A DNA stretch of 64,000 nucleotides from an uncultured Sandarakinorhabdus sp. (lineage in GTDB: Bacteria; Pseudomonadota; Alphaproteobacteria; Sphingomonadales; Sphingomonadaceae), in contig CAZAWH010000001.1 of assembly GCA_964488775.1 (NCBI GenBank), positions 1,269 to 65,268 of the forward strand. Direction: 5' to 3'. The notes below the pieces were generated by a model. The model searched no databases and had not been told where the DNA came from. It was given only the letters and a program-made list of their open reading frames with translations. Made by a program: the position numbers and the translations under genes. Shown here piece by piece: positions 1 through 64,000 of the stretch (position 1 is the stretch's first letter; each line of letters begins with the position of its first letter).

Positions 1-1553
1 GAACTGTGGCGCGGCAGGCCTTCCAGTTGCAGGGCGATATCCACCAGGCGCTTGACCTTGGGGTCACGCTCCACCTCGGCAATGAAGGCCGGTTCGCCGG
101 GATATTTGCGGCCATCCTTGTCCTTGCCGCGGCCCAGGGTACGGGCCAGCGTCCAGGGATCGGTGGGGTGGCTGGGCACCAGCTTGGACAGGCGGTCGGT
201 CTGGCCATAAGGCATCTGCAGCACGCGCCCGACGTCCTTCAGCACGGCGCGCGCCTTCATCTTGCCGAAGGTGATGATCTGCGCCACCTGCTCTCGGCCG
301 TAACGCTGCTGCACATAATCAATGACTTCGCCGCGCCGCGTTTCGCAGAAGTCGATATCGAAGTCGGGCATCGAGACGCGATCCGGGTTGAGGAAGCGTT
401 CGAACAACAACCCATGCTCCAGCGGATCCAGATCCGTGATCGTCAATGCCCAGGCCACCACCGAGCCGGCGCCAGACCCGCGCCCCGGCCCGACCGGAAT
501 GCCCTGCCCCTTCGCCCACTGGATGAAATCGGCGACGATCAGGAAATAGCCGGGAAAGCCCATGGACTTGATGACATCAAGTTCAAAGGCAAGGCGGGCC
601 TTATAGGGCGCCCGGTCCTCAGCCGATTTGCCCAGCACGTCCATGCGGCGGGCCAGGCCTTCGGTTGCGGCGGTCACCAGCGCTTCATCCTCGCCACCGG
701 CCGACAGGCGGGGCAGGATCGGCTTGCGGCTGGGCGCCATCATGGCGCAGCGCTGGGCCACAACGATGGTGTTGGCGATGGCCTCGGGCAGATCGGCGAA
801 CAGGGCATGCCAGTCCGCCGCCGGTTTCAGCCAATGTTCGGGATTGGAACGGCGCCGGTCCTCGGCCTCGACATAGGTGGAATCGGCGATGCAGAGCAGC
901 ACGTCGTGCGCCTCGTGCATGGCGGCATCGAGGAACTTCACCGGCGCCGTGCCCACGATGGGCAGGCCATGGGTGTCGGCCAACCGCAGCAGCGCAGCCT
1001 CGCTGCGCCGCTCCACCGGATCGCCGGACCGGGCAATCTCCACATAGAGCCGGCCGGGGAACAACGACATCAGCCGGGCGGCCATCGCCTCGATATCCTG
1101 GCCATCCGCCGCCAGCCGGGCCAGCGCGCCATCCGCACCGCCGGTCAGGCAGATCAGGCCGTCGGTGCGGCCCGCAAGCTGGTCAAGCGTGAGCAGCGGA
1201 TCGCCGGGCGTGGCCGCGGCAAGATGCGCATCGGACACCAGGGCGATCAGGTTGGTGTATCCACCGGCATCCTGGGCATAGAGCGCCAGCCAATCCACCA
1301 GTGCCCGGTTGTGCAAGGTGGCGCTGCCCGGACGCTCGATGGGCAGCAGCGCGCCAATGACCGGCTGGACGCCCCAATCCTTGGCTGCGGCGGAAAAATC
1401 CATTGCCGCGAACATGTTGGCCCGATCGGCCAGACCCAGCGCCGGAAAGCCCAATTGCCGGCCAAGCTTGGCCAGCGTTTCGGGCTGGATGGCGCCTTCC
1501 AGCATTGAATAGGCGCTGTGGCAGCGAAGGGGAACGAATCCGGCGTGCGGCAT
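1..1553 (-). CDS. dnaE: DNA polymerase III alpha subunit, 5' part (runs off the window edge)
   Basis: Minus strand from ATG 1553 reads MPHAGFVPLRCHSAYSMLEGAI (PHP-domain start). It later contains GFPGYFLIVADF, GPGRGSGAGS, FERFLNPDRVSMPDFDIDF and QIITFG. Not in the ORF track because it has no stop in the window; 6..1508(+) is its antisense shadow. Confidence 0.96.
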   Translation of the reverse strand, partial: MPHAGFVPLRCHSAYSMLEGAIQPETLAKLGRQLGFPALGLADRANMFAAMDFSAAAKDWGVQPVIGALLPIERPGSATLHNRALVDWLALYAQDAGGYTNLIALVSDAHLAAATPGDPLLTLDQLAGRTDGLICLTGGADGALARLAADGQDIEAMAARLMSLFPGRLYVEIARSGDPVERRSEAALLRLADTHGLPIVGTAPVKFLDAAMHEAHDVLLCIADSTYVEAEDRRRSNPEHWLKPAADWHALFADLPEAIANTIVVAQRCAMMAPSRKPILPRLSAGGEDEALVTAATEGLARRMDVLGKSAEDRAPYKARLAFELDVIKSMGFPGYFLIVADFIQWAKGQGIPVGPGRGSGAGSVVAWALTITDLDPLEHGLLFERFLNPDRVSMPDFDIDFCETRRGEVIDYVQQRYGREQVAQIITFGKMKARAVLKDVGRVLQMPYGQTDRLSKLVPSHPTDPWTLARTLGRGKDKDGRKYPGEPAFIAEVERDPKVKRLVDIALQLEGLPRHS

Positions 1554-1625
1554 CGGCGAACTATGCCGCCTGGCGCGGCCCGCGACCAGTGCGCGTGCGT
1601 CGCGGTGGCGGCTTTGTCCCCAGCT

Positions 1626-2306
1626 TTATGCCGGCACCAGCCGGCCGTGCTGCAAGGTCACCACCCGATCCATGCGGCGGGCAAGTTCGAGATTGTGGGT
1701 GGCGACCAGCGCCGCCGCGCCTGTGGAGCGGACGAGATCGATGAAGGCGGCCAGCACCAGGCCGGCCGTGGCCTCGTCCAGGTTGCCGGTGGGTTCATCG
1801 GCCAGCACCAGTGCCGGGCGGTTGGCCAGGGCGCGGGCAACTGCCACCCGTTGCTGTTCCCCGCCCGACAATTGCGCCGGCTTGTGGGTGAGGCGGGCGC
1901 CAAGGCCCAGGCGGCCAAGCAGTTCGTCGGCGCGGGCCTGGGCGGCGGTGGCATCCACCCCGGCCACCAAACCGGCCAGCATCACATTCTCCCGGGCGGA
2001 GAAATCCGGCAGTAGATGATGGAATTGATAGACAAACCCCAGCCGCTGACGCCGCAGCCGGGTGCGGCCGGCATCATCCAGCCGGGCCGCCGCCTCGCCA
2101 CAGATGCGCAATTCGCCGGAAAAGCCGCCTTCCAGCAGGCCAACCGCCTGCAACAGGGTGGATTTGCCCGAACCCGACGGGCCGAGCAGCGCCACGATCT
2201 CGCCCGGCATGATCGCCAGATCAACCCCGCGCAGCACATCGATGCGGGCGCCGGCCTGTTCGAAGTGGCGGGCAAGACCGATGGTTTCCAGCACCGGTTC
2301 ATTCAT
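1626..2306 (-). CDS. lolD: Lipoprotein-releasing ABC transporter ATP-binding subunit
   Basis: Walker [20 protein letters not shown] and [10 protein letters not shown]. Start MNEPVLE at 2306 overlaps the upstream permease stop. Confidence 0.92.
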
Positions 2307-3546
2307 AGCGCAGCACCGTGACCGGATCGGTGGAGGCGGCCTTCCACGCCGGATAGAGCGTGGCCAGGAACGACAGGCCCAGCGCCAGCACGACAATGCC
2401 GAGCACTTCGACCGGATCGGTCTTGGCCGGCAGCAGGGTGAGATAGCGCACCGAAGGATCCCAGATGTTGGTGCCGGTCACCGCCGACACGCCATCCACG
2501 ATGGGCTGGCGGAAGGTGAGCAGCAGAAAGCCCAGCGCCAGGCCCGAGGCCACGCCCGCCGCACCGATCAACGTGCCCACCGCCATGAACACCCGCATCA
2601 TGCTGGCGCGGCTGGCGCCCATGGTGCGCAGGATGGCGATGTCGCGCGTCTTGGCCCGCACCAGCATGATGAGCGAGGACAGGATGTTGAACACCGCCAC
2701 GACGATGATGATGGACAGGACCCAGAACATGACCGTCTGTTCCACCACCAGCGCCGAGAACAGCGCGGCGTTGCTGCGCGTCCAGTCGTTGACCACGGCG
2801 ATGCCGGCGAGCTTCTGGCGGATGGGTTCCAGGATGGCGGCGGCGCGGTCAGGATCGGTGGTTTCCACCTCGATCATGCCCACGGCGGCATCCAGGCGCA
2901 GCAGGGTCTGGGCATCGGCCAGTGGCATGATCACGAACGCCTTGTCATAATCATAAACGCCCACTTCAAACACCGCGACCACGGTGTAGGCAACGATGCG
3001 CGGCACCGTGCCGAAGGGCGTTGATTGCCCGGCCGGGTTGATCAGGCTCAACTGGTCGCCAACGCGCAGGCCCAGTTGTTCGGCCAGGCGCGCGCCGATG
3101 GCAATCGTGTCGGCCCCCGGCTTCAGCGCGTCGAGCGCGCCGGCCCGGATATTGGTGGCGATGGTGGGATTGGCCTTGATGTCGGCAATGCGCAGCCCGC
3201 GCAGGATGACGCCTTCCACCCGGCCGGCCGCACTGCCCATCAACGGCTGTTCGATCATCGGCACCGCCGCCGTGACCCCGGGCAGCGCCTTCACATCGGC
3301 CGCCACCTGTTCCCAATTGTCGAGCCGCCCGCCATAACCCTGCACCACGGCATGACCGTTCAGCCCGATGATGCGGTCAAACAGTTCGGCGCGAAAGCCG
3401 TTCATCACGCTCATCACCGCAATGAGGGCAGCGACGCCCAGCGCCACCGCCACCAGGCTGATGCCGGCGACCAGGAAGATGAAGCCCTCCCCCTGCCCCG
3501 GCGTCAGATAACGCCGGATGACCAAGCGTTCGTGTGCGGTGATCAA
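2299..3546 (-). CDS. lolE: Lipoprotein-releasing ABC transporter permease (LolC/E family)
   Basis: [17 protein letters not shown] and [10 protein letters not shown] motifs; 4-TM layout; proS-lolE-lolD-dnaE synteny. Confidence 0.92.
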
Positions 3547-4853
3547 ATGCGGCCCACCACGGCGTCGATCGGCACCTCGACCCGTTCACCGGTGGCGCGG
3601 CGCTTCAGTTCGACCACACCGGCGGCCAGACCCTTGGGGCCAACGATGACCTGCCAGGGCAGGCCGATCAGATCGGCGGTGGCGAATTTGGCGCCGCCGC
3701 GCTCATCCCGATCATCATAGAGCACGTCGACACCAGCCGCGGTGAAATCGGCATAAAGCTTGTCGCAGGCGGCGGCGCAGGCCCCGTCATCGGCGCGCAG
3801 GTTGATCAGCGCGACCCGGAACGGCGCCACCGCATCCGGCCAGACGATGCCGGCGTCATCATGACAGGCCTCGATGATCGCGCCGGACAGGCGGGAGACG
3901 CCGATGCCATAGCTGCCCATCAGCGGCGTGACCGGCGCGCCATCAGGGCCCTGCACGGTGACGCCCATCGGCGCGGTATATTTGTCCCCGAAATAGAAGA
4001 CCTGGCCGACCTCGATGCCCTTGGATTGCTTCAGTGCAGGCCCGCAGGCGGCTTCGGCGGCCAGGTCACGCTTTTCATCGGTGGCGGCATAATCGGCGTT
4101 GAGTCCGTCGATGAAGGCGGCGAGCCCTGCGCGGTCATCGGCGTCGATGCCGGCAGTGTCGCGCGGCTTCAGCCAGTTTTCGTGATAGAACACATCGCTT
4201 TCGCCGGTGGGCGCCAGCACGATGAACTCGTGGGAAAGATCCCCGCCAATCGGGCCGGTGTCGGCCTGCATCGGGATGGCATTCAGGCCCATCGCCGCGA
4301 ACGTGCGCATATAGGCGATGAACATGCGGTTGTAGCTGTGGACCGCGCCGTCATAATCCAGGTCAAAGCTGTAGGCGTCCTTCATCAGGAATTCGCGGCC
4401 GCGCAGCACGCCAAAGCGCGGGCGCACCTCGTCACGGAACTTCCACTGGATCTGATAGATGTTGCGCGGCAGGTCGCGATAGGATTTGGCGCCATTCTGG
4501 AAGATGGCGGTGAACAGCTCTTCGGCTGTCGGGCTGAACAGCATTTCGCGGTCATGCCGATCGGTGATGCGCAGCATTTCCGGGCCATAGGCGTCATAGC
4601 GGCCGGATTGCCGCCACAGATCGGCCGACTGGATGGTGGGCATCAGCACTTCGATGGCGCCGGCACGGTCCTGCTCGCGCCGCACGATCCGTTCGATGTT
4701 GGCCAGCACGCGCTTGCCCAACGGCAGCCAGGCATAGATGCCGGCCGAGGTTTGCCGGATCATCGCCGCGCGCAGCATCAGCTGGTGCGAAATCACCTGG
4801 GCTTCGCCGGGCGTTTCCTTGAGGACGGGCATGAAATAGCGGGACAGGCGCAC
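3543..4853 (-). CDS. proS: Proline--tRNA ligase (short form without INS editing domain)
   Basis: MRLSRYF start, [27 protein letters not shown] and GIEVGQVF motifs. Confidence 0.97.
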
Positions 4854-4935
4854 AGGGATTCTCTTGGCTGCTTGGATGTGAACGCGGCCTTAGCATGTCT
4901 GGCCAAGCGGGCAACAGCCGGTCGCGGCGGCGGCC

Positions 4936-4977
4936 AACTGTTGCGCCAGCGCAACAGTTCACGATTTCGTCACGATT
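4936..4977. promoter_or_regulatory. Palindrome plus tandem direct repeat between proS and the candidate sRNA
   Basis: AACTGTTGCGC-ca-GCGCAACAGTT (4936-4959). TCACGATT occurs at 4959 and 4970, an 11-bp period. Confidence 0.55.
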
Positions 4978-5028
4978 GGGCCAATCACCCCGCCTGACAG
5001 TGGAAAAGAATCGGCATATCACATGCCG

Positions 5029-5232
5029 CAGGACAAGGGCCGTTCGCGGCCAGGGTCCGGGGAGAACGACGATGGTCGTTCACCACTGCGCGCCGGCCGC
5101 AAGGCGTTGGCTGCGCGCGCCGGCTGGGGCAGATGGGGGCATTGGCTCCAGCCGGCGCCGAGTGGTGACACGATCATCCGTCTCGTCACGCGGCCCCCGG
5201 TCAGGCGACTGATCGGGGGCCCTTCCTTTTTT
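5029..5232 (+). ncRNA. Candidate structured small RNA diverging from proS
   Basis: CTGACA-N17-TATCAC promoter-like site (4994-5022). Hairpins have UUCG (5043), GCAA (5099) and GCGA (5205) loops. A long stem pairs 5068-5087 with 5161-5182. The element ends in a terminator with a U-run and has no credible ORF. The 5' end is estimated. Confidence 0.65.
5193..5232 (+). terminator. Rho-independent terminator
   Basis: GCCCCCGGTCAG-gcga-CTGATCGGGGGC followed by ccttccTTTTTT. It may also stop the convergent gene ending at 5240. Confidence 0.8.
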
Positions 5233-5239
5233 CGGCGGC

Positions 5240-5920
5240 TCAGAACGGTTTCACCGTGCCGAGGAAACAGATGCCGGAAATGGTGATCCAATAGACATAG
5301 GCCATCATGCGCCCCCAGCCGATCTCGCGCGTGAGGGCGGCTTCCTCGGCCGGATTGGGGCCTTCGGCCAGCCGGCGGAACCGCACCGTCCACGCCCGCA
5401 TGATGAAGCGCAGGCCGAGGCCAATGCACAGCGCAAAGCCATAAAGAGTGAGCTTGGTGGCATACCAGCGGTTGCCCTCCCCGGCTTCCAGCGGGCCATG
5501 GCCGGACAGGCTGGCAATCCCGACCACGAAGATCAGGGGGATGAGGACAAAGCGGACATATTCATCCATCTTGGTCAGCCGGATGCCGGCATCGGTCTCG
5601 CGCTGGAAGAAGGCAGCCCAGCACAGCGCCATCCAGGCACCGACCGCCAGCCACATGGCGGTGAGCCAGCCGCCACCATAGGGTTGCAGGCCATAGATAT
5701 GGCCCATGTGCAGGCCCAGCGGCAGCAGCAGGATGATGCCGGTGCGCGCCAATATGTCGATGCGATAGGCGGTTTCCATGTGCCGGCGCCGTTCATCGAG
5801 CGGCAGGCGCGGGTTGGTGACATTGTAACTGGTCTGGAACACGCCCCACTCGCCGCCCAGCCAATAGACCATGGCAATGATGTGCAGCCAGCGCAGCACC
5901 AGCACTGGTTCGATGTCCAT
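5240..5920 (-). CDS. Hypothetical multi-pass membrane protein
   Basis: Start MDIEPVLVLRWLHIIAMVYWLGG after a GGGGGAGAG RBS; about 6 hydrophobic segments; GC3-rich codons. Confidence 0.8.
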   Translation of the reverse strand: MDIEPVLVLRWLHIIAMVYWLGGEWGVFQTSYNVTNPRLPLDERRRHMETAYRIDILARTGIILLLPLGLHMGHIYGLQPYGGGWLTAMWLAVGAWMALCWAAFFQRETDAGIRLTKMDEYVRFVLIPLIFVVGIASLSGHGPLEAGEGNRWYATKLTLYGFALCIGLGLRFIMRAWTVRFRRLAEGPNPAEEAALTREIGWGRMMAYVYWITISGICFLGTVKPF

Positions 5921-5963
5921 CGTCTCTCCCCCCTTTTGTCGAGACGGGCGCGTTGGTGGCGCC

Positions 5964-6335
5964 TTATTCCCTCGACAATTTCTCCACGAGATCCATGATC
6001 GGCGGATCGGGATTGGCCATGGCCTCAACCTCTTGCGCAAAGCCGCGCATGACCCGGGCGATGAAGGCGCGCGTGGCCTCGCCCCGTTCCTCGCCGGCCG
6101 CGCGGTCGGGCATATAGGCCTCGATCTCGGCGCGGTTGAGGCCGCCCTTGGCCTCCAGCAGCCGCTCCACCGTGTCCAGCCGCTCGCGCAGCACGCTCAC
6201 TTCCGCGACCAGGGCCATGGACAGGGACAGGAGCCGGTCCACCGCCGGATCATCGAAATAGGCCGGGCGGCGGCCCTTGGGGCGGGCGCCAGCGCGGGCG
6301 ATCCAGTCGATGGATTCAGAGCTGTTGGCCGTCAT
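5964..6335 (-). CDS. Hypothetical 123-aa protein (coiled-coil-like EVSVLRERLDTVERLLE)
   Basis: ATG 6335 overlaps (ATGA) the natural stop of the upstream methyltransferase. The ORF track fuses the two only because of a frameshift. Confidence 0.75.
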   Translation of the reverse strand: MTANSSESIDWIARAGARPKGRRPAYFDDPAVDRLLSLSMALVAEVSVLRERLDTVERLLEAKGGLNRAEIEAYMPDRAAGEERGEATRAFIARVMRGFAQEVEAMANPDPPIMDLVEKLSRE

Positions 6336-7544
6336 GCCGCCAGTTCCTGGGCCTGCGGCTTCCACGCGCCATAGGCGTTCCACACCGCGGCGCGGCCATA
6401 ATCCTCCTGCTCCTCGGTTTCGGCTGCCGGGAAGATGCTGCGATCCACCACGGCGCGCACGCCGACCACGAACTGGCTGTCGGAGCGGGAAACCGGCGCG
6501 GGCCATCACCTGCTTCAGGTCCTGGCCGTGCATGGCGCTCCAGAACGGCTCGTTGTTGTTGAACGCATCCCAGTCGCGCATGAACTGTTCGAACAGGGGC
6601 ATGGCATCGCTGTATTGCGGCTGCTCGACATGCAGGATCAGGCCGCCGGGCTTCAGCACGCGGTGGCATTCGGCCAGCAGTTTCGGCATCGACCGGGCCG
6701 ACAGCTCGTGCAGGAACATGGTGGTCTGCACCCAATCGAAATGATTGTCCGGGAAGCGGGACAGATCCTCGCCATTGGCCTGCACGAACTTGATGTTCTT
6801 CGCGCCCAACCCGGCGGCGCGCGCCGCGCCATAGCGCAGGGAGGCGGCCGCGGTGTCGATGGCAATCACCTCCGCCTCTGGATAGGCCAGCGCGATCGGC
6901 ACGGCATTGTGGCCAACCGTGGCCCCCACATCGAGGATGCGTTGCGGCTGCCAGCCCGGGCGCTCTTTCTTGGCCCAGGCCACCACCGCCTGGCCGCCGC
7001 CATCGTTCAGCCCGCCCAGCGCGCCGCCGGTGGTGGCAAAGATGCCGACATCATAATTGGCCCCGGCCGACACATCGCCAGGCCGTTCCTCGCTGTGATA
7101 GCCGCCGGGCTGGCAATGGATGTCCACCACCGTCTGATATTCGGGCTGCTCGATGCTCGGGTCCAGCTCCAGCATGCCCGAATGCTCGTTGAATTGGCGG
7201 GCAAGCGCGTCAAGCTCGTCCAGCTGGCGCAGCACGGTGGCGCGGCCATTGTGCTGGCGCATTTCCATCGAATTGCGCTTCAGAGCGCTCCACATGCGGT
7301 GGAACGGATCCTGGTTCATGGCATCGCGGATTTCATAGCGGTGTTCGGGATCGCGGCCATGTTCGGCGCGGAAGGCCGGCAGCACCCGCGTGTCATAGGC
7401 GAGCCGGTTGCCCGGGCCCAACGTGCCCGAGATATAGCGGTTGAGATGGGTGAGGAAGTTGAACCGCGCCGCCTCATCATGATTGGTGCGCGCCAGCATC
7501 GGGTGGCGGGTGAGCGCGGTGTAGGGCGGGGGCAGGTCACTCAT
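6332..7544 (-). pseudogene. Class I SAM-dependent methyltransferase with a +1 frameshift near 6482-6486
   Basis: RILDVGATVG, FDWVQTTMFLHE and RVLKPGG motifs; GGAG RBS before ATG 7544. Removing one C from TTC CCG CTC CGAC restores a tail DSQFVVGVRAVVDRSIF...WNAYGAWKPQAQELAA*. Could be a sequencing error. Confidence 0.75.
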
Positions 7545-7563
7545 CGCAAAGATGCTCCACAAG

Positions 7564-7575
7564 TTGTCCGGACAA
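7564..7575. promoter_or_regulatory. Perfect 12-bp palindrome, putative operator of the methyltransferase operon
   Basis: TTGTCCGGACAA about 20 bp upstream of the start codon. Confidence 0.5.
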
Positions 7576-7695
7576 ATGGCCATGCAGCTGCGGCCAAGTC
7601 AAGCTGCGGGAAAACCCGGATGTGCAGCCATGCTGCCGCAGCGGGGCAATGCGTCAAGAGCGTGCAGCGACGCGGGGCCGCCGGCACGCCTTGTA

Positions 7696-10600
7696 TCAGC
7701 GCGGTTGTGACAGCCAGCGCAGGGCGGCGCGGCCGGGCAGGAAGAAATAACCGCCGCCCTTCATCGCCACCCATTGCTGCAGACCTGTCAGGCGAACGGG
7801 GCCGATCGCGGTGGGCAGGGTGAAATTGCCCTGGCCCAGCAGCGGGTCAATCTCGCCGGCCAGGCCATGGAAGCTGGGGCCCATCAGCCAGCGTTGCTGG
7901 ATGAATTCGAACTGGCGTTCGATGTCGGCGCAGATGGCGGTGAACATCAGGCCGCGTTCCTCCCCCTCACGGTAGGGTCGGCCGCGGCGGATCAGGCGGT
8001 GGCGGTTGATGGTGGCCAGGCTTTCGGGATCACGGATGTCCAGCCCGTCGCGCGGGTTGGCGCGGCGGATATGGCTGCCCAGCGGGCAGGCCAGGCCTTG
8101 CGGATCCTCGTGGGCAAAGCCGAAATCATTGTGCGCTTCCCCACTGCCGCCGGGGCCGGCGCGATCGATCAGCGGCGTGCCGTCGGGCCAGCGGCCGATG
8201 ATCTTGGCCGCCACCCATTGGCCATCAATGGTTTGCCCGATGCTGCTGGCCAGATGCGGGCAGCGGCCGTTGAGATCGGCGGCAGCGGCGGCGGTGCCGG
8301 CGGCAAATCCCTCCACATTCTGGGCGAGCCGGCGCACCACCAGGAAGCTGCCGTTGCGGCCAAAATCACGGAAGGCCGGCGGATGGTCCGGCGTGAAATC
8401 GGGATAGGGGCGGCTGGGTTCCGCCGCGGCGGGCAGCAGGCCAAGCGGGTCATGCCCGGCCTCCAGCCGCAGCGGCGGCGCGACATAGCCCTGATTGCTG
8501 GGATGGCCGAGCAGCACTTCGCCGGCTGCCATCTGATCAGTGGCAGGCCGGCGGCGCCAATCGGCGGTGTGGCGGATGACCGGCTGGGAAATGCCGTCGC
8601 GAAAGCCGAAATGATCCACGTCCAGGCTGTCCGGATCAGGGCCATTGCCGCTGGGGCTGGTGATCACCTGGTGGGTGATGGGCGCGATGGCCGCAACGGC
8701 AGCGATGGCGGCGGCGAGGCGCTGGGGCGTGTCGCAGGCCAGAATCAGGCAGGCATCGGCGGCATCATAAGCGGCAAGGCCGGCCGCGTCCCAATCGCCC
8801 GGATCGCCCAGGATGGTGGCACGCGCCTGCATGCCCGCCATGAACGCCAGCGGGAAACTGGCGAGGCCATGGGCGCTGTCTGGCCCCGGCAGGCCAAGCC
8901 TGGCCAGCCCCGCCGGTGACAGGGCGAGGCTGGCGCTGGCGGCAAGGCGCGGCGCGCCCGAGGGCAGATCGCCAAAGCTGACCGGGGGCAGATCCCCTTC
9001 CCCCGCCACCAGTCGGGCCAGCGCCCGATTGGGATCGCCGGCGGGCAGATCGAGGAACAGATGGGCGCCGTGGACCAGGCTGCCCATGGCGCGGAAGACG
9101 ATGCTTTGCACCTGGGCGGTGTCCACCACCTCGGCCGGGCGCGGGGCGCTGCCCAACAGGCTGAGCAGATCCTGGGCGGCTGCTTCGTCCGCCGCGCGGG
9201 CCAGGCCGTGATGGATCAGGGCCTGGGCGCGGATGCGATCCAGCGTCAGATCGGGCAGCGAACTGTACCAGACATGGGTGAGCCGCTGTTGCCGCCGCAC
9301 CCAGCGCTTGAACAGATCGCCGTTCTTCGCGCCTTCCAGCACGAGATTGCGGGCCGGCGGGAAGCCGACTCCATGGCTCCATGCCGCGGTCTGGCCTTCG
9401 TGCGCCTTGGTGATGAAATCCTCGAGATAGGATTCCCAGGTGCCATCATAATTGCTGAAGAAGATCAGTTTTTCAGCATCGGGCAGGCGCAGCCAGCGGG
9501 CAAAGTGGATGGTGCCCATGGTGAGGATGAAGCCGGACCTGGTATAGTGGGTGGCGAAGACCTTGATGCCCCACATGGCAAAGGCGAAGGTGAGCCGACG
9601 CAGCAGGCCAGGCTTGAAATCGGAACAGGAAATGATGTGGCTCTGTTCGTGGCCAGCCGCATTTTCAGCCGCCGCGATGGCGAGGCGCCGGGCCAGATCG
9701 GGATCGCGGGTGTCAGGCGGGTCACTGGCTTCCAGTTGGCCCAGTGCCCGCACGGTGAGGAACAGCAGCAGCCCCCAGAACAGCACGGCAGCGAGCAGGC
9801 CGACGGCAGTGCAGATCACCGCCTTGGCCAGCCACAGGCCGGGGCCGAGCAGGCCCCAGCAGGCAAGACCGACGAGCAGCGCCGGCACGGCCGCGATGGC
9901 CGGAATCCAGCGGCCAGCCGGTGAAACCAGATACGCGATCACCCCGCCCCAGAAGCCCGGCCAGGTGAAATTGACAAAGGGCAGCCGCTGCCGGCCGGGC
10001 ACGAACAGCATCGGGCGCAGCCGGGCGGCGTCGCTGGCCAGATCCGTCGGCGCGCTGGCTGGATCGGCCAGCATGGCGCGGATGGCAGCCACTGTCGCCA
10101 GCGCCGGCTGGGCCTGGCCGCGGCTTTGCTGCTGCACATGATCGGCGGCACGGCGGACGAAATCGGCCAGATCGCGGCGGCGGCGCTTCATGGCGAGCGT
10201 GAAGCCGGTGGAGCCGTTGTAGAGCAGGCCGGTGGTGCCCCAGGGGCGCGGCCGCACATCCAGCCGGTGGCGGGTGAGGAATAGGAACAGGCTGGCCCGG
10301 CCGTCCCAGGCGCTGACCCGCTGGATCAGGGCAACCAGTTCGGCCGGCGGGCTGGCAAAGATCGCAGCCAGGGCCTGTTCCTCTTCGCCATCGGCGGAAA
10401 TCTCGATCAGCAGGCGCACATCGGGAATGGCCGGCGTGCCGACATCCAGCGCGTTGATCGACAGATAATGCACGATGCCCAGCCCATCGAGCCACTGGCG
10501 CACCGCCGGGCCAGCCGGGTTGCCAAAGCCGATCAGCGCGGTTTCCAGCGCCGCCAGCTCTGCCGGATCGGTGATCCCGCGCAGCACCGGCACATTCAGC

Positions 10601-11985
10601 GTGATCATCGCATGCGCCGCCGGGCCGGCCGGAATCGCCGGGCCATAGCGCACGTCCAGACGGCGCGGGAACGGGCCGGCCAGTTCGGTCTTGCCGGCGC
10701 GGGCGAGACCAGGCTGGGCAAAGAGCAGCATCAGGATGCCGGTCATCTGCTCCGTGCTCATATATTGGCCGATGCAATTGTGCAGGCCATGGCCGAACAT
10801 CAGGTTGGGGGCATGTTCGCGCCCCCGCCAGCGATCGGGATCGAAGCGGCCGGGCCGGGGCCATTCCCGGCGATCGTGCATGGCAGCCGCCGTGGCGGCC
10901 AGCACCACGCCGCCATTCGGGCCCGTGCGGAACTGGCCTGGATCAAGCGCCGGGGCCATGCGGCACGCCTCCAGCGCGATGCGGCGCATGGCGTCCCGGT
11001 CACCGGCCTGGGCGGCCTCCACCGCCTGCTGGAACGGGCCAGGGTGGCGCAACAGCCAGTCAAAGGCCTTGCCGCCGGCCAGGGTGGTGGTGGGGCCAAG
11101 GCCAATGGCGAGGCCCGTGATGATCGACCGGATCAGGGCATGATCAGCCGGCGCCAGCCCCGGCCCGCCCGCCATGAGGGTGGCGGCCAGCGCCCACATC
11201 AGGCCCTTTTGCCCGGCCAGTGCGTCGCGGCCGGCCGCATCCAGCGGGGCCAGCGCCGCCACGGCGCCAGCCAACTGCGCGTCGATCAGGGCGCGCAGCC
11301 GCCAGCCGGCGTGCTGGGCCAGTTCGCGGGTGGTGGCCGTGCCGGTGGGGTCGCCGAACAACATGGCCGACATGGCCAGCGTCCAATCCGAATATTCGTC
11401 CACGTCGGGCGGGCTGAGGCCGAGAAAGTCCGCGCCGGTTTGCGCCGTCACCCGGGCAAACACATCCTTCATCACATCGATCTGGCCATCGGCATTGGCC
11501 AGCAGCGCCGCAGTGATGCCGTCGGTATCGGCCATGAAGCGGGCCTTCCAGGCCTGGCCGCCGGCCATGGCCGCTTCCACCAGCGCGCGCTGGCTGGCAT
11601 GGGCCGGCCCTTCGGTGCCCAGCATGAACGGCGGGCGCAGCGCCGGATCGGCCCCGGCCGGCGCCGGGCCATGCGCCAACAGGATCATTTCCGCCCCGAA
11701 TGGCACCGGATAGGTTTCGGAATCGTTCAGCACCGCCATCACGCTGCTGTGCCGGGCCATGATGGTGAGATTGAAAAACGGCAGGCGCAACGTGCCGAAC
11801 AGCCGGGCCAGCCAGATCACCGCCGCCATCAGGGCCAGCACGCCCCAGCGGAAGGCCCGCGCCAACACGCCATTGGCCGGTGCCAATCGTTCCAGCCGAA
11901 ACACGACCTGGGCCAGATCCTGGCCGGCCAGATGCCATTCGGCCGGGGCATCCGGCACCGGATATTTCAGTTTGAACCCGGCCAT
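7696..11985 (-). CDS. Cytochrome P450 - membrane-anchored linker domain - DyP-type peroxidase fusion (1429 aa)
   Basis: P450 motifs: ExxR (EACR), PGRFDPDRW and heme motif FGHGLHNCIG. DyP motifs: HFGFRDGISQP (GxxDG), GSHIRRANPRD, RLIRRGRPY and QFEFIQ. Two hydrophobic helices lie in the middle region. Confidence 0.9.
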   Translation of the reverse strand: MAGFKLKYPVPDAPAEWHLAGQDLAQVVFRLERLAPANGVLARAFRWGVLALMAAVIWLARLFGTLRLPFFNLTIMARHSSVMAVLNDSETYPVPFGAEMILLAHGPAPAGADPALRPPFMLGTEGPAHASQRALVEAAMAGGQAWKARFMADTDGITAALLANADGQIDVMKDVFARVTAQTGADFLGLSPPDVDEYSDWTLAMSAMLFGDPTGTATTRELAQHAGWRLRALIDAQLAGAVAALAPLDAAGRDALAGQKGLMWALAATLMAGGPGLAPADHALIRSIITGLAIGLGPTTTLAGGKAFDWLLRHPGPFQQAVEAAQAGDRDAMRRIALEACRMAPALDPGQFRTGPNGGVVLAATAAAMHDRREWPRPGRFDPDRWRGREHAPNLMFGHGLHNCIGQYMSTEQMTGILMLLFAQPGLARAGKTELAGPFPRRLDVRYGPAIPAGPAAHAMITLNVPVLRGITDPAELAALETALIGFGNPAGPAVRQWLDGLGIVHYLSINALDVGTPAIPDVRLLIEISADGEEEQALAAIFASPPAELVALIQRVSAWDGRASLFLFLTRHRLDVRPRPWGTTGLLYNGSTGFTLAMKRRRRDLADFVRRAADHVQQQSRGQAQPALATVAAIRAMLADPASAPTDLASDAARLRPMLFVPGRQRLPFVNFTWPGFWGGVIAYLVSPAGRWIPAIAAVPALLVGLACWGLLGPGLWLAKAVICTAVGLLAAVLFWGLLLFLTVRALGQLEASDPPDTRDPDLARRLAIAAAENAAGHEQSHIISCSDFKPGLLRRLTFAFAMWGIKVFATHYTRSGFILTMGTIHFARWLRLPDAEKLIFFSNYDGTWESYLEDFITKAHEGQTAAWSHGVGFPPARNLVLEGAKNGDLFKRWVRRQQRLTHVWYSSLPDLTLDRIRAQALIHHGLARAADEAAAQDLLSLLGSAPRPAEVVDTAQVQSIVFRAMGSLVHGAHLFLDLPAGDPNRALARLVAGEGDLPPVSFGDLPSGAPRLAASASLALSPAGLARLGLPGPDSAHGLASFPLAFMAGMQARATILGDPGDWDAAGLAAYDAADACLILACDTPQRLAAAIAAVAAIAPITHQVITSPSGNGPDPDSLDVDHFGFRDGISQPVIRHTADWRRRPATDQMAAGEVLLGHPSNQGYVAPPLRLEAGHDPLGLLPAAAEPSRPYPDFTPDHPPAFRDFGRNGSFLVVRRLAQNVEGFAAGTAAAAADLNGRCPHLASSIGQTIDGQWVAAKIIGRWPDGTPLIDRAGPGGSGEAHNDFGFAHEDPQGLACPLGSHIRRANPRDGLDIRDPESLATINRHRLIRRGRPYREGEERGLMFTAICADIERQFEFIQQRWLMGPSFHGLAGEIDPLLGQGNFTLPTAIGPVRLTGLQQWVAMKGGGYFFLPGRAALRWLSQPR

Positions 11986-12007
11986 GCCCCCACCCCCGTG
12001 CTGCCAC

Positions 12008-13675
12008 TCACCCCGGTTGCAGGGCGAGCAATGGTTCCTTCAGGAAGCCGTTCCACTGTGCATTGCGGAACGGAATCCAATCGATGTAATCGGTGCGGAA
12101 GCCGGGCCGGGCGGCCACCAGTTCGGCCAGGGCCTCGGCCGCCGCCTGATCATTGCCGGCCCGCCATAGCGCGTTGATGCGGGTGACATGGGCATGCCAA
12201 TAGCCCGGCTGCAGCGCGATGGCGGTTTGGGCGCGGGTTTGCGCCGCGGCCCATTCGCCCTGCAACAACAGCGCCAGCGCCAGTTCCGCCTCCCGGTAAA
12301 AGCGGCGGAAATCGTGTGGCGACAGGCGCAGCGCGGTTTCCAGCCATTCCGACGCCGCCAGCGGGCGGCTGTTGAGGATGTGCAATGTGCCCAATTGCTC
12401 ATGCGCCATGGCCAGGCTGGGGCTCAGGGCCACCGCTTCGCGCAGCCAGGTTTCCGCCGGGCCCATGTGGCGCTGCCACATCTCCGAAATGCCCACCAGC
12501 AGATGGGCGCGGCCATCCCGGCGGTCCAGATCGACCGCACGGCGCGCGGCCTCACCAAAGGCAGCGACCTCGTCCGGCCCGGCGCGGCGGCTCCACAGGC
12601 GATAGCCCAGATTCTGCGCCCATTCGATGGCGGCATTGGCCGATTGCGGCGCCAGGCGCAGGGCCTCGGCAAAAAAGCCGGAGGCGGCCTCCAGATCGGG
12701 TTGGGACAGGCGGTTCTGATGCCAGCGGCCACGCCAGATCAGATCATTCACATCCAGCCGATCCGCCGGCAGACTGGCCACGCGCCCCTGCTCGGCATCG
12801 TCAAGCCGTTCGGACAGGATGGCGACCATCTGATCGATGATCGGCAGGATGGCATTGGATTCCTGCGGATTTTGCAGCTCAAGCGACGGCGAGCAGACAA
12901 TTTCGCCATCCGCGCAGCCCATCAAGCGGCCCGACAGCAGCCAGCCGCCCAAGCCGCGCCGCAGCCGCCCGCCAAAGACATAGGCCGCCCCCAGCCGGCG
13001 CCCGGCCTCCAGCACATCCTCGCCGCCGCCAACGGCAAAGCTGTTGCCCGACCCAATCACCTTGAGCCAGCGCAAGCGGGCGATGCGATCGGCCAGTTCG
13101 TCGCCGATGCCGGCGGCAAGATAATCGGCCGCCGGATCGCCGCTTTCGTTCACGAACGGCAGCACGGCCAGGAGGGCCGGCGGGCGCGGCGCGGCAAAGC
13201 CTTCCGGGCGATGCGGGGCATCCGTGCGCTGCTGGGCCAGCCAGACTCCGAAATCAGGCGCGCTAGGGATTTCCATCCCTTCCAGCAGGTTCTGCCCCGG
13301 TTCGGCCGGCAACAGATCATAGAGCAAGGGATCAAGCCAGACACGCCGGCCTTCGGCGCGCAGCAGGCCGGGGGCCACCACGTCCAACTGCTTGCGCAGG
13401 CGTGACAATTCCTTGCGCAGGCTGGCCTGGCCCTGCTCTTCGGCCCGGTCTCCCCACAACTGGCGGCGCAGCCAGTCGCGGTTGTGTTCCTGACGGGGCA
13501 GCAAGGCCAGCATGGCGATCAGCGCCTGGCCCTTGCGGCTGGCCAGATCGATGCGGCGGCCATCGGCGGCAAACAGGCGGAACGGCCCGTGCACACCAAT
13601 GCGAACCCGTGCTGCCTGCGCGCCCAAATCACTGCCCCCAGCCGGGGTGCCCTCCCCGTTCACATCACGCTCCAT
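12008..13675 (-). CDS. Putative transcriptional regulator: SARP/OmpR-like winged helix, TolB-like (adenylate-cyclase-associated) domain and TPRs
   Basis: N-terminal GPFRL...KGQALIAMLAL...RDWLRRQLWGD...QASLRKELSRLR, central LAVLPFVN...YLAAGIGDEL, C-terminal TPR-like ALRLSP repeats. Start uncertain (13690, 13675 or 13663). Confidence 0.8.
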   Translation of the reverse strand: MERDVNGEGTPAGGSDLGAQAARVRIGVHGPFRLFAADGRRIDLASRKGQALIAMLALLPRQEHNRDWLRRQLWGDRAEEQGQASLRKELSRLRKQLDVVAPGLLRAEGRRVWLDPLLYDLLPAEPGQNLLEGMEIPSAPDFGVWLAQQRTDAPHRPEGFAAPRPPALLAVLPFVNESGDPAADYLAAGIGDELADRIARLRWLKVIGSGNSFAVGGGEDVLEAGRRLGAAYVFGGRLRRGLGGWLLSGRLMGCADGEIVCSPSLELQNPQESNAILPIIDQMVAILSERLDDAEQGRVASLPADRLDVNDLIWRGRWHQNRLSQPDLEAASGFFAEALRLAPQSANAAIEWAQNLGYRLWSRRAGPDEVAAFGEAARRAVDLDRRDGRAHLLVGISEMWQRHMGPAETWLREAVALSPSLAMAHEQLGTLHILNSRPLAASEWLETALRLSPHDFRRFYREAELALALLLQGEWAAAQTRAQTAIALQPGYWHAHVTRINALWRAGNDQAAAEALAELVAARPGFRTDYIDWIPFRNAQWNGFLKEPLLALQPG

Positions 13676-13715
13676 GCCCTGTTCAAGCACTGCTTAACAT
13701 CTTATTTTTGTTGAA

Positions 13716-13744
13716 GTCACGTTTTATTCACGCCACCTTCACGC
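13716..13744. promoter_or_regulatory. Three phased direct repeats, candidate winged-helix regulator binding site
   Basis: TCACG at 13717, 13728 and 13739 (gTCACGt, tTCACGc, tTCACGc), an exact 11-bp period. Confidence 0.6.
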
Positions 13745-13855
13745 GCTAGTAACTGGCCCTTGCATCCGGCTTGGCGCATTCAGGTTTCAGCGGGACAGAA
13801 GCTGATTCTCTCCCCCAACTGGTTCGGGCGGGCGGTGCACATCCGCTCACCCAAT

Positions 13856-14118
13856 CAGGTTGCAGGCGAAATGTTGCCGATGTTCGACCCGCATCGTCAA
13901 CATCCAACCTGTGACAGGCCGGCACCGGCGTTGCGGTGGGCGGTTGGCGTTTCCGGGTGGCCTGGCTGTTTGACCCGCAGCCTGGCCACCGGCACGCCAG
14001 ACGCCCGATCCCTTCCGCAGCAGGTGCAGCAACGGCCACCCATCGGCATCCACGCGATGCCGGTCACCAAGGAGGTGCGCCCGCCTGTTTTGACCCTGCA
14101 GGCGGGCGCACCGACCTT
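13856..14118 (+). ncRNA. Array of three long stem-loops with conserved 9-nt loop TTYGACCCK (candidate ncRNA or structured DNA element)
   Basis: 13871-13903 ATGTTGCCGATG-ttcgacccg-CATCGTCAACAT; 13956-13990 GGTGGCCTGGCTG-tttgacccg-CAGCCTGGCCACC; 14074-14112 GGTGCGCCCGCCTG-t-tttgaccct-g-CAGGCGGGCGCACC. Strand is tentative. Confidence 0.6.
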
Positions 14119-14237
14119 TCGGGGCCTGACACATGCCAATGCGGCAACCAGGCGACCATCCAAACACAGCTCATGACACCGCACCGGCCCGCGCTGGCGG
14201 GACGAGACGTACACATTCGAAAGACAGTTGGAAAAGT

Positions 14238-14312
14238 TGGCTGGGGCGCCAGGATTCGAACCTGGGAATGGCGGTACCAAAAACCGCTGCCTTACCGCTT
14301 GGCGACGCCCCA
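14238..14312 (-). tRNA. tRNA-Gln (anticodon TTG)
   Basis: TGGGGCGTCGCCAAGCGGTAAGGCAGCGGTTTTTGGTACCGCCATTCCCAGGTTCGAATCCTGGCGCCCCAGCCA forms a cloverleaf with a TTCGAAT T-loop and encoded CCA. Confidence 0.97.
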
Positions 14313-14371
14313 GCAGCCGGAGCGGCGGGTTAGGCAATCACGCGCGGTTTGCCAAGCGGAAAATCATCGCA

Positions 14372-15202
14372 TCAGCCAGCGCGTGCCAGCAGGCGGCGGG
14401 CCTGTTCCACATGCAGCACCTCCACCATCTGGCCATCCAGCGTGGCAACACCGCGTCCCTCGGCCAGCGCGGCATCATAGGCCGCAATCATGGCATGGGC
14501 CTGGGCCACTTCGGCCAGGCTCGGCGAAAACACGGCGTTGCAGGGATCAACCTGGCTGGGGTGAATCAACGTCTTGCCGTCAAAGCCCAGCAGCTTGCCC
14601 TGCGCGGCTTCGGCGCGGAAGGCGGTTTCGTTGCGAAATTCGGTGCAGACGCCATCGAAACAGGCGATGCCCGCGGCGCGGGCGGCGAGCACGATGGCCG
14701 ACAGGCTGTAGAGCAGCGGCCGGCGTTCGGCATCGGCGCCGCAATTGAGCGCCTTGGCCAGATCGGCCATGCCGGCAACCAGCGCTGCCACGCCCGGCAC
14801 GGCGGCGATGGCAGCGGCGTTCAGCACCGCGGCCGGCGTTTCGATCATGGCCAGCACCGGCCGGCCGCCGGCATGGGCGACCAGCGCTTGCGCCTCGGCG
14901 GCGCTGTCCACCTTGGGCACCACCACCCCGGCAAAGCCGTCCACATGGGCAGCCGCCATGTCATCGCCGTGCCAGGGCGTGCCAAGGCCGTTGACCCGCA
15001 GAAACAGCTGCTTGCCCTCCCAGCCACCGTCCAGCGCGGCCGCCACGGCGGCGGCGCGGGCTTCGGCCTTGGCGGCGGGTTGCACCGCATCTTCCAGATC
15101 AAGGATCACCGCATCGGCGGCCAGCGTGCGCGCCTTGGCAATGGCCGAGGCGCGGTTGGCGGGCAGATAAAGGACGGAGCGCAGGGTGGTGAGATCGATC
15201 AT
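14372..15202 (-). CDS. HpcH/HpaI aldolase / CitE-like CoA-ester lyase
   Basis: LRSVLYLPAN, ILDLEDAV, MIETP and GFDGKTLIHPSQ motifs. Confidence 0.88.
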   Translation of the reverse strand: MIDLTTLRSVLYLPANRASAIAKARTLAADAVILDLEDAVQPAAKAEARAAAVAAALDGGWEGKQLFLRVNGLGTPWHGDDMAAAHVDGFAGVVVPKVDSAAEAQALVAHAGGRPVLAMIETPAAVLNAAAIAAVPGVAALVAGMADLAKALNCGADAERRPLLYSLSAIVLAARAAGIACFDGVCTEFRNETAFRAEAAQGKLLGFDGKTLIHPSQVDPCNAVFSPSLAEVAQAHAMIAAYDAALAEGRGVATLDGQMVEVLHVEQARRLLARAG

Positions 15203-15234
15203 GGCCACCAGCCTGCCAGCCAGAGCAGTGAGTT

Positions 15235-15978
15235 TCAATCGCCGTCGGTCCAGCCGGCCAGCTTGCCGCGCATGCGGGTGAGAGCCGCCTTCTTGATCTG
15301 GCACACGCGGGCCGCGCCGACGCCCAGCACCTGGCCGATCTCCTCCAGGTTCAGCTCCTCGACGAAATAGAGCTGCAGCACCTGGGCTTCGCGTTCGGGC
15401 AATTCGGCAATGGCGGCGGCAATCGCGCTGCGGCGGCGCTCGCTTTCCAGCACGTCATGGGCATCGGGATCGTCGCTGGCAAACCAGTCGCTGTGATCGG
15501 AATAGGCGTCGTCCAGGCTTTCGGTCTGCACCGCGTGGGTTTGCGCCATGGCGGCACGATAATCGGCCAGCGGCAATTCCAGCGCGGCGGCCATTTCGGC
15601 ATCGGTGGCGGCCCGGCCCAACTGGCCTTCCAGCCGGGCCCGCACCTGGCCCCATTCGCGTTTGCGGCGCATGGCGGAACGGACAAGCGTGGCGCCCTTG
15701 CGCAGCTGGTCGATCATGGCGCCGCGCACCCGCACACTGGCATAGGTGGCAAAGGCGGCATGGCCACGATCTTCAAAGCTTCGCGCCGCCTCGATCAGGG
15801 CGACCATGCCGATCTGCACCAGATCCTCCACATCGATGGCCGACGACACGCGGGCATGGACATGCCAGGCAATGCGGCGGACCAGCGCCAGATGGCTGGA
15901 GATCAGCCGTTCCGGATCCACCTGGGCCAGGCGCGCGGGCGCATAGAGCGCGGGTTCAAGGCCAAGCCGGGCGTCCAT
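15235..15978 (-). CDS. fliA: Flagellar sigma factor sigma28
   Basis: DLVQIGMVAL, FATYASVRVRGAMIDQLR and EELNLEEIGQVLGV motifs; directly follows flhA. Confidence 0.93.
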   Translation of the reverse strand: MDARLGLEPALYAPARLAQVDPERLISSHLALVRRIAWHVHARVSSAIDVEDLVQIGMVALIEAARSFEDRGHAAFATYASVRVRGAMIDQLRKGATLVRSAMRRKREWGQVRARLEGQLGRAATDAEMAAALELPLADYRAAMAQTHAVQTESLDDAYSDHSDWFASDDPDAHDVLESERRRSAIAAAIAELPEREAQVLQLYFVEELNLEEIGQVLGVGAARVCQIKKAALTRMRGKLAGWTDGD

Positions 15979-18074
15979 CAGGCGTCTCCTTTGGTGGGGC
16001 TGGGGGTGGCGGCGCCAATCACGGCGGCCACCGTGACGTCGCGATCATCGGGAATGTCGGCAAAGGCGAGCACCGGCACCTGCGGCAGCCGGGCGCGCAG
16101 CAATTGCCACAGCGGTCGGCGCACCTGCGGCACGGTGACGATCGCAAAGGCCTCGTTGCTGGCCAGCAGCGACGCTGTCGCCGTGGCGGCGGCCTGGGCC
16201 ACGCGGGTGACGAGCGCCGGATCAAACGGGTGCGCCGCGCCGGGATTGGCGCGCACCGCCTGCACCAGCAGCCCTTCGAGGCCGGGTTCCAGCGCCACGG
16301 CGGTCAGCGCGCCCTTCACGCCGGCCAGCCCCTGCACGATGGCCGCGCCCAGCGCCGGACGGATCAGTTCGGCCAGCTCGGCCGGATCCTGGCTCTTGGG
16401 TGCGGCGGCGATCAGGGCCGCCGCGATGGAGCGCATGTCGCGGATGGCGATGCCTTCTTCCAGCAACCGGGCGAGCACCTGGGTGACGATGGCCACGCTG
16501 AGCAATTTGGGGGCCAGCGCGGCGGCCAGCGCCGGTGCCGTTTCGGCCAGCGTGTCGAGCAGGGCCTGCACCTCGTCCTGCCCCAGCAGGCGGTGGGCAT
16601 GGTTGCCCAGCAGCTGGTTGAGGTGGGTGCCCAACACGGCCGCCGGATCGACCACGGTGTAGCCGGCGGCTTCGGCCAGATCGGCTTCGGCCGGATCGAT
16701 CCAGCGGGCGGGCAAGCCAAAGGCGGGATCGGCGGCGTCGCGGCCGGGGATCGGGGTGGCAATCGGCCCGGCTTCGATGGCGAGCACATCGTCGGGGAAT
16801 ATCTCGTCTTCCCCCACCACCACGCCGGCCAGGGTGATGCGATAGCGGAAGGGCGGCAGCGCCAGATCGTCCCGCACCCTGACCGGGGGCAGCACAAAGC
16901 CCAGTTGGCGGGAGCGTTGGCGGCGGATGGCGGTGATTCGGGCCATCAGCGGCGCGCCGCGCGCCTCGTCCACCAGCGGCACCAGCCCGAAACCGATGTC
17001 GAGCGCGGCGGGCGCCGAATCGGCAACATCGCTCCATTCGATGCGGGCGTCATCGGCAGCAGGCGCTTCGCCGGGGGCGGCCTCGGGCAACGCCGCCGCG
17101 GGCTTGCGCTTGAGGGCAAACCACAAGGCGGCCGCCGCGGCCGGCGCGATGATCAACAGCGGCATGCCCGGCAACAGGCCCAGCAACGCCAGGATGACGC
17201 CCACCGGAAGCCAGGGCGCGCCCTGCCCCAGTTGCACCCCCACCTGGCCGGCCAGATCATTGTCCTTGCCGACGCGGGTAACAACCATGGCCGCCGCGAT
17301 CGACAACAGCAGCGCCGGCACCTGGGCAACGAGGCCATCGCCAACCGCCAGCAAGAGATAGGTGCGCGCCGCATCACCCAACGCCAGATCGTGGGACACG
17401 GTGCCCAGGATCAGGCCGCCGATGATGTTGATGGCGAGGATCAGGACGCCGGCCACGGCATCGCCCTTCACGAACTTGGACGAACCATCCATGGCGCCGT
17501 GAAAATCGGCTTCGGTCGTCACTTCGGCACGGCGGGCGCGGGCCTCGTCGGCGGTGATCAGGCCGGCGTTGAGATCGGCATCAATCGCCATCTGCTTGCC
17601 GGGCAGCGCGTCGAGCGTGAAGCGGGCGGCCACTTCGGAGACGCGGCCAGCGCCCTTGGTGATGACGACCAGATTGATGATCATCAGCACGGCAAAGACA
17701 AACAGGCCGACAACATAATCGCCGCCAACCAGGAAATTGCCGAACGCCTCGATCACATGGCCCGCCGCCGCCGTCCCTTCGTGGCCGTGGACCAGGACCA
17801 CGCGGGTGGAGGCGACGTTGAGCGCGAGGCGCAGCAGCGTGGCGTAGAGGAGGACGGTGGGAAAGGCCGAGAAATCCAGTGGCTGCCGGATGTTGATGGC
17901 CACCATCAGCACGATCAGCGCGACCGCGATGTTGGTGATGAAGAACAGATCGAGGAGCACCGCGGGCAGCGGCACCACCATCAGGGCGACCAGCACCAAT
18001 ATCGCCAGCGGCAGCAGCGTGGTGCGTGCGTCGATGCGGCCGAGACGGCCAAGAACGGGTGCCAGCGCGCTCAT
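15978..18074 (-). CDS. flhA: Flagellar export apparatus protein FlhA
   Basis: FPTVLL..TLLRLALNVASTR, RFTLDALPGKQMAIDADL and GAMDGSSKFVKGDA motifs. Confidence 0.96.
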   Translation of the reverse strand: MSALAPVLGRLGRIDARTTLLPLAILVLVALMVVPLPAVLLDLFFITNIAVALIVLMVAINIRQPLDFSAFPTVLLYATLLRLALNVASTRVVLVHGHEGTAAAGHVIEAFGNFLVGGDYVVGLFVFAVLMIINLVVITKGAGRVSEVAARFTLDALPGKQMAIDADLNAGLITADEARARRAEVTTEADFHGAMDGSSKFVKGDAVAGVLILAINIIGGLILGTVSHDLALGDAARTYLLLAVGDGLVAQVPALLLSIAAAMVVTRVGKDNDLAGQVGVQLGQGAPWLPVGVILALLGLLPGMPLLIIAPAAAAALWFALKRKPAAALPEAAPGEAPAADDARIEWSDVADSAPAALDIGFGLVPLVDEARGAPLMARITAIRRQRSRQLGFVLPPVRVRDDLALPPFRYRITLAGVVVGEDEIFPDDVLAIEAGPIATPIPGRDAADPAFGLPARWIDPAEADLAEAAGYTVVDPAAVLGTHLNQLLGNHAHRLLGQDEVQALLDTLAETAPALAAALAPKLLSVAIVTQVLARLLEEGIAIRDMRSIAAALIAAAPKSQDPAELAELIRPALGAAIVQGLAGVKGALTAVALEPGLEGLLVQAVRANPGAAHPFDPALVTRVAQAAATATASLLASNEAFAIVTVPQVRRPLWQLLRARLPQVPVLAFADIPDDRDVTVAAVIGAATPSPTKGDA

Positions 18075-18805
18075 GACATGCTGGCCAGCACGAGATAGGC
18101 CATGCGCGCCCGCGCGGCGGCCAGCGCTGGATCGGCCGGCGGCATGGATCGGCCGGCGGGCGGCAGGCTGTTGCCGGCCGGCGGGCCACCGGCCTGACCG
18201 CCAAGATGGCGGTGGATGCGGCTGGCCACCAGACCATGGACCTCGGCCAGGCTGCGGGCGCTGCCGTCGCGGTGGTAGAAGGTGCTGCGGTTGGCGGCAG
18301 CGGCGGCGGGCAGCAGCGACGCGGCGGCCATGCCGGGGGCGGCGGCCATGGATTTCAGGAACTTGATGGCGCCGCCTGCCCCGAAGAAGGCAGCGAGATA
18401 CAGATCGCTGGCCTGGGCCGCGCGGCCCAGCGCGCCTTCCAGCCGGCTGGCATTGTCGCGGGTGAATTCGCCGGCCAGGCGCGCCGCCACCCCGGCATCG
18501 TGGCGCAATGACAGGATGGTCTGGCGCACGTCAGGCGATACCCCCTGGCGCAGCGCCTGCGTGGCCCAGCCCAGGCCATGTTTCTCGCCATGGCGCTGCA
18601 CCATGGCCAGCCAGGTGGCATCGGTGAACTGGAACAGGCCGCTGGCCGACGAGGTGCTGGCCCGCGCCGCCGGGTTCAGCCCGGATTCCGCCCGGGCATT
18701 GGCATAAAGATAGGCAAAATCGACGCCGGTGGCCGCAGCAGCCTGCTGCAGGGCGCCGATGATGCCGTGGCTGTTGGCCGGCGGGAACTGGATGGCCTGG
18801 GTCAT
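18071..18805 (-). CDS. Lytic transglycosylase (SLT domain), flagellum-associated
   Basis: ARAESGLNP and ASGLFQF motifs; lies in the flagellar operon; sigma54 site just upstream of ATG 18805. Confidence 0.82.
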   Translation of the reverse strand: MTQAIQFPPANSHGIIGALQQAAAATGVDFAYLYANARAESGLNPAARASTSSASGLFQFTDATWLAMVQRHGEKHGLGWATQALRQGVSPDVRQTILSLRHDAGVAARLAGEFTRDNASRLEGALGRAAQASDLYLAAFFGAGGAIKFLKSMAAAPGMAAASLLPAAAAANRSTFYHRDGSARSLAEVHGLVASRIHRHLGGQAGGPPAGNSLPPAGRSMPPADPALAAARARMAYLVLASMS

Positions 18806-18817
18806 GCCCGGCGTCCA

Positions 18818-18833
18818 AGCAAGGCGCATGCCA
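18818..18833 (-). promoter_or_regulatory. sigma54 -24/-12 promoter for SLT-flhA-fliA
   Basis: TGGCAT-GCGCC-TTGCT on the minus strand. Confidence 0.7.
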
Positions 18834-18839
18834 GTCGCA

Positions 18840-19160
18840 TCAGGCCCAGCGCCCGTCGCGGCCATAGACCAGGGGTTCGCGCGCCGGCAGCGGTGCCGGG
18901 CGCAGCGCCGCCAGCCGCCGTTCCACCTGCAGCAGCTTGGCCCGGCTTTTCAGCACGGCCTGGGCATTCAGATCCCGCGCCTGCTCCAGCAGCGGGCGTG
19001 GTGGCTGCGCCCCTTGCGCCACGGCGGCCTGCAGGGCGGCCAGCGCCGCCGTCTTTTCGGCGGTGGCCCGGGTGATGGCCTCAGGGTCTTCGGCCTCCAG
19101 CGCCGCCAATTCGGCGTGCATCGCCGTTACCAGCGCCTGGGCCAGATCGTCAGCCTTCAC
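18840..19160 (-). CDS. flgN: FlgN-like flagellar export chaperone
   Basis: Helical 106-aa ORF whose GTG overlaps the flgM stop; ends ..LVYGRDGRWA; flgA-flgM-flgN order. Confidence 0.6.
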   Translation of the reverse strand: MKADDLAQALVTAMHAELAALEAEDPEAITRATAEKTAALAALQAAVAQGAQPPRPLLEQARDLNAQAVLKSRAKLLQVERRLAALRPAPLPAREPLVYGRDGRWA

Positions 19161-19447
19161 GGCCGGCCCCGCTCCAGCCGCAGCATGGCACTGGCAATGG
19201 CATCGGGATCGACCGGATAGCGCCCGCCCTGAATGGCGGCGCGCAGTTCGGCCACCCGGGCCTGGTTCACCGGCGGTGCGCTGGCCAGTTCGGCGACCAG
19301 CTGGCCTGCGCCGCTGCGCGCGGTGGCGCCCAGCCGGGCAACGGGGCGCGCCGGTTCCGTGCTGTCGGGCGCGGGGGTAGCCGGGGTGCGGCCGGCAAGC
19401 GGCCCGCGGACCGGGCCGCCGCCACCGGAAATGCCATCGATCATCAT
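19157..19447 (-). CDS. flgM: Anti-sigma28 factor FlgM
   Basis: C-terminal ARVAELRAAIQGGRYPVDPDAIA matches the FlgM signature. Confidence 0.88.
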   Translation of the reverse strand: MMIDGISGGGGPVRGPLAGRTPATPAPDSTEPARPVARLGATARSGAGQLVAELASAPPVNQARVAELRAAIQGGRYPVDPDAIASAMLRLERGRP

Positions 19448-19483
19448 CTTGTCCTTTCCGCCCGCAGCTGGCGGGCAACGCCG

Positions 19484-19510
19484 TTAACGGCCGTTCACCA
19501 TGCCGCTTTA
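19484..19510 (-). promoter_or_regulatory. sigma28 promoter upstream of flgM
   Basis: TAAA-N15-GCCGTTAA compared with consensus TAAA-N15-GCCGATAA. Confidence 0.75.
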
Positions 19511-19511
19511 A

Positions 19512-20003
19512 TCAGCGCGGAATCACCACCCGGCCGCCATCCTCGATGCGGCCCACAAGGCGGCGGCCGGCAGGCGTCTTCAGCGCGATGCGGGTGCCAT
19601 CGGCGTCCCGCTCGGCCTCGGCCTCCAGGGTGACGGCAAAGCCGGCGCCGCTGGCCTCCACCATCACGCGGTCACCGCGGCGGATGGCCGGCCGGGCGGG
19701 CGCGGCGCGGGCCGGGATGGTGCCGGCGGCCTGATCGATCGGCACGTACAGGCTCCACGCCGGGTTGGCGCAATCCACCCGCACCACATCGGCGCGGGCC
19801 CAGCTGAAACCCGGATCGGCGCAGCGCGGCACCACCAGGTTGGGATCAAGCCGCGCCGGCGCGCCGGCAAATTGGGTCACCCGTGCGCGCAGCTGGGCCA
19901 CATCGTGCAGCGCCGGCTGGGCCGGGCCAGGCGCCGCCCACAGCAGGGCGATGCCGCCGGCCACCAGGGCGGCCACATGCCGCCATTTAAGCAATTCGTG
20001 CAT
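19512..20003 (-). CDS. flgA: Flagellar P-ring chaperone FlgA (short)
   Basis: Signal peptide, two Cys, C-terminal AIRRGDRVMVEASGAGFAVT; diverges from flgB. Confidence 0.75.
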   Translation of the reverse strand: MHELLKWRHVAALVAGGIALLWAAPGPAQPALHDVAQLRARVTQFAGAPARLDPNLVVPRCADPGFSWARADVVRVDCANPAWSLYVPIDQAAGTIPARAAPARPAIRRGDRVMVEASGAGFAVTLEAEAERDADGTRIALKTPAGRRLVGRIEDGGRVVIPR

Positions 20004-20062
20004 CGGCCGTTGTTCCTGATGCTGAGCCGCCCCATTGCGACCCCCTTTGCACCCCGGCAGCC

Positions 20063-20078
20063 AGCAAGAAGCGCGCCA
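20063..20078 (-). promoter_or_regulatory. sigma54 promoter for flgA
   Basis: TGGCGC-GCTTC-TTGCT on the minus strand. Confidence 0.65.
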
Positions 20079-20123
20079 ACAGCCGTCCCCCCCGGGCTGG
20101 CGCGCTCCCGACGGCCCGGTGCC

Positions 20124-20159
20124 GGCAAGCCCTTGCCCATCCTGCGGCAAGCCATTGCC
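20124..20159. promoter_or_regulatory. Tandem palindromic sites, candidate enhancer (UAS) for a sigma54 activator
   Basis: GGCAA-gccc-TTGCC (20124-20137) and GGCAA-gcca-TTGCC (20146-20159), 22 bp apart, between divergent sigma54 promoters. Confidence 0.65.
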
Positions 20160-20203
20160 GGCCCGGGCCGCCCCATCATGGTCAGCGCCCGAGGCGGCGC
20201 AGT

Positions 20204-20219
20204 TGGCACGGCGGTTGCA
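20204..20219 (+). promoter_or_regulatory. sigma54 promoter for the flgB operon
   Basis: TGGCAC-GGCGG-TTGCA, a perfect -24/-12 consensus. Confidence 0.85.
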
Positions 20220-20230
20220 TTGCGGCGGCC

Positions 20231-20620
20231 ATGACCGTGCCAGCCGCCTCGCCCAGCCTGCTCGACAACGCCCTTGGCCTGTCGGCCACCGCCCTGCGCC
20301 TGCGCGCCCAGCGGCTGGACGTGATCGCCAGCAACATCGCCAACGCCTCCACCCCCGGATACAAGGCCCGCGATCTGGATGCCGATGCCGTGCTGCGCGG
20401 CGTGGATCAGGCCGGGCGGGCCGGCTTTGCCGGGCAGCTCGCATCGGCGCGGCTGCAGTATCGCGCGCCGCTGTTGCCCAGCCTGGATGGCAACACGGTC
20501 GAAATGGCCACCGAACAGGCGGCCTTTGCCGAAAACGCCATGAAATATCGCGCCAGCCTGGAATTTCTGGGCGCCCGCGTCGGCTCGATCATGGCGGCCC
20601 TGAAGGGCGGGGAAGGATGA
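20231..20620 (+). CDS. flgB: Flagellar basal-body rod protein FlgB
   Basis: IASNIANASTPGYKARDL and SLDGNTVE motifs. Confidence 0.93.
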   Translation: MTVPAASPSLLDNALGLSATALRLRAQRLDVIASNIANASTPGYKARDLDADAVLRGVDQAGRAGFAGQLASARLQYRAPLLPSLDGNTVEMATEQAAFAENAMKYRASLEFLGARVGSIMAALKGGEG

Positions 20621-21015
20621 AGCCGGGCCTGAACAGCTTTGACATCAGCGGCCGCGCGATGGCGGCCCAGCTGGTGCGCATGAACGCCATCGCATCCAAC
20701 CTGGCCAATGCCGGCAGCATCGCCGGCAGCGAGGCCGGGGCCTATCGCGCCCTGCGGCCGGTGTTTGCCACCCATTATCAGGGCCAGACCGCCACGGTGG
20801 ATGTGGCCAGCATGGCCCGCACCGGCACACCGCAAAAGAAGCTGGATCCGGATCACCCGCTGGCCGATGCCACCGGCCATGTGTGGCAGGCCGCCGTCGA
20901 TCCCAATCAGGAGATGGTGGAAATGGTGGAAACCGCCCGCGCTTATGCCAACAATGTCGAGGTGCTGGCCACCGCCCGCAGCCTTGCCATCGACACGCTG
21001 AGGATCGGCAAGTGA
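20617..21015 (+). CDS. flgC: Flagellar basal-body rod protein FlgC
   Basis: ATG overlaps the flgB stop; RMNAIASNLANA, DPDHPLAD and EMVEMVETARAY motifs. Confidence 0.93.
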   Translation: MKPGLNSFDISGRAMAAQLVRMNAIASNLANAGSIAGSEAGAYRALRPVFATHYQGQTATVDVASMARTGTPQKKLDPDHPLADATGHVWQAAVDPNQEMVEMVETARAYANNVEVLATARSLAIDTLRIGK

Positions 21016-21290
21016 GCCGGGTGGATGGCCTGCCGGCCGGCATTCCCGCCGCCCCGGCCGCGCCACAGCGCAGCCCCAAGGCCACGCTGGACCAGGCGGA
21101 TTTCCTCGCCCTGCTGACGGCGCAGCTGAAAAACCAGGACCCGACCAAGCCGGTCGATAACCTCGAATATGTGCAGCAGATGGCGATGTTCAGCCAGCTG
21201 GCCGGCACCACCGAAACCAACGCCAAACTGGCCGGCATTTCCGAGCGGCTGGACCAGTTGATCGCGCGCTTTCCCAACCAGGAGCAATGA
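21012..21290 (+). CDS. flgD: Flagellar hook-cap protein FlgD (N-terminal domain only)
   Basis: DFLALLTAQLKNQDPTKP...QMAMFSQL; only 92 aa. Confidence 0.85.
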   Translation: MSRVDGLPAGIPAAPAAPQRSPKATLDQADFLALLTAQLKNQDPTKPVDNLEYVQQMAMFSQLAGTTETNAKLAGISERLDQLIARFPNQEQ

Positions 21291-21293
21291 GCC

Positions 21294-22589
21294 ATGGCCT
21301 TTTACACCGCGATGACCGGTCTTGCCGGGGCGCAGACCGAAATGTCCACCATTGCCAACAACATCGCCAACGTGGGCACCACCGGGTTCAAGCGCAGCCG
21401 CGTGGCCTTTGGCGACATCATCTCGCTGTCGCCGCTGTCGAACCCCAATCGGGTGGTGGGATCGGGCACCACAGTGCGCGCCATCGCCCAGCAGTTCAGC
21501 CAGGGGCCCACCGAAACCTCCACCTCCGCCCTTGATCTCACCATCGGCGGCCAGGGCTTTTTCGTGGTCAAATCGGGCGCCGGCGGGGTGCAGACGCATT
21601 TCACCCGCAACGGCAGCTTTGGCGTGACGGCCGACCGTTTCATCGTCGACAACCAGGGCCGGCGCTTGCAATTGTTCCCCACCACCACCGATGGCGCGGT
21701 GCAGGCCACTGGCCTGTCCTCCACCGTGTCGGCGCGCCTGCCTCTGAGTTCGGGCACCCCCCAGCCCACCAGCACGGTGCGGATTTCCGCCAACCTGCCG
21801 GCCGATGCCCAGATCATTGCCAACCGGCCGATCTATACCCCCACCAACCCCTATGTGTTCGATCGCAATGATCCCACCACCTACAATGCCAGCACGTCGA
21901 CCACGGTGTTCGACAGCCTGGGCAACCCGCTGGCCGCCACCATTTATTATGTGAAGGACAGCGTGCCCACCGTGGCCGATCCGGTGCACCGCTGGACGGC
22001 GCGGGTGTTCGTGGGCGACACCGAACTGAACGTGGGCGGCACGCCCGGTCTGCCGATGGAATTCGATGGCAATGGCGCGCTGGTCAACCCCACCGCCCCC
22101 TTTGCCTTTGATGGCTTTGTGCCGCCCACCGGCGGGGGCAACATCGCGCTGGCGATCGATCATGGCGGCGCCACCGTGCAGCAGGCCGGACCGTTCACCG
22201 TGGCCCTGATCGAACAGGACGGGATTCCCGCCGGCCAGCTGGAAAGCGTGTCGATCGACACCGAAGGCCTGTTGAAGGCAAGTTTTTCCAATGGCGAGGT
22301 GCAGACGCTGGGCAAGGTGGCACTGGCCAATTTTTCCAACCCGGGCGGGCTGAAGCAGACCGGCGACGCCAGCTGGGTGGTGACCCCGCAATCGGGCGAG
22401 CCCATCACCGGCGAGGCCGGGCGCAACGGCATCGGCACCATATTGTCGGGCAATCTGGAACGATCCAACGTCGATCTGACCACCGAACTGGTCAACCTGA
22501 TCGCAGCGCAGCGCAATTTCCAGGCCAGCGCCAAATCGATCGAGACCGACAACCAGTTGATGCAGACCATCATCAACATGCGCGGTTGA
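21294..22589 (+). CDS. flgE: Flagellar hook protein FlgE
   Basis: IANNIANVGTTGFK, FTRNGSF and LERSNVDLTTELVNLI motifs. Confidence 0.94.
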   Translation: MAFYTAMTGLAGAQTEMSTIANNIANVGTTGFKRSRVAFGDIISLSPLSNPNRVVGSGTTVRAIAQQFSQGPTETSTSALDLTIGGQGFFVVKSGAGGVQTHFTRNGSFGVTADRFIVDNQGRRLQLFPTTTDGAVQATGLSSTVSARLPLSSGTPQPTSTVRISANLPADAQIIANRPIYTPTNPYVFDRNDPTTYNASTSTTVFDSLGNPLAATIYYVKDSVPTVADPVHRWTARVFVGDTELNVGGTPGLPMEFDGNGALVNPTAPFAFDGFVPPTGGGNIALAIDHGGATVQQAGPFTVALIEQDGIPAGQLESVSIDTEGLLKASFSNGEVQTLGKVALANFSNPGGLKQTGDASWVVTPQSGEPITGEAGRNGIGTILSGNLERSNVDLTTELVNLIAAQRNFQASAKSIETDNQLMQTIINMRG

Positions 22590-22619
22590 TGAAGGGTTGA
22601 ACCATCCGGTTGCCTGGCC

Positions 22620-23378
22620 ATGGACCGTCTGATCTACACCGCCCTCACCGGCCTGTCGGCCCGGGCCCGCGAAAGCGTGGTGACGGCCAACAACCTGGCC
22701 AACGCCCAGGTGCCGGGCTTTCGCCGCGATGTGGTGGCGCAGGAAGGCCGCTATCTGGCGGCGCGGGCGGCAGCAGACGGGGCCTGGGGCGCCCGGGCGC
22801 AGGTGGGCGCGCCCAGCCTCGCCACCCCGCAGCAACCGGGCAAGGTGGCCGCCACCGGCCGGGAACTGGATATCGCTCTGTCGGGCCGGCACTGGCTGGC
22901 GGTGCAGGGCCCGGTGATCGGCGGCAGTGTGCGCGAAGGGTACAGCCGGCGCGGCGATCTGGCGGTGAACGGCGCCGGGGTGCTCGCCAACGGTGATGGC
23001 CGCGTCGTGCTGAACAGCAATGGCGCGCCGATTTCGGTGCCGCCGGGCAGCGCGGTCAGCATCGGCCGCGATGGCACGGTGTCGGTGGCCGGGCCCGAAG
23101 GCCCGCAGATCCTGGGCAAGCTCAAGCTGGTGGACGGCAGCAGCCTGGCCAGCCGGGACAAGGCCGGCGACGGCCTGTTCCTGCCCGAAGAGCCGTTGCC
23201 GGCCGATCCGGCCGCCCTGGTGGAAACCGGCGCGCTGGAAAGCGCCAATCTCACCGCGGCCGAAGCGCTGGTGCAACTGGTGGAGGAACAGCGCGGGTTC
23301 GAGGTGAATGCCCGGCTGATCAAGCTGGCGCAGGACATGGATGAACAGGGGGCCCGCCTGATGGGCCCCAACGGATAA
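22620..23378 (+). CDS. flgF: Flagellar rod protein FlgF
   Basis: MDRLIYTA, ANNLANA..PGFR and GALESAN motifs. Confidence 0.9.
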   Translation: MDRLIYTALTGLSARARESVVTANNLANAQVPGFRRDVVAQEGRYLAARAAADGAWGARAQVGAPSLATPQQPGKVAATGRELDIALSGRHWLAVQGPVIGGSVREGYSRRGDLAVNGAGVLANGDGRVVLNSNGAPISVPPGSAVSIGRDGTVSVAGPEGPQILGKLKLVDGSSLASRDKAGDGLFLPEEPLPADPAALVETGALESANLTAAEALVQLVEEQRGFEVNARLIKLAQDMDEQGARLMGPNG

Positions 23379-23390
23379 GGAGCCAGACGG

Positions 23391-24176
23391 ATGACGACGG
23401 CCTTGCAGATCGCCCGGTCGGGGCTGGATGCGCTTGATCACCGGATGAAGACGATTTCCAACAATCTGGCCAATGTCTCCACCACCGGTTTCAAGCGCGA
23501 CCGCGCCAATTTTGCCGCCCTTATGTATCAGGATGATCGCAACCCCGGTGCCGCCAGCGGGGCAGACACCCAATATGCCACCGGCCTTGGCACCGGCACC
23601 GGGGTGCGCATCGCCGGCACGGAGCGGATCCACACCCAAGGCAACATGATCACCACCGACAATGCGCTGGACCTGGCCATTGATGGTGCCGGCTTTTTCG
23701 CCGTGCAATTGGCCGACGGCACGGTGGGGTACACCCGCGATGGCGGCTTCAAGCTTTCGGCCACCGGGGAAATTGTCACGGCTTCGGGCCAGCGTCTGGC
23801 CCAGCCGCTGGTGATCCCGGATGGCGCCAGCCAGGTGGTGATCTCCCCCGATGGCATCGTGACGGCCAGCCTGCCCGGCCAGGCTGCGCCGGTGGAGGTG
23901 GGCCAGTTGCAGCTGACGCGCTTTCTCAACCCGTCGGGCCTGATGCCGATTGGCGACAATCTCTATCGCGAAACCGCCGGGTCGGGCCCGCCCACCCTGG
24001 GGGTCGCCGGGCAGGCCGGCATGGGCCAGATCAGGCAGGGCATGCTGGAAGGATCGAACGTGTCGACCGTGCAGGAACTGGTCGACATGATCGAAACGCA
24101 GCGCGCCTATGAAATCAACGCCAAGGTGATCAACGCGGCCGATGAAATGGGCCGTTATGTGGTGCAGAATGTCTGA
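23391..24176 (+). CDS. flgG: Flagellar distal rod protein FlgG
   Basis: ISNNLANVSTTGFKR, YTRDG and LEGSNV..VQELVDMIETQRAYE motifs. Confidence 0.95.
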   Translation: MTTALQIARSGLDALDHRMKTISNNLANVSTTGFKRDRANFAALMYQDDRNPGAASGADTQYATGLGTGTGVRIAGTERIHTQGNMITTDNALDLAIDGAGFFAVQLADGTVGYTRDGGFKLSATGEIVTASGQRLAQPLVIPDGASQVVISPDGIVTASLPGQAAPVEVGQLQLTRFLNPSGLMPIGDNLYRETAGSGPPTLGVAGQAGMGQIRQGMLEGSNVSTVQELVDMIETQRAYEINAKVINAADEMGRYVVQNV

Positions 24177-24789
24177 CCTGGCGCTGATGATCCTGGCGGC
24201 GCGACTGGCGGTGATCACCCCCACCCTGCCCCCCGCCATCCCGGCGCCCGAACCGCCGACGGGCAGCCTCTACAGCCCGCATCATTTCGTCGGCCTTGTC
24301 ACCGACCGCCGGGCGCGCCGGGTGGGCGATCTTGTCACCATCCGGTTGATCGAGCGCACCAGCGCCTCCAAATCGGCGAGCGCCGATTCCAGCCGCGAAA
24401 GCGACAACAGCTTCCGCCTGCCGCAATTCTTCCCGTTCAGCCGGGTGCCGCAACAGGCGTTGCAGGCCGGCAGCAACCAGGGCTTCAGCGGCGCCGGCAG
24501 CGCCGAGCAGCGCAACGAGCTGTTGGGCGAAATCACCGTGACCGTGGCCGAGGTGCTGCCCGGCGGCGTGCTGCGCATTGCCGGGGAAAAGCGCCTGATG
24601 CTGAACCGCGGCGAGGAACATCTGCAACTGACCGGCTATATCCGCGCCGAGGATCTGGGCTTTGACAACAGCGTGCCATCCACCCGCGTTGCCGATGCCC
24701 GCATCCGCTTTGGCGGCACCGGCCAGGTGGCGGACAACAGCCGCCAGGGCTGGCTGGCGCGCTTTTTCGCGAAGATTGCGCCCTTCTGA
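24169..24789 (+). CDS. flgH: Flagellar L-ring protein FlgH
   Basis: DRRARRVGDLVTI, GEKRLMLNRG and STRVADARI motifs, C-terminal GWLARFF. No lipobox Cys. Confidence 0.9.
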   Translation: MSDLALMILAARLAVITPTLPPAIPAPEPPTGSLYSPHHFVGLVTDRRARRVGDLVTIRLIERTSASKSASADSSRESDNSFRLPQFFPFSRVPQQALQAGSNQGFSGAGSAEQRNELLGEITVTVAEVLPGGVLRIAGEKRLMLNRGEEHLQLTGYIRAEDLGFDNSVPSTRVADARIRFGGTGQVADNSRQGWLARFFAKIAPF

Positions 24790-25886
24790 TGCGCGCCTGG
24801 CTGGCCCCGATCGTCCTGACAATGCTGCTGTCGGCTGCCCCCCTCACGGCCGAGCGGGTGAAGGACATAGCCCGCTTTGCCGGTGTGCGCGCCAACGCGT
24901 TGACCGGATATGGCATCGTCGTCGGCCTGACCGGCAGCGGCGACCAGAATCTGGAACTCACCATCCAGTCGCTGAAATCGGCTGCCAACCGGCTGGGGGT
25001 GCAATTGCCGCCCGGCGTCAACCCGCAGCTGCGCAACGCGGCGGCCGTGATGGTGACGGCCGAATTGCCGGCCTTTGCCAAGCCGGGCCAGCGGCTGGAC
25101 GTGACGGTGGCCGCCCTCGGCCAGGCCAAATCGCTGCGCGGCGGCACCTTGCTGCTCACCGCGCTGCAAGGGCCGGATGGGGAAATCTATGCACTGGCGC
25201 AAGGCAGCCTGGCGGTGGGCGGCTTTGGCGCCGAGGGGCGCGACGGCAGCCGCATCGTGGCCGGCACGCCGACCAGCGGCCGGGTGCCGGCCGGCGCCAT
25301 TGTGGAACGCATCGTTCCCTCCCCCTTTGCCGAAAAGGGCCCGATGTATCTGGATTTGAATGAACCGGATTTTTCCGCCGCCAGCGCCGTGGTGGCGGCG
25401 ATCAACCGGCAATACAACGGGATCGTGGCCCAGGCCGAAGACGGCGTGCGGGTGCGCTTGAACGCACCGGACCAACCGGAACGCCGCATCGCGCTGGCCG
25501 CGCAGGTGGAGGCACTGGATGTGGTGCTGGCGCCGCCGCCGGCCAAGGTGATCGTCAACGCCCGCACGGGCACGGTGGTGATTTCGGGCGAGGTGCGCAT
25601 CCTGCCGGCCGCCGTGGCCCATGGCAGCCTGGTGGTGCGGGTGACCGAAAACCAGCAGGCCAGCCAGCCCAATCCCTTTGGGCGCGGGCAGACCGCCATC
25701 ACCCAGCAATCCAGCGTGGATGCCGGCGAAACCCCGGCGCGCATGAACCTGTTTGCGCCGGGAGCGCGGCTGACGGAGATCGTTGACGCGGTGAACGCGC
25801 TGGGCGCCGCGCCCGGTGATCTGGTGGCGATCCTGGAGGCATTGAAGGCGGCTGGCGCACTGCGGGCCGAGCTGGTGGTGATCTGA
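24789..25886 (+). CDS. flgI: Flagellar P-ring protein FlgI
   Basis: RVKDIA..GVRAN.L.GYG.VVGL, AKSLRGGTLL and AILEALKAAGAL motifs. Confidence 0.95.
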   Translation: MRAWLAPIVLTMLLSAAPLTAERVKDIARFAGVRANALTGYGIVVGLTGSGDQNLELTIQSLKSAANRLGVQLPPGVNPQLRNAAAVMVTAELPAFAKPGQRLDVTVAALGQAKSLRGGTLLLTALQGPDGEIYALAQGSLAVGGFGAEGRDGSRIVAGTPTSGRVPAGAIVERIVPSPFAEKGPMYLDLNEPDFSAASAVVAAINRQYNGIVAQAEDGVRVRLNAPDQPERRIALAAQVEALDVVLAPPPAKVIVNARTGTVVISGEVRILPAAVAHGSLVVRVTENQQASQPNPFGRGQTAITQQSSVDAGETPARMNLFAPGARLTEIVDAVNALGAAPGDLVAILEALKAAGALRAELVVI

Positions 25887-26167
25887 TGCAGCTGCACCCC
25901 CCGGCCTTCACCCTGCCCACCGGCCGGCTGGCGCCCGAACGCGAGGCAAAGGCGCGCGACCGCGCCGCCAGCGATTTCGAGGCGCTGCTGGTCACCCGCC
26001 TGCTGAAAACCGCGCGCGCGGCCCGGCTGGGCGATGATCTGATGGGCGGCAATGACCAGATCCGCGATCTGATCGATGACCAGCAGGGCCGCATCATTGC
26101 AAACGCGGCCCCACTGGGCCTGGCGCAACTGCTGGCCAAAGCCGGTTCCGGGGGAGAGCGGCCATGA
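25886..26167 (+). CDS. flgJ: FlgJ-like rod-binding protein without muramidase domain
   Basis: AASDFEALLV..LLKTAR and PLGLAQLL motifs; lies between flgI and flgK. Confidence 0.75.
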   Translation: MQLHPPAFTLPTGRLAPEREAKARDRAASDFEALLVTRLLKTARAARLGDDLMGGNDQIRDLIDDQQGRIIANAAPLGLAQLLAKAGSGGERP

Positions 26168-28032
26168 TGGATCTGCTGTCGCTGGGCCGGTCGGGGGTGC
26201 TGGCCTTTCAAAAGGCGCTGAACGCCACCGGGGACAATGTCGCCAATGCCGACACGCCGGGCTTTGTGCGGCGGCGCGCCGTGCTGGCCACCCAGCCGGT
26301 GGGCCGGGGCGGGCCGCTGGAACGCGCGCCCATGGCCGGAGCCGGGGTGCGCGTCGCCAGCGTTGCCCGCGACGTCGATGCGCTGAAGGCCAATGCTGCC
26401 CGCATCGCCAGCGGTGATCAGGCCCGGCTGGGGGCGCGGCTGGACTGGTTGGAACGGCTTGAGTCCCTCTCCACCACTGCGGCGGTGGCCGAGCGGCTGG
26501 GCCGTTTCTTTGATGCCGGCACGGCGCTGGCCGCTGCCCCCACGCAAGGCGCGGCCCGCGCGGCGTTTCTGAATGCCGCTGATGATGCGGCCAACGCATT
26601 CAATGATCTGGGCCGCGATCTTGACACGCTGGAACAGGATATCAGGGCAGAGGCCGGATTGAGCGCGCGCCGGGTGAATGATCTGGCCGCGGCGCTGGTG
26701 CAGGTGAACGAACAGCTGCGCCGCGGTGATCCCGGCGATGCGGCCAGCAACGGCCTGATGGACAATCGCGACCGGCTGCTGCGCGATCTGGCCGACGAGG
26801 TGCGCATCAGCCTGGCCGAAGGCCCGCGTGGCACGGTGGAGGTGAAGCTGGGCTTTGGCCCATCGGCGGTGACCATCGTGCCCTTTGCCGGCAATGCCGC
26901 CCGCATCGGCGTGGCGCCCGATGGCCAGACCATCTTGTTGAACCCGGAATTTGATCCCCAGCCGCTGCGTCTGCCGGCATCGGGCCGGCTGGCCGGCCTG
27001 CTGGAAGCCAGCGGGGAGATCATCCGAGCCCGCGCCGCGCTGGATGGCCAGGCCGGCCAGTTTGCCGGGCTGATCAACGATTGGCATGCGCGCGGCATCG
27101 ATGCACAGGGCCAGGCCGGCACGGCAATGCTGGCCACCACGGCCGTGCGCACCACGGTCGGCAAGGCCAATGCCGGCGCAGCGCCGGTGGACGTGCAATT
27201 GGCCGATGGGGCGGTGCCCGACCCTTCCGGCTATCGCCTGTTGGCCGATGCGGCCGGCTTCACCCTGGCGCGCGGCGATGGCAGCGCCAGCGTGACGGGG
27301 CCAGGCCCCCTGGTGCTGGATGGCCTGACAGTGACCATCGGTGCCGGTGCCGTGGCCGGCGACCAATGGGATCTGCAACCGCTTGCCGGCGCGCAGGGCC
27401 TGTCGCTGCGGCCACTCGCCCCGGTGCAGGTGGCCGCAGCGGCCCGCTGGCAGGTGGATGGGCCGCCGGGCGCGCGCCAACTGCCCGGCATCACCGATGA
27501 TCCGACGGCCCTGGCCTTGCCGGGCGGCACCACGACGCCGCCGCCATGGCGGATCAGCATCATTGCCGGCGGCCTGGCGGAGGTGCGCGATCCCACCGGC
27601 GTGACCTTGCTGGCCACGGTGCCGGCCGATGGCAGCCTGATCGAAGGGCCGGGCCTGCGCTTCACCGTGCCGGCGGCGGCGGATGGCACAGTCTTCCGCG
27701 TCGCGCCCACCCCGGCCGGCGCGCAGGACAATCGCAACGCCCTGGCGCTGGCCCTGGTGCGCAGCCAGCCCGGGCCCAACGGCACGCTGGAGGATCAGCT
27801 TGATGCCGAATTGGCCGGCATCGGCAGCCGCCTGGCTGACACCCGCCGGCTGGAATCGGCCGCCGCTGCCCTGAAAGATGACACGGCGCGGGCCAATGAT
27901 GCCGTGTCCGGCGTCGATCTGGAACGCGAGGCGGCGGAATTGACCCGGCTGCAGGCGGCCTATCGCGCCAATGCCCAGGTCATCGGCGTCGCCCGCGACC
28001 TGCTTGACCAGATCCTGGGCCTGACCCGGTGA
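26164..28032 (+). CDS. flgK: Hook-associated protein FlgK
   Basis: [17 protein letters not shown] and C-terminal [24 protein letters not shown]. Confidence 0.92.
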
Positions 28033-29000
28033 TCCCGCCGCTTTCCGCCCGGTCCGGCCATGATGCCGCCGTCCGCCGCTTGACCGGCCTGACCCGCCAA
28101 CTGGCCGAGGTGCAGCAGCAGATCAGCACCGGCAAGCGGGTGGCAGGCCCTGGCGACGACGCCATCGCTTTTGCCCGCGCCGCCACATTGAAACGCGCCG
28201 ATGCCGGCGGCGAGGCGCAGCGCAAGGCCATGGACGCCGCCGCCGCCAGGCTGACTGCCAGTGAAACCGCGCTTGCCGGCATTGCCGACCTCATGGCGCG
28301 CGCCAAGGAACTGGCGCTGGCCGGCCGCAACGCCACGCTGAACGCCGGTGACCGCGCGGTGCTGGCGCTGGAGGTGAACGAGCTGCTGGCCGCCGCACGC
28401 GGCCTGGCGGAAGCCCGCGGGCCAGATGGCGAGGCGCTGTTTGCCGGCGCCGGGCTCGCCCCCGCCTATGCCGATGATGCCGATGGGCTGGCCGCCTGGG
28501 CCGGGCTGGGGGCACCGCCGCAAGTGGCGGTGGCCGGCCGCCTGCTGCCCGCCGGGATCAGCGGGCCCGAAGCCTTTGGCCAAACCGAGCCCCTGCCCCC
28601 GCCCGACCCGCTGGCACCGCCGCCCGACCCCGAGGTGCCGCCACCCCCGCGCGGGCGCAACCTGTTCGACAGCCTGATGCATCTTGCCGCCAGCCTGGTG
28701 GAGCCGCGCCCCGATTTTTTCGAGGCCGGCATGGACGAGGCGATTGCCGCGGTGGACGGCCATATCGAGCGTTTGGCCGCCGGCCAGGCCCTGCTGGGCA
28801 CCCGTGGCGCCCGGCTGGATGCGGAAGCCCAGCGGCTGGACACCGCCCAGTTGCAGTGGCGCAAGGACATCAGCCGATTGGAAGAAACCGATATGGTGGA
28901 GGCCATCGCCCGGCTGGACCGGTTGACCACCGTGCTGGAAGCCGCCCAGGCCAGCTTCGCCCGCATTTCCAGCCTGAGCCTGTGGGATCAGATCAGATAA
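28029..29000 (+). CDS. flgL: Hook-associated protein FlgL
   Basis: QQQISTGKRV..PGDD and C-terminal LEETDMVEAI...AAQASFARISSLSLWD. Confidence 0.9.
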   Translation: MIPPLSARSGHDAAVRRLTGLTRQLAEVQQQISTGKRVAGPGDDAIAFARAATLKRADAGGEAQRKAMDAAAARLTASETALAGIADLMARAKELALAGRNATLNAGDRAVLALEVNELLAAARGLAEARGPDGEALFAGAGLAPAYADDADGLAAWAGLGAPPQVAVAGRLLPAGISGPEAFGQTEPLPPPDPLAPPPDPEVPPPPRGRNLFDSLMHLAASLVEPRPDFFEAGMDEAIAAVDGHIERLAAGQALLGTRGARLDAEAQRLDTAQLQWRKDISRLEETDMVEAIARLDRLTTVLEAAQASFARISSLSLWDQIR

Positions 29001-29018
29001 GCCCCGAAACGGAGGGAT

Positions 29019-29045
29019 TAAATCCGGAATGGCGGGGGTCGTAAC
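29019..29045 (+). promoter_or_regulatory. Possible sigma28 promoter for motAB
   Basis: TAAA-N15-GTCGTAAC; the -10 element is degenerate. Confidence 0.4.
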
Positions 29046-29084
29046 CCGGTGTGAAGCGTTCACCCCGGAAAGGCCCGCCGCCGC

Positions 29085-29951
29085 ATGCTGTCCATCATTG
29101 GCCTGGTCGTGTTGATTGTGATGGTGTTTGGCGGCTTTGCCATCACCGGCGGCAGCCTGGGCCCGGTGCTGCACGCCCTGCCGCACGAATTTCTGATCAT
29201 CGGCGGCGCGGCGGCCGGCGCCACCCTGGTTGCCACCGACATAAAGGGCATCAAGGAAATGGGCGGCGGCCTTGGTCGCGTCGTGAAGGGCCCGAAATAC
29301 AAGAAGGCCGATTATGGCGCCGCCATCTTCCTGACCGCGCGGCTGATGCGCCTGTTCCGCACCGATGGGCCCACGGCGGTGGAACCGCATATCGAAGACC
29401 CGAAATCATCGAGCATCTTTGCCGAATATCCGCAATTTGCCGCCGATCATTTCTTCATCAGCCTGGTCACCGATTCGATCCGGCTGCTGGTGGTGTCGAC
29501 CGGCACCTTGTCTCCCATGGCAGTTGAAGAGGTGATCGACACCCATATCGAAACCCACCACCACGCCGCCCTGAAACCGGTGGAGCGGCTGCAGACCATG
29601 TCAGACGCGCTGCCGGCGCTGGGCATTGTCGCGGCCGTGCTGGGCGTCATCAAGACGATGGGCAGCATCGACAAGCCACCGGCGATCCTGGGCGCAATGG
29701 TGGGATCGGCATTGGTCGGCACCTTTCTGGGCGTGCTGCTGAGCTATGGCATTGTCGGCCCGCTGGCGGCGCGGTTGAAGGCGGTGATCTACGAGGATGG
29801 CGAGATTTACCTGGTGGTGCGCCGGGTGATCATCGCCACGCTGAAGGGCCAGCCGCAACCGCTGGTGATCGAGGCGGCGCGCACCGCCATCAGCCCCACC
29901 CACCAGCCGACGTTCAGCGAGATTTTTGACGGCATGAGAACGGCAAAGTGA
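29085..29951 (+). CDS. motA: Flagellar stator protein MotA
   Basis: PALGIVAAVLG and GSALVGTFLG..LSYG motifs. Confidence 0.94.
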   Translation: MLSIIGLVVLIVMVFGGFAITGGSLGPVLHALPHEFLIIGGAAAGATLVATDIKGIKEMGGGLGRVVKGPKYKKADYGAAIFLTARLMRLFRTDGPTAVEPHIEDPKSSSIFAEYPQFAADHFFISLVTDSIRLLVVSTGTLSPMAVEEVIDTHIETHHHAALKPVERLQTMSDALPALGIVAAVLGVIKTMGSIDKPPAILGAMVGSALVGTFLGVLLSYGIVGPLAARLKAVIYEDGEIYLVVRRVIIATLKGQPQPLVIEAARTAISPTHQPTFSEIFDGMRTAK

Positions 29952-29961
29952 GGACGGCGAC

Positions 29962-30837
29962 GTGAAGCCCGAAGGTCTGATCGAGCCCGAAGTCATCATC
30001 AAGAAGGTCAAGGGCCACGGCCATGGCCATCACGGCGGCGCGTGGAAAATCGCCTATGCCGATTTCGTGACCGCGATGATGGCCTTTTTCATGCTGTTGT
30101 GGATCCTGGGCGCCACCACCGAAAAGCAGCGCAAGGGCATCGCCGATTATTTCTCGCCCACCGTGATCCAGATGCAGAACAGCGGCGGATCAAACGGCCT
30201 GTTCGGCGGCAAATCGGTCATCGCGCCGGAAGGATCATCGGTGCGGCCCGAAACCGTCGGCCGCCGGCCGATCATGGCGGCCGGTTCCAACAGCCCGTCC
30301 ACCAAGCCCGGTGAAGGCCGGCCCGAAGACGGCAGCGGCAAGACCGCCGGCCGCGCCCGCGACGAGCAGCGGTTCGAGGCGGTGCGCCAACGCATCGAGC
30401 AGCGCCTGGCCGCCGACCCCACGCTGAAGGGCCTGAAAGGCCAGGTGAAATTCGTGCGCACCCGCGACGGCCTGCGCATCGACCTGGTGGAACGGGCGGA
30501 TTTTTCCATGTTCGCGCTGGGCACTTCGGCCCCCACTCAGGCGGCTGGCGTGCTGGTGCAGACCGTTGCCAATGCCATTGCCGACACGCCCAACCGGCTG
30601 GCCGTGCGCGGCCACACCGATGCCCTGGGCTTCAGCGGCGGCGGCCAGTCCAACTGGAGCCTTTCCACCGCCCGCGCCGATGCCACTCGCCGGCTGTTGA
30701 TGGGCGCCGGGATCGGCGTTGCCCGCTTCCGCCGCATCGAAGGCGTGGCCGACACCGATCCCTTTGTAAAAGAAAATCCAACTGATCCGCGCAACCGGCG
30801 GATCAGCATCACCCTTTTGTATGATGATCCGGCCTGA
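29962..30837 (+). CDS. motB: Flagellar stator protein MotB
   Basis: GAWKIAYADFVTAMMAFF, OmpA-like GHTD...NWSLS..RA and RNRRI motifs. Confidence 0.94.
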   Translation: MKPEGLIEPEVIIKKVKGHGHGHHGGAWKIAYADFVTAMMAFFMLLWILGATTEKQRKGIADYFSPTVIQMQNSGGSNGLFGGKSVIAPEGSSVRPETVGRRPIMAAGSNSPSTKPGEGRPEDGSGKTAGRARDEQRFEAVRQRIEQRLAADPTLKGLKGQVKFVRTRDGLRIDLVERADFSMFALGTSAPTQAAGVLVQTVANAIADTPNRLAVRGHTDALGFSGGGQSNWSLSTARADATRRLLMGAGIGVARFRRIEGVADTDPFVKENPTDPRNRRISITLLYDDPA

Positions 30838-31138
30838 TCTTGTGGGAGCCGATTTGTCGCATCTGGAAATTTAACATTACAGAGCCGCAATATGTCCGCG
30901 ATGATTGACAGACGCTGCCTCAATCAATAGTCCGGCGTCCCTGTCGCGTGTAGTGGGTGATCGAACTGCTGCGAAGGACATGGCTAGGCTGTGCGTTAGC
31001 GCTGGCGTGGCCATCCCGTTGCAACTGTTTGAGGAACCGATACGTGCTGTTGGAGGTTGCGGGCATCCATGCGAGGGGGTGTCCAACGGGGTTGAACAAA
31101 GCGGCTGTGCGGGCATGGCTGCGGGCTGGTGGTGCGCG

Positions 31139-32227
31139 ATGAGCGACTGGAGCAACAAATCCGTTCTGGTCACGGGTCACACCGGCTTCAAGGGCGGTTG
31201 GCTTACCTTGTTGCTTGGCCAACTTGGCGCCCGGATCACCGGTCTGTCTCTGCCGGCGCCCAGCGACCCATCCATTTTCGATCAGGCGCGGGTTGCCGAT
31301 GGCATCACTCATGTCATCGGAGACATTCGCGATGCGGCCATGGTTGCAGATGTGGTGGCCGATTGCCGCCCTGAAGTGATCTTCCACCTCGCAGCCCAGC
31401 CGCTGGTCCGCTACTCCTACGATCATCCAGTGGAGACCTTTGCCACCAACGTGCTGGGCACGGCCCATGTGCTGGATGCTGCCCGCAAGGTGGGCGGCGT
31501 GCGTGCCATCGTCGCCGTCACGTCCGACAAATGCTACGAGAACCGCGAATGGGTGTGGCCCTACCGCGAAAATGATCCCATGGGCGGCCATGATCCCTAC
31601 AGCGCCAGCAAGGGCGCGGCCGAACTGGTGATCTCCAGTTTCCGCAGCAGCTATTTTCCGGCCGCCGAACTGGCCCGGCATGGCACCGGCCTTGCCTCGG
31701 TCAGGGCCGGCAACGTGATCGGCGGCGGCGATTGGGCAACCGATCGTTTGGTGCCTGATCTGATCCGCGCCTTTCTCGCCGGGCAGACTCCAATCATCCG
31801 CTCCCCCGGTGCCATCCGGCCCTGGCAGCATGTGCTGGAAGCGGTTGTGGCTTATGTGGATATTGCCGAACGCCTGCTGGCCGGCGACGTGCGCGTGGCC
31901 GAACCGTGGAACTTCGGTCCCGGCGATGATGACACCCAGCCAGTGGCCTGGATCGTGTCCGAGCTTGCCCGGCTGTGGGGCGTGCCCGGCCAGTGGAAGC
32001 GCTGGGAAGGCGCGGTGCCGCATGAGGCCCATCTGCTCAAGCTGGATTGCGCCAAGGCGCGCAATCTGTTGGGTTGGCGCCCCACGCTGCGTCTGGCCGA
32101 GGCGCTGGCATGGATCGTGGAATGGCACCGGTTCGTCGCAGATGGTGGTGATGCCCGGGCCATCACCCTTGACCAGATAAGTCGCTTTCGTACCCGAAAC
32201 CTTGAATTGAACAGGAACGCTGCATGA
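31139..32227 (+). CDS. rfbG: CDP-glucose 4,6-dehydratase
   Basis: [35 protein letters not shown] and [11 protein letters not shown] motifs. Confidence 0.94.
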
Positions 32228-33597
32228 GTTTTGCCAGTTCTGCCGCCGCCGTTGCCGTTGCCCCCAGCGACAACGCGGCTCCCGACACCGATGCCGGCCG
32301 CATCCGTGCCCAGATCATGGATCTGGTGGCCGAATATCATCGGGTCGCCCACACCCCCAAGCCGTTCGTGCCGGGCGAGAGCCCAATGCCGGTCTCGGGC
32401 AAGGTCTATGGGCCCGAGGAAATGCAGCTGCTGGTCGACAGTGCGCTGGATTTCTGGCTGACCACCGGCCGCTTCAACACCGAATTCGAAGCCAAGCTGG
32501 CCGCACGCCTGGGCGTGAAGCATCTGCTCACCACCAACTCAGGCTCGTCGGCCAATCTGCTGGCGCTGTCGTCGCTGTGCTCGCCTTACCTGCGCGGCGA
32601 TGCCCTGCAGCCGGGCGATGAGGTGATCACGGTGGCCACCGGTTTCCCGACCACGATCAACCCCAGCCTGCAATACGGCCTGGTGCCGGTGTTCGTGGAC
32701 GTTGACCTGCCGACGTACAACATCAAGCCGGAGATGATCGAGGCAGCGATCACGCCGCGCACCCGCGCCATCATGGTCGCGCATACGCTGGGCAACCCTT
32801 TTGACCTGGCCGAAGTGATGCGCGTGGCCGAAAAATATGATCTGTGGGTGGTGGAAGACACCTGCGATGCACTTGGCGCCACCTACGATGGCCGCATGGT
32901 CGGCACCTTTGGCGACATCGGCACCCTGTCCTTCTATCCGGCCCACCATATCACCATGGGTGAAGGCGGCGCCGTGTTCACCGACAAGCCGCGCCTGAAG
33001 CGGGTGATCGAATCCATGCGCGACTGGGGCCGCGATTGCTGGTGCGCACCGGGCATGGACAACACCTGCGGCAAGCGTTTTGGCCGTGCGCTGGGCCAGC
33101 TGCCCTTTGGGTACGACCACAAATATACCTACAGCCACGCCGGCTATAACCTGAAGATCACCGACATGCAGGCAGCTGTGGGCGTGGGCCAGTTGGACCG
33201 GCTGGACGATTTCATCGCTGCCCGCCGTGCCAACTTCGCCAAGCTGACCGCACTGTTCAAGCAGTATGAGGAGTTTTTCATCCTGCCCGAAGCCACGCCG
33301 CGCAGCGAGCCGAGCTGGTTCGGCTTTCCGTTGACGCTGCGGGACGGTGCGCCCTTTGCCCGCGAAGAGCTGACCAAGCATTTCGATGCCCATCGCATCG
33401 GTACCCGCCTGCTGTTCGGCGGCAACATCATCAAGCAGCCCTATTTCCGCGGCCGCAACTACAAGGTCGTCGGTGACCTGACCAACGCCGACATCGTGAC
33501 CGAGCGGACGTTCTGGCTGGGGGTGTTCCCTGGCCTGGTTGATGACCATTTCGCGTATCTTGATGACACTGTGAAATCCTTCCTGGCCGCGCGCTGA
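32224..33597 (+). CDS. rfbH: CDP-6-deoxy-4-ketohexose 3-dehydratase E1 (RfbH/DdhC/AscC family)
   Basis: [22 protein letters not shown] (His in place of the PLP Lys) and an intact C-x57-C-x-C-x7-C [2Fe-2S] motif. Confidence 0.93.
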
Positions 33598-33640
33598 ACG
33601 CCCTCGCGCCAGACAATCAAAACAAAAGGAAACACATCCA

Positions 33641-34438
33641 GTGAACCAATATGAAAAGCGCATGTTGGCCATCCTGAAGGAAGGGAAGGCCCGGTTCGGA
33701 TTCAATTCGGTGAAGGCCGAGTTCGAAGCTGAAGGCACGCGCGTGGACGAGCTGCTGCGCCTGCTGGAACTGGCACGCCGCGCCGATCTCAAGGTGGGAC
33801 TGAAGATCGGCGGCTGCGAGGCCATCCGCGACCTGATCGAGTGCAAGCAATATGGCGTCGACTATGTGATCGCACCGATGGTCGAAACGCCCTATGCGCT
33901 GGAAAAATATGCAGCTGCGGTGAAGAAGGTGTTCACCGACACGGACGAGCGCAACGATATCGGTTTCCTGTTCAATCTGGAGACCATCACCACCTATCAG
34001 GCACTGGCCGAGATGGTGCCGGTCGCCAAGGCCAACAATCTGGGCATGGTGTTCGGGCGCGTGGATTTTGCCGGATCGATGGGCAAGGATCGGGATTTCG
34101 TCGATACCGATGCCATGAAGGCCCATATTCTTGATGCCGCCAATGCTGCGCGCGCCAACGGGCTGCCTTTGGTGGTGGGCGGTGCGGTGTCACCCGATTC
34201 CATCCCGCTGCTGCAGGACGTGCTGGCGGTGCGGCTTGACCGTTTTGAAACCCGCAAGGTCATCTTTGCTGCCGACACGGCGTTGGACCTGCCCAACCTG
34301 GCCGAAGGCCTGAGCCTGGCGATGGAGTTCGAACTGTTGTGGCTCAAGAACAAGCGCGATTATTATTCGAGCATCGCGAAAGAGGATGAAAAGCGCATTG
34401 GCATGATGGAAGCCCGCCAGCAAAAAGCAGCGTACTGA
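33641..34438 (+). CDS. HpcH/HpaI aldolase/citrate-lyase-family protein
   Basis: KAEFEAEG, KIGGCEA, APMVET, NLET and GRVDF motifs. Confidence 0.72.
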   Translation: MNQYEKRMLAILKEGKARFGFNSVKAEFEAEGTRVDELLRLLELARRADLKVGLKIGGCEAIRDLIECKQYGVDYVIAPMVETPYALEKYAAAVKKVFTDTDERNDIGFLFNLETITTYQALAEMVPVAKANNLGMVFGRVDFAGSMGKDRDFVDTDAMKAHILDAANAARANGLPLVVGGAVSPDSIPLLQDVLAVRLDRFETRKVIFAADTALDLPNLAEGLSLAMEFELLWLKNKRDYYSSIAKEDEKRIGMMEARQQKAAY

Positions 34439-34467
34439 GCGTCGCTGGCTGGTTTTGGAAGGACTGC

Positions 34468-36366
34468 GTGATGATCCGGGTGGCAGACTATATCGCGCGG
34501 CGGCTGGTGGCAGCAGGGGTAACTGACTGCTTCATGCTGACCGGCGGTGGCGCGATGCAGCTCAACGATGCGTTTGGCCGGCAGCCCGGCATGCGCTGCC
34601 TGTATCTGCATCACGAACAGGCCAGCGCGATTGCGGCCGAAAGCTATGCCCGGCTTTCCGGCCGGGCGGCGCTGGTGAATGTCACCACGGGCCCCGGCGG
34701 CATCAACACGTTGAACGGCGTGTATGGCGCCTATGTCGATTCCATTCCGATGTTCATCGTTTCGGGCCAGGTGAAGCGCGAGACCTTTCTGCGCAACTAC
34801 CCGATCCCGCTTCGCCAGCTTGGCGATCAGGAGGTCGACATTGTCGAAATGGTGAAGCCAATCACCAAATATGCCGTGGTGCTCGACAAGCCTTCCGATG
34901 TGCGTCGCGTGGTGGAAAAGGCCATCACGTTGATGATGCGCGGCCGGCCCGGCCCGGTGTGGCTCGATATTCCAGGTGACGTCCAGGGTGCGCTGATTGA
35001 TCCTGACGCTCTGGACGCCTGGGATCCGGTCGAGGACGACCGCAACGGCGAGCATCCGAACACTGCGGCCGAAGAAGGCCTGCTGACGGGTGCCGCGCTT
35101 TCAGCATGCGCTGCAGCAGTTCTCGACGATCTTGACAAGGCTGAACGGCCAGTAATCCTCGCCGGCAACGGCGTCCGGCTATCGGGCAGCGTGGAGACGA
35201 TGCTGGAATTTGCGAGAGCGCGCGGCCTCCCGATCGTCACCGGCTGGAATGCCCATGATCTAATCGCCAACGATGATCCGCTCTACTGCGGCCGGCCCGG
35301 ATCGGTCGGTGATCGCGGCGGCAATTTTGCCGTGCAGACGGCCGATCACGTGCTGGTGCTTGGCTGCCGACTGAACATCCGCCAGATCAGTTATAACTGG
35401 GCGAGCTTTGCGCGCGACGCCAGGGTGACCATGATTGATGTGGACGGTGCCGAGCTGGCCAAGCCGACCCTTGCGCTGCACCGGGCCGTGCACGCCGATC
35501 TCGCCGCGTTCCTGGCCGCTGCAGCGACCCTGCCGGTCCCCGCTGGCCGAGCGGCTGCCGTTGAGCCGTGGCGCGCCTGGTGCCGTCAGCGCAGCCAACA
35601 TTACCCCGTCGTGCTGCCCGAATACTGGACCGAGGGACTGATCAACCCCTACTGCTTCGGCAAGGCGCTGTTCGATGCGCTTGAAGACGGCGACATCATC
35701 GTGACTGGCGACGGTACGGCTTGTGTCACCATTTTCCAGGCTGCGCACATCAAGCCCGGTCAACGACTTTACACTAACAGCGGCTGCGCTTCGATGGGCT
35801 ATGACCTGCCGGCGGCGATCGGCGCGGCCTATGCCTCCGGCGCACACCGCATCATCTGCCTGGCTGGTGATGGCAGCGTGATGCAGAATCTGCAGGAATT
35901 GCAGACCATTGTGGGCATGAAGCTGCCAATCAAGCTCTTCATCTTGAACAACGACGGCTATCACAGCATCCGCCAAGCCCAGCAGAATTATTTCCCAGAC
36001 AATATTGTTGGCTGCGGCCCGGATTCGGGACTGTCGTTCCCGGATTTCCAGCGACTGGCGCATGGCTTTGCCATTCCTGCGGCGCGGGTGGACACTCACG
36101 CCGGCCTTGAAGGCGCCATCCGCGCCTGTCTGGCCGGGGAAGGGCCGCAAATGCTGGAGGTGATGATCGACAAGGCACAGGCCTTTGCCCCGAAATTGTC
36201 GTCGCGTCGGCTTGATGATGGCACCATGGTCTCCAGTCCGCTGGAAGATCTGGCGCCGTTCCTGCCGCGTGACGAATTCGCCTGGGCGATGCAGCCATTG
36301 CCGGTGGTGCCACACCCGGCAGCCGCTGCGACTGGGCAATCCGGGGCCGGCAAGGCCGCAGCGTGA
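34468..36366 (+). CDS. ThDP-dependent acetolactate-synthase-like enzyme (YerE-like)
   Basis: HHEQ, VTTGPGG.N and GRPGPVWLDIP motifs, ThDP motif GDGS...NN; embedded in a CDP-dideoxysugar operon. Confidence 0.88.
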   Translation: MMIRVADYIARRLVAAGVTDCFMLTGGGAMQLNDAFGRQPGMRCLYLHHEQASAIAAESYARLSGRAALVNVTTGPGGINTLNGVYGAYVDSIPMFIVSGQVKRETFLRNYPIPLRQLGDQEVDIVEMVKPITKYAVVLDKPSDVRRVVEKAITLMMRGRPGPVWLDIPGDVQGALIDPDALDAWDPVEDDRNGEHPNTAAEEGLLTGAALSACAAAVLDDLDKAERPVILAGNGVRLSGSVETMLEFARARGLPIVTGWNAHDLIANDDPLYCGRPGSVGDRGGNFAVQTADHVLVLGCRLNIRQISYNWASFARDARVTMIDVDGAELAKPTLALHRAVHADLAAFLAAAATLPVPAGRAAAVEPWRAWCRQRSQHYPVVLPEYWTEGLINPYCFGKALFDALEDGDIIVTGDGTACVTIFQAAHIKPGQRLYTNSGCASMGYDLPAAIGAAYASGAHRIICLAGDGSVMQNLQELQTIVGMKLPIKLFILNNDGYHSIRQAQQNYFPDNIVGCGPDSGLSFPDFQRLAHGFAIPAARVDTHAGLEGAIRACLAGEGPQMLEVMIDKAQAFAPKLSSRRLDDGTMVSSPLEDLAPFLPRDEFAWAMQPLPVVPHPAAAATGQSGAGKAAA

Positions 36367-37043
36367 TGCTGCGCCACATCATCTTTGATCTGGATGGCAC
36401 GCTGGTCGACAGCGTCGGCATCACGGTTGCCATCATCGAAAGCATGCTGGCCCGTCGGGGCATCGCCATGACGGTTTGCCCGCTGACCACACGCGCCCAT
36501 GTGTCGGCTGGTGGTGAAGCCATGATTGCGGCGGTAATGGGGGTTCATTGCAGCAACCCGAAGGACGATATTGCGGAGTTCCGCCGTATCCACGCCGAGA
36601 TCCAGACTCCACCAGACACATTGTTCCCGCAGGTGGCCGATCAGCTGGCGGTCCTTGCAGCTGCCGGCTTCACGCTGTCCATCTGTTCCAACAAGCCGCA
36701 GAATCTTTGCGAGAAGGTTCTGAGCGATTTGGGCATTGCCCATCATTTCAGCGTCATTGTGGGCAGCCGCGACGGCCTGCGCAAGAAACCCCATCCCGAT
36801 CTGATGGATATTGCGCTGGCCGAGCTGGGTGCAAGGGCAGAGGAATGCCTGTTTGTCGGCGACAGCGAGCTGGACCTGCTGGCCGCACATCATTTCAAGA
36901 TGCCATTCGTGCTGGTCGAATGGGGCTATGTCGAGGATATCGCCCGACTGGAAGATGCGCCTGGCGAATATGAACTGGTGAGCGACATGGTCGCGCTTGT
37001 CGCATTGGCCGAGCGGCTGCGCAGCGGCCGCGTCGCGGCATGA
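36363..37043 (+). CDS. HAD-family phosphatase
   Basis: FDLDGTLVDS, SNK, KPHP and VGDS..D motifs. Confidence 0.88.
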   Translation: MMLRHIIFDLDGTLVDSVGITVAIIESMLARRGIAMTVCPLTTRAHVSAGGEAMIAAVMGVHCSNPKDDIAEFRRIHAEIQTPPDTLFPQVADQLAVLAAAGFTLSICSNKPQNLCEKVLSDLGIAHHFSVIVGSRDGLRKKPHPDLMDIALAELGARAEECLFVGDSELDLLAAHHFKMPFVLVEWGYVEDIARLEDAPGEYELVSDMVALVALAERLRSGRVAA

Positions 37044-38008
37044 GCAGCACCGCTGCGGGCCTTCCGCCCGATCTTGCCCATCGGCTGGCAGATTCCGGCC
37101 TGCGCATCATCATCACCGGTGCTTCCGGCTGGATCGGCCTGGCCACACTGGAAATGCTGGCGGCGGCGATCGGTTCCGGCTGGCAGGACCGGGTTCATGC
37201 CTTTGGCAGCAGCGCACGGCGGCTTGATCTGGGCGGCGGCCTGACGATCGATCAACGCCCATTGCCGTCCCTGGCCGATCTGTCGCCAGCTCCCAGCCTG
37301 TTGCTGCATCTTGCCTTTCTGACCAAGGACAAGGTGGAGGGCATGACCGAGGCGGACTACGTTGCCGCCAATCAGGCCATTGCCGATCAGGTTGAGCGGG
37401 CGTTGTTGCCGCTGGATGTCAAGGCGCTGTGGGTGGCGTCATCGGGTGCAGCCTATCGTGCCGATGATGACACGGCCGCTCCGGCGATGCAGCTTTATGG
37501 CCGTTTGAAGCGCGATGACGAGGACCGTTTCGCTGCCTGGGCAGTGGCCAACGGCCGTCGGGCAGTGATCACCCGGGTGTTCAACATTTCCGGGCGCCAC
37601 ATCAACAAGCCGCAACATTATGCCTTGGCGGCCTTCATCATGGATGCGCTGGCCGGGCGGCCGGTGGTGGTGAAGGCCCAGCATCGGGTGGAACGCGGAA
37701 TGGTTGCCGTGGATGAGCTGATGGCCGTCGTGCTGGCTGAACTGTTGGCAGCACCCACAGGTATCAGCCGGTTTGACAGCGGCGGCGAAGGGCTTGAGCT
37801 GGGCGTGATTGCCGAAGAGGTTGCCACCGTGCTCGGGGCGCCGGGGGCGCAGCGCGCTGCCATCACCAGCGACCGCATTGATCGCTATCTTGGTGATGAG
37901 GCAGCCTGGGCGGCGTTGTGCGCGCACCATGCCGTGCCAAGGCAAAGTCTGGCTGACCAGATCCGCACGACCGCTGCCTTTCTTGCAGAACAGGCTCAGC
38001 CAACCTAA
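37040..38008 (+). CDS. NAD-dependent epimerase/dehydratase/reductase (extended SDR)
   Basis: ITGASGWIG, SSGAAY, YGRLK and RVFN motifs. Confidence 0.85.
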   Translation: MSSTAAGLPPDLAHRLADSGLRIIITGASGWIGLATLEMLAAAIGSGWQDRVHAFGSSARRLDLGGGLTIDQRPLPSLADLSPAPSLLLHLAFLTKDKVEGMTEADYVAANQAIADQVERALLPLDVKALWVASSGAAYRADDDTAAPAMQLYGRLKRDDEDRFAAWAVANGRRAVITRVFNISGRHINKPQHYALAAFIMDALAGRPVVVKAQHRVERGMVAVDELMAVVLAELLAAPTGISRFDSGGEGLELGVIAEEVATVLGAPGAQRAAITSDRIDRYLGDEAAWAALCAHHAVPRQSLADQIRTTAAFLAEQAQPT

Positions 38009-38033
38009 AGATGGCGCCACTTTGCATGATGGG

Positions 38034-39959
38034 ATGCTGATGCTGATCCGATCCACTTTCCGTCTGCCGGCAGCGGCGCTGGCCCTGCTGCTTGCCGGGC
38101 TGGCGCAGCCGCAGGCTGCTGCACAGCAGGCGACGGCCGACCGCACGGCCACCCCGGTGCCGGGCGAAACCGCACAGACGGCCAACAACCGCAACGCCGA
38201 TCAGGACCGGGCGGACAACCGCATCGACGTCAGCACGCCGGCCGGCCCGCTGGAGCTTGACAGGAGAAACCGGGAGGCGGCCGACGAACGCGAGGACAGC
38301 CGCCGCGATGGCGAGATCAGCAGTGAACGCCGGGTGCGCGGGCCCAACCCGATCCTGCCGTCGGAATTTGAACTGTTTGTGGAGCGCACCCTCGGCCGCA
38401 AGCTCAACCGGTTCGGCAATGATCTGCTGATCCCTGAGGCGCGCGATTTTTCCGTGCCGGCCAATGCAACCGTGCCACCCGATTATGTCCTGGGCCCCGG
38501 TGACGGTATTGACATCAGCTTGACCGGCAGCATCGAGGGCAGTTTCAGCCTGACGATTGACAATGATGGCAAGCTGTTTCTGCCGCGTGTCGGCGCAGTG
38601 AAGCTTGCCGGTGTGCGTTATGATGCGCTGCGGGCCCGGATCATGGCGGCCGTTGGCCAGCAGTTCCGCAACTTCGCAGCGAGCGTGACGGTCAAGCAAC
38701 TTCGCGGCGTTCGGGTTTATGTGACGGGATTTGCCGCCAGCCCGGGTGCTTATACCGTGTCCAGCCTGTCGACCATGGTCAATGCGGTGCTGGCGGCAGG
38801 TGGCCCGGCATCTGGCGGAAGCTTCCGCAAGGCCAGCCTGGTGCGCGGCGGGCGGGTTGTTGCCGAGCTCGATCTCTATGATCTGTTGTTGCGTGGTGAC
38901 CGCAGTCATGACGCCGTTTTGCAGAATGAAGACGTTATCACCATCGCCCCTTTGGGCGAGCAGGTGGCGCTGATCGGCAGCGTGAACGCCGAAGCCGTCT
39001 ATGAAATCAAGCCAGGCGAACATCTGGAAAGCCTGTTGCGGTTGGCCGGCGGCCCCGGCGTGCTGGCAGACAAGGGCCGGCTGATCCTGTTCCGCACGCG
39101 GGAGAGCGAGACGCTGATCGGCCGCGAAATCAGCCGCAGCGAGGCGGCCGGTGTGGAAGCCATGGGTGGCGACATCGTATCCGTGCTGTCGGCAGGGTCA
39201 TTGCAGCAGCCACAGACAAGGCAAGCCATGCTGGTGCGGGTTGAGGGCGAAGTGGCGCGGCCTGGCAATTATTTGCTGAAGCCGGGCACCACGTTGGACA
39301 AGGTGCTGGAGCAGGCCGGCGGACTGACCGCCACGGCCTTTCCTTATGGCACCCGGCTTGAGCGCTTGTCTGTCAGGCTGCAACAGCGGGCCGGATTCAA
39401 GGAAGCTGTGGAACAGTTCGAACTGGCGCTGGCGGCGACCCCCCTGACCAGCAATGGCCTGAACAGCGAAGACCAGAACCGGGCACTGGCTTCGGCCAAG
39501 GCCGTGATCGAGCGCTTGCGCAATGCGGAACCCGATGGCCGGCTTGTGCTGGATGTGAAGCCCAATGCCAGCAGCCTGCCCGGGCAGATTGTGCTGGAAA
39601 ACAGTGATCGCATCCTTGTGCCGCCCCGGCCTTCGGCCGTTGGCGTCTTTGGTGCCGTGTTCCGGCCGGCGAGTTTCCTGATCAACCCTGGCGAACGCTT
39701 GATGGTGGGTGACTATCTGCGCCGGGCCGGCGGCGGCCTGCGATCGGCGGATATGCGGCGCATGTTCGTTGTCAGGGCCAATGGCGATGTGCTCACCCGG
39801 CAGACTGGCGCCCTCGAAGCGCCGGCCCTGCCCGGGGATGTGATTTTCATTCCGGTGAAGACCCAGAACAACAATCTGTTGGCAAAGATCCGCGATATCA
39901 GCACCATCATCTTCCAGCTGGGCATCACCACCGCCGCGCTGGTGGCACTGTCGCGATGA
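38034..39959 (+). CDS. Polysaccharide export protein with SLBB repeats (KpsD/Wza-like)
   Basis: Signal peptide, DYVLGPGD, DGKLFLPRVG, DLYDLLLRGD and repeated GxV..PG motifs. Start approximate. Confidence 0.85.
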   Translation: MLMLIRSTFRLPAAALALLLAGLAQPQAAAQQATADRTATPVPGETAQTANNRNADQDRADNRIDVSTPAGPLELDRRNREAADEREDSRRDGEISSERRVRGPNPILPSEFELFVERTLGRKLNRFGNDLLIPEARDFSVPANATVPPDYVLGPGDGIDISLTGSIEGSFSLTIDNDGKLFLPRVGAVKLAGVRYDALRARIMAAVGQQFRNFAASVTVKQLRGVRVYVTGFAASPGAYTVSSLSTMVNAVLAAGGPASGGSFRKASLVRGGRVVAELDLYDLLLRGDRSHDAVLQNEDVITIAPLGEQVALIGSVNAEAVYEIKPGEHLESLLRLAGGPGVLADKGRLILFRTRESETLIGREISRSEAAGVEAMGGDIVSVLSAGSLQQPQTRQAMLVRVEGEVARPGNYLLKPGTTLDKVLEQAGGLTATAFPYGTRLERLSVRLQQRAGFKEAVEQFELALAATPLTSNGLNSEDQNRALASAKAVIERLRNAEPDGRLVLDVKPNASSLPGQIVLENSDRILVPPRPSAVGVFGAVFRPASFLINPGERLMVGDYLRRAGGGLRSADMRRMFVVRANGDVLTRQTGALEAPALPGDVIFIPVKTQNNNLLAKIRDISTIIFQLGITTAALVALSR

Positions 39960-41053
39960 CCCCGCCTGTTGAACTGTTCGGCGGCTTGCAGCGGCTGCCT
40001 GTGCTGGGTGCCACGCTTGCGCATCACGGCCGGCGCCGGATCTTGTTTGTCGTCCTGATCGTTGCCTGCCTTGGCCTCGCACTGTTTCCGCAACGCTATC
40101 GCGCAGCATCGACACTTTCGCCTGCCGATCCATCGTCTTTGGGCTTGCAGGGAACGGTTGGCCAGCTCGGCGCATTCAACACGGTGTTCGGCAACCAGGC
40201 CGCCATCGAGGTTGCACTGCGCATCGCAAGGTCCACCGCCGTGCGCGACAAGGTGGCGACCAAACTGGACCTGGACCGCGCCCTGGGCACCGGTGACCGG
40301 GCGGCCACGTCGCGCTGGCTGGCCAACAATGTCGATATTCGGTCGCTCCGCGGTGGCATCATCCAGATCGAGTTGACAATGCGGGATGCCGAACTTGCCC
40401 GCCGGATCATCACCGTTTGGTCAGACGCGACGCGCGCCCAGCTGGCTGAAATCGCCGTCCGCCAGACCGAATACAAACGTGGCGTGCTGGAGAAGCTGGT
40501 TGCCGATGCCACCGTGCGCATGAACAAGGCGCAGGCAGCCTATGACAATCTGCGTTACAACCGGCGCACGGCAGAGCCCGGGTATGAAATCGGGTCGGTT
40601 GCCGGCCGCATCGAGGGACTGCGCCAGGCGATCAAGACCAAGGATCTGCAGCTGCGCTCGGCGTTGGAATTCGCCACGCCGAACAACATTCAGGTCCGCC
40701 AGATCGAGGCGGAACGCCGGGCCTTACAGGCGGAACTGGCGCAAACCCTGGCCAACCGCGGTGCCGCGAACGACACGCTGAACAGCGTGGTGAATGATGG
40801 CACAAAGCTGGTTTTCCTGGAACGGGAACTGGCGATCGCGCGCAGCCTGTATGACAATTACAACCGCTATCTGCTTGGCACCTATGTCGAAGATCTGACG
40901 TCCACTGCCAACATTCGCATTCTTGAAGCGCCCTATGTCGATACGGCCCGCCAATTCAATCTGTTGCCGCTGGGTCTGGCAGGCCTGTTGTTCCTGATCG
41001 CGGCGGCGTTCGAGATGCAGGCCCTGCGCCGCCCGGTTGGACATCGTTCATGA
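39956..41053 (+). CDS. Polysaccharide co-polymerase / KpsE-like inner-membrane protein
   Basis: N- and C-terminal TM helices flanking a coiled-coil region; follows the SLBB export gene. Confidence 0.7.
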   Translation: MTPPVELFGGLQRLPVLGATLAHHGRRRILFVVLIVACLGLALFPQRYRAASTLSPADPSSLGLQGTVGQLGAFNTVFGNQAAIEVALRIARSTAVRDKVATKLDLDRALGTGDRAATSRWLANNVDIRSLRGGIIQIELTMRDAELARRIITVWSDATRAQLAEIAVRQTEYKRGVLEKLVADATVRMNKAQAAYDNLRYNRRTAEPGYEIGSVAGRIEGLRQAIKTKDLQLRSALEFATPNNIQVRQIEAERRALQAELAQTLANRGAANDTLNSVVNDGTKLVFLERELAIARSLYDNYNRYLLGTYVEDLTSTANIRILEAPYVDTARQFNLLPLGLAGLLFLIAAAFEMQALRRPVGHRS

Positions 41054-41991
41054 CCCTGCCCAGCCGCCGGCCGCTGATTTCGGTCGCCATTCCGTGCCGG
41101 AACGAGGAGGCCAATGTTCGCGAGATCACCGCGGCCGTGGCCGCACAACTGGAATCGAGCGGCGTTGACTGGGAAATCATCCTGATCGACAATGAATCCA
41201 GCGATCGCACCGTTGAACTGGCCCGCGAGCTGTGTGCAGCCGACAGGCGTATCAAGCTCATCGTCAACACCCGCAACTTTGGCCAGATGCGATCGCCCAC
41301 CCACGCCATTTTTGCCGGGCGCGGTGACGCGGTGATCGGCATGTGTGCCGATTTTCAGGACCCGCCAGAACTGCTGCCGCGTTTCATTGAACGCTGGCAG
41401 GCCGGCATTCCGATCGTGCTCGGCGTCCGGGAGAGCGAGAAGACGCTGTGGTGGAAGGGTCTGTTCGGCAGGCTCTATTATGATTTCGTCGCACGGTTTG
41501 CCGATGTGCCGGCCATCCCCAATGCCACTGGCTTTGGCCTGTATGACCGCAAGGTGGTGGATCTGATCCACAGCCTCAATGAACCTGAACCTTATTATCG
41601 CGGGCTGCTGGTGGAAACCGGCCATGCCATCGAAGTGATCGAATATGCCCGCCCATTGCGCCGCGGCGGCAAGTCGAACAACAATTTCTTCAATCTGGTG
41701 GAATTCGCGCTGTCGGGTCTGACCAGCAGTTCCAAGAAACTGCTGCGTCTGCCGTTCTTTGTTGGCGCTGTCGGCATGGTTGCTGCGGGCCTGTTCGCGC
41801 TGGCGGCCCTGCTCGCCCTTTTCATCGGCGGTCCGGCCGGACTGCTTGGCATTGCCGCACTGGTCCAACTGAATTTTGGCCTTGTTTTTCTGTTCCTTGG
41901 CCTGTTCGGCGATCAACTCCGCCTCATGTCGGAACGGCAACGCCGTTTTCCGCTGGTCGTCGAACGCGAGCGGCTGAATTTCGATGACTGA
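41050..41991 (+). CDS. GT2 polyprenyl-phosphate glycosyltransferase (GtrB/ArnC-like)
   Basis: IPCRNEE, RNFGQ and ADFQDPPE motifs, two C-terminal TM helices. Confidence 0.88.
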   Translation: MTLPSRRPLISVAIPCRNEEANVREITAAVAAQLESSGVDWEIILIDNESSDRTVELARELCAADRRIKLIVNTRNFGQMRSPTHAIFAGRGDAVIGMCADFQDPPELLPRFIERWQAGIPIVLGVRESEKTLWWKGLFGRLYYDFVARFADVPAIPNATGFGLYDRKVVDLIHSLNEPEPYYRGLLVETGHAIEVIEYARPLRRGGKSNNNFFNLVEFALSGLTSSSKKLLRLPFFVGAVGMVAAGLFALAALLALFIGGPAGLLGIAALVQLNFGLVFLFLGLFGDQLRLMSERQRRFPLVVERERLNFDD

Positions 41992-42394
41992 GGTGCCAGG
42001 CCCTTCCGGCTGGAGCGGCCGGCTGGCGCGCTGGCAGCAGATCATTCGTTACTATCAGGCGGGCATCGTCAATCTTGCCTTTGGTTATGGCCTGTACGCC
42101 GGCCTGATTGCATTTGGCATATCTGCCTATCCGGCGCAGGCGCTCAGCCATGTCCTGGGCATGGCCTTCAACTATGTCACATACAGCCGTCATGTGTTCC
42201 GGGAGGCTGGCCCCGCCAAGCTGCGCTTCATCGCCAGCTATGCGGTCAACTATGTCCTGTCGCTTGGCACATTGGCGGGGCTGAAACAGGTATTGACGAA
42301 TGATTATGCCGCAGGTCTGCTCGCGGCGGTGATCGTGTCCATCATCAACTATGGCGCGCTGAAATATCTCGTCTTCAACCGGAAGGCCGCATGA
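41984..42394 (+). CDS. GtrA-family flippase-like membrane protein
   Basis: About 136 aa, 4 TM, FNY....HVF and NY..LKYLVF motifs. Confidence 0.8.
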   Translation: MTEVPGPSGWSGRLARWQQIIRYYQAGIVNLAFGYGLYAGLIAFGISAYPAQALSHVLGMAFNYVTYSRHVFREAGPAKLRFIASYAVNYVLSLGTLAGLKQVLTNDYAAGLLAAVIVSIINYGALKYLVFNRKAA

Positions 42395-43710
42395 TGGCCC
42401 GCATCGGCCGCTGGGCAGAGCCGCTGCTGGCGCTGGCCGTAGTTGCCGCAATCGCTCACACAGTCTGGTTCACGGCCAGCAACGGCTATCTGCCTGCACC
42501 TTTTTTCTACGACGTGTCCGACACGTTCATGGATTGGTTCAACACCGCATACTGGTCGCACGACGCCGGTGCCTATGACAGTTGGCGCACGATTTATCCG
42601 CCACTGTCGTTCCTGGTGCTGCGGGTCCTGTCCAACCGGGAATGCTATCTCAACAACGAAGGCTTGGGCGCGCGGGACTGTGACTGGTTCAGCTTTGTTG
42701 CCATTTCCGTAATCATGCTGGTCAATCTGGCGGTCATCTGGCTCAGCTTCCGCAAGCTGGATCGCGCTACAGCCCTGCCCCGCACCATCGCGCTCGGCCT
42801 TGGCCTGCCCATGCTCTACACGCTGGAGCGTGGAAACATCCTGCTATTGACCTTCACCTGCCTTGTGCTGGCCTTCGGACCGCTGCTGAAGGGTGCACGC
42901 TGGCGTTGGTTGGCGCTGGGACTGGCGATCAATTTCAAGGTCTATCTGATCGCAGCGCTGGCACCACAGTTGCTGAAACGGCGCTGGCGCTGGTTTGAAG
43001 GTGCAGCAATTGCCACCATCGTCGTCTATCTGGTCAGTTGGCTGTTGCTGGGCGCCGGTTCCCCACGCGAGATTTTCACCAATATTGCCGCAGTCTCGGG
43101 TGATTTTGAGGCCGGCACGCTGCTCGATGGCTGGTATGCCATCACCTATACGCCGTTCCTGTCGATCCTGAACGGCAGTTATGTGCCGATTGTCTCCATC
43201 ATCGGGTCCAGTGCGGTCGAGACGCTGCTGATCGTTCTGCCTGCCTTGCAGCGGGCCACCCAGTTGATCATCGCGCTGGCCGCTGTTGCCACCTTCGTGC
43301 GGCCCGAAGCCGTGCCCATGCACCGTGCCACCTGCCTTGGCCTGTTGATGGCGCTCGTCACCTCGGAAAGTGGCGGCTACACACAGCTGCTCTTGTTCTT
43401 TTTCATCTTCATGGAACGCTGGCAGGGCATAGCCCGGCCGACAGCGCTGGTGACCAGCTATCTTCTTTCAATTCCGGCCGACGTGATCATCGATCGCTAT
43501 CCACCTGCAGTGGCCGAAAGCTGGATCCATGGCGGGCCAGTTTTTGTTGACTATGTCCTGAGCCTGGGACCATTTGTGCGGCCGCTGGCGGTCATGCTGA
43601 TCGCATGGTGCGTGGCCGGCCTGATCCTGGCCGATGTACGGCGCGACTTCGCTGCCAGTCCCGGAGGCTGGCGACGGCGTTTTTCGACCGAGCTGTTGGC
43701 AGCGCGTTAA
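42391..43710 (+). CDS. GT-C fold membrane glycosyltransferase (GT87-like)
   Basis: FMDW, IYPPL, LERGN and NFKVY motifs; multiple TM segments; follows GtrB/GtrA. Confidence 0.65.
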   Translation: MMARIGRWAEPLLALAVVAAIAHTVWFTASNGYLPAPFFYDVSDTFMDWFNTAYWSHDAGAYDSWRTIYPPLSFLVLRVLSNRECYLNNEGLGARDCDWFSFVAISVIMLVNLAVIWLSFRKLDRATALPRTIALGLGLPMLYTLERGNILLLTFTCLVLAFGPLLKGARWRWLALGLAINFKVYLIAALAPQLLKRRWRWFEGAAIATIVVYLVSWLLLGAGSPREIFTNIAAVSGDFEAGTLLDGWYAITYTPFLSILNGSYVPIVSIIGSSAVETLLIVLPALQRATQLIIALAAVATFVRPEAVPMHRATCLGLLMALVTSESGGYTQLLLFFFIFMERWQGIARPTALVTSYLLSIPADVIIDRYPPAVAESWIHGGPVFVDYVLSLGPFVRPLAVMLIAWCVAGLILADVRRDFAASPGGWRRRFSTELLAAR

Positions 43711-44753
43711 ACCAACGTGCCGCGCATGCTGTCATCAAAGGGCGTCAGCGCAGCGCCGTTCTGCATGCGGGTGGCCAAATCGGGATTGGCGATGAACAGC
43801 CGCCCCCAGGTAACGGCATCGATCACACCATCGGCCAGTTCGGCTTCGGCCGCCGCAGGCGTGAGTGAGGCGCCAGCGATCAACACACCCGGCCACAGTG
43901 GCCGCACCAGGCGCACAACCCGACCAGACGTGTCGGCATAAATGCTGTTTGCACAACTGATGTCGAGCGCGCCAAGCCTGCGCCGGGCCAATTCCGGGAT
44001 GAGATAGGCAATCATCGCGTCCATGTCGGGCCATTCATACAGGCCGCCCATGAAGCGCGACGGGGAAATGCGGGCCATCACCCGGTTGGCAGGAACGGCC
44101 GCAATCACCGCATCCACCAGTTCCAACATGAACCGGCAACGGTTTTCGACCGAGCCGCCATAAGCATCGCTGCGGTCATTCACCTGCGCATCGAGGAACT
44201 GATCAACAATATAGCCATTGGCGGCATGCAGTTCGACGGCATCAAAACCGACCGCCAGCGCCCGACGGGCGGCATCGGCGAACAGCTGATACACTCCCGG
44301 CATTTCGCTGGCGGCAAGCGCGCGCGGTTCGCCGTAGGGTTTGTTGTTCTGACGGTTCACACCGGCGGCGGCACGGCTGGTGGACGAAACCGGGGCTTCG
44401 CCGGTGAAATCGGCATGGCTGATCCGGCCCATGTGCCACAGCTGGCATGCGATGGCGCCACCTTCTTCATGCACGGCATCCACCACCGGTCGCCAGGCTT
44501 CGGCATGGGCGTCGCTGCTGATGAAAGGTGCCCGCACCCAGCCATCACCCGATTTGTCGATGATGGTGCCTTCGGTCAGGATCAAACCGGCGCCGCCTGC
44601 GGCGCGCTTGCGATAATATTCGGCCATCTCGGCAGTGGCAAAACGGTCTTCGCTGGCAAAGCTGCGGCTCATGGCCGACATGACCGTGCGGTTGCGCAAC
44701 GGAATGAAGCCCGGCTTGGCCAGCGGGCTGAACAGGTGCGGCAGGTTGTTCAC
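43707..44753 (-). CDS. Old yellow enzyme family flavin oxidoreductase
   Basis: LRNRTVMSAMSR, QLWHMGR, GFDAVELHAANGY, N.RSD.YGGS.ENR and GRLFIANPDL motifs; GAGGG RBS before GTG. Confidence 0.92.
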   Translation of the reverse strand: MNNLPHLFSPLAKPGFIPLRNRTVMSAMSRSFASEDRFATAEMAEYYRKRAAGGAGLILTEGTIIDKSGDGWVRAPFISSDAHAEAWRPVVDAVHEEGGAIACQLWHMGRISHADFTGEAPVSSTSRAAAGVNRQNNKPYGEPRALAASEMPGVYQLFADAARRALAVGFDAVELHAANGYIVDQFLDAQVNDRSDAYGGSVENRCRFMLELVDAVIAAVPANRVMARISPSRFMGGLYEWPDMDAMIAYLIPELARRRLGALDISCANSIYADTSGRVVRLVRPLWPGVLIAGASLTPAAAEAELADGVIDAVTWGRLFIANPDLATRMQNGAALTPFDDSMRGTLV

Positions 44754-44767
44754 GGCAAAGGCCCTCA

Positions 44768-45676
44768 TCAAATGTGCAAGCGATATTGATCCCAGAAGGA
44801 CCGTTGCAGATAAAGCGTCAGGCTGGCGCGCCAATCACGCTGCAGATCCAGCCCCGCCTCGCGCAACCGTGTCATCGCCAGGACGGCACAATCCGGGCGG
44901 CGGCCCAGCTCATTGCCCGACACGGCGGCTGGATCGACATGATCGATCGCCAGCACATCCTGCCAGCCCAGCGCGACGGCTATGGTTTCGGCCACCTCGG
45001 CAAAGCTGGCATCGCCATGACAGGCCATCTGCCAGCTGCCACGGGCATCACGCGCCATCAGCAGCAAGCAGTTGAGCGCCAGATCTTCGGTAAAGGTGGG
45101 CTGCCAGCGCCGTGTGCCAACCGAAAATCGGCGGTCGCCGCGGTCGATGGCGGCCTTCATCGCCGGAATGATCCGACCGACGAAATTCTTGTCCGCCGCC
45201 TCACCGCCGAAAAAGCCAGCCATGCGGACAATCAGCGGGTCGCCATGCGCTGCCACGATGGCCTGTTCGGCGGCATATTTCAGCTCACCGTAAAAGCTGA
45301 GCGGCCGCGGGCTTTCCGTTTCCGGAATGGGATTCACCGCCCCGTCATAGGTCAGGAAGCTTTGGGGATAGAGCAGCCTGGCACCGGCACGGGTTGCCAG
45401 TTCTGCCACATGGCGGCTGCCGAGAACGATGGTTTCATGGGCTGCATCCGGTTCACGAGCGCAACCTTCGACATCGACACGGGCCGCGCAATGGACAATC
45501 CAGCCGCCAGCCACCCGATCCGCCCAGGGTGCCAGCGCAGCCGGGTCGCGCACATCAAGCGTGCCCTTGCCCGGCGTCATCAGCTCGAACTGCGGGAATT
45601 GGCTGGCCATGGCAGCGAAACCGCGGCCCAGCATGCCTTCGCCGCCTGTGACGAGCACAGGAATGCGCCTGGTCAT
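44768..45676 (-). CDS. RmlD-like NDP-4-keto-sugar reductase
   Basis: VTGGEGMLG, HCAA..DV..C, PLSFYGELK and QPTF motifs. Confidence 0.82.
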   Translation of the reverse strand: MTRRIPVLVTGGEGMLGRGFAAMASQFPQFELMTPGKGTLDVRDPAALAPWADRVAGGWIVHCAARVDVEGCAREPDAAHETIVLGSRHVAELATRAGARLLYPQSFLTYDGAVNPIPETESPRPLSFYGELKYAAEQAIVAAHGDPLIVRMAGFFGGEAADKNFVGRIIPAMKAAIDRGDRRFSVGTRRWQPTFTEDLALNCLLLMARDARGSWQMACHGDASFAEVAETIAVALGWQDVLAIDHVDPAAVSGNELGRRPDCAVLAMTRLREAGLDLQRDWRASLTLYLQRSFWDQYRLHI

Positions 45677-45681
45677 GTTGG

Positions 45682-46455
45682 TCACCACAATTTCCAGGGC
45701 GCCGTGCCCTTGGACCAAAGTTCCTCAAGATGCTGCTTGTCGCGCAGCGTGTCCATCGGCTGCCAGAAGCCGTTGTGATGATAGGCGACCAGATCACCGC
45801 CGTGCGCCAGCGCTTCAAGTGGTTCCTGTTCCCAGATTGAAGATGGGCCGGCGACGAGATCAAGCACCGACGGATCGGCAACGAAGAAGCCGCCGTTGAT
45901 CAGGCCGCCATCGCCGGCCGGCTTTTCCTTGAAGCGCAACACTTCGTTGGCGGGTGACAATTCCAGCGCACCAAAACGCCCGGGAGGTGAGACGGCGGTG
46001 ATGGTGGCCTTGCGGCCGTGGGCCTTGTGGAATGCCACCAGCTTGGCGACGTCAATATCGGCCACGCCGTCACCATAAGTGAAACAAAAGGGCTCGCCGG
46101 GCACCAGATAGTCCTTCACGGCCTTGAGGCGGCCGCCCGTCATGGTGTCGGCGCCGGTTTCGACCATGGTGATCCGCCAAGGCTCGCTGCGGGCGTGATG
46201 AACCTCCACGCTGTTCTGGCGCAAGTCGATGGTCACATCAGCGGTGTGCAGGAAGTAGTTGGCGAAAAACTCCTTGATGACATAGCCCTTGTAGCCAAGG
46301 CAGATGATGAAATCATTCAAGCCGGCAGCGGAATAGATTTTGAGGATATGCCAAAGGATCGGCATGCCGCCGATCTCCACCATGGGTTTGGGCCGAACGC
46401 TGGTCTCTTCGCCAAGCCGGGTGCCAAGACCGCCAGCCAAAATTACCGTCTTCAT
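45682..46455 (-). CDS. rfbF: Glucose-1-phosphate cytidylyltransferase
   Basis: ILAGGLGTR, PKPMVEIG, TMTGGRL, TYGDGV and GFWQPMDTLRDK motifs. Confidence 0.95.
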   Translation of the reverse strand: MKTVILAGGLGTRLGEETSVRPKPMVEIGGMPILWHILKIYSAAGLNDFIICLGYKGYVIKEFFANYFLHTADVTIDLRQNSVEVHHARSEPWRITMVETGADTMTGGRLKAVKDYLVPGEPFCFTYGDGVADIDVAKLVAFHKAHGRKATITAVSPPGRFGALELSPANEVLRFKEKPAGDGGLINGGFFVADPSVLDLVAGPSSIWEQEPLEALAHGGDLVAYHHNGFWQPMDTLRDKQHLEELWSKGTAPWKLW

Positions 46456-46621
46456 CTGGAAGATTGTCCTGAGTTGATGGAGCGCGTCACGCCTTGTCAA
46501 TTTCACCGGCCCGCGTCAATGGTTTGACCGTCACGCTGTGGCCTTGCCGCCCGAATGGGCAGGAAACAGGATATTCCGATTGTCTGCATCGCCATCACAA
46601 CCTGGAACCCGTCTGCCATTG

Positions 46622-48232
46622 ATGCGAGCCGTGGTGTTGGCGCTGGTGGTGCTGGCCGCCGTGCTGAGGGCCAATGGCATCGGCCAGGGATTGCCCGGTC
46701 TTTATGACCCGGACGAACCGCTGTTCCTGATCAACGCGCTGGAACTGCTGGCAAAACAGACGTTGATGCCCGGTTGGTTCGGGCATCCCGGGATCACGAC
46801 ACTCTATCTGTTGGGGGCGAGTGATCTGTTGGTCTTCCTGGGAGGCCGTATTGCCGGCCTGTGGAGCACCACTGGTGAATTCGCCGCCCGCCTCTATGAA
46901 GATCCTTCGCTTGTCGTGCTGGCCGGCCGGGCCGCCATCGCGGTGCTGGCATTGGGTGTGATTGCCGCCACGGCCCGACTTGGTGCACGTCTCGGTGATG
47001 CAAGGGCCGGGGTGGCGGCTGCCTTGCTGCTGGCCGTCAGCCCGCTGCACACCGAGATTTCCGCCCTGGTGCGGACAGATATCATGGTCAGCCTGTTCTG
47101 CATGCTGGCGATGCTGGCTGCGGTGCGGATTGTCCATGAGAGACGGCAGCGGGATCTCATCGTGGCGGGCCTTTGGATGGGCACGGCCGTGTCAACCAAA
47201 TGGCCCGGGGCCATTTTGGCGCTGGCACCGTTGCTGACCTGGTGCTGGGCCTGGCGGCATGACCGGTCGCGCTGGCTGTCAGGGGCAGCGATGCTGGCCG
47301 CTGCAATCCTGCTGGCGATGGCAGTGTTGATGCCGCCGCTCTGGCTGCAGCCGCAGGATGTGTGGGAGGCGCTGCGCAACGAGGTGCAGCCGGCCCATGT
47401 TGGCGCGACCGGCGGCGACTGGTTGTTCAATCTGGGTTGGTATGTCAGGGCCTTGTGGGACCGCGGGCTTGGTTGGGCAGCGTTGCTGGTGCCGGTTGGC
47501 GCAGTGCTGCTGATCAGGCATCGGCAGATGCCGGCCATTCTCACGCTGCTGCTGCCGGTGATGGCGCTGGTCGCCTTGCTGTGCAGCCAGGCCAATGTCT
47601 GGCAGCGCTGGCTTGTGCTGCCACTTCCAATGCTCGCGCTGTTGGCAGGCTTTGGCCTCAGCGGCCTTGCCCGGCAGCTGTCGGCATCACGCCATGGCCT
47701 GATCATGGCCAGTGTTGGTGTCACCCTGGCCGTGCCGATGGGGCTGGCAAGCTGGTCGGAGGGAACGGCCCGGGCCAACCCCACCCAGGCGCGGGCCGTG
47801 GCCTACATGCTGTCCCACGTGCCGGCCGGCAGCCGCATCACGGTCGAAATGCTCGCGTTTCCCCTGCTGAAGGGCAATTGGACGATCCGTTACCCATTCG
47901 GCCCGGTCGGCTGTGTCGATGGCCGCCAGCTTTTGGCGGGCAAAGTCAATTATGACGATGCCGCAGGCGCGCAGAGGGGCAAGCAGAAACTCGTGCTGGG
48001 CACCATCAATCCGGCTCGCGTGGAAAGCTGCTGGACTGATTATGCCATCATCCACGATGCTGACCGCTGGTTGGCAGAGGCAGAACGCTATCCGCAGGAA
48101 GCCGCTGTCTACCGGGCCTTCATCGATGGCGGCACCGTCATCGGCGATTTTCGTTCAATCCCGGGCGTGTCGGCCGGGCCGCGCACGCTGGTGATCAGGC
48201 TTGGCCCGCAGCCGCCTTCAACCTTGCGTTGA
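46622..48232 (+). CDS. ArnT/PMT (GT39/GT83-like) membrane glycosyltransferase
   Basis: DPDE in the first loop, FGHP, RTD and STKW motifs; many TM helices; soluble C-terminal domain. Confidence 0.75.
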   Translation: MRAVVLALVVLAAVLRANGIGQGLPGLYDPDEPLFLINALELLAKQTLMPGWFGHPGITTLYLLGASDLLVFLGGRIAGLWSTTGEFAARLYEDPSLVVLAGRAAIAVLALGVIAATARLGARLGDARAGVAAALLLAVSPLHTEISALVRTDIMVSLFCMLAMLAAVRIVHERRQRDLIVAGLWMGTAVSTKWPGAILALAPLLTWCWAWRHDRSRWLSGAAMLAAAILLAMAVLMPPLWLQPQDVWEALRNEVQPAHVGATGGDWLFNLGWYVRALWDRGLGWAALLVPVGAVLLIRHRQMPAILTLLLPVMALVALLCSQANVWQRWLVLPLPMLALLAGFGLSGLARQLSASRHGLIMASVGVTLAVPMGLASWSEGTARANPTQARAVAYMLSHVPAGSRITVEMLAFPLLKGNWTIRYPFGPVGCVDGRQLLAGKVNYDDAAGAQRGKQKLVLGTINPARVESCWTDYAIIHDADRWLAEAERYPQEAAVYRAFIDGGTVIGDFRSIPGVSAGPRTLVIRLGPQPPSTLR

Positions 48233-49126
48233 TGGCACCGGTTCCACGCCGGTGATGCGGCCATAAACAAGGTCCTGATAATCCTGGGCCATTTGCAGCG
48301 TCTCGGCGCCGACCTGGAAGTTCCAGGGGCCGATTTCGGCCAACGGGGTCACTTCGGCAGCGGAGCCGGTGAGGAAGGCCTGCTGGAAGCTGCCCAGTTC
48401 TTCCGGCCAGATGGCGCGTTCGATCACCTTGATGCCGCGGCGCTGGGCGAGCGCGATGATGCTGCGCCGCGTGATGCCGTCGAGGAAGCAATCAGGCGTG
48501 GGGGTGTGTAGTTCCCCGTCCTTGAAAAAGAAGATGTTGGCGCCCGTCGCTTCGGCAACCTGGCCACGCCAGTCGAGCATCAGCGCATCGTTGTAGCCCT
48601 CATTCTCCGCCTTGTGCTTGGACAGGGTGCAGATCATGTAGAGGCCGGCGGCCTTGGCGCGCACCGGCGCGGTGTAGGGTGCGGGGCGGCGCCATGGGGC
48701 AATGGCGAGGCGCAGGCCCTTCTTCAGCGCCTCCGGCCCGAAATAGGCACCCCATTCCCAGCAGGCGACCGCCATATGCGCCTTGGTCTTCTGGGCCGAA
48801 ACGCCCATCTGCTCGCTGCCGCGCCAGGCGATCGGCCGCACATAGGCGTTGGTCAGATTGTTGGCGGCCAATGTCGCGCGGCAGGCCTCGTCAATCTCCT
48901 CGACGCTCCACGGCAGCGGAAAGCCCATGATTTCGGCCGATTCGATCAGCCGCTGCGAATGGGCCGACAAGGCATAGATATGGCCGCCATAGGCCCGCGC
49001 GCCTTCGAACACGGCGCTGGCATAATGCAGACCGTGGGTGAGGATATGCACGTTGGCGGCACGCCAATCCACCAGCTGGCCATCCATCCAGATCTGGCCG
49101 TTGCGATCATCGAAGCCGGTGTCCAT
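48218..49126 (-). CDS. ilvE: Branched-chain amino acid aminotransferase
   Basis: LHYASAVFEG, KAAGLY, EATGANIF, LDGITR and TGSAAEV motifs. Confidence 0.93.
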   Translation of the reverse strand: MDTGFDDRNGQIWMDGQLVDWRAANVHILTHGLHYASAVFEGARAYGGHIYALSAHSQRLIESAEIMGFPLPWSVEEIDEACRATLAANNLTNAYVRPIAWRGSEQMGVSAQKTKAHMAVACWEWGAYFGPEALKKGLRLAIAPWRRPAPYTAPVRAKAAGLYMICTLSKHKAENEGYNDALMLDWRGQVAEATGANIFFFKDGELHTPTPDCFLDGITRRSIIALAQRRGIKVIERAIWPEELGSFQQAFLTGSAAEVTPLAEIGPWNFQVGAETLQMAQDYQDLVYGRITGVEPVPSTQG

Positions 49127-49271
49127 GGCGATGCCTCTTTCCATCTGCATGCAATTTTTTGGCTGGCAGCAGGCAACCGGCGTAACAAACGAACCTCATC
49201 ATGGCCCGTGGCTGGCCGGTTGTTGCGTCAACCGCTTGCCATGGCATAGCCAATGTGGCAGATATGTCAAC

Positions 49272-49790
49272 ATGACTGTCCCAAATGTCATCCAGGCGGC
49301 AACGCCGCTGCGGGTCACGCCCGCTTCGCCGCTGTTCCTGCGGGAAGACGAGATCAGGCGCGGCATCGAGCTGCTCTATTTCGGCTATACCGCCATGATC
49401 CGCGGCGCCGATGCCATCCTGGAAGCGCAGGGACTGGGCCGTGCCCACCACCGCGCGCTCTATTTCATTGCGCGGCGCCCGGGGTTGAGCGTGGGCGAGC
49501 TCATCGGCCTCCTGGGCATCACCAAACAGTCGCTGGGGCGCGTGCTGACGGAATTGCAGGCACGCGAACTGGTGGAACAGGCGGTGGGCACCAGCGATCG
49601 CCGCCAGCGCCTGTTGCGGCTGACCACGGCCGGTGCCGCCCTGGAGGCGCGCCTGTTCGCCGAACTGGAACGATCGATGGCCCGGGCCTATGGCGAGGCC
49701 GGGCAACAGGCGGTGACAGGCTTTTGGGCGGTGCTGATGGGCCTTGTGCCGCCTGATGACCGGGCGCGCGTCGAAGCGCTGCAGGACTGA
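49272..49790 (+). CDS. MarR-family regulator (PetP-like)
   Basis: LGRAHHRALYFI, ITKQSL.RVL and DRRQRLL.LT motifs; diverges from ilvE. Confidence 0.88.
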   Translation: MTVPNVIQAATPLRVTPASPLFLREDEIRRGIELLYFGYTAMIRGADAILEAQGLGRAHHRALYFIARRPGLSVGELIGLLGITKQSLGRVLTELQARELVEQAVGTSDRRQRLLRLTTAGAALEARLFAELERSMARAYGEAGQQAVTGFWAVLMGLVPPDDRARVEALQD

Positions 49791-49975
49791 GCGCGTGCGC
49801 CAGGCGGCGCCGCGAAAAATTTTCAAAGAACCATCTGATCATCGCCGAATTTGAGAATGTAGGACAGTGCGTTGACCAAATATCTGATATAAAAAGAATA
49901 TTTCTGCATGTTTGGCAGTGGAATCAGATGATTTGATGGATTCGGCGACGATTTCGCGTGACAGAAACGGTGGTT

Positions 49976-50080
49976 TTGGTGGCCGATTGTGGCCCAACGG
50001 TGACGGCGTTTGAGGCCGTGGTGGCGGCAGTCCGTGCCGTGGTGACGGCGGTTGCGGCCGTGGTGACGCCGTTCAGCCCA
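49976..50080. repeat. Degenerate 21-bp tandem repeat, about 5 units
   Basis: ttggtggccgattgtggccca / acggtgacggcgtttgaggcc / gtggtggcggcagtccgtgcc / gtggtgacggcggttgcggcc / gtggtgacgccgttcagccca. Confidence 0.6.
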
Positions 50081-50855
50081 GTTCGCGGGAACGGGCCGCA
50101 GCTGCGGCGACCACCTGTTCCAGGAGCGGCGCCAATGCCGGCATCAGCACGGACAATCCGGCCGCCGTGGTGCCACCGGGCGAGGTGACGCGTTCGCGCA
50201 AGGTCGCAGCCGACGTCGCGCCATCCTGGGCGGCAAGGGCGGCCGCCCCGATCACCGTCTGCCGGGCCAAGCGCATGGCCATGGCCGGCGCCAGGCCAGC
50301 CGCTTCACCAGCCGCGGCCAGCGCCTCCATGAAATGGAAGACATAGGCCGGGCCAGAGCCCGAAAGCGCGGTCACGGCATCGAACTGGGCCTCATCGGCC
50401 AGCCACACGGTTTGCCCGACCGGCTGGAACAGCGCCTCGGCGGCGCCCTGCACAATGTCACCATCCCGGGTGAACAGGGCGGTCGCGCCCTGCCCCACGG
50501 CAGCCGGCGTGTTCGGCATGGCGCGCACGATGCCCGCGCCGGGGAACAGCCGGGCCAGATCCTCCGTCCGCACACCGGCCATGACGGAAATGATCAGGGT
50601 GAGCGGCCCAAGCCGGCCGGCGAGTGGCAGCACCGCCTGGGCCCAGGCCTGCGGCTTTACCGCCAGCACCACGATGTCGGGTTTTCCAACGGCCGGGGGA
50701 CGCGCCAGCGCCTCCACGCCCGGTGGCAGGTTGCGGGCGGCCGGATCGATCACCGCCACCGGCCCCAGGCCTTCATCCAGCCAGCGCCGAAGCAGGGCGC
50801 CACCCATGTTGCCGCACCCGATCAGCCAGATCGGCGCCCCCGCCCCGTCTGTCAT
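50073..50855 (-). CDS. proC: Pyrroline-5-carboxylate reductase
   Basis: IGCGNMG, AVKPQ, RAMPNTP, SGSGPAY and VTSPGGTT motifs. Confidence 0.95.
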   Translation of the reverse strand: MTDGAGAPIWLIGCGNMGGALLRRWLDEGLGPVAVIDPAARNLPPGVEALARPPAVGKPDIVVLAVKPQAWAQAVLPLAGRLGPLTLIISVMAGVRTEDLARLFPGAGIVRAMPNTPAAVGQGATALFTRDGDIVQGAAEALFQPVGQTVWLADEAQFDAVTALSGSGPAYVFHFMEALAAAGEAAGLAPAMAMRLARQTVIGAAALAAQDGATSAATLRERVTSPGGTTAAGLSVLMPALAPLLEQVVAAAAARSRELG

Positions 50856-50858
50856 CGA

Positions 50859-51377
50859 TCAGGCTTCGCCAGCGGTTTCAAGCAGGGCAGACGCCAATGC
50901 CTCGGCCGGGCCCTGGCCGGCGAGCAGGACCAGCTGGAACACCGGATAATAGCGCTCGAACTCCTCCACCGCGGCATCGGTGAGGATTTCGGCCTGCGCC
51001 GCCGAAAGGTCGCCGCCATCGGCCGCATCATCGTCGGCCAGCAAGGTCGCATGGCGGAACAGGATCGAGCCATCCGAAGACCACAGCTCGAAATGGCCCA
51101 TCCACAATTGTTCGTTGATCAGGCCGATCACTTCATACACCGCGGCGCGCTGGTGATCGGCAACCGCCAGATCGCCCCGCGCGATGATCTGCAGCACCCG
51201 GTCGTCCCCCCGCCACAGGGCGCGGAGTTGATAGGTCGTCCAGCCGCCCTTGACGGTGGTGATGATCTCCTCATCACCCAGCCGTTCCGATGCCCAGCCA
51301 TTGGCATCAAACAGCTGTTCCAGCATGTCGATCGGGGCCGGTTCCGGGCCGGCAAATTCCATGTCGGGAAAGCTCAT
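50859..51377 (-). CDS. YbjN-domain protein
   Basis: LINEQLWMGHFELW and ERYYPVFQ motifs; typical alphaproteobacterial neighbour of proC. Confidence 0.8.
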   Translation of the reverse strand: MSFPDMEFAGPEPAPIDMLEQLFDANGWASERLGDEEIITTVKGGWTTYQLRALWRGDDRVLQIIARGDLAVADHQRAAVYEVIGLINEQLWMGHFELWSSDGSILFRHATLLADDDAADGGDLSAAQAEILTDAAVEEFERYYPVFQLVLLAGQGPAEALASALLETAGEA

Positions 51378-51462
51378 ATTGCCCCTCCCTTACAAGCGTG
51401 GGGACAGGCTGGGCAAGCCTTGCCGATTCGGCAAGGGGCCATGGCCCATTATCTTGTGGATA

Positions 51463-51729
51463 TCAGCCGTGATCGCCACCAGATTTGGCCGCCAGTTCGG
51501 CTTTCAGGGCGGCAATCTCGGCCTTCAGCTGCTCCACCGCCTCGCGCGCCGCCATGGCCGTGGCCTTCACGGCGTCAAATTCGTCGCGCGTGATGTCGGC
51601 AGCGCCAACGAAATCCTTCATGCGCTCACGGGCTGCGCCAGAGAATTCCTTGGTGGCGCCCGCCAGCGTGCCCATGGCCGCAGTGGCCACCTTGGACAGG
51701 TCTTCAAACAGCTTGTTGTCATTCTGCAT
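51463..51729 (-). CDS. UbiK/YqiC-family accessory factor
   Basis: LFEDLSK..T.A.G and TRDEFDAVK..A..AR followed by a coiled coil. Confidence 0.8.
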   Translation of the reverse strand: MQNDNKLFEDLSKVATAAMGTLAGATKEFSGAARERMKDFVGAADITRDEFDAVKATAMAAREAVEQLKAEIAALKAELAAKSGGDHG

Positions 51730-51732
51730 GGG

Positions 51733-52284
51733 TCAGATTCCCATTTGCATGGCATCGGCCATGGGGTTGAGCATCAGGATGCTGGTGTTGAGCCCGGTGG
51801 CAAAGCACAGCCAGGCCAGATAGGGCACCATCAGCCACGCCGCCAGCCGGTTGACCCGGGCAAAGGCGAAGGTGGTGGCCAGCGCCACCACCAGCATGGT
51901 GACGATGATGGCCAGGGCCAAGCTGATCATGTGCAGGCGGAAAAACACCGGCGACCAAGCGAGGTTGATCAGCAGGCCGATGCCGAACAGCGTGATCGCC
52001 AGCGGCTTGCCCCTGGCGTTGCGCGTGCCCCACACCATGGCAAAGGCGACCGCGATCAGGGTGTAGAGTATGGCCCAGGCGATGCCGAACAGCGGCCCCG
52101 GCGGCTGGATCGCCGGCAGGGTGAGCGACTGATACCAGGGATTGGTTTCCGTGGAGCCGGCGACCCGCGCCGCCAGCCCGCCGACAAACAGGATGCCGGG
52201 CACCGCCACCAGCGCGGCGCGCGCAAAGCTGCCGGTGGCAAACCAGGGCTCCGGCGCAGGCAAGGCAGAATCATTGGCAGTCAT
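51733..52284 (-). CDS. tspO: TspO/MBR tryptophan-rich sensory protein
   Basis: WY..L..P...PP..FG..W..LY, LNLAWSPVFF and LMVPYLAW..FA..LN motifs. Confidence 0.9.
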   Translation of the reverse strand: MTANDSALPAPEPWFATGSFARAALVAVPGILFVGGLAARVAGSTETNPWYQSLTLPAIQPPGPLFGIAWAILYTLIAVAFAMVWGTRNARGKPLAITLFGIGLLINLAWSPVFFRLHMISLALAIIVTMLVVALATTFAFARVNRLAAWLMVPYLAWLCFATGLNTSILMLNPMADAMQMGI

Positions 52285-52331
52285 TGGTTCCTGCTGTAGC
52301 GGCTTTGCCGGCAATCGCCTATCCCGGCGCC

Positions 52332-52619
52332 ATGGATGGTGATGCCGCACATGATGGCTGCTGGCTGTGCCGGCGCCCGCTGGGCACACGGGTGGAACAG
52401 CATCACCCGGTGCCGCGCGCCAAGGGCGGCCGCACCGTGGTGGTGCTGCACCCGATTTGCCACCGTGCCATCCATGCCAATTTCACCAACGCCCAATTGG
52501 CCCGCATCGGCGCCAACCGGGAGGCCATGCTGGCCAACGGCGATCTGGCGGCATTCCTGGCCTGGGTGGCGGGAAAGCCGCCCGATTTTCATGCCCCCAC
52601 CCGAGCCAAGCGGCGTTAG
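52332..52619 (+). CDS. Small HNH endonuclease
   Basis: CWLC, HHPVPRAKGG and HPICHRAIH motifs. Confidence 0.8.
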   Translation: MDGDAAHDGCWLCRRPLGTRVEQHHPVPRAKGGRTVVVLHPICHRAIHANFTNAQLARIGANREAMLANGDLAAFLAWVAGKPPDFHAPTRAKRR

Positions 52620-52629
52620 GGGCGAAGCG

Positions 52630-53376
52630 TCAGGGCAGGCTGGCGGCAATCAGAAACTCCACATTGCCTTCAGGGCCGGTGATCGGGCTGGGCGTGATGC
52701 CGGCCACCTGCCAGCCTTCACCCGTCAGCCAGGCCGCCACCGCATCACACACGCGCGCATGCACGCCCGGATCGCGCACCACGCCGCCCTTGCCCACTTC
52801 GGCCCGCCCGGCTTCGAACTGCGGCTTGATCAGGGCCAGCAGCCGCGCGCCAGCCCGCGCAAAGCCCAGCGGCACTGCCAGCACCTTGGCCAGGCTGATG
52901 AAGCTGGCATCGCACACGATCAGGTCCACCGGTTCCGGAACATGGTCAGCGGTCAATAGCCGGGCCGACAATTGTTCCAGCACCACCACCCGGGCATCCT
53001 GGCGCAGCTTCCACGCCAGCTGGTTGGTGCCTGAATCCACCGCATACACCCGCTGTGCGCCGCGGCTGAGCAGCACATCGGTAAAGCCGCCGGTTGAACT
53101 GCCGACATCGATGGCGACCGCGCCCGCCACATTCCAGCCAAAATGCGTCAGGCCATGATCCAGCTTGATGCCGCCGCGCGACACCCAGGGATGGTCCCGC
53201 CCCTTCAGGTCCAGCGGCGCATCGTCAGCCAGCAGATCTCCAGCCTTGGCGATCTTGCGTTCTCCCGAAAACACCAGCCCGGCCATGATCAGCGCCTGCG
53301 CGCGCGCCCGGCTTTCCACCAGGCCACGCGCCACCAGCAGCTGGTCAACCCGCGTCTTCGCGGCTGCGGCCTTCAC
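52630..53376 (-). CDS. tlyA: TlyA-family RNA methyltransferase
   Basis: S4-like RVDQLLV, VSRGGIKL, DVGSSTGGFTD, DASFIS, IKPQFE and SPITGPEGNVEF motifs. Confidence 0.93.
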   Translation of the reverse strand: MKAAAAKTRVDQLLVARGLVESRARAQALIMAGLVFSGERKIAKAGDLLADDAPLDLKGRDHPWVSRGGIKLDHGLTHFGWNVAGAVAIDVGSSTGGFTDVLLSRGAQRVYAVDSGTNQLAWKLRQDARVVVLEQLSARLLTADHVPEPVDLIVCDASFISLAKVLAVPLGFARAGARLLALIKPQFEAGRAEVGKGGVVRDPGVHARVCDAVAAWLTGEGWQVAGITPSPITGPEGNVEFLIAASLP

Positions 53377-53756
53377 CACGCCTTCTGCAGCTCCACCACC
53401 ATGACCTCGATCGGCTCCTTGCCGATGTTGATATCCTGGTGCGGCGTCTTGGGGTTGGCGGGCAGCCAATAGGCCTTGCCGGCTTCCCACACGGCGATGT
53501 CGCTCTTGTCGGCGGCCGGGCCGGTTTCTTCCAATATGTGCATGGTGCCACCCTTCAGCGCCACGATCACCCGCGGATGATCATGCCGGTGCAGCGGCAA
53601 GGGATTGCCCGGCATGATCAGGCTTTTCCACACCTTCACCTCATCATTGGCAAATTGCGGCGTGCGCATGGTGGTGGGCGCCGGGGCCTGTGCCACCGCC
53701 AGCCCAGCCCCAAAGCCCACGGCCGCCATCGCCGCCCCCATGGCCCAGATCTTCAT
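53373..53756 (-). CDS. Secreted cupin-domain protein
   Basis: Signal peptide, PLHRHDHP...G and PH...N.G motifs. Confidence 0.75.
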   Translation of the reverse strand: MKIWAMGAAMAAVGFGAGLAVAQAPAPTTMRTPQFANDEVKVWKSLIMPGNPLPLHRHDHPRVIVALKGGTMHILEETGPAADKSDIAVWEAGKAYWLPANPKTPHQDINIGKEPIEVMVVELQKAW

Positions 53757-53833
53757 TGTCGCTGCCCCCTTGCGCTGTCTTGATTGCCATCCAGCCTATC
53801 GCAGCGCCGGGCGCGCCGCCAGCGGCAGCACCG

Positions 53834-54202
53834 TCAAAAGCGCGCGCGCCTGGGCACCGTCACCGGCTCGATCCGGCCGATGCGGCATTGGCCGAAATTC
53901 ATGCCGCCAACCGGATCGACCACGTTGATCAGATCATTGCGGCACAGGCGCCCCTGCGTGTTGGCCCGCACGATGATGCGAAACCGCCCCAGGCCGGGGC
54001 AGCCATCGACCATCTCGGCCCGCCATGCCCCGCGCCCCTGACGCAGCAGCAGCCAGTCGCGGCTGTCGGTCACGACATATTGCATCCCGGTTTCATCAAG
54101 ACAGGTCACGGCCGCGCCGCTGACCGGCAACGCGCCCACATCGGTGCGCGCGGCCTGCACAGGCGCGGCCAGCAAGGCAAGCACGGGCAACAGACATCGC
54201 AT
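53834..54202 (-). CDS. Hypothetical secreted protein with 4 Cys
   Basis: Signal peptide MRCLLPVLALLAAPVQA; C..GCPGL..RLC..D..CRIG pattern. Confidence 0.65.
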   Translation of the reverse strand: MRCLLPVLALLAAPVQAARTDVGALPVSGAAVTCLDETGMQYVVTDSRDWLLLRQGRGAWRAEMVDGCPGLGRFRIIVRANTQGRLCRNDLINVVDPVGGMNFGQCRIGRIEPVTVPRRARF

Positions 54203-54226
54203 GAACACAGGATACGCCAATGCGGA

Positions 54227-55252
54227 TCAGGGCACAAACACCAGCTTTGGCCCCGGATCGGCCATGGCATCGGCGGCATCGGCAAAGCCTGCCACCCGAT
54301 GGGTCACATGCTCGGGGTGCAAATGCCCACACGCCAGGCAGCTGACCACGGCCGGCAGATGCGCCCGCGAATCCGCCCGCGCCGTCACCAGGGTGAGGCC
54401 GCGATAATAGGCTTCGGTCAACGGCACCGGCGTGGCGGGGGCGAGATGGATGGACACGCTGGTCAACACCGCATTGCGCGCGGCCGACCGGATGGCAAAG
54501 GCCAGCGCCTCGCTGGTGCCCGCCGCCTCGACCACGATGTCGAACAGTTCGGCCGGCCGGCCACGCTCTGCCAGCGCCAGCGGTTCGGCCTGCGCCCCCA
54601 ACCGCACTGCCCGTGCCCGCCGGTCGGCATCATCGTCCAGATACAGCACACGGGCGGCGCCCGCTGCCACGGCACAGCCAGCAGCATAGAGGCCGACGCT
54701 TTGCGCCAGGCCGCCCACCACCAGCACGGTCGCACCGGGCCGATCGGCCAGCTGTGGGCCAACCGCCCGCCAGCCATCGGCAATATTGTCGGTGGCGCTG
54801 GCCACCGTCACCGGATCCAGGCCCGCGGGCAGCGGCACCAGCATATGATCCGCCAGCGGCACCCGCATCAGGCTGGCGAGCGCGCCGCCATAATCCACCC
54901 GCGGCGCGCCGGCGAGCCCGAAGGCCGCCAGCGGCGGATAGGCTTCGCAACTGCCGGTGAAGCCGCGCCGGCACGACCGGCACGCGCCGCAGCTCAGCTG
55001 GAACGGCACAATCACCCGCTGCCCCGGGTTCACCCCGGCGGCGGGGCCGGCATCCACCACCTCGGCCACGCATTCATGGCCAAAGGCAAAGGGCCCCTTC
55101 ATCGGCACCACGCCAGTGGCAATGTAAAGATCCAGATCGCACCGGGCGACCGCGAGCGGCCGCACAATCGCATCGCGATCACCCATCAGGGCCAGCGGCG
55201 CCTGCTCGCGCCATTCAAAGCGGCCGGGGGCCAGAAAATGCAGCGCCTGCAT
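54227..55252 (-). CDS. Zinc-dependent alcohol dehydrogenase (MDR family)
   Basis: C.LD, GHE and CG.C..C.......C structural-zinc motifs. Confidence 0.9.
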   Translation of the reverse strand: MQALHFLAPGRFEWREQAPLALMGDRDAIVRPLAVARCDLDLYIATGVVPMKGPFAFGHECVAEVVDAGPAAGVNPGQRVIVPFQLSCGACRSCRRGFTGSCEAYPPLAAFGLAGAPRVDYGGALASLMRVPLADHMLVPLPAGLDPVTVASATDNIADGWRAVGPQLADRPGATVLVVGGLAQSVGLYAAGCAVAAGAARVLYLDDDADRRARAVRLGAQAEPLALAERGRPAELFDIVVEAAGTSEALAFAIRSAARNAVLTSVSIHLAPATPVPLTEAYYRGLTLVTARADSRAHLPAVVSCLACGHLHPEHVTHRVAGFADAADAMADPGPKLVFVP

Positions 55253-55256
55253 CGGA

Positions 55257-55634
55257 TTATTTCGCATTGTCGACGATGGTGGGCACATCGAAATACGACA
55301 GGCTGGCAGGCGCACCCCAGCGCTTGAGGACGCCGGCCTTCCACGCCGCATTGTACCAGGCGTCGGCGGCGGCCCGGCTTTCCCACAGATAGATGCCGCC
55401 AGCGCGGCCATCATCGCCAATGGTGTAATATTTGCGGATCAGGCCCGGCTTGCCCTGATAATCGCCCACACTGCCGGCAAAGGCCGCTTCCAGCTGGGCG
55501 CGCGGCAGACCGGGCGGCACCGGCACCGCCACCAGCACGGCCACCGGGCCAGCCGCCGCGGGTGTGGCCAACATCATGCCCAGCGGCATCAACATGCCGA
55601 TTGCCAGGGCGGGAACCAGTTTTGGCAGCATCAT
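55257..55634 (-). CDS. YdhR-like putative monooxygenase with signal peptide
   Basis: PGLIRKYY and AGGIYLWESRAAA motifs; AAGGAG RBS. Confidence 0.72.
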   Translation of the reverse strand: MMLPKLVPALAIGMLMPLGMMLATPAAAGPVAVLVAVPVPPGLPRAQLEAAFAGSVGDYQGKPGLIRKYYTIGDDGRAGGIYLWESRAAADAWYNAAWKAGVLKRWGAPASLSYFDVPTIVDNAK

Positions 55635-55733
55635 CGCTCTCCTTCGTCTGATGCAGCCATGCTGGCTTGCGCGCGGCTGGCCCGCCATACAAGATATCGC
55701 AAACCGGCGTTGCGTTTGTGGAAGGCCTTCCCC

Positions 55734-56600
55734 GTGGAACTGGACGATATGGCCCTGCTGGCCAGTGTGGCGCGCCTCGGATCGATCAGCGCGGCGGCGC
55801 GCAGCCGTGGCATTGCCATTTCCACCGCCGCTCGCCGGCTGGACGGGCTGGAAGCCGCGCTCAAGCTGCGGCTGGTCGATCGCCGCGCCGATGGTGCCCG
55901 GCTGACGCCGGAAGGGCAAAAGCTGGCCACCCTGGCCGAACCGCTGGAAGCCCAGATGGCCAGCATCGAGCGAGCAGCCGCCGGCCTGCGCGCGGGCGGG
56001 CCGGCGATGGTGCGCGTCACCGCCACCGAAACCATCATCGCCGATCGTCTGGCCCCGGCCCTGCCCCTGCTCTGGGCCCAGCATCCCGGCATCGCCATCA
56101 CCCTGCAAACGCAGAACGCCGTGGTCAGCCTGGCCAGCCGCGAAGCCGATGTGGCCGTGCGGATGACCCGGCCGGACGGCAATGCCCTGATCGTGCGCGC
56201 GCTGCCCGCCGAACAGGTGGCGCTGTTTGCCAGCCCGGCGTGGCTGGCCGGGCGCGATCCGGCCAGTATCGATGCCGCCGCCGGGCCGATCCTCGCCTAT
56301 GATGACAGTTTTGGCCGCATTCCCGAAATGGCCTGGCTGGCCGGGCTTGGCCTGGCGGGCGCGGTGCGCATGGCCACCGGTTCCACCCGCGCGCTGCTCA
56401 CCGCCACCCAGGCCGGAGCCGGCATCGGCCTGCTACCGCGCCGCATGGCGGGTCCGCTGATCGAGATCCCCACCGCGACCCCGGCCCCGCCGCGCACCCC
56501 CTGGCTTGCCGTGCACCGCGATGTGCACCGCCTGCCGGCGATCCGCGCCGTCACCCGCTGGATCGCGGCGGCCTTTGCGCTTGGGCCCCAAACCGGCTAA
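55734..56600 (+). CDS. LysR-family transcriptional regulator
   Basis: GSISAAAR...ST..RRL..LE..L...LVDR...LTPEG helix-turn-helix; diverges from the ydhR-adh pair. Confidence 0.9.
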
Positions 56601-56613
56601 GCGCCGCGCCACC

Positions 56614-57762
56614 ATGACGGCCCCGCGCTTCCAGTTCCAGATCCATGCCCGCGACGGCAAGGCCCGCGCCGGCACCATCGCCATGCGCCGTGGCGAGATC
56701 CGCACGCCGGCCTTCATGCCGGTGGGCACGGCGGCCACGGTGAAGGCGATGCGCACATCCGAAGTGCGCAGCGCCGGTGCAGACATCATCCTGGGCAACA
56801 CCTATCACCTGATGCTGCGCCCCACGGCCGAACGGATCGCCCGGCTGGGCGGCCTGCACAGCTTCATGGGCTGGCACCGCCCGATCCTGACCGACAGCGG
56901 TGGCTACCAGGTGATGAGCCTCTCCTCCCTCACCAAACGGACCGAGGAAGGCGTGACCTTTGCCAGCCATCTCGATGGCAGCCGCCACTTGATGAGCCCG
57001 GAACGCTCGATGGAAATCCAGCGCCTGCTGGGCAGCGACATCGTCATGGCCTTTGACGAGCTGGTGGCCCTGCCCGCCCCGCGCGAAACCGTAGCGGCGG
57101 CGATGGAACGATCGATGCGCTGGGCGGCGCGCAGCCGCGCCGCGTTTGATGCGGGCGGTGATCATGCCGCCGGTGCCGCGCTGTTCGGCATCCAGCAGGG
57201 CGGGCTTGATGAACGGCTGCGGGCGGAATCGGCCAGCGCCCTCACCGCCATCGGCTTTGACGGCTATGCCATTGGCGGCCTGGCCGTGGGCGAAGGCCAG
57301 CCGGCGATGTTCGGCGTGCTGGATTACGCCACGGATCAATTGCCGGCAGACGCCCCACGCTATCTGATGGGCGTGGGCAAGCCGGATGATATCGTTGGCG
57401 CCGTGGTGCGCGGGGTGGACATGTTCGATTGCGTGCTGCCCACCCGATCGGGGCGCAACGGCCAGGCCTTCACCCACGATGGCCCGCTCAATCTGCGCAA
57501 CGCATCCCATGCCGAGGATCTGCGCCCGCTGGATGGGACATGCCGCTGTCCGGTCTGCCACGGGCCCGATGCGGCCAGCCGCGCCTATCTCCACCATCTG
57601 ATCAAGGCCGGCGAGATGCTGGGCGCCATGCTGCTCACCCAGCACAATATCGGTTTTTACCAGCAGCTCATGGCGTCCTTGCGCGCCGCCATCGCCGAAC
57701 AGCGCCTGGCCGATTTCGCCGCCGGCTTCCTGCGCCGTTACAACGCCCGGGTGGCCAGATAG
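56614..57762 (+). CDS. tgt: Queuine tRNA-guanine transglycosylase
   Basis: [29 protein letters not shown] and [10 protein letters not shown] motifs, CxCxxC zinc site. Confidence 0.96.
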
Positions 57763-58847
57763 GGCGTCGGATCAAGCGGCGGCGTGCGCCCAAGCAACAA
57801 GGCCGCACACAAGGCCCCGGCCGCCGGGGCCGTCTGAATGCCAAACCCGCCCTGGCCGGCACACCAGAAGAAGCCATCCACCCCGCCGTCAAAACCGAAC
57901 AGCGGCACCCGGTCGGGCGCAAAGCTCCTGAGGCCGGCCCAGCTCGATTCCAGCCGCACCACCTTTGCCATGGTCGCCTGTTCGAACCGGTCGATCACCA
58001 TGGCCAGATCCAGTTCGTCGGGCCGCACATCATGGGCCACATCCGGCGTTTCATCGTGCGGAGACAGCCACAGCCGCCCGCCATCCGGCTTGAAGTAGAA
58101 GCGCCCCGCCGCTTCCAGCACCACCATCAGATCGGCCGGCGGCGGCGGATCCAGCCGAAGCACCGCCATGGTCCGCCGCAGCGGTTGCACGCCGCGCGGT
58201 GCCGCCCCTGCCAGCCCCGCCACTGCATCGGCCCAGGCCCCGGCGGCATTGACGACGGTGGTGGCGATGAACGCGCCCGCCCGCGTGCTGATGTGCCAGT
58301 GGCCCGCACGCCGCTCCAGCCCGGTCACCTCGGCATCGCTGATCAGCGTGGGGCGCGCGCCGTCCACCCCGCGCAGGAAGCCCTGGTGCAGGCTGGCCAC
58401 ATCAATGTCGTGGCAATCATCCTCCACCAGGCCGCGCCGGTTCCAGTCGGGGCGCAGCATCGGCCCCGAAGGCAGCGCCGCCATGGCCGCCGCGTCCAGC
58501 CAGCGATAGGCGACGCCACCCGCATCATATTCGGCCGCCACCCGCTCCAGACCGCCGGGATCATCCGGCGCTTCGACCGTCAGGGCCGGGCGCGGCTGCA
58601 GCAACGGGCCAAATCCGGCCGGCGGCGTGCCGAAAAAGCCGCGGCTGGCGCGCGACAGCGGCACGATGGCCGGCCCGCCATAGCTTTCCACCCAGAAGGC
58701 CGCTGAGCGGCCGGTGGTGTGGTAACCGGGGCGCGGCTCCATCTCGATCAGGGCAATGCGCAGGCCGGGGGCGGCCTGCAACAGCGACCACGCCGTGCTG
58801 GCCCCGGCAATGCCGGCGCCGATGATGGCGATATCGAACTGGCTCAC
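57738..58847 (-). CDS. FAD-dependent oxidoreductase (DAO family)
   Basis: [24 protein letters not shown] and [12 protein letters not shown] motifs. Confidence 0.88.
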
Positions 58848-59809
58848 CCCTGCCCCTCCGCCAGGTGGGCCAGCGCGGCGGCCAGCACCTCGCTGCGCAA
58901 GGGTTCGGCCTCCCGCAGCAGTTCATGGCCGGCGCCGGGATAATCGATGACGCGCGCGCCCGGCACCCGCCTGGCCAGGGCCCGGGCGGCCGCACTGTCC
59001 ACCAGGCCGTCGCGCTGCGGCATCAGGAACAGGCATGGCACGGCAATCGCCTCGGGCACGCCGGCTGCGCGCAACTGGCCTATGCTGGCAAAGGCATCAT
59101 CCAGCCAACCCCAGGTCACACTGCCCAGCGCCAGTGCCGGGAAATTGCCGATCCACCAGCTTTCATCGGCATAGCGTTCCGGATCACTGGTCAGCCACAA
59201 CTGGCGCTGATCCCCGGCGCGGCCCGGCTGCCACGGCCCGCCGCCCCAGACATAATCCTCGCCCCGGCCGCGCACCACCTGCCAGCGCGCCACCAGGGCG
59301 GTGATGGCCGGGCCCAGCGGCTTGGCCGCCACCCCCACCATCGGCGCCAACAGCACGGCACGGGTGATCGGGCTGTTGCCGGCGGCCAGGTGGCGCAGCA
59401 GCAGATGCCCGCCCATCGAATGGGCCATGGCCGTGATCGGCCCATCCACCCGATCCTGCAGCCAGGCCAGCAGGGTGCGCAAATCGCCCAGCCACACGCC
59501 GAAGCCGGGCGATGCGCCGTGCTGCGGCGTCTTGCCCAACCTGCGCGACAGGCCCTGGCCGCGCCAGTCAAAGATCGTCACGCCCCAGCCGGCATCCACC
59601 AGATCGTGCAGGGTCTCGGCATATTTCTCCACGAAATCGGCCCGCCCGGTCAGCATCAGCACATGCCCGGGCCCTTCATCCCGCCGCCGCCAGTGCACAC
59701 AGCGCACCGGCCAATTGTCGGCCATGGGCACAAACAGCTGCTCGCCGCCGGGCGGCAGATTGTGCCGGCGGGCCCAGACATCATCTTCGGGAACATGAAC
59801 TTGGGTCAT
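58844..59809 (-). CDS. Alpha/beta hydrolase (lysophospholipase PldB-like)
   Basis: GRADFVEKY, DWRGQGLS, AHSMGG and HELLRE motifs. Confidence 0.88.
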   Translation of the reverse strand: MTQVHVPEDDVWARRHNLPPGGEQLFVPMADNWPVRCVHWRRRDEGPGHVLMLTGRADFVEKYAETLHDLVDAGWGVTIFDWRGQGLSRRLGKTPQHGASPGFGVWLGDLRTLLAWLQDRVDGPITAMAHSMGGHLLLRHLAAGNSPITRAVLLAPMVGVAAKPLGPAITALVARWQVVRGRGEDYVWGGGPWQPGRAGDQRQLWLTSDPERYADESWWIGNFPALALGSVTWGWLDDAFASIGQLRAAGVPEAIAVPCLFLMPQRDGLVDSAAARALARRVPGARVIDYPGAGHELLREAEPLRSEVLAAALAHLAEGQG

Positions 59810-59873
59810 GGCACATCCGATAGCCGGGCGCAGGCCGGCTTGCCAGCCCATTGGCAGGGGCATATCAGGCCGC

Positions 59874-60161
59874 ATGCACAATGGCCTGAAACTGTTGACC
59901 GGGCTCGCCGCCACCGTCGTGCTGGCGCGCGGCGCGGTGTTGCACCAGGGCCAGGCGCTGATCAGCCAGCTCGGCCGGGCCGCTGGCGACGCCATGGCCG
60001 CCCATGGCGTCACCGATGGCAGTGTCAGCTTCCGCAGCTCAACCGGCCTCACCGGCCGCATCGCCCATCTGTCAGGCACCGCCGATGCCGCAACGCGCGC
60101 GGCGATCAGCGCCGATCTGGCCCGGCACCCCGGCATCGCCGCCGTGCGCTGGACGCCATGA
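59874..60161 (+). CDS. Small membrane-anchored protein with a BON-like domain
   Basis: N-terminal hydrophobic helix; R.AHLSG.AD...R...PGIAAVRW. Confidence 0.55.
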   Translation: MHNGLKLLTGLAATVVLARGAVLHQGQALISQLGRAAGDAMAAHGVTDGSVSFRSSTGLTGRIAHLSGTADAATRAAISADLARHPGIAAVRWTP

Positions 60162-60250
60162 TGAGCTGGCTGTTCGGCGAAATCTGGGCCTGGGTGCTGG
60201 CCGGCTTTGCCACCGGCCTCGCCACCGGCTGGTGGATCTGGCGCCGTTAG
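60158..60250 (+). CDS. 30-aa single-pass membrane microprotein
   Basis: MMSWLFGEIWAWVLAGFATGLATGWWIWRR*; ATGA overlap with the upstream stop; GC3-rich codons. Confidence 0.65.
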   Translation: MMSWLFGEIWAWVLAGFATGLATGWWIWRR

Positions 60251-62910
60251 GCCCGCTTCAGCGCCGCCTGCGCCGCCGCCAGCCGCGCAATCGGCACGCG
60301 ATAGGGGGAGCAGGAGACATAATCCAGGCCAAGCGTCTCGCAGAAGGCGATGCTGGCCGGATCACCGCCATGCTCGCCGCAAATGCCCAGCTTCAGGTCG
60401 GGCTTCACGGCGCGGCCGCGCGATGCCGCCAGGCTCACCAATTCGCCCACGCCGTCCTCGTCGATGGAGACAAACGGGTCCTTCGGGTAAATGCCCTGCT
60501 CGACATACGGCCCCAGGAAGCGCGCGGCGTCGTCGCGGCTGATACCCAGCGTGGTCTGGGTCAAGTCGTTGGTGCCAAAGCTGAAGAACTGGGCGTGGCC
60601 AGCGATCTCGCCGGCGCGCAGGGCCGCGCGCGGCAACTCGATCATGGTGCCCACCAGATATTCCAACGTGGTGCCGGTTTCGGCAAACACGGTGGCGGCT
60701 TGCGTCTCGATCACCGCCTTGGTGATCTCCAGCTCGCGCGGGGTGGCAACCAGCGGCACCATCACCTCCGGCACCACCGCTTCGCCGGTTTCGCGGCCCA
60801 CCATCACGGCGGCTTCGAAAATGGCCCGGGCCTGCATGGCATAGATTTCCGGATAGGTGATGCCGAGCCGGCAACCACGATGGCCCAGCATCGGGTTGAA
60901 TTCGTGCAGTTCGCCGATGCGGCGACGCACCAGCGATTCGGCCAGGCCGGTGGCAGCCGCCACTTCGGCAAAGCCGGCATCATCGTGCGGCAGGAATTCG
61001 TGCAGCGGCGGGTCGAGCAGACGGATCGTCACCGGCAGGCCGGCCATGACGCGGAAAATCTCGGCGAAATCGGCCCGCTGCTCGGGCAACAGCTCGGCCA
61101 GCGCCGCAGCGCGCCCCGCGGTGTCCTCGGCCAGGATCATGCGGCGCACCGCGGTGATGCGGCTGGGTTCGAAGAACATATGCTCGGTGCGGCACAGGCC
61201 GATCCCCTCGGCCCCGAACTGCCGCGCCACGCGGCAATCGGCCGGGGTTTCGGCGTTGGTGCGCACCTTGAGGCGGCGATGCTTGTCGGCCCACACCATC
61301 AATGCGCCGAAATCGCCCGACAGATCCGGCTCCATTGTCGCCACTTCGCCCAGCATGACATCGCCGGTGGCGCCATCCAGGGTGATGCGCTCCCCCTCCA
61401 CGATGCGGCGGCCGCCGCAGCTCATGGTGCGGGTGGTCATGTCGATGCTGATGCTGCCGGCGCCCGACACGCAGGGCCGGCCCATGCCGCGCGCCACCAC
61501 GGCGGCGTGGCTGGTCATGCCGCCGCGCGCCGTCAGGATGCCGCGCGCCGCGTGCATGCCGTGAATATCCTCAGGGCTGGTTTCGGTGCGCACCAGGATC
61601 ACCGCTTCACCGGCGCGGGCCTTCTGCTCGGCCGTATCACTGTCAAACACCACGGCGCCGCTGGCCGCGCCGGGGCTGGCCGGCAGGCCGCGGGCGATCA
61701 CGTCGCGCGGCGCCTTGGGGTCGAGCGTCGGGTGCAGCAACTGGTCCAGCGCGGCGGCTTCCACGCGCAGCACGGCCTCGGCCTCGCTGATCAGCCCTTC
61801 GGCCACCATGTCCACCGCAATCTTCAGCGCGGCCTTGGCAGTGCGTTTGCCGCTGCGCGTCTGCAGCATCCACAGGCGGCCATCCTCCACCGTGAATTCG
61901 ATATCCTGCATGTCGCGATAATGGCCCTCGAGCAGGTCGAACACCCGGCCCAGCTCGGTGAACACCACAGGCATCGCCTCTTCCATCGACGCCGCCTTGG
62001 CGCCGGCCTTTTCGCGGGCCGCCTTCGTCAGATATTGCGGGGTGCGGATGCCGGCCACCACATCCTCGCCCTGGGCATTGATGAGATATTCGCCATACCA
62101 GGCCTTCTCGCCAGTGCTGGGATCGCGGGTGAAGGCCACGCCGGTGGCCGACGTGTCGCCCAGGTTGCCGAACACCATGGCCTGCACGTTGACGGCCGTG
62201 CCCCAGCTTTCGGGAATATCGTTCAGCCGGCGATAGGTGCGCGCACGGTCAGAGCGCCACGAACCGAACACAGCGCCGATCGCGCCCCACAATTGCTCAT
62301 GCGGGTCCTGCGGGAATGGCCGGCCCAGGGCCTGCTCGACAATCGCCTTGTACCGGCCAACCAGCGCCTTCAGGTCGCCGGCGTCGAGCCCGGTGTCCTG
62401 CGTCACGCCCTTGTCTTCCTTGGCGATTTCCAGGGCATCTTCAAACAGATAATGGTCAAGGCCCAGCACGACATCGCCATACATCTGGATGAACCGGCGA
62501 TAGCTGTCCCACGCGAAGCGCTCATTGCCCGAGGCGGTGGCGAGGCCTTCCACCGTCACATCGTTCAGGCCCAGGTTCAGCACCGTGTCCATCATGCCCG
62601 GCATCGACACGCGCGCGCCGGAGCGGACGGAGACCAGCAGCGGGTTGCTGGCATCGCCAAAACGCTTGCCCGTCACGCCTTCCACAAAGGCCAGCGCCTC
62701 CAGCACGCCCTGCGCCACATCATCGGGCAGCTTGCCGCCGGCATCATAATAGGCGGCGCAGACATGGGTGGCGATGGTCAGGCCCGGCGGCACCGGCAGG
62801 CCGATGCCGGCCATTTCGGCCAGGTTGGCGCCCTTGCCGCCCAGCAGTTCCTTCTGTTTGGCGTCACCCTCGGCCGTGCCGCCGCCGAACTTGAAGACTG
62901 ACTTGGTCAT
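60247..62910 (-). CDS. ppdK: Pyruvate, phosphate dikinase
   Basis: LLGGKGANLAEM, SVRSGARVSMPGMMDT, GGMTSHAAVVARG, GLCRTEHMF and FSFGTNDLTQ motifs. Confidence 0.97.
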   Translation of the reverse strand: MTKSVFKFGGGTAEGDAKQKELLGGKGANLAEMAGIGLPVPPGLTIATHVCAAYYDAGGKLPDDVAQGVLEALAFVEGVTGKRFGDASNPLLVSVRSGARVSMPGMMDTVLNLGLNDVTVEGLATASGNERFAWDSYRRFIQMYGDVVLGLDHYLFEDALEIAKEDKGVTQDTGLDAGDLKALVGRYKAIVEQALGRPFPQDPHEQLWGAIGAVFGSWRSDRARTYRRLNDIPESWGTAVNVQAMVFGNLGDTSATGVAFTRDPSTGEKAWYGEYLINAQGEDVVAGIRTPQYLTKAAREKAGAKAASMEEAMPVVFTELGRVFDLLEGHYRDMQDIEFTVEDGRLWMLQTRSGKRTAKAALKIAVDMVAEGLISEAEAVLRVEAAALDQLLHPTLDPKAPRDVIARGLPASPGAASGAVVFDSDTAEQKARAGEAVILVRTETSPEDIHGMHAARGILTARGGMTSHAAVVARGMGRPCVSGAGSISIDMTTRTMSCGGRRIVEGERITLDGATGDVMLGEVATMEPDLSGDFGALMVWADKHRRLKVRTNAETPADCRVARQFGAEGIGLCRTEHMFFEPSRITAVRRMILAEDTAGRAAALAELLPEQRADFAEIFRVMAGLPVTIRLLDPPLHEFLPHDDAGFAEVAAATGLAESLVRRRIGELHEFNPMLGHRGCRLGITYPEIYAMQARAIFEAAVMVGRETGEAVVPEVMVPLVATPRELEITKAVIETQAATVFAETGTTLEYLVGTMIELPRAALRAGEIAGHAQFFSFGTNDLTQTTLGISRDDAARFLGPYVEQGIYPKDPFVSIDEDGVGELVSLAASRGRAVKPDLKLGICGEHGGDPASIAFCETLGLDYVSCSPYRVPIARLAAAQAALKRA

Positions 62911-62979
62911 TGCCCCGTTCACCCTTTGAAACTTCGCGTTGCCAGCCACGGCCGCCATACCCCCTATGACGGCTGCCGA

Positions 62980-64000
62980 TCAGCCTTCGATACGTGAAAA
63001 GTCCGCCACGCCATGCACCGCATCGCGGAACCGCGCCAGCAGGGCCAAACGCCGCGCCCGCACTGCCGGGTCGGGATCGTTGACCATCACGGCGTCGAAA
63101 AATCCATCCACCGGCCCGCGCAGTGCGGCCAGTGCCGCCATGGCATCGGTGAAGCGTTCATCGGCCACCGCCGCCTGCGCCTGCGGCAGCGCCGCATCCA
63201 GCGCATCGGCCAGAGCGGCCTCGGCATCTTCTCCCCTCCCGCTCGCGGGAGGGGTCGGGGGTGGGTCCTTCTCCGCCGCCTTCAGGATATTCGCCGCCCG
63301 CTTGTAGCCGGCGAGCAGGTTGGTGCCGTCCTCAGTTTCCACAAACGCCTGCAACGCCTTCACGCGGGCAAGCAGTCGGACGAGGTCATCCTCCCCGCCC
63401 AGCGCGAATACGGCGTCGATGAGGTCGTGACGGACGCCGGCTTCGCGCTGCTGCACCTTGAGGCGATCGGCGAAGAAGTCCATCAACTGGTCAGCCACCG
63501 CGCCGTCACCAAATACGGTGTGCAGCGGCAAACGAATGCCGGCAGCCTGCAGGATCGACAACACGCCAAGTGCTTGGCGACGCAGCGCAAACGGATCCTT
63601 GGAGCCCGTCGGCGGCATATTCCCGCGGAAGAATCCAACCAGCGTATCCAGCTTGTCCGCCAGCGCCACCGCCACACTCACCGGTTGGGTCGGCACATCG
63701 TCGCCCTGGCCGGCCGGCTTGTAATGATCGCGGATCGCATCGGCCACGGCGGCATCCTCGCGAACCGCCAGCGCCAGATAACGCCCGATCTGGCCCTGCA
63801 CTTCCGGGAATTCGCCCACGGTGGCCGACACAAGATCGGCCTTGGCCAGCCGCGCGGCGCGTTCCGCCAGCGCCGGATCGGCCGGTACAGCGCCGCTCTC
63901 GCACAGCCACTTGGCCAGCGCCGCCACCCGCTCCACCTTGTCGGCCAGCGTGCCCAGCTTCTCGTGGAACACGATGTCGGACAATTTGGGCAGGAAACCC
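62980..64000 (-). CDS. glyS: Glycine--tRNA ligase beta subunit, 3' part (begins outside the window)
   Basis: FHEKLGT, KADL....[35 protein letters not shown] and ADFSRIEG motifs; glyS-ppdK synteny. Confidence 0.95.
63230..63268. repeat. Palindromic repeat element lying in frame inside glyS
   Basis: CCCCTCCCGC-tc-GCGGGAGGGG-tcgggggtggg, translated in glyS as [13 protein letters not shown]. Confidence 0.7.

Follow-up and report, generated by a model that had tools for sequence, protein, structure and literature searches.

A conserved alphaproteobacterial gene pair of a SARP-like regulator and a P450–barrel–DyP fusion, and a likely GACCC-loop RNA divergent from it in Sandarakinorhabdus

Introduction

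The locus studied here lies in a stretch of 64,000 nucleotides (the window) from an uncultured Sandarakinorhabdus sp.; coordinates are counted from the first letter of the window. It raises the question of how a regulator gene, the enzyme gene behind it and a structured tract on the opposite side of the regulator are related. A preliminary description, made from the sequence alone, had read them as a self-contained sensing or peroxide-response module with an RNA as its divergent output. No published description of the fusion, the regulator or the RNA was found in literature titles and abstracts. The main text of PMC8197338 contains none of the words "fusion", "fused", "peroxidase" and "DyP"; its supplements may list such P450s under a CYP name.

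Results

The regulator and the fusion enzyme form a conserved gene pair

12008..13690, minus strand: regulator with a SARP/OmpR-type winged helix, a TolB-like alpha/beta domain and a TPR superhelix (from profile, PDB and AF2 comparisons)
7696..11985, minus strand: open reading frame of 1429 aa, a fusion of P450, tandem ferredoxin-like barrel with predicted membrane hairpin, and DyP
10636..11985, minus strand: P450 domain (aa 1-450), with heme Cys404 and ExxR kept
9016..10623, minus strand: middle region of ~530 aa (aa 455-990), two predicted alpha+beta barrel halves (ABM/WhiE-ORFI-like)
~9721-9918, minus strand: predicted hydrophobic helical hairpin between the barrel halves of the middle region
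7699..9033, minus strand: DyP-type peroxidase domain, with GFRDG (1127-1131), proximal His1305 and distal Arg1333/1334

The regulator gene ends 22 bp ahead of the fusion gene, and the two had been described as probably one operon. The pairing agrees with that description: the fusion is located directly downstream of the regulator in 118 of 130 homologous loci and is absent from the adjacent position in 12. These loci were selected on the regulator only, and those with at least 1.5 kb of downstream sequence were counted. The regulator and the P450–barrel–DyP fusion are a conserved gene pair across many alphaproteobacteria.

Profile searches with the regulator matched TPR families, and the fold search returned TPR proteins only. 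Residues 4-93 match AfsR (PDB 8HVR, E 8.5e-5), Trans_reg_C was detected in 15 of 43 members (E<=0.05), and the helix/strand pattern of the AF2 model also fits an N-terminal winged helix. A BTAD domain was found in 1 of 43 aligned members. The real start of the regulator may be downstream of 13690.

Full-length homologues of the fusion, from 81 loci, are 1426-1774 aa long. Profiles matched P450 (PF00067, E 1.3e-9) and DyP_C (PF20628, E 2.6e-4). The P450 domain has both the heme-thiolate Cys motif and ExxR; Cys404 is invariant in 62 sequences, and E339/R342 are conserved in at least 90%. Its I-helix reads G(F/L)(I/V/G)PT(N/T)T (G-x-x-P-T-(N/T)-T in the aligned homologues) and is missing the acid-alcohol pair (A/G-G-x-D/E-T) of reductase-driven monooxygenase P450s. 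The closest P450 sequence matches are ordinary actinobacterial P450s. The DyP domain carries GxxDG, the proximal His and the distal Arg, and scores 78.5 bits against TIGR01413, below the cut-off of 100.5.

The middle region was absent from the preliminary description. It had no sequence match in Pfam or PDB and fell into unnamed clusters only in Atlas. The AF2 model (pLDDT 88.6) aligned with 9lmn (VIA) at Z 12.4 and rmsd 4.4 over 224 residues, with a best Foldseek E of 7e-3, and two TM-like segments are present in 59 of 82 homologues. We infer a membrane anchor for the enzyme and peroxide or lipid hydroperoxide as the compound it acts on, the chemistry because the DyP domain is intact and the P450 lacks the acid-alcohol pair used for O2 activation.

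A phased repeat precedes a divergent unit that varies by lineage

13717..13754, plus strand: predicted operator, three TCACG units (13717, 13728, 13739) in 11-bp phase and a degenerate fourth unit, TAACT, at 13750 (from motif conservation)
13777..13782, plus strand: weak -10-like element CATTCA, placed by the register of GATAAT/GATATC in sister loci

The three phased TCACG repeats reported upstream of the regulator are present, 11 bp apart, and the exact triple has its sole occurrence in the 3.13-Mb assembly here. At least two units at 11 bp were found in 88 of 111 dereplicated upstream regions, and at least three in 64 of the 111. Other spacings gave counts of 2-12, the opposite strand 1, shuffles at most 3, and coding sequences 0/109. 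The counts support a family-wide, strand-specific motif. The co-occurrence survey proposed in the preliminary description came out as expected for both the fusion and the TCACG-type repeats. Direct repeats of 11 bp at the target promoter, as in these 88 regions, are a mark of SARPs, which bind repeats in 11-bp units according to a passage in PMC10972967.

The -10-like element has low information content and was without a match in the sigma-70 scan; the promoter/terminator scan of 13500-14450 returned 0 sites.

In sister lineages, the 11-bp-phased motif stands ahead of divergent ORFs. The divergent unit is usually protein-coding and depends on the lineage (PatG-like protease, ECF sigma factor, SDR or DyP). 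A hairpin tract occupies this position only in the Sandarakinorhabdus-like clade, and Phenylobacterium-type loci have the repeats and no recurring divergent ORF. The regulator likely binds the phased repeats and activates the divergent promoter.

The divergent tract folds into conserved hairpins

13785..14130, plus strand: predicted non-coding hairpin-array RNA (from folding and loop conservation; predicted ends)
13860..13914, plus strand: hairpin H1, loop UCGACCC, with GACCC at 13886
13946..14000, plus strand: hairpin H2, loop UUGACCC, with GACCC at 13972
14074..14112, plus strand: hairpin H3, loop UUUGACCCU, with GACCC at 14092; the loop is that of the luxI 3'/GT2-leader element

The interval 13750-14237 folds with z -6.4 on the plus strand and -4.0 on the minus strand, and 0/100 shuffles were equally stable. 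In 11 of 11 tracts, which are related and so are not independent events, the plus strand gave z -3.5 to -8.8, in every case better than shuffles; in one of them (L037), the fold of the reverse strand is just as good (z -5.8 vs -5.2). The preliminary description of a ~400-bp structured tract ending near the tRNA-Gln 3' end was correct as to structure, but the strong structure stops at ~14130, ~110-125 nt short. The tract had also been called "ORF-poor"; several ORFs of 97-146 aa overlap it, and none is conserved across loci.

In H1, 9 of 10 pairs show compensatory changes; its covariation score was reached by 0/500 shuffles, and slid controls scored lower. The H3 stem is 100% paired across 7 sequences. 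GACCC-loop hairpins were found in 9 of 9 clade loci (at least two in 7) vs 2 of 128 others (one each). The tract is the sole cluster of such hairpins in its own assembly. The conserved core of the loop is GACCC, rather than the TTYGACCC first proposed, and GACCC is gone from the H2 loop in four loci (L064, L065, L066 and L067). Loop spacings are not consistently multiples of three.

A coding role for the tract was considered and rejected; protein-level similarity between loci shows up in every frame and mainly over H3. H3 as a U-tract terminator was ruled out by the 0 sites in the scan of 13500-14450. At gathering level, Rfam detected the tRNA only in the window, and likewise nothing else in 9 motif loci; within the tract there were sub-threshold hairpin-type matches only. 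Viral contigs gave 0 matches for the H3 pattern.

Folding, covariation and loop conservation indicate that the clade's divergent promoter likely makes a ~340-nt non-coding RNA with three GACCC loops. For this clade, an RNA output, as first suggested, looks right.

The loop recurs in two other messages of the genus

A 15-mer around the H3 loop was found in 34 of 61 genus genomes vs 3 matches for the reversed control. Reading of 29 motif loci identified 21 luxI-3'/GT2-leader elements and 5 LuxR linkers. The loop of the array is thus shared with the luxI-3'/GT2-leader element and with the coding region of a LuxR-HTH–membrane gene. In each of the three contexts the predicted sense strand carries the motif, and all of them are present in the assembly studied here, with a degenerate LuxR copy. 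Across the genus, the distribution of the array motif is patchy, with one strong H3 match per genome.

The luxI-3'/GT2-leader element is a single-copy pair of hairpins, one with a GACCC loop and one with a CCCUCC loop, whose model scores in 44 of 61 genus genomes. In the fetched loci it has a luxI-family gene on one side and a GT2 gene on the other, and it often spans the luxI stop codon between the two cistrons; 8 of its 24 pairs show compensatory changes. In the LuxR-HTH–membrane gene, the motif GGCCCTC is present in 30 of 30 sequences and GACCC falls in a predicted loop in 21 of 30; the stems are divergent. These hairpins occupy the linker that joins the HTH to the hydrophobic C-terminus, and their spacing is mostly 78 nt. 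In the reading frame of this gene the loop encodes Asp-Pro, and protein constraint could contribute.

When the whole genome was scanned for additional two-loop modules, 3 matches were obtained vs 2-11 for control motifs; the scan is insensitive and missed the degenerate LuxR copy of the assembly itself. Outside the genus, the two-loop pattern was found in 0/297 genomes searched, the luxI-element model matched in 0/100, and the element was present at 0/29 luxI homologues. LuxR-membrane homologues from 5 of 15 genomes outside the genus lack the hairpin pair, and a class-level draw of 120 did not yield the motif.

These observations depart from the idea of a self-contained module: other lineages have protein genes as the divergent output, the array is kept in two loci without an adjacent fusion (L066 and L140), and the loop motif ties the array to two other loci of the genus.

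The neighbouring tRNA gene

14238..14312, minus strand: tRNA-Gln(TTG), a neighbour outside the module and an integration site in two relatives

As stated in the preliminary description, there is no integrase or att duplicate; the assembly has one match to the tRNA 3' core, and no integrase and att duplicate flank the module. The suggestion of a tRNA island fared worse. In both relatives (L034 and L037), the integrase element in tRNA-Gln lies beyond the array and leaves the module outside, and the comparison of flanks showed 4 of 11 tracts without tRNA-Gln in the fetched flank. The link of the tRNA to the module looks incidental. The many dispersed copies and conserved stem foot of REP/BIME sequences were not found, the hairpins forming one cluster only.

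Discussion

A decoy RNA as the proposed output

In the mechanism we propose, the regulator would bind the phased repeats and activate the divergent promoter, yielding the array RNA. Going by gene adjacency, the enzyme may make or remove the molecule that the regulator senses through its TolB-like/TPR part. With the regulator active, the array RNA would titrate a loop-binding protein or nuclease, its three GACCC loops serving as decoy for a putative factor whose other targets would be the same loops on two further messages of the genus. Titration would alter how the luxI-GT2 and LuxR-membrane messages are processed, terminated or translated, and an oxidative or lipid signal would thereby be tied to autoinducer and surface-polysaccharide genes.

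We give this reading as a whole (a conserved pair, a regulator-driven ~340-nt RNA and a GACCC-loop decoy for a putative shared factor) not quite an even chance. More tentatively, Sandarakinorhabdus may possess a CsrA-independent post-transcriptional circuit in which a putative protein or nuclease reads GACCC loops and the SARP-like sensor and P450–barrel–DyP enzyme switch it via a decoy RNA, the same promoter driving protease, sigma-factor and peroxidase genes elsewhere. Neither CsrA (PF02599) nor a DUF1127 gene was found in the 95% complete assembly.

Among the alternatives, the one that survives best, and which we still regard as unlikely, is a base-pairing sRNA of the cuckoo/AbcR kind, with GACCC loops pairing with GGGUC in target mRNAs and the luxI-3' and LuxR-internal elements as processed sibling sRNAs. 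The modular hairpins are reminiscent of cuckoo RNAs in that their pyrimidine-rich loops are conserved and their stems free, the CCCUCC loop of the partner hairpin is anti-Shine-Dalgarno-like, and the luxI element is located at a 3' end. However, the analysis gave no conserved target: near the start of the regulator, GGGTCGAA is confined to one subclade and a few scattered loci, and none of 9 sites complementary to both loops was convincing. An sRNA from the middle of a coding region is also less parsimonious than a cis site.

IRE1/XBP1 logic is the model for a further possibility, in which the loops are cleavage or splice sites of a specific endoribonuclease. Cutting the LuxR-HTH–membrane mRNA between HTH and anchor would release or destroy the tethered factor, and the array would be a competing substrate. 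Paired conserved-loop hairpins in precisely this linker, and a luxI element placed between two cistrons and often on the stop codon, would suit such an enzyme. We consider it improbable, as no nuclease or ligase candidate was identified and the 78-nt spacing is in frame, so that excision removes no anchor by frameshift.

There is also a slight chance that the tract is a cis leader, or a relic of a captured luxR-linker/luxI element after loss of divergent protein genes, with the operator only autoregulating the regulator–fusion operon. Protein genes occupy the position of the tract in other lineages, Phenylobacterium-type loci carry repeats without a recurring divergent ORF, and the loop spacing in one locus (L140) is 78 nt, that of the LuxR linker. 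Against this, three loops and compensatory stem changes were kept while the remainder diverged; a cis leader is disfavoured because the next downstream gene differs among loci and is often convergent.

A role for the hairpins as single-stranded DNA, whether REP-like or as recombination sites connected with mobility at tRNA-Gln, is very improbable: the tract is near a used att site and patchily distributed in the genus, but conservation is in the loops and not the stem feet, the tract is no dispersed repeat and keeps its motif on the predicted sense strand in each of the three contexts, and the module has no transposase or integrase and a GC3 close to that of neighbouring genes.

The sensor–enzyme pair with its predicted operator is widespread in alphaproteobacteria, and places candidate peroxide chemistry in culturable Rhodopseudomonas, Bradyrhizobium and Novosphingobium. 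Its promoter cassette has had its output swapped among proteases, sigma factors and peroxidases, and here likely an RNA. The genus-wide loop motif is found on a solo luxI–glycosyltransferase locus and within a LuxR-type gene that encodes a membrane anchor. The literature searches turned up no account of the pair, the cassette or the loop motif. If the decoy reading is true, the array could be used to capture a new RNA-binding regulator from a lineage in which CsrA was not found.

Comparison with known systems

The fusion shares GxxDG, the proximal His and the distal Arg with DyP peroxidases (closest solved 8RE2/8RE3; DyP2, 4G2C; Alr1585, 5C2I), but here the DyP domain follows a P450 and a tandem barrel that includes a predicted membrane hairpin. 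Peroxide-using P450s and fungal dioxygenase–P450 fusions (CYP74, linoleate diol synthase) have a P450 without the acid-alcohol pair and a fused heme peroxidase-type domain. Unlike the fungal fusions, the partner here is a DyP and not a cyclooxygenase-like dioxygenase, and the domain order is reversed. The predicted fold of the middle region may be that of the ABM-fold tandem proteins WhiE-ORFI (9LMN) and Abx(+)O (9LTX), with Z 12.4 and 11.0 but rmsd 4.4 and 4.8, at 11-13% identity and with a hydrophobic hairpin splitting the barrels; a fold in common would by itself show no function.

Like cuckoo RNAs (ar14/CcsR), which are also alphaproteobacterial, the tract consists of modular hairpins in which a C-rich loop is conserved and the stems vary, and the luxI and LuxR elements also have the CCCUCC loop. 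In contrast, the array has GACCC loops instead of CCUCCUCCC, has no Rfam match, and no DUF1127 gene was found.

CsrB and RsmZ act as decoys for CsrA and RsmA. As in these RNAs, the array repeats a loop motif in multiple hairpins that is also present in mRNAs, and a dedicated activator is predicted. It differs in its loops (GACCC, not GGA), in having three copies, and in an assembly without a CsrA or RsmA match. The logic of CsrA is given in PMC4894983.

The regulator resembles SARP activators (AfsR, ActII-ORF4, DnrI, PimR) in its N-terminal OmpR-type winged helix and large SARPs in its C-terminal TPR region. Ahead of the target, this family has direct repeats, two to five in number, in the 11-bp units that PMC10972967 gives for SARP sites. 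Unlike SARPs, the regulator is without NB-ARC and, in nearly all members, BTAD, with a TolB-like alpha/beta domain instead; it is alphaproteobacterial, tied to one enzyme gene, and its output varies by lineage.

Gene pair and fusion enzyme

The window belongs to contig C1 of a 3.13 Mb assembly that is 95% complete (the own assembly); its nearest homologues carry names that indicate Sandarakinorhabdus. The relevant features of the window are:

5964-7583, minus strand: methyltransferase ORF that reads on into a further short protein, which looks separate
7696-11985, minus strand: fusion ORF (P450-barrel-DyP), 1429 aa
12008-13690, minus strand: regulator ORF (wHTH/TolB-like/TPR), 22 bp from the fusion ORF
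13717, 13728, 13739: TCACG repeats, an exact triple unique in the own assembly
13886, 13972, 14092, plus strand: GACCC in three hairpin loops (hairpins H1, H2 and H3)
14238-14312, minus strand: tRNA-Gln, at the end of the tract interval

The first of these is possibly two genes fused through a frameshift or an assembly error.

We fetched 160 loci with an alignment of 43 regulator homologues; hosts include Rhodopseudomonas, Bradyrhizobium, Reyranella, Phenylobacterium, Novosphingobium, Sphingorhabdus, and Vineibacter. Among the 130 loci with at least 1.5 kb downstream, the fusion gene lies immediately 3' of the regulator in 118 (12 exceptions). This adjacency supports the proposal that the genes form one unit. 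Full-length fusion ORFs (1426-1774 aa) were obtained from 81 loci. The GC3 of the regulator and fusion genes (0.82 and 0.80) is like that of the neighbors (0.81-0.86). The fusion's middle domain was matched in 15/61 genus genomes, several matches being of a distant type or another layout; such patchy presence in the genus would allow for an old acquisition. In L271, L274, L275, and L276, P450, barrel, and DyP pieces occur in another order, and the regulator was unmatched in the fetched stretch.

In the homologue alignment, the P450 domain retains Cys404 and ExxR, and its I-helix reads G-x-x-P-T-(N/T)-T, without the acid-alcohol pair. In general, an I-helix of this kind is more in keeping with a P450 that uses peroxide or hydroperoxide than with one that activates O2 through a reductase, and the fusion P450 is probably of the former type. 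The DyP domain retains GxxDG, His1305, and the distal Arg. The middle 536 aa had no sequence match in Pfam or PDB; their fold was confidently predicted (pLDDT 88.6), with two alpha+beta barrel halves flanking a helical hairpin. A hydropathy rule placed two membrane-like segments in this region in 59/82 sequences. Gene adjacency suggests that the enzyme's product may be the regulator's ligand.

Predicted operator

The three phased repeats described upstream of the regulator recur in relatives. A fixed repeat rule was applied to 111 upstream regions (146 before dereplication): 88 contain two or more units spaced 11 bp apart, and 64 contain three or more. Controls gave 2-12 for other spacings, 1 for the opposite strand, at most 3 for shuffles, and 0/109 inside the coding region; these, not the raw count, bear the weight, since the rule was formulated once the motif was already known. 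About 48-50 nt separate the anchor repeat from a weak A/TA element. The sequences suggest that the regulator binds these repeats. Distant full-length regulator paralogues in the genus (L008, L010) also have phased TCAC pairs upstream.

Divergent output

Divergent units were sorted by upstream-ORF clustering and Pfam.

Protein-coding divergent units
PatG-like S8 protease, divergent from the regulator: 22 loci, including L134:5730-7499 and L170:1455-3611; Rhodopseudomonas/Bradyrhizobium
Unnamed ~270-aa protein, no Pfam match: 27 loci, including L071:6992-7891; Reyranella-type
Unnamed ~280-aa protein (19 loci), then ECF sigma factor (18): including L086:6468-7911; Novosphingobium/Sphingorhabdus
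SDR: 11 loci
Stand-alone DyP: L195/L196

Upstream-ORF clustering found no recurring divergent gene in Phenylobacterium-type loci. GACCC-loop hairpins occur in 9/9 loci of the window's clade (at least two in 7), whereas 2/128 other loci have one apiece; the predicted RNA output is thus specific to this clade. The preliminary description, which had proposed an RNA rather than a protein as output, appears to hold for the clade and fails for lineages with divergent protein genes. The co-occurrence it had put forward for checking was found for fusion and repeats, and for the hairpins almost solely in the clade.

The hairpin tract, from the repeats to tRNA-Gln, has a folding z of -6.4 on the plus and -4.0 on the minus strand and matches no Rfam family. 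We compared 11 distinct tracts (window, L037, L060, L061, L063-L067, L140, L206). On the plus strand, each was more stable than its 30 shuffles (z -3.5 to -8.8); the L037 tract folds equally well on its reverse strand. Sequence identity is low except in the loops. H1 has compensatory changes in 9/10 pairs, with a covariation score reached by 0/500 shuffles and lower scores in slid controls. Every cell pairs in H3 among the seven of 11 sequences compared (of the four omitted, three have their loop displaced by one base and the fourth is a near-duplicate), and four tracts lack the H2 GACCC loop. Loop spacings differ (86/120, 84/117, 84/110, 78/72, among others), which excludes a common reading frame; protein comparisons made no frame prominent. 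Strong loops contain 171 of the 2635 GACCC sites in the own assembly, and they cluster nowhere but in the tract. The array goes with the regulator, because L066 and L140 retain regulator, repeats, and array though the adjacent fusion is missing.

The preliminary description had named tRNA 3' ends as common integration sites. Five of the 11 tracts end near the 3' end of tRNA-Gln or a short remnant of it; in L067 the tRNA lies 1.9 kb away, in L140 on the other side, and in four tracts it is absent from the fetched flank. L034 (12120-13790) and L037 carry an integrase-bearing element at tRNA-Gln, with a short 3' remnant adjoining the array. The att site is therefore in use, though not demonstrably by this module, since the element sits beyond the array.

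The loop elsewhere in the genus

The H3 model scored >60 bits in 6/61 genus genomes, always beside the regulator, with weaker matches elsewhere. A 15-mer around its loop occurs in 34/61, against 3 reversed-control matches. The 29 15-mer loci read comprise 21 luxI elements, 5 sites inside a LuxR-type gene, 1 unclear, and 2 unrelated.

The luxI element, a UUUUGACCCU-loop hairpin followed by a CCCUCC-loop hairpin, is flanked by a solo luxI-family gene on one side and an NfrB-like GT2 glycosyltransferase gene on the other (own assembly C121, L310:5894-6049, minus strand; others in L282-L309 and L348-L357). Pfam verified autoinducer synthase and GT2 in the tested loci, and GerE for the LuxR-type gene. 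The element's model matches 44/61 genus genomes about once each, gene context being known for fetched loci only; 8/24 pairs are compensatory, and Rfam holds no family for it. The element stands as a separate finding.

The LuxR-type gene (HTH, variable linker, hydrophobic C-terminus) is present in 58/61 genus genomes. Among the 30 best-scoring copies (L358-L387), the linker mRNA carries conserved hairpins: GGCCCTC occurs in 30/30 and GACCC, mostly 78 nt downstream, in a predicted loop in 21/30; stem sequences differ. The own assembly has a degenerate copy (C160, L388). Two ORFs without a Pfam match follow the gene, one Ala-rich (~125 aa) and the other hydrophobic. Among the non-genus sequences searched, we found no luxI element, LuxR hairpins, or two-loop pattern.

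The GACCC loop could be a recognition site for a protein or nuclease in two mRNAs, and the separately promoted RNA would then be a decoy for the loop-recognizing factor. We favor this explanation tentatively, at somewhat under even odds, because the loop is single-copy in two mRNAs and triplicated in its own RNA while stems vary freely. In the own assembly, a scan for additional two-loop modules stayed at control level, which counts against a broad regulon, and neither CsrA nor DUF1127 was found. Intergenic GACCC near CCCUCC-like words occurs at C17 ~24439, C69 ~7335, and C75 ~12147, genome-wide at control level. That the array, with its three loops, is a base-pairing multi-loop sRNA is unlikely. 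We doubt still more that the loops are nuclease sites with the array as competing substrate and, equally, that the tract is a relic or cis element. A DNA element is very improbable.

Comparison with known systems

The regulator-fusion-operator system and the RNA motif are real, conserved, and apparently undescribed: the article listings and abstract starts searched contained no description of the fusion, the regulator-operator family, or the RNA motif. The logic has precedents in SARP activation, CsrB-type decoys, and peroxide-using P450 fusions. The predicted fold of the fusion's middle region comes nearest to two ABM-fold proteins, WhiE-ORFI (Z 12.4, rmsd 4.4) and Abx(+)O (Z 11.0, rmsd 4.8). 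The regulator shares an AfsR-like N-terminus with SARPs (sequence search) but lacks their BTAD domain (domain search of the aligned homologues), and is thus SARP-like in its predicted working, short of full membership. Its operator resembles SARP sites, which PMC10972967 describes as direct repeats in 11-bp units.

Follow-up and report, generated by a model that had tools for sequence, protein, structure and literature searches.

In the Csr/Rsm systems, single copies of a motif lie in mRNAs and multi-copy non-coding RNAs stand behind a dedicated activator; CsrB, RsmY and RsmZ are such activator-driven RNAs, and the single copies of their loop occur in quorum-sensing-linked mRNAs. A different use of small RNAs is found in Escherichia coli, in which DsrA lowers the translation of hns. 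The cuckoo RNAs (CcsR/RSs0680, alpha-r14; PMC4615179) carry two to four hairpins with one C-rich loop motif and compensatory changes in their stems. For GsrN and CcnA of Caulobacter, PMC5869019 and PMC8959179 describe a C-rich hairpin loop that pairs with a G-rich leader (katG; ctrA and gcrA). MucR is described as H-NS-like in PMC10746212, and how its silencing is lifted was termed unknown in 2025 in PMC12560781.

The locus studied here lies in a window of 64,000 nt from an uncultured Sandarakinorhabdus sp. It is very probably a functional non-coding RNA, and the element and a regulator gene stand head-to-head. The features that matter are these:

7696-11985, minus strand: P450-like/Dyp-type peroxidase (P450-DyP) fusion gene, 3' of the regulator gene and its usual, not constant, partner
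12008-13690, minus strand: gene for a regulator of 560 aa, probably starting at ATG 13675, with a SARP/AfsR-like winged helix, an alpha/beta middle domain and TPR repeats
13717-13743, plus strand: three TCACG direct repeats with an 11-bp pitch (13717, 13728, 13739), putative site of the divergent regulator
13753-13782, plus strand: putative -35 (CTGGCC) and -10 (CATTCA) with an 18-nt spacer, placed by alignment
about 13787-14130, plus strand: the non-coding RNA, ~340 nt, from its fold and RNA-library contigs; both ends are deduced, the start from the promoter-like pattern and the end from the last helix
13787-13858, plus strand: P1 and P2, 5' hairpins with variable loops (fold, alignment)
13859-13915, plus strand: P3 arm, loop UUCGACCCG at 13883-13891 (covariation; compensatory A13871G/T13903C)
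13917-14037, plus strand: P4 long arm, loop UUUGACCCG at 13969-13977 (fold; covariation weakest of the three)
14044-14062, plus strand: P5, a short hairpin with a non-conserved loop (fold)
14063-14125, plus strand: P6 arm with loop UUUGACCCU (14089-14097), best conserved of the units
14241-14312, minus strand: tRNA gene, read as tRNA-Gln, outside the element and its neighbour at some loci

The original prediction, made from the bare sequence, had described three long hairpins with different stems and one shared loop, TTYGACCCK. The 9-mers lie at 13883, 13969 and 14089, exactly where they had been placed, and their arms of 12, 13 and 14 bp (92, 92 and 100% complementary) agree with the 12-14 bp and at most one mismatch proposed for them. 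A TG/CA step next to the loop is present as described in hairpins 1 and 2 but lies one pair further out in hairpin 3, whose 9-nt loop is closed by a U.G pair; for loops 1 and 2 the folding program adds a closing U.G pair, leaving 7-nt loops. Hairpin 1 does extend outward, although the program favours an outer helix at 13859-13866/13908-13915 instead of the CAGGTTG/CAACCTG pairing first suggested. The further hairpins expected 5' of the arms were recovered by folding at 13787-13814 and 13819-13858, together with one at 14044-14062 that had not been foreseen. The recommended comparison with shuffled controls gave -200.4 kcal/mol for 13780-14130 on the plus strand (z -8.0, equalled by 0 of 100 shuffles), the minus strand being weaker (z -5.1). 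Just 3 of 66 genome sites of TTYGACCCK cap a stem (at least 10 of 12 pairs), all of them in the element, and BLAST of the 3.1-Mb genome found no second copy; by both routes the element is single copy and not the genome-wide repeat that had been named as a refutation, and the many genome copies typical of REP or dispersed palindromic repeats are not seen.

An orthologue of the regulator (67-100% identity) is encoded in 9 of the 61 genus genomes, the next best proteins reaching 43-44%. A model of the 3' hairpins found the element in the same nine genomes (E <= 6e-8) and at no comparable score in the other 52; as the positives had served as its training, weight lies with the misses and with the score of 46 bits at L123, a locus outside the training set. 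Further members come from three metagenome loci, and the family has two main subtypes of about 350 and 480 nt. Searching relatives and recording neighbours, as had been proposed, ties the homologous hairpins to one regulator clade, and the RNA remains by the regulator even where the tRNA or P450-DyP gene is missing. Fold z-scores run from -3.4 to -9.3 across 12 element loci (25 shuffles each). Stems of P6 are paired in 144 of 144 cells in these loci versus 81% with swapped arms, those of P3 in 81% versus 58%, and those of P4 in 70% versus 61%. The P3 alignment holds 10 double-sided changes, a number that 0 of 500 shuffles reach, and when 18 chosen units are pooled, pairing is 87% and covariation scores 0.92 versus 0.23; these shuffle tests are inflated by kinship, yet slid registers nevertheless score far lower. 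P3 and P6 are 188-206 nt apart in 11 of the 12 loci. As judged from this comparison of sequences, the structure is under selection. The common loop persists across relatives as a core, N2-4-GACCC-N, and not as the full 9-mer, and since units were chosen on GACCC, only their flanks test the shared-motif claim.

Among variants of the element, the P2 loop bears GACCA in L002, L057 and L058, and the longer subtype (L055, L056, L059, L121) has an invariant CCCAGGACGCGGG tip in place of the P4 loop, AGGAC being found only there. A hairpin with the stem of the L002 P6, but with a 4-nt loop, lies past the end of an ftsZ-like gene (L136:1546-1580). The tRNA T-loop is a fixed 5-nt U/G-N-N-R-A loop on a C-G pair; a mimic of it was rejected, as 2-4 variable bases precede GACCC in the element loops.

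In Rfam 15 the tRNA is the sole match of the window, and the best score on the element is 25.9 bits versus 69 required, so that the original failure to recognise a named family is upheld. We found no prior description of the RNA in the literature searched. A direct DNA search of 41 relatives gave a single real match, and 34 pattern matches in viral contigs reached at best 23 bits with the model and included no arrays. Pattern matches across the class (125 of 401 genomes) were discarded, the 30 loci checked scoring at most 19.5 bits and many being Leu-Thr-Leu codons. The element represents an undescribed family of non-coding RNA, so far restricted to one genus, and the earlier reading as a multivalent RNA is borne out by the covarying stems, the single regulator clade, the RNA-library contigs and the lack of a dispersed repeat.

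The RNA-library contigs come from two libraries of two studies and lie wholly within the element: one spans 13808-14069 (5 differences, depth 3) and the other 13845-14016 (3 differences, depth 57.5). Both turn the pair A13871-T13903 into G-C, a compensatory change, and the regulator gene is nearly uncovered in both libraries. The runs were retrieved using this very stretch and the contigs are unstranded, without ends or level; they support, short of proof, that the element is transcribed. A consensus scan found no promoter or terminator, and the putative -35/-10 pattern aligns with GATAAT/GATAAG/TAxxxx of relatives. At least two TCACG boxes are present at 12 of 12 element loci. At distant regulator loci a box pair in divergent orientation occurs in 23 of 55 versus 0 of 1648 control windows, and in opposite orientation in 3 of 55. 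The boxes are likely the binding site of the divergent regulator, and from the way the pair faces the divergent gene at distant loci we infer that members of the regulator family switch on the transcript diverging from them; in the element clade this would be the RNA.

The N-terminus of the regulator matches AfsR/SARP weakly (NCBIfam E 3e-4; PDB 8hvr E 1e-4), comparison of structures returned TPR matches only, and we found no literature on the family. At distant loci (30-44% identity) the divergent partners are S8 protease, SDR, LuxR and methyltransferase-like genes, and no element is present there. In Rhodopseudomonas/Bradyrhizobium, a cluster of 14 loci (among them L064-L067, L074, L075 and L078) has a PatA/PatG-like S8 protease gene opposite the regulator family and its TCACG boxes. 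The P450-DyP fusion is a protein of 1429 aa, its middle part of no assigned family, and is coupled to the regulator across Sphingomonadales.

A generic hairpin model finds the same loop on covarying stems at other loci of the genus. A GACCC hairpin lies within the 3' part of a core gene for a LuxR-HTH plus transmembrane protein (LuxR-TM) at 38 of 49 genus loci (G000:C160, about 3047, in the genome of the window) versus none of 16 in other genera, and the Asp-Pro codons there are the rare dicodon GAC-CCT at 17 of 24 loci versus 40 of 2991 genome-wide. The 3' end of genes for a LuxI-type synthase (PF00765) has a UU(U/C)UGACCCUG-type hairpin and then a CCCUCC-loop hairpin at all five loci found among 10 genomes searched; the five have near-identical loops and closing pairs, with or without a site in mucR, and P6 is near-identical to this hairpin. 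The module between luxI and the next gene, its two stems covarying, is a candidate 3'-derived sRNA or leader (L425 at G000:C121, about 6026, minus strand; L422-L424, L426, L296). The CCCUCC-loop hairpin is present in the LuxR-TM mRNA as well. Arrays of 3-5 GACCC copies follow the membrane gene of the LuxR-TM operon at 7 of 52 genus loci, some of which end short of the region, and none of the array genomes carries the stand-alone RNA. At least three lineages have such arrays, which lie in the interval from the membrane gene to uvrA (L287, L353, L354, L358, L363, L366, L367).

Several other observations concern this operon and its surroundings. In the genome of the window (L344:2433-4140, G000:C160) it lies before uvrA and encodes the LuxR-HTH plus TM protein, a helical protein of ~125 aa with a conserved late Cys, and a membrane protein. 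The gene for the last of these was found in 58 of the 61 genomes of the genus and in 194 of the 401 of the family; neither downstream protein matches a family at the cut-off. The linker-coding region is rich in RNA hairpins. Past the LuxR-TM stop (L344, about 3210-3245), a GGTCGTC-type loop hairpin is followed by its complement GACGACC, a pair that covaries in L280 and L303 and is possibly a pseudoknot or an alternative fold in the leader of the small gene. A match of the generic model at the rpsU 3' end was left uncounted, being a short-loop hairpin whose GGGTTGACCC self-pairs. In a sister genus (L380, L381, L383) long hairpins with GCCCT/GTCCT loops follow the membrane gene and the mucR leader contains GAGGGTCA, which may represent a similar system built on a different loop. 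L175:4174-4510 holds a permuted, two-piece tmRNA with the tag ANDNEAFAIAA.

A candidate target emerged from the suggested search with the loop complement, which listed mucR among 13 genes in a scan that used crudely called gene starts; a weakness of any mechanism built on it is that mucR was chosen post hoc from these matches. GGGTC at -35 to -5 is found in just 39 of 2572 called genes of this genome, and it is not enriched at gene starts. The sequence GGGTC-R-(A)GGA adjoins the mucR Shine-Dalgarno (SD) in 9 of 9 bearers of the element versus 14 of 46 others, a count confounded by kinship because the site is clade-wide: in the mucR tree the bearers form two groups inside one clade, most other members of which share the site, and clade members without a multi-copy RNA still have it (10 of 10). 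Among the 44 genomes with both kinds of data, GGGTC ranks first of 321 mucR leader 5-mers for multi-copy carriers (15/15 versus 12/29), the arrays having been found later and by a separate route, and it again ranks first outside the main clade (5/5 versus 2/19, of 122). Kinship accounts for much of this association; the support outside the clade amounts to two lineages, and in one of them (G045, G053, G006) the site lies in a leader hairpin and does not adjoin the SD. Orthologous leaders do not conserve GGGTC above average (2/10, median 0.2, rank 324 of 656) in 319 leader pairs from 800 kb of the 3.3-Mb G068. A genus-wide scan for a GGGTC-SD-ATG pattern was uninformative. Self-kissing was dismissed, GGGTC being present in just 4 of the 12 elements, where it is itself paired.

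The pairing predicted between the P6 seed UUUUGACCCU and mucR AGGGUCAAGG comprises 10 nt with two G.U pairs, would cover most of the SD and has an energy of -14.2 kcal/mol, placing mucR third of 2567 start regions; mucR ranks tenth among them for P4 and 145th for P3, which pairs just 5 nt. In G050 mucR reads GGGUCG, and its P6 loop is the sole one of 12 with C at the matching position (one event). In the fold predicted for the leader, part of the site is taken up in pairs, five central bases having an unpaired probability of 0.11-0.46. Hfq is encoded in the genome, and among the papers listed we found none on an sRNA acting on mucR.

The CCCUCC loop invites a similar comparison. In mucR leaders L207-L261, most non-clade members of the genus show a hairpin with GGAGGAGG 20-35 nt before the start and separate from the SD. 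Scored in 45 cases, the GGAGG leader hairpin and the CCCUCC hairpin occur together in 20, neither in 17, the leader alone in 7 and the CCCUCC hairpin alone in 1, on a background for the leader feature of 8/2572. Outside the genus, none of three readable mucR leaders of CCCUCC-hairpin genomes has GGAGG, and GGGTC is present in two of three versus none of seven without the CCCUCC hairpin. The in-clade luxI modules retain CCCUCC although mucR there lost GGAGG.

How might these pieces fit together? The best reading, which we favour tentatively, is that the element acts as an antisense RNA with multiple seeds and blocks the translation of mucR. The SARP-like/TPR regulator would bind the TCACG boxes and the plus-strand RNA would be transcribed; its GACCC loops, with P6 as the best seed, would pair with the GGGUC adjoining the mucR SD, and the resulting occlusion of the ribosome-binding site would lower MucR translation and lift silencing. 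The single hairpins of the luxI 3' end and the LuxR-TM mRNA would then be mRNA-derived versions of the same seed, so that quorum-sensing and SARP-type inputs would meet at MucR. GsrN and CcnA provide proven examples of C-rich loops acting as seeds (PMC5869019, PMC8959179), and the GACCC hairpin travels with the CCCUCC-loop hairpin in the luxI and LuxR-TM RNAs. Nevertheless, the long rigid arms and the copies within genes suit protein binding at least equally.

A close rival, almost as probable, is that a protein binds N2-4-GACCC-N hairpins at sites in luxI/next-gene and LuxR-TM mRNAs and is titrated by the RNA of the window and by the 3' arrays. Single copies in mRNAs combined with a multi-copy RNA under a dedicated activator resemble Csr/Rsm, and the frequent cis hairpin in LuxR-TM with its rare dicodon, the kept P3-P6 spacing and the constancy of the luxI loop irrespective of the mucR site all suit a binder. 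Counting against pairing with mucR are G056, where a perfect UUUUGACCCUG hairpin is kept after luxI and mucR is without the site, and several LuxR-TM loci of the same kind. As for the decoy, the analysis found no candidate binder: CsrA/RsmA gave 0 matches (control positive in 3 of 14) and a DUF1127 gene was not found in the 95%-complete genome, and the structure predicted for the small protein of the operon is a simple helical hairpin, for which the fold search returned nothing. The complementarity to mucR would also have to be coincidence. Pairing with mucR and titration of a protein are not mutually exclusive; the original prediction had offered both kinds of mechanism, as a multi-seed sRNA and a protein sponge. 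A bolder extension of pairing with mucR, possible but rather unlikely, is a genus-wide counter-silencing code in which the GACCC/CCCUCC hairpins of luxI and LuxR-TM, repeatedly amplified into multivalent RNAs, would all target the mucR leader, quorum sensing and pathway activators together shutting down MucR.

It is improbable that the RNA pairs mainly with other G-rich leaders, for instance those of its own regulator or of P450-DyP, and with mucR incidentally. The regulator coding start has GGGGTCGAA in L053, L054 and L124, P450-DyP leaders are G-rich, and the P450-DyP start in the window offers a 9-bp bulged match, but neither match is kept in other bearers and there is no broad GGGUC regulon. 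Less probable still is a structure acting in cis or as single-stranded DNA (leader, terminator, REP-like, transposon end) with no function in trans. Folded as DNA the element reaches z -7.8, the strand and ends of the transcript are deduced, and tRNA and integrase genes are neighbours at some loci; against this, the element is single copy per genome, its bearers share no downstream same-strand gene, its G.U pairs function on the plus strand only, and the RNA contigs cover it and leave the regulator gene nearly bare. The single-stranded DNA hairpins offered as an option in the original prediction are unlikely, although folding energy by itself does not speak against them. Finally, there is next to no chance that the ORF at 13760-14176 (138 aa) encodes a small protein and the structure is incidental, for although the frame is open in the window and gives one weak peptide match to L002, there is no Pfam match, the distance from P3 to P6 takes values in every one of the three frames, and the 12 loci keep no reading frame in common, none being open throughout.

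With a named candidate target, a likely activator and operator and a loop motif of its own, the family is directly testable. If the mucR reading is right, freshwater Sandarakinorhabdus would have an RNA route for lifting MucR silencing; an sRNA directed at the ribosome-binding region of mucR would add a new anti-silencing route parallel to that of DsrA and hns. If the element is instead a decoy, it would point to a new RNA-binding regulator in a genome where no CsrA was found, and luxI and a LuxR-type gene would already be known sites of it. The restriction to one genus so far limits the reach of the family.

The element belongs to none of the cuckoo, CsrB or REP families, and is filed under none because the defining motif of each compared family is lacking. 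With the cuckoo RNAs it shares alphaproteobacterial hosts and one loop motif on variable, covarying stems; it differs in a loop that is GACCC, not CCUCCUCCC, and not anti-SD, in arms of 55-120 nt within an RNA of 340-480 nt, in its link to a SARP-like/TPR regulator, and in a genome where no DUF1127 gene was found. A search of the genus for tandem CCTCCTCC RNAs of cuckoo type gave nothing conspicuous, its hits being scattered over 11 of 61 genomes and the control uninformative for a palindromic pattern. The element has no Rfam or sequence link to GsrN or CcnA, and the likeness lies in a C-rich loop and the G-rich leader of a key mRNA, predicted in our case; one main loop acts there, whereas the seed of the element is repeated and is also present in mRNAs. 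Like CsrB, RsmY and RsmZ it is a multi-copy loop RNA with single copies in quorum-sensing mRNAs, although, compared with CsrB and RsmZ, its loops are without the repeated GGA, its stems are far longer and no CsrA was found in its genome. Under the reading that we favour, the closest functional parallel would be DsrA and hns, where an sRNA likewise lowers the translation of a xenogeneic silencer: RNA and protein are unrelated in the two cases, and where DsrA has one seed the element would bring several identical ones to the task.
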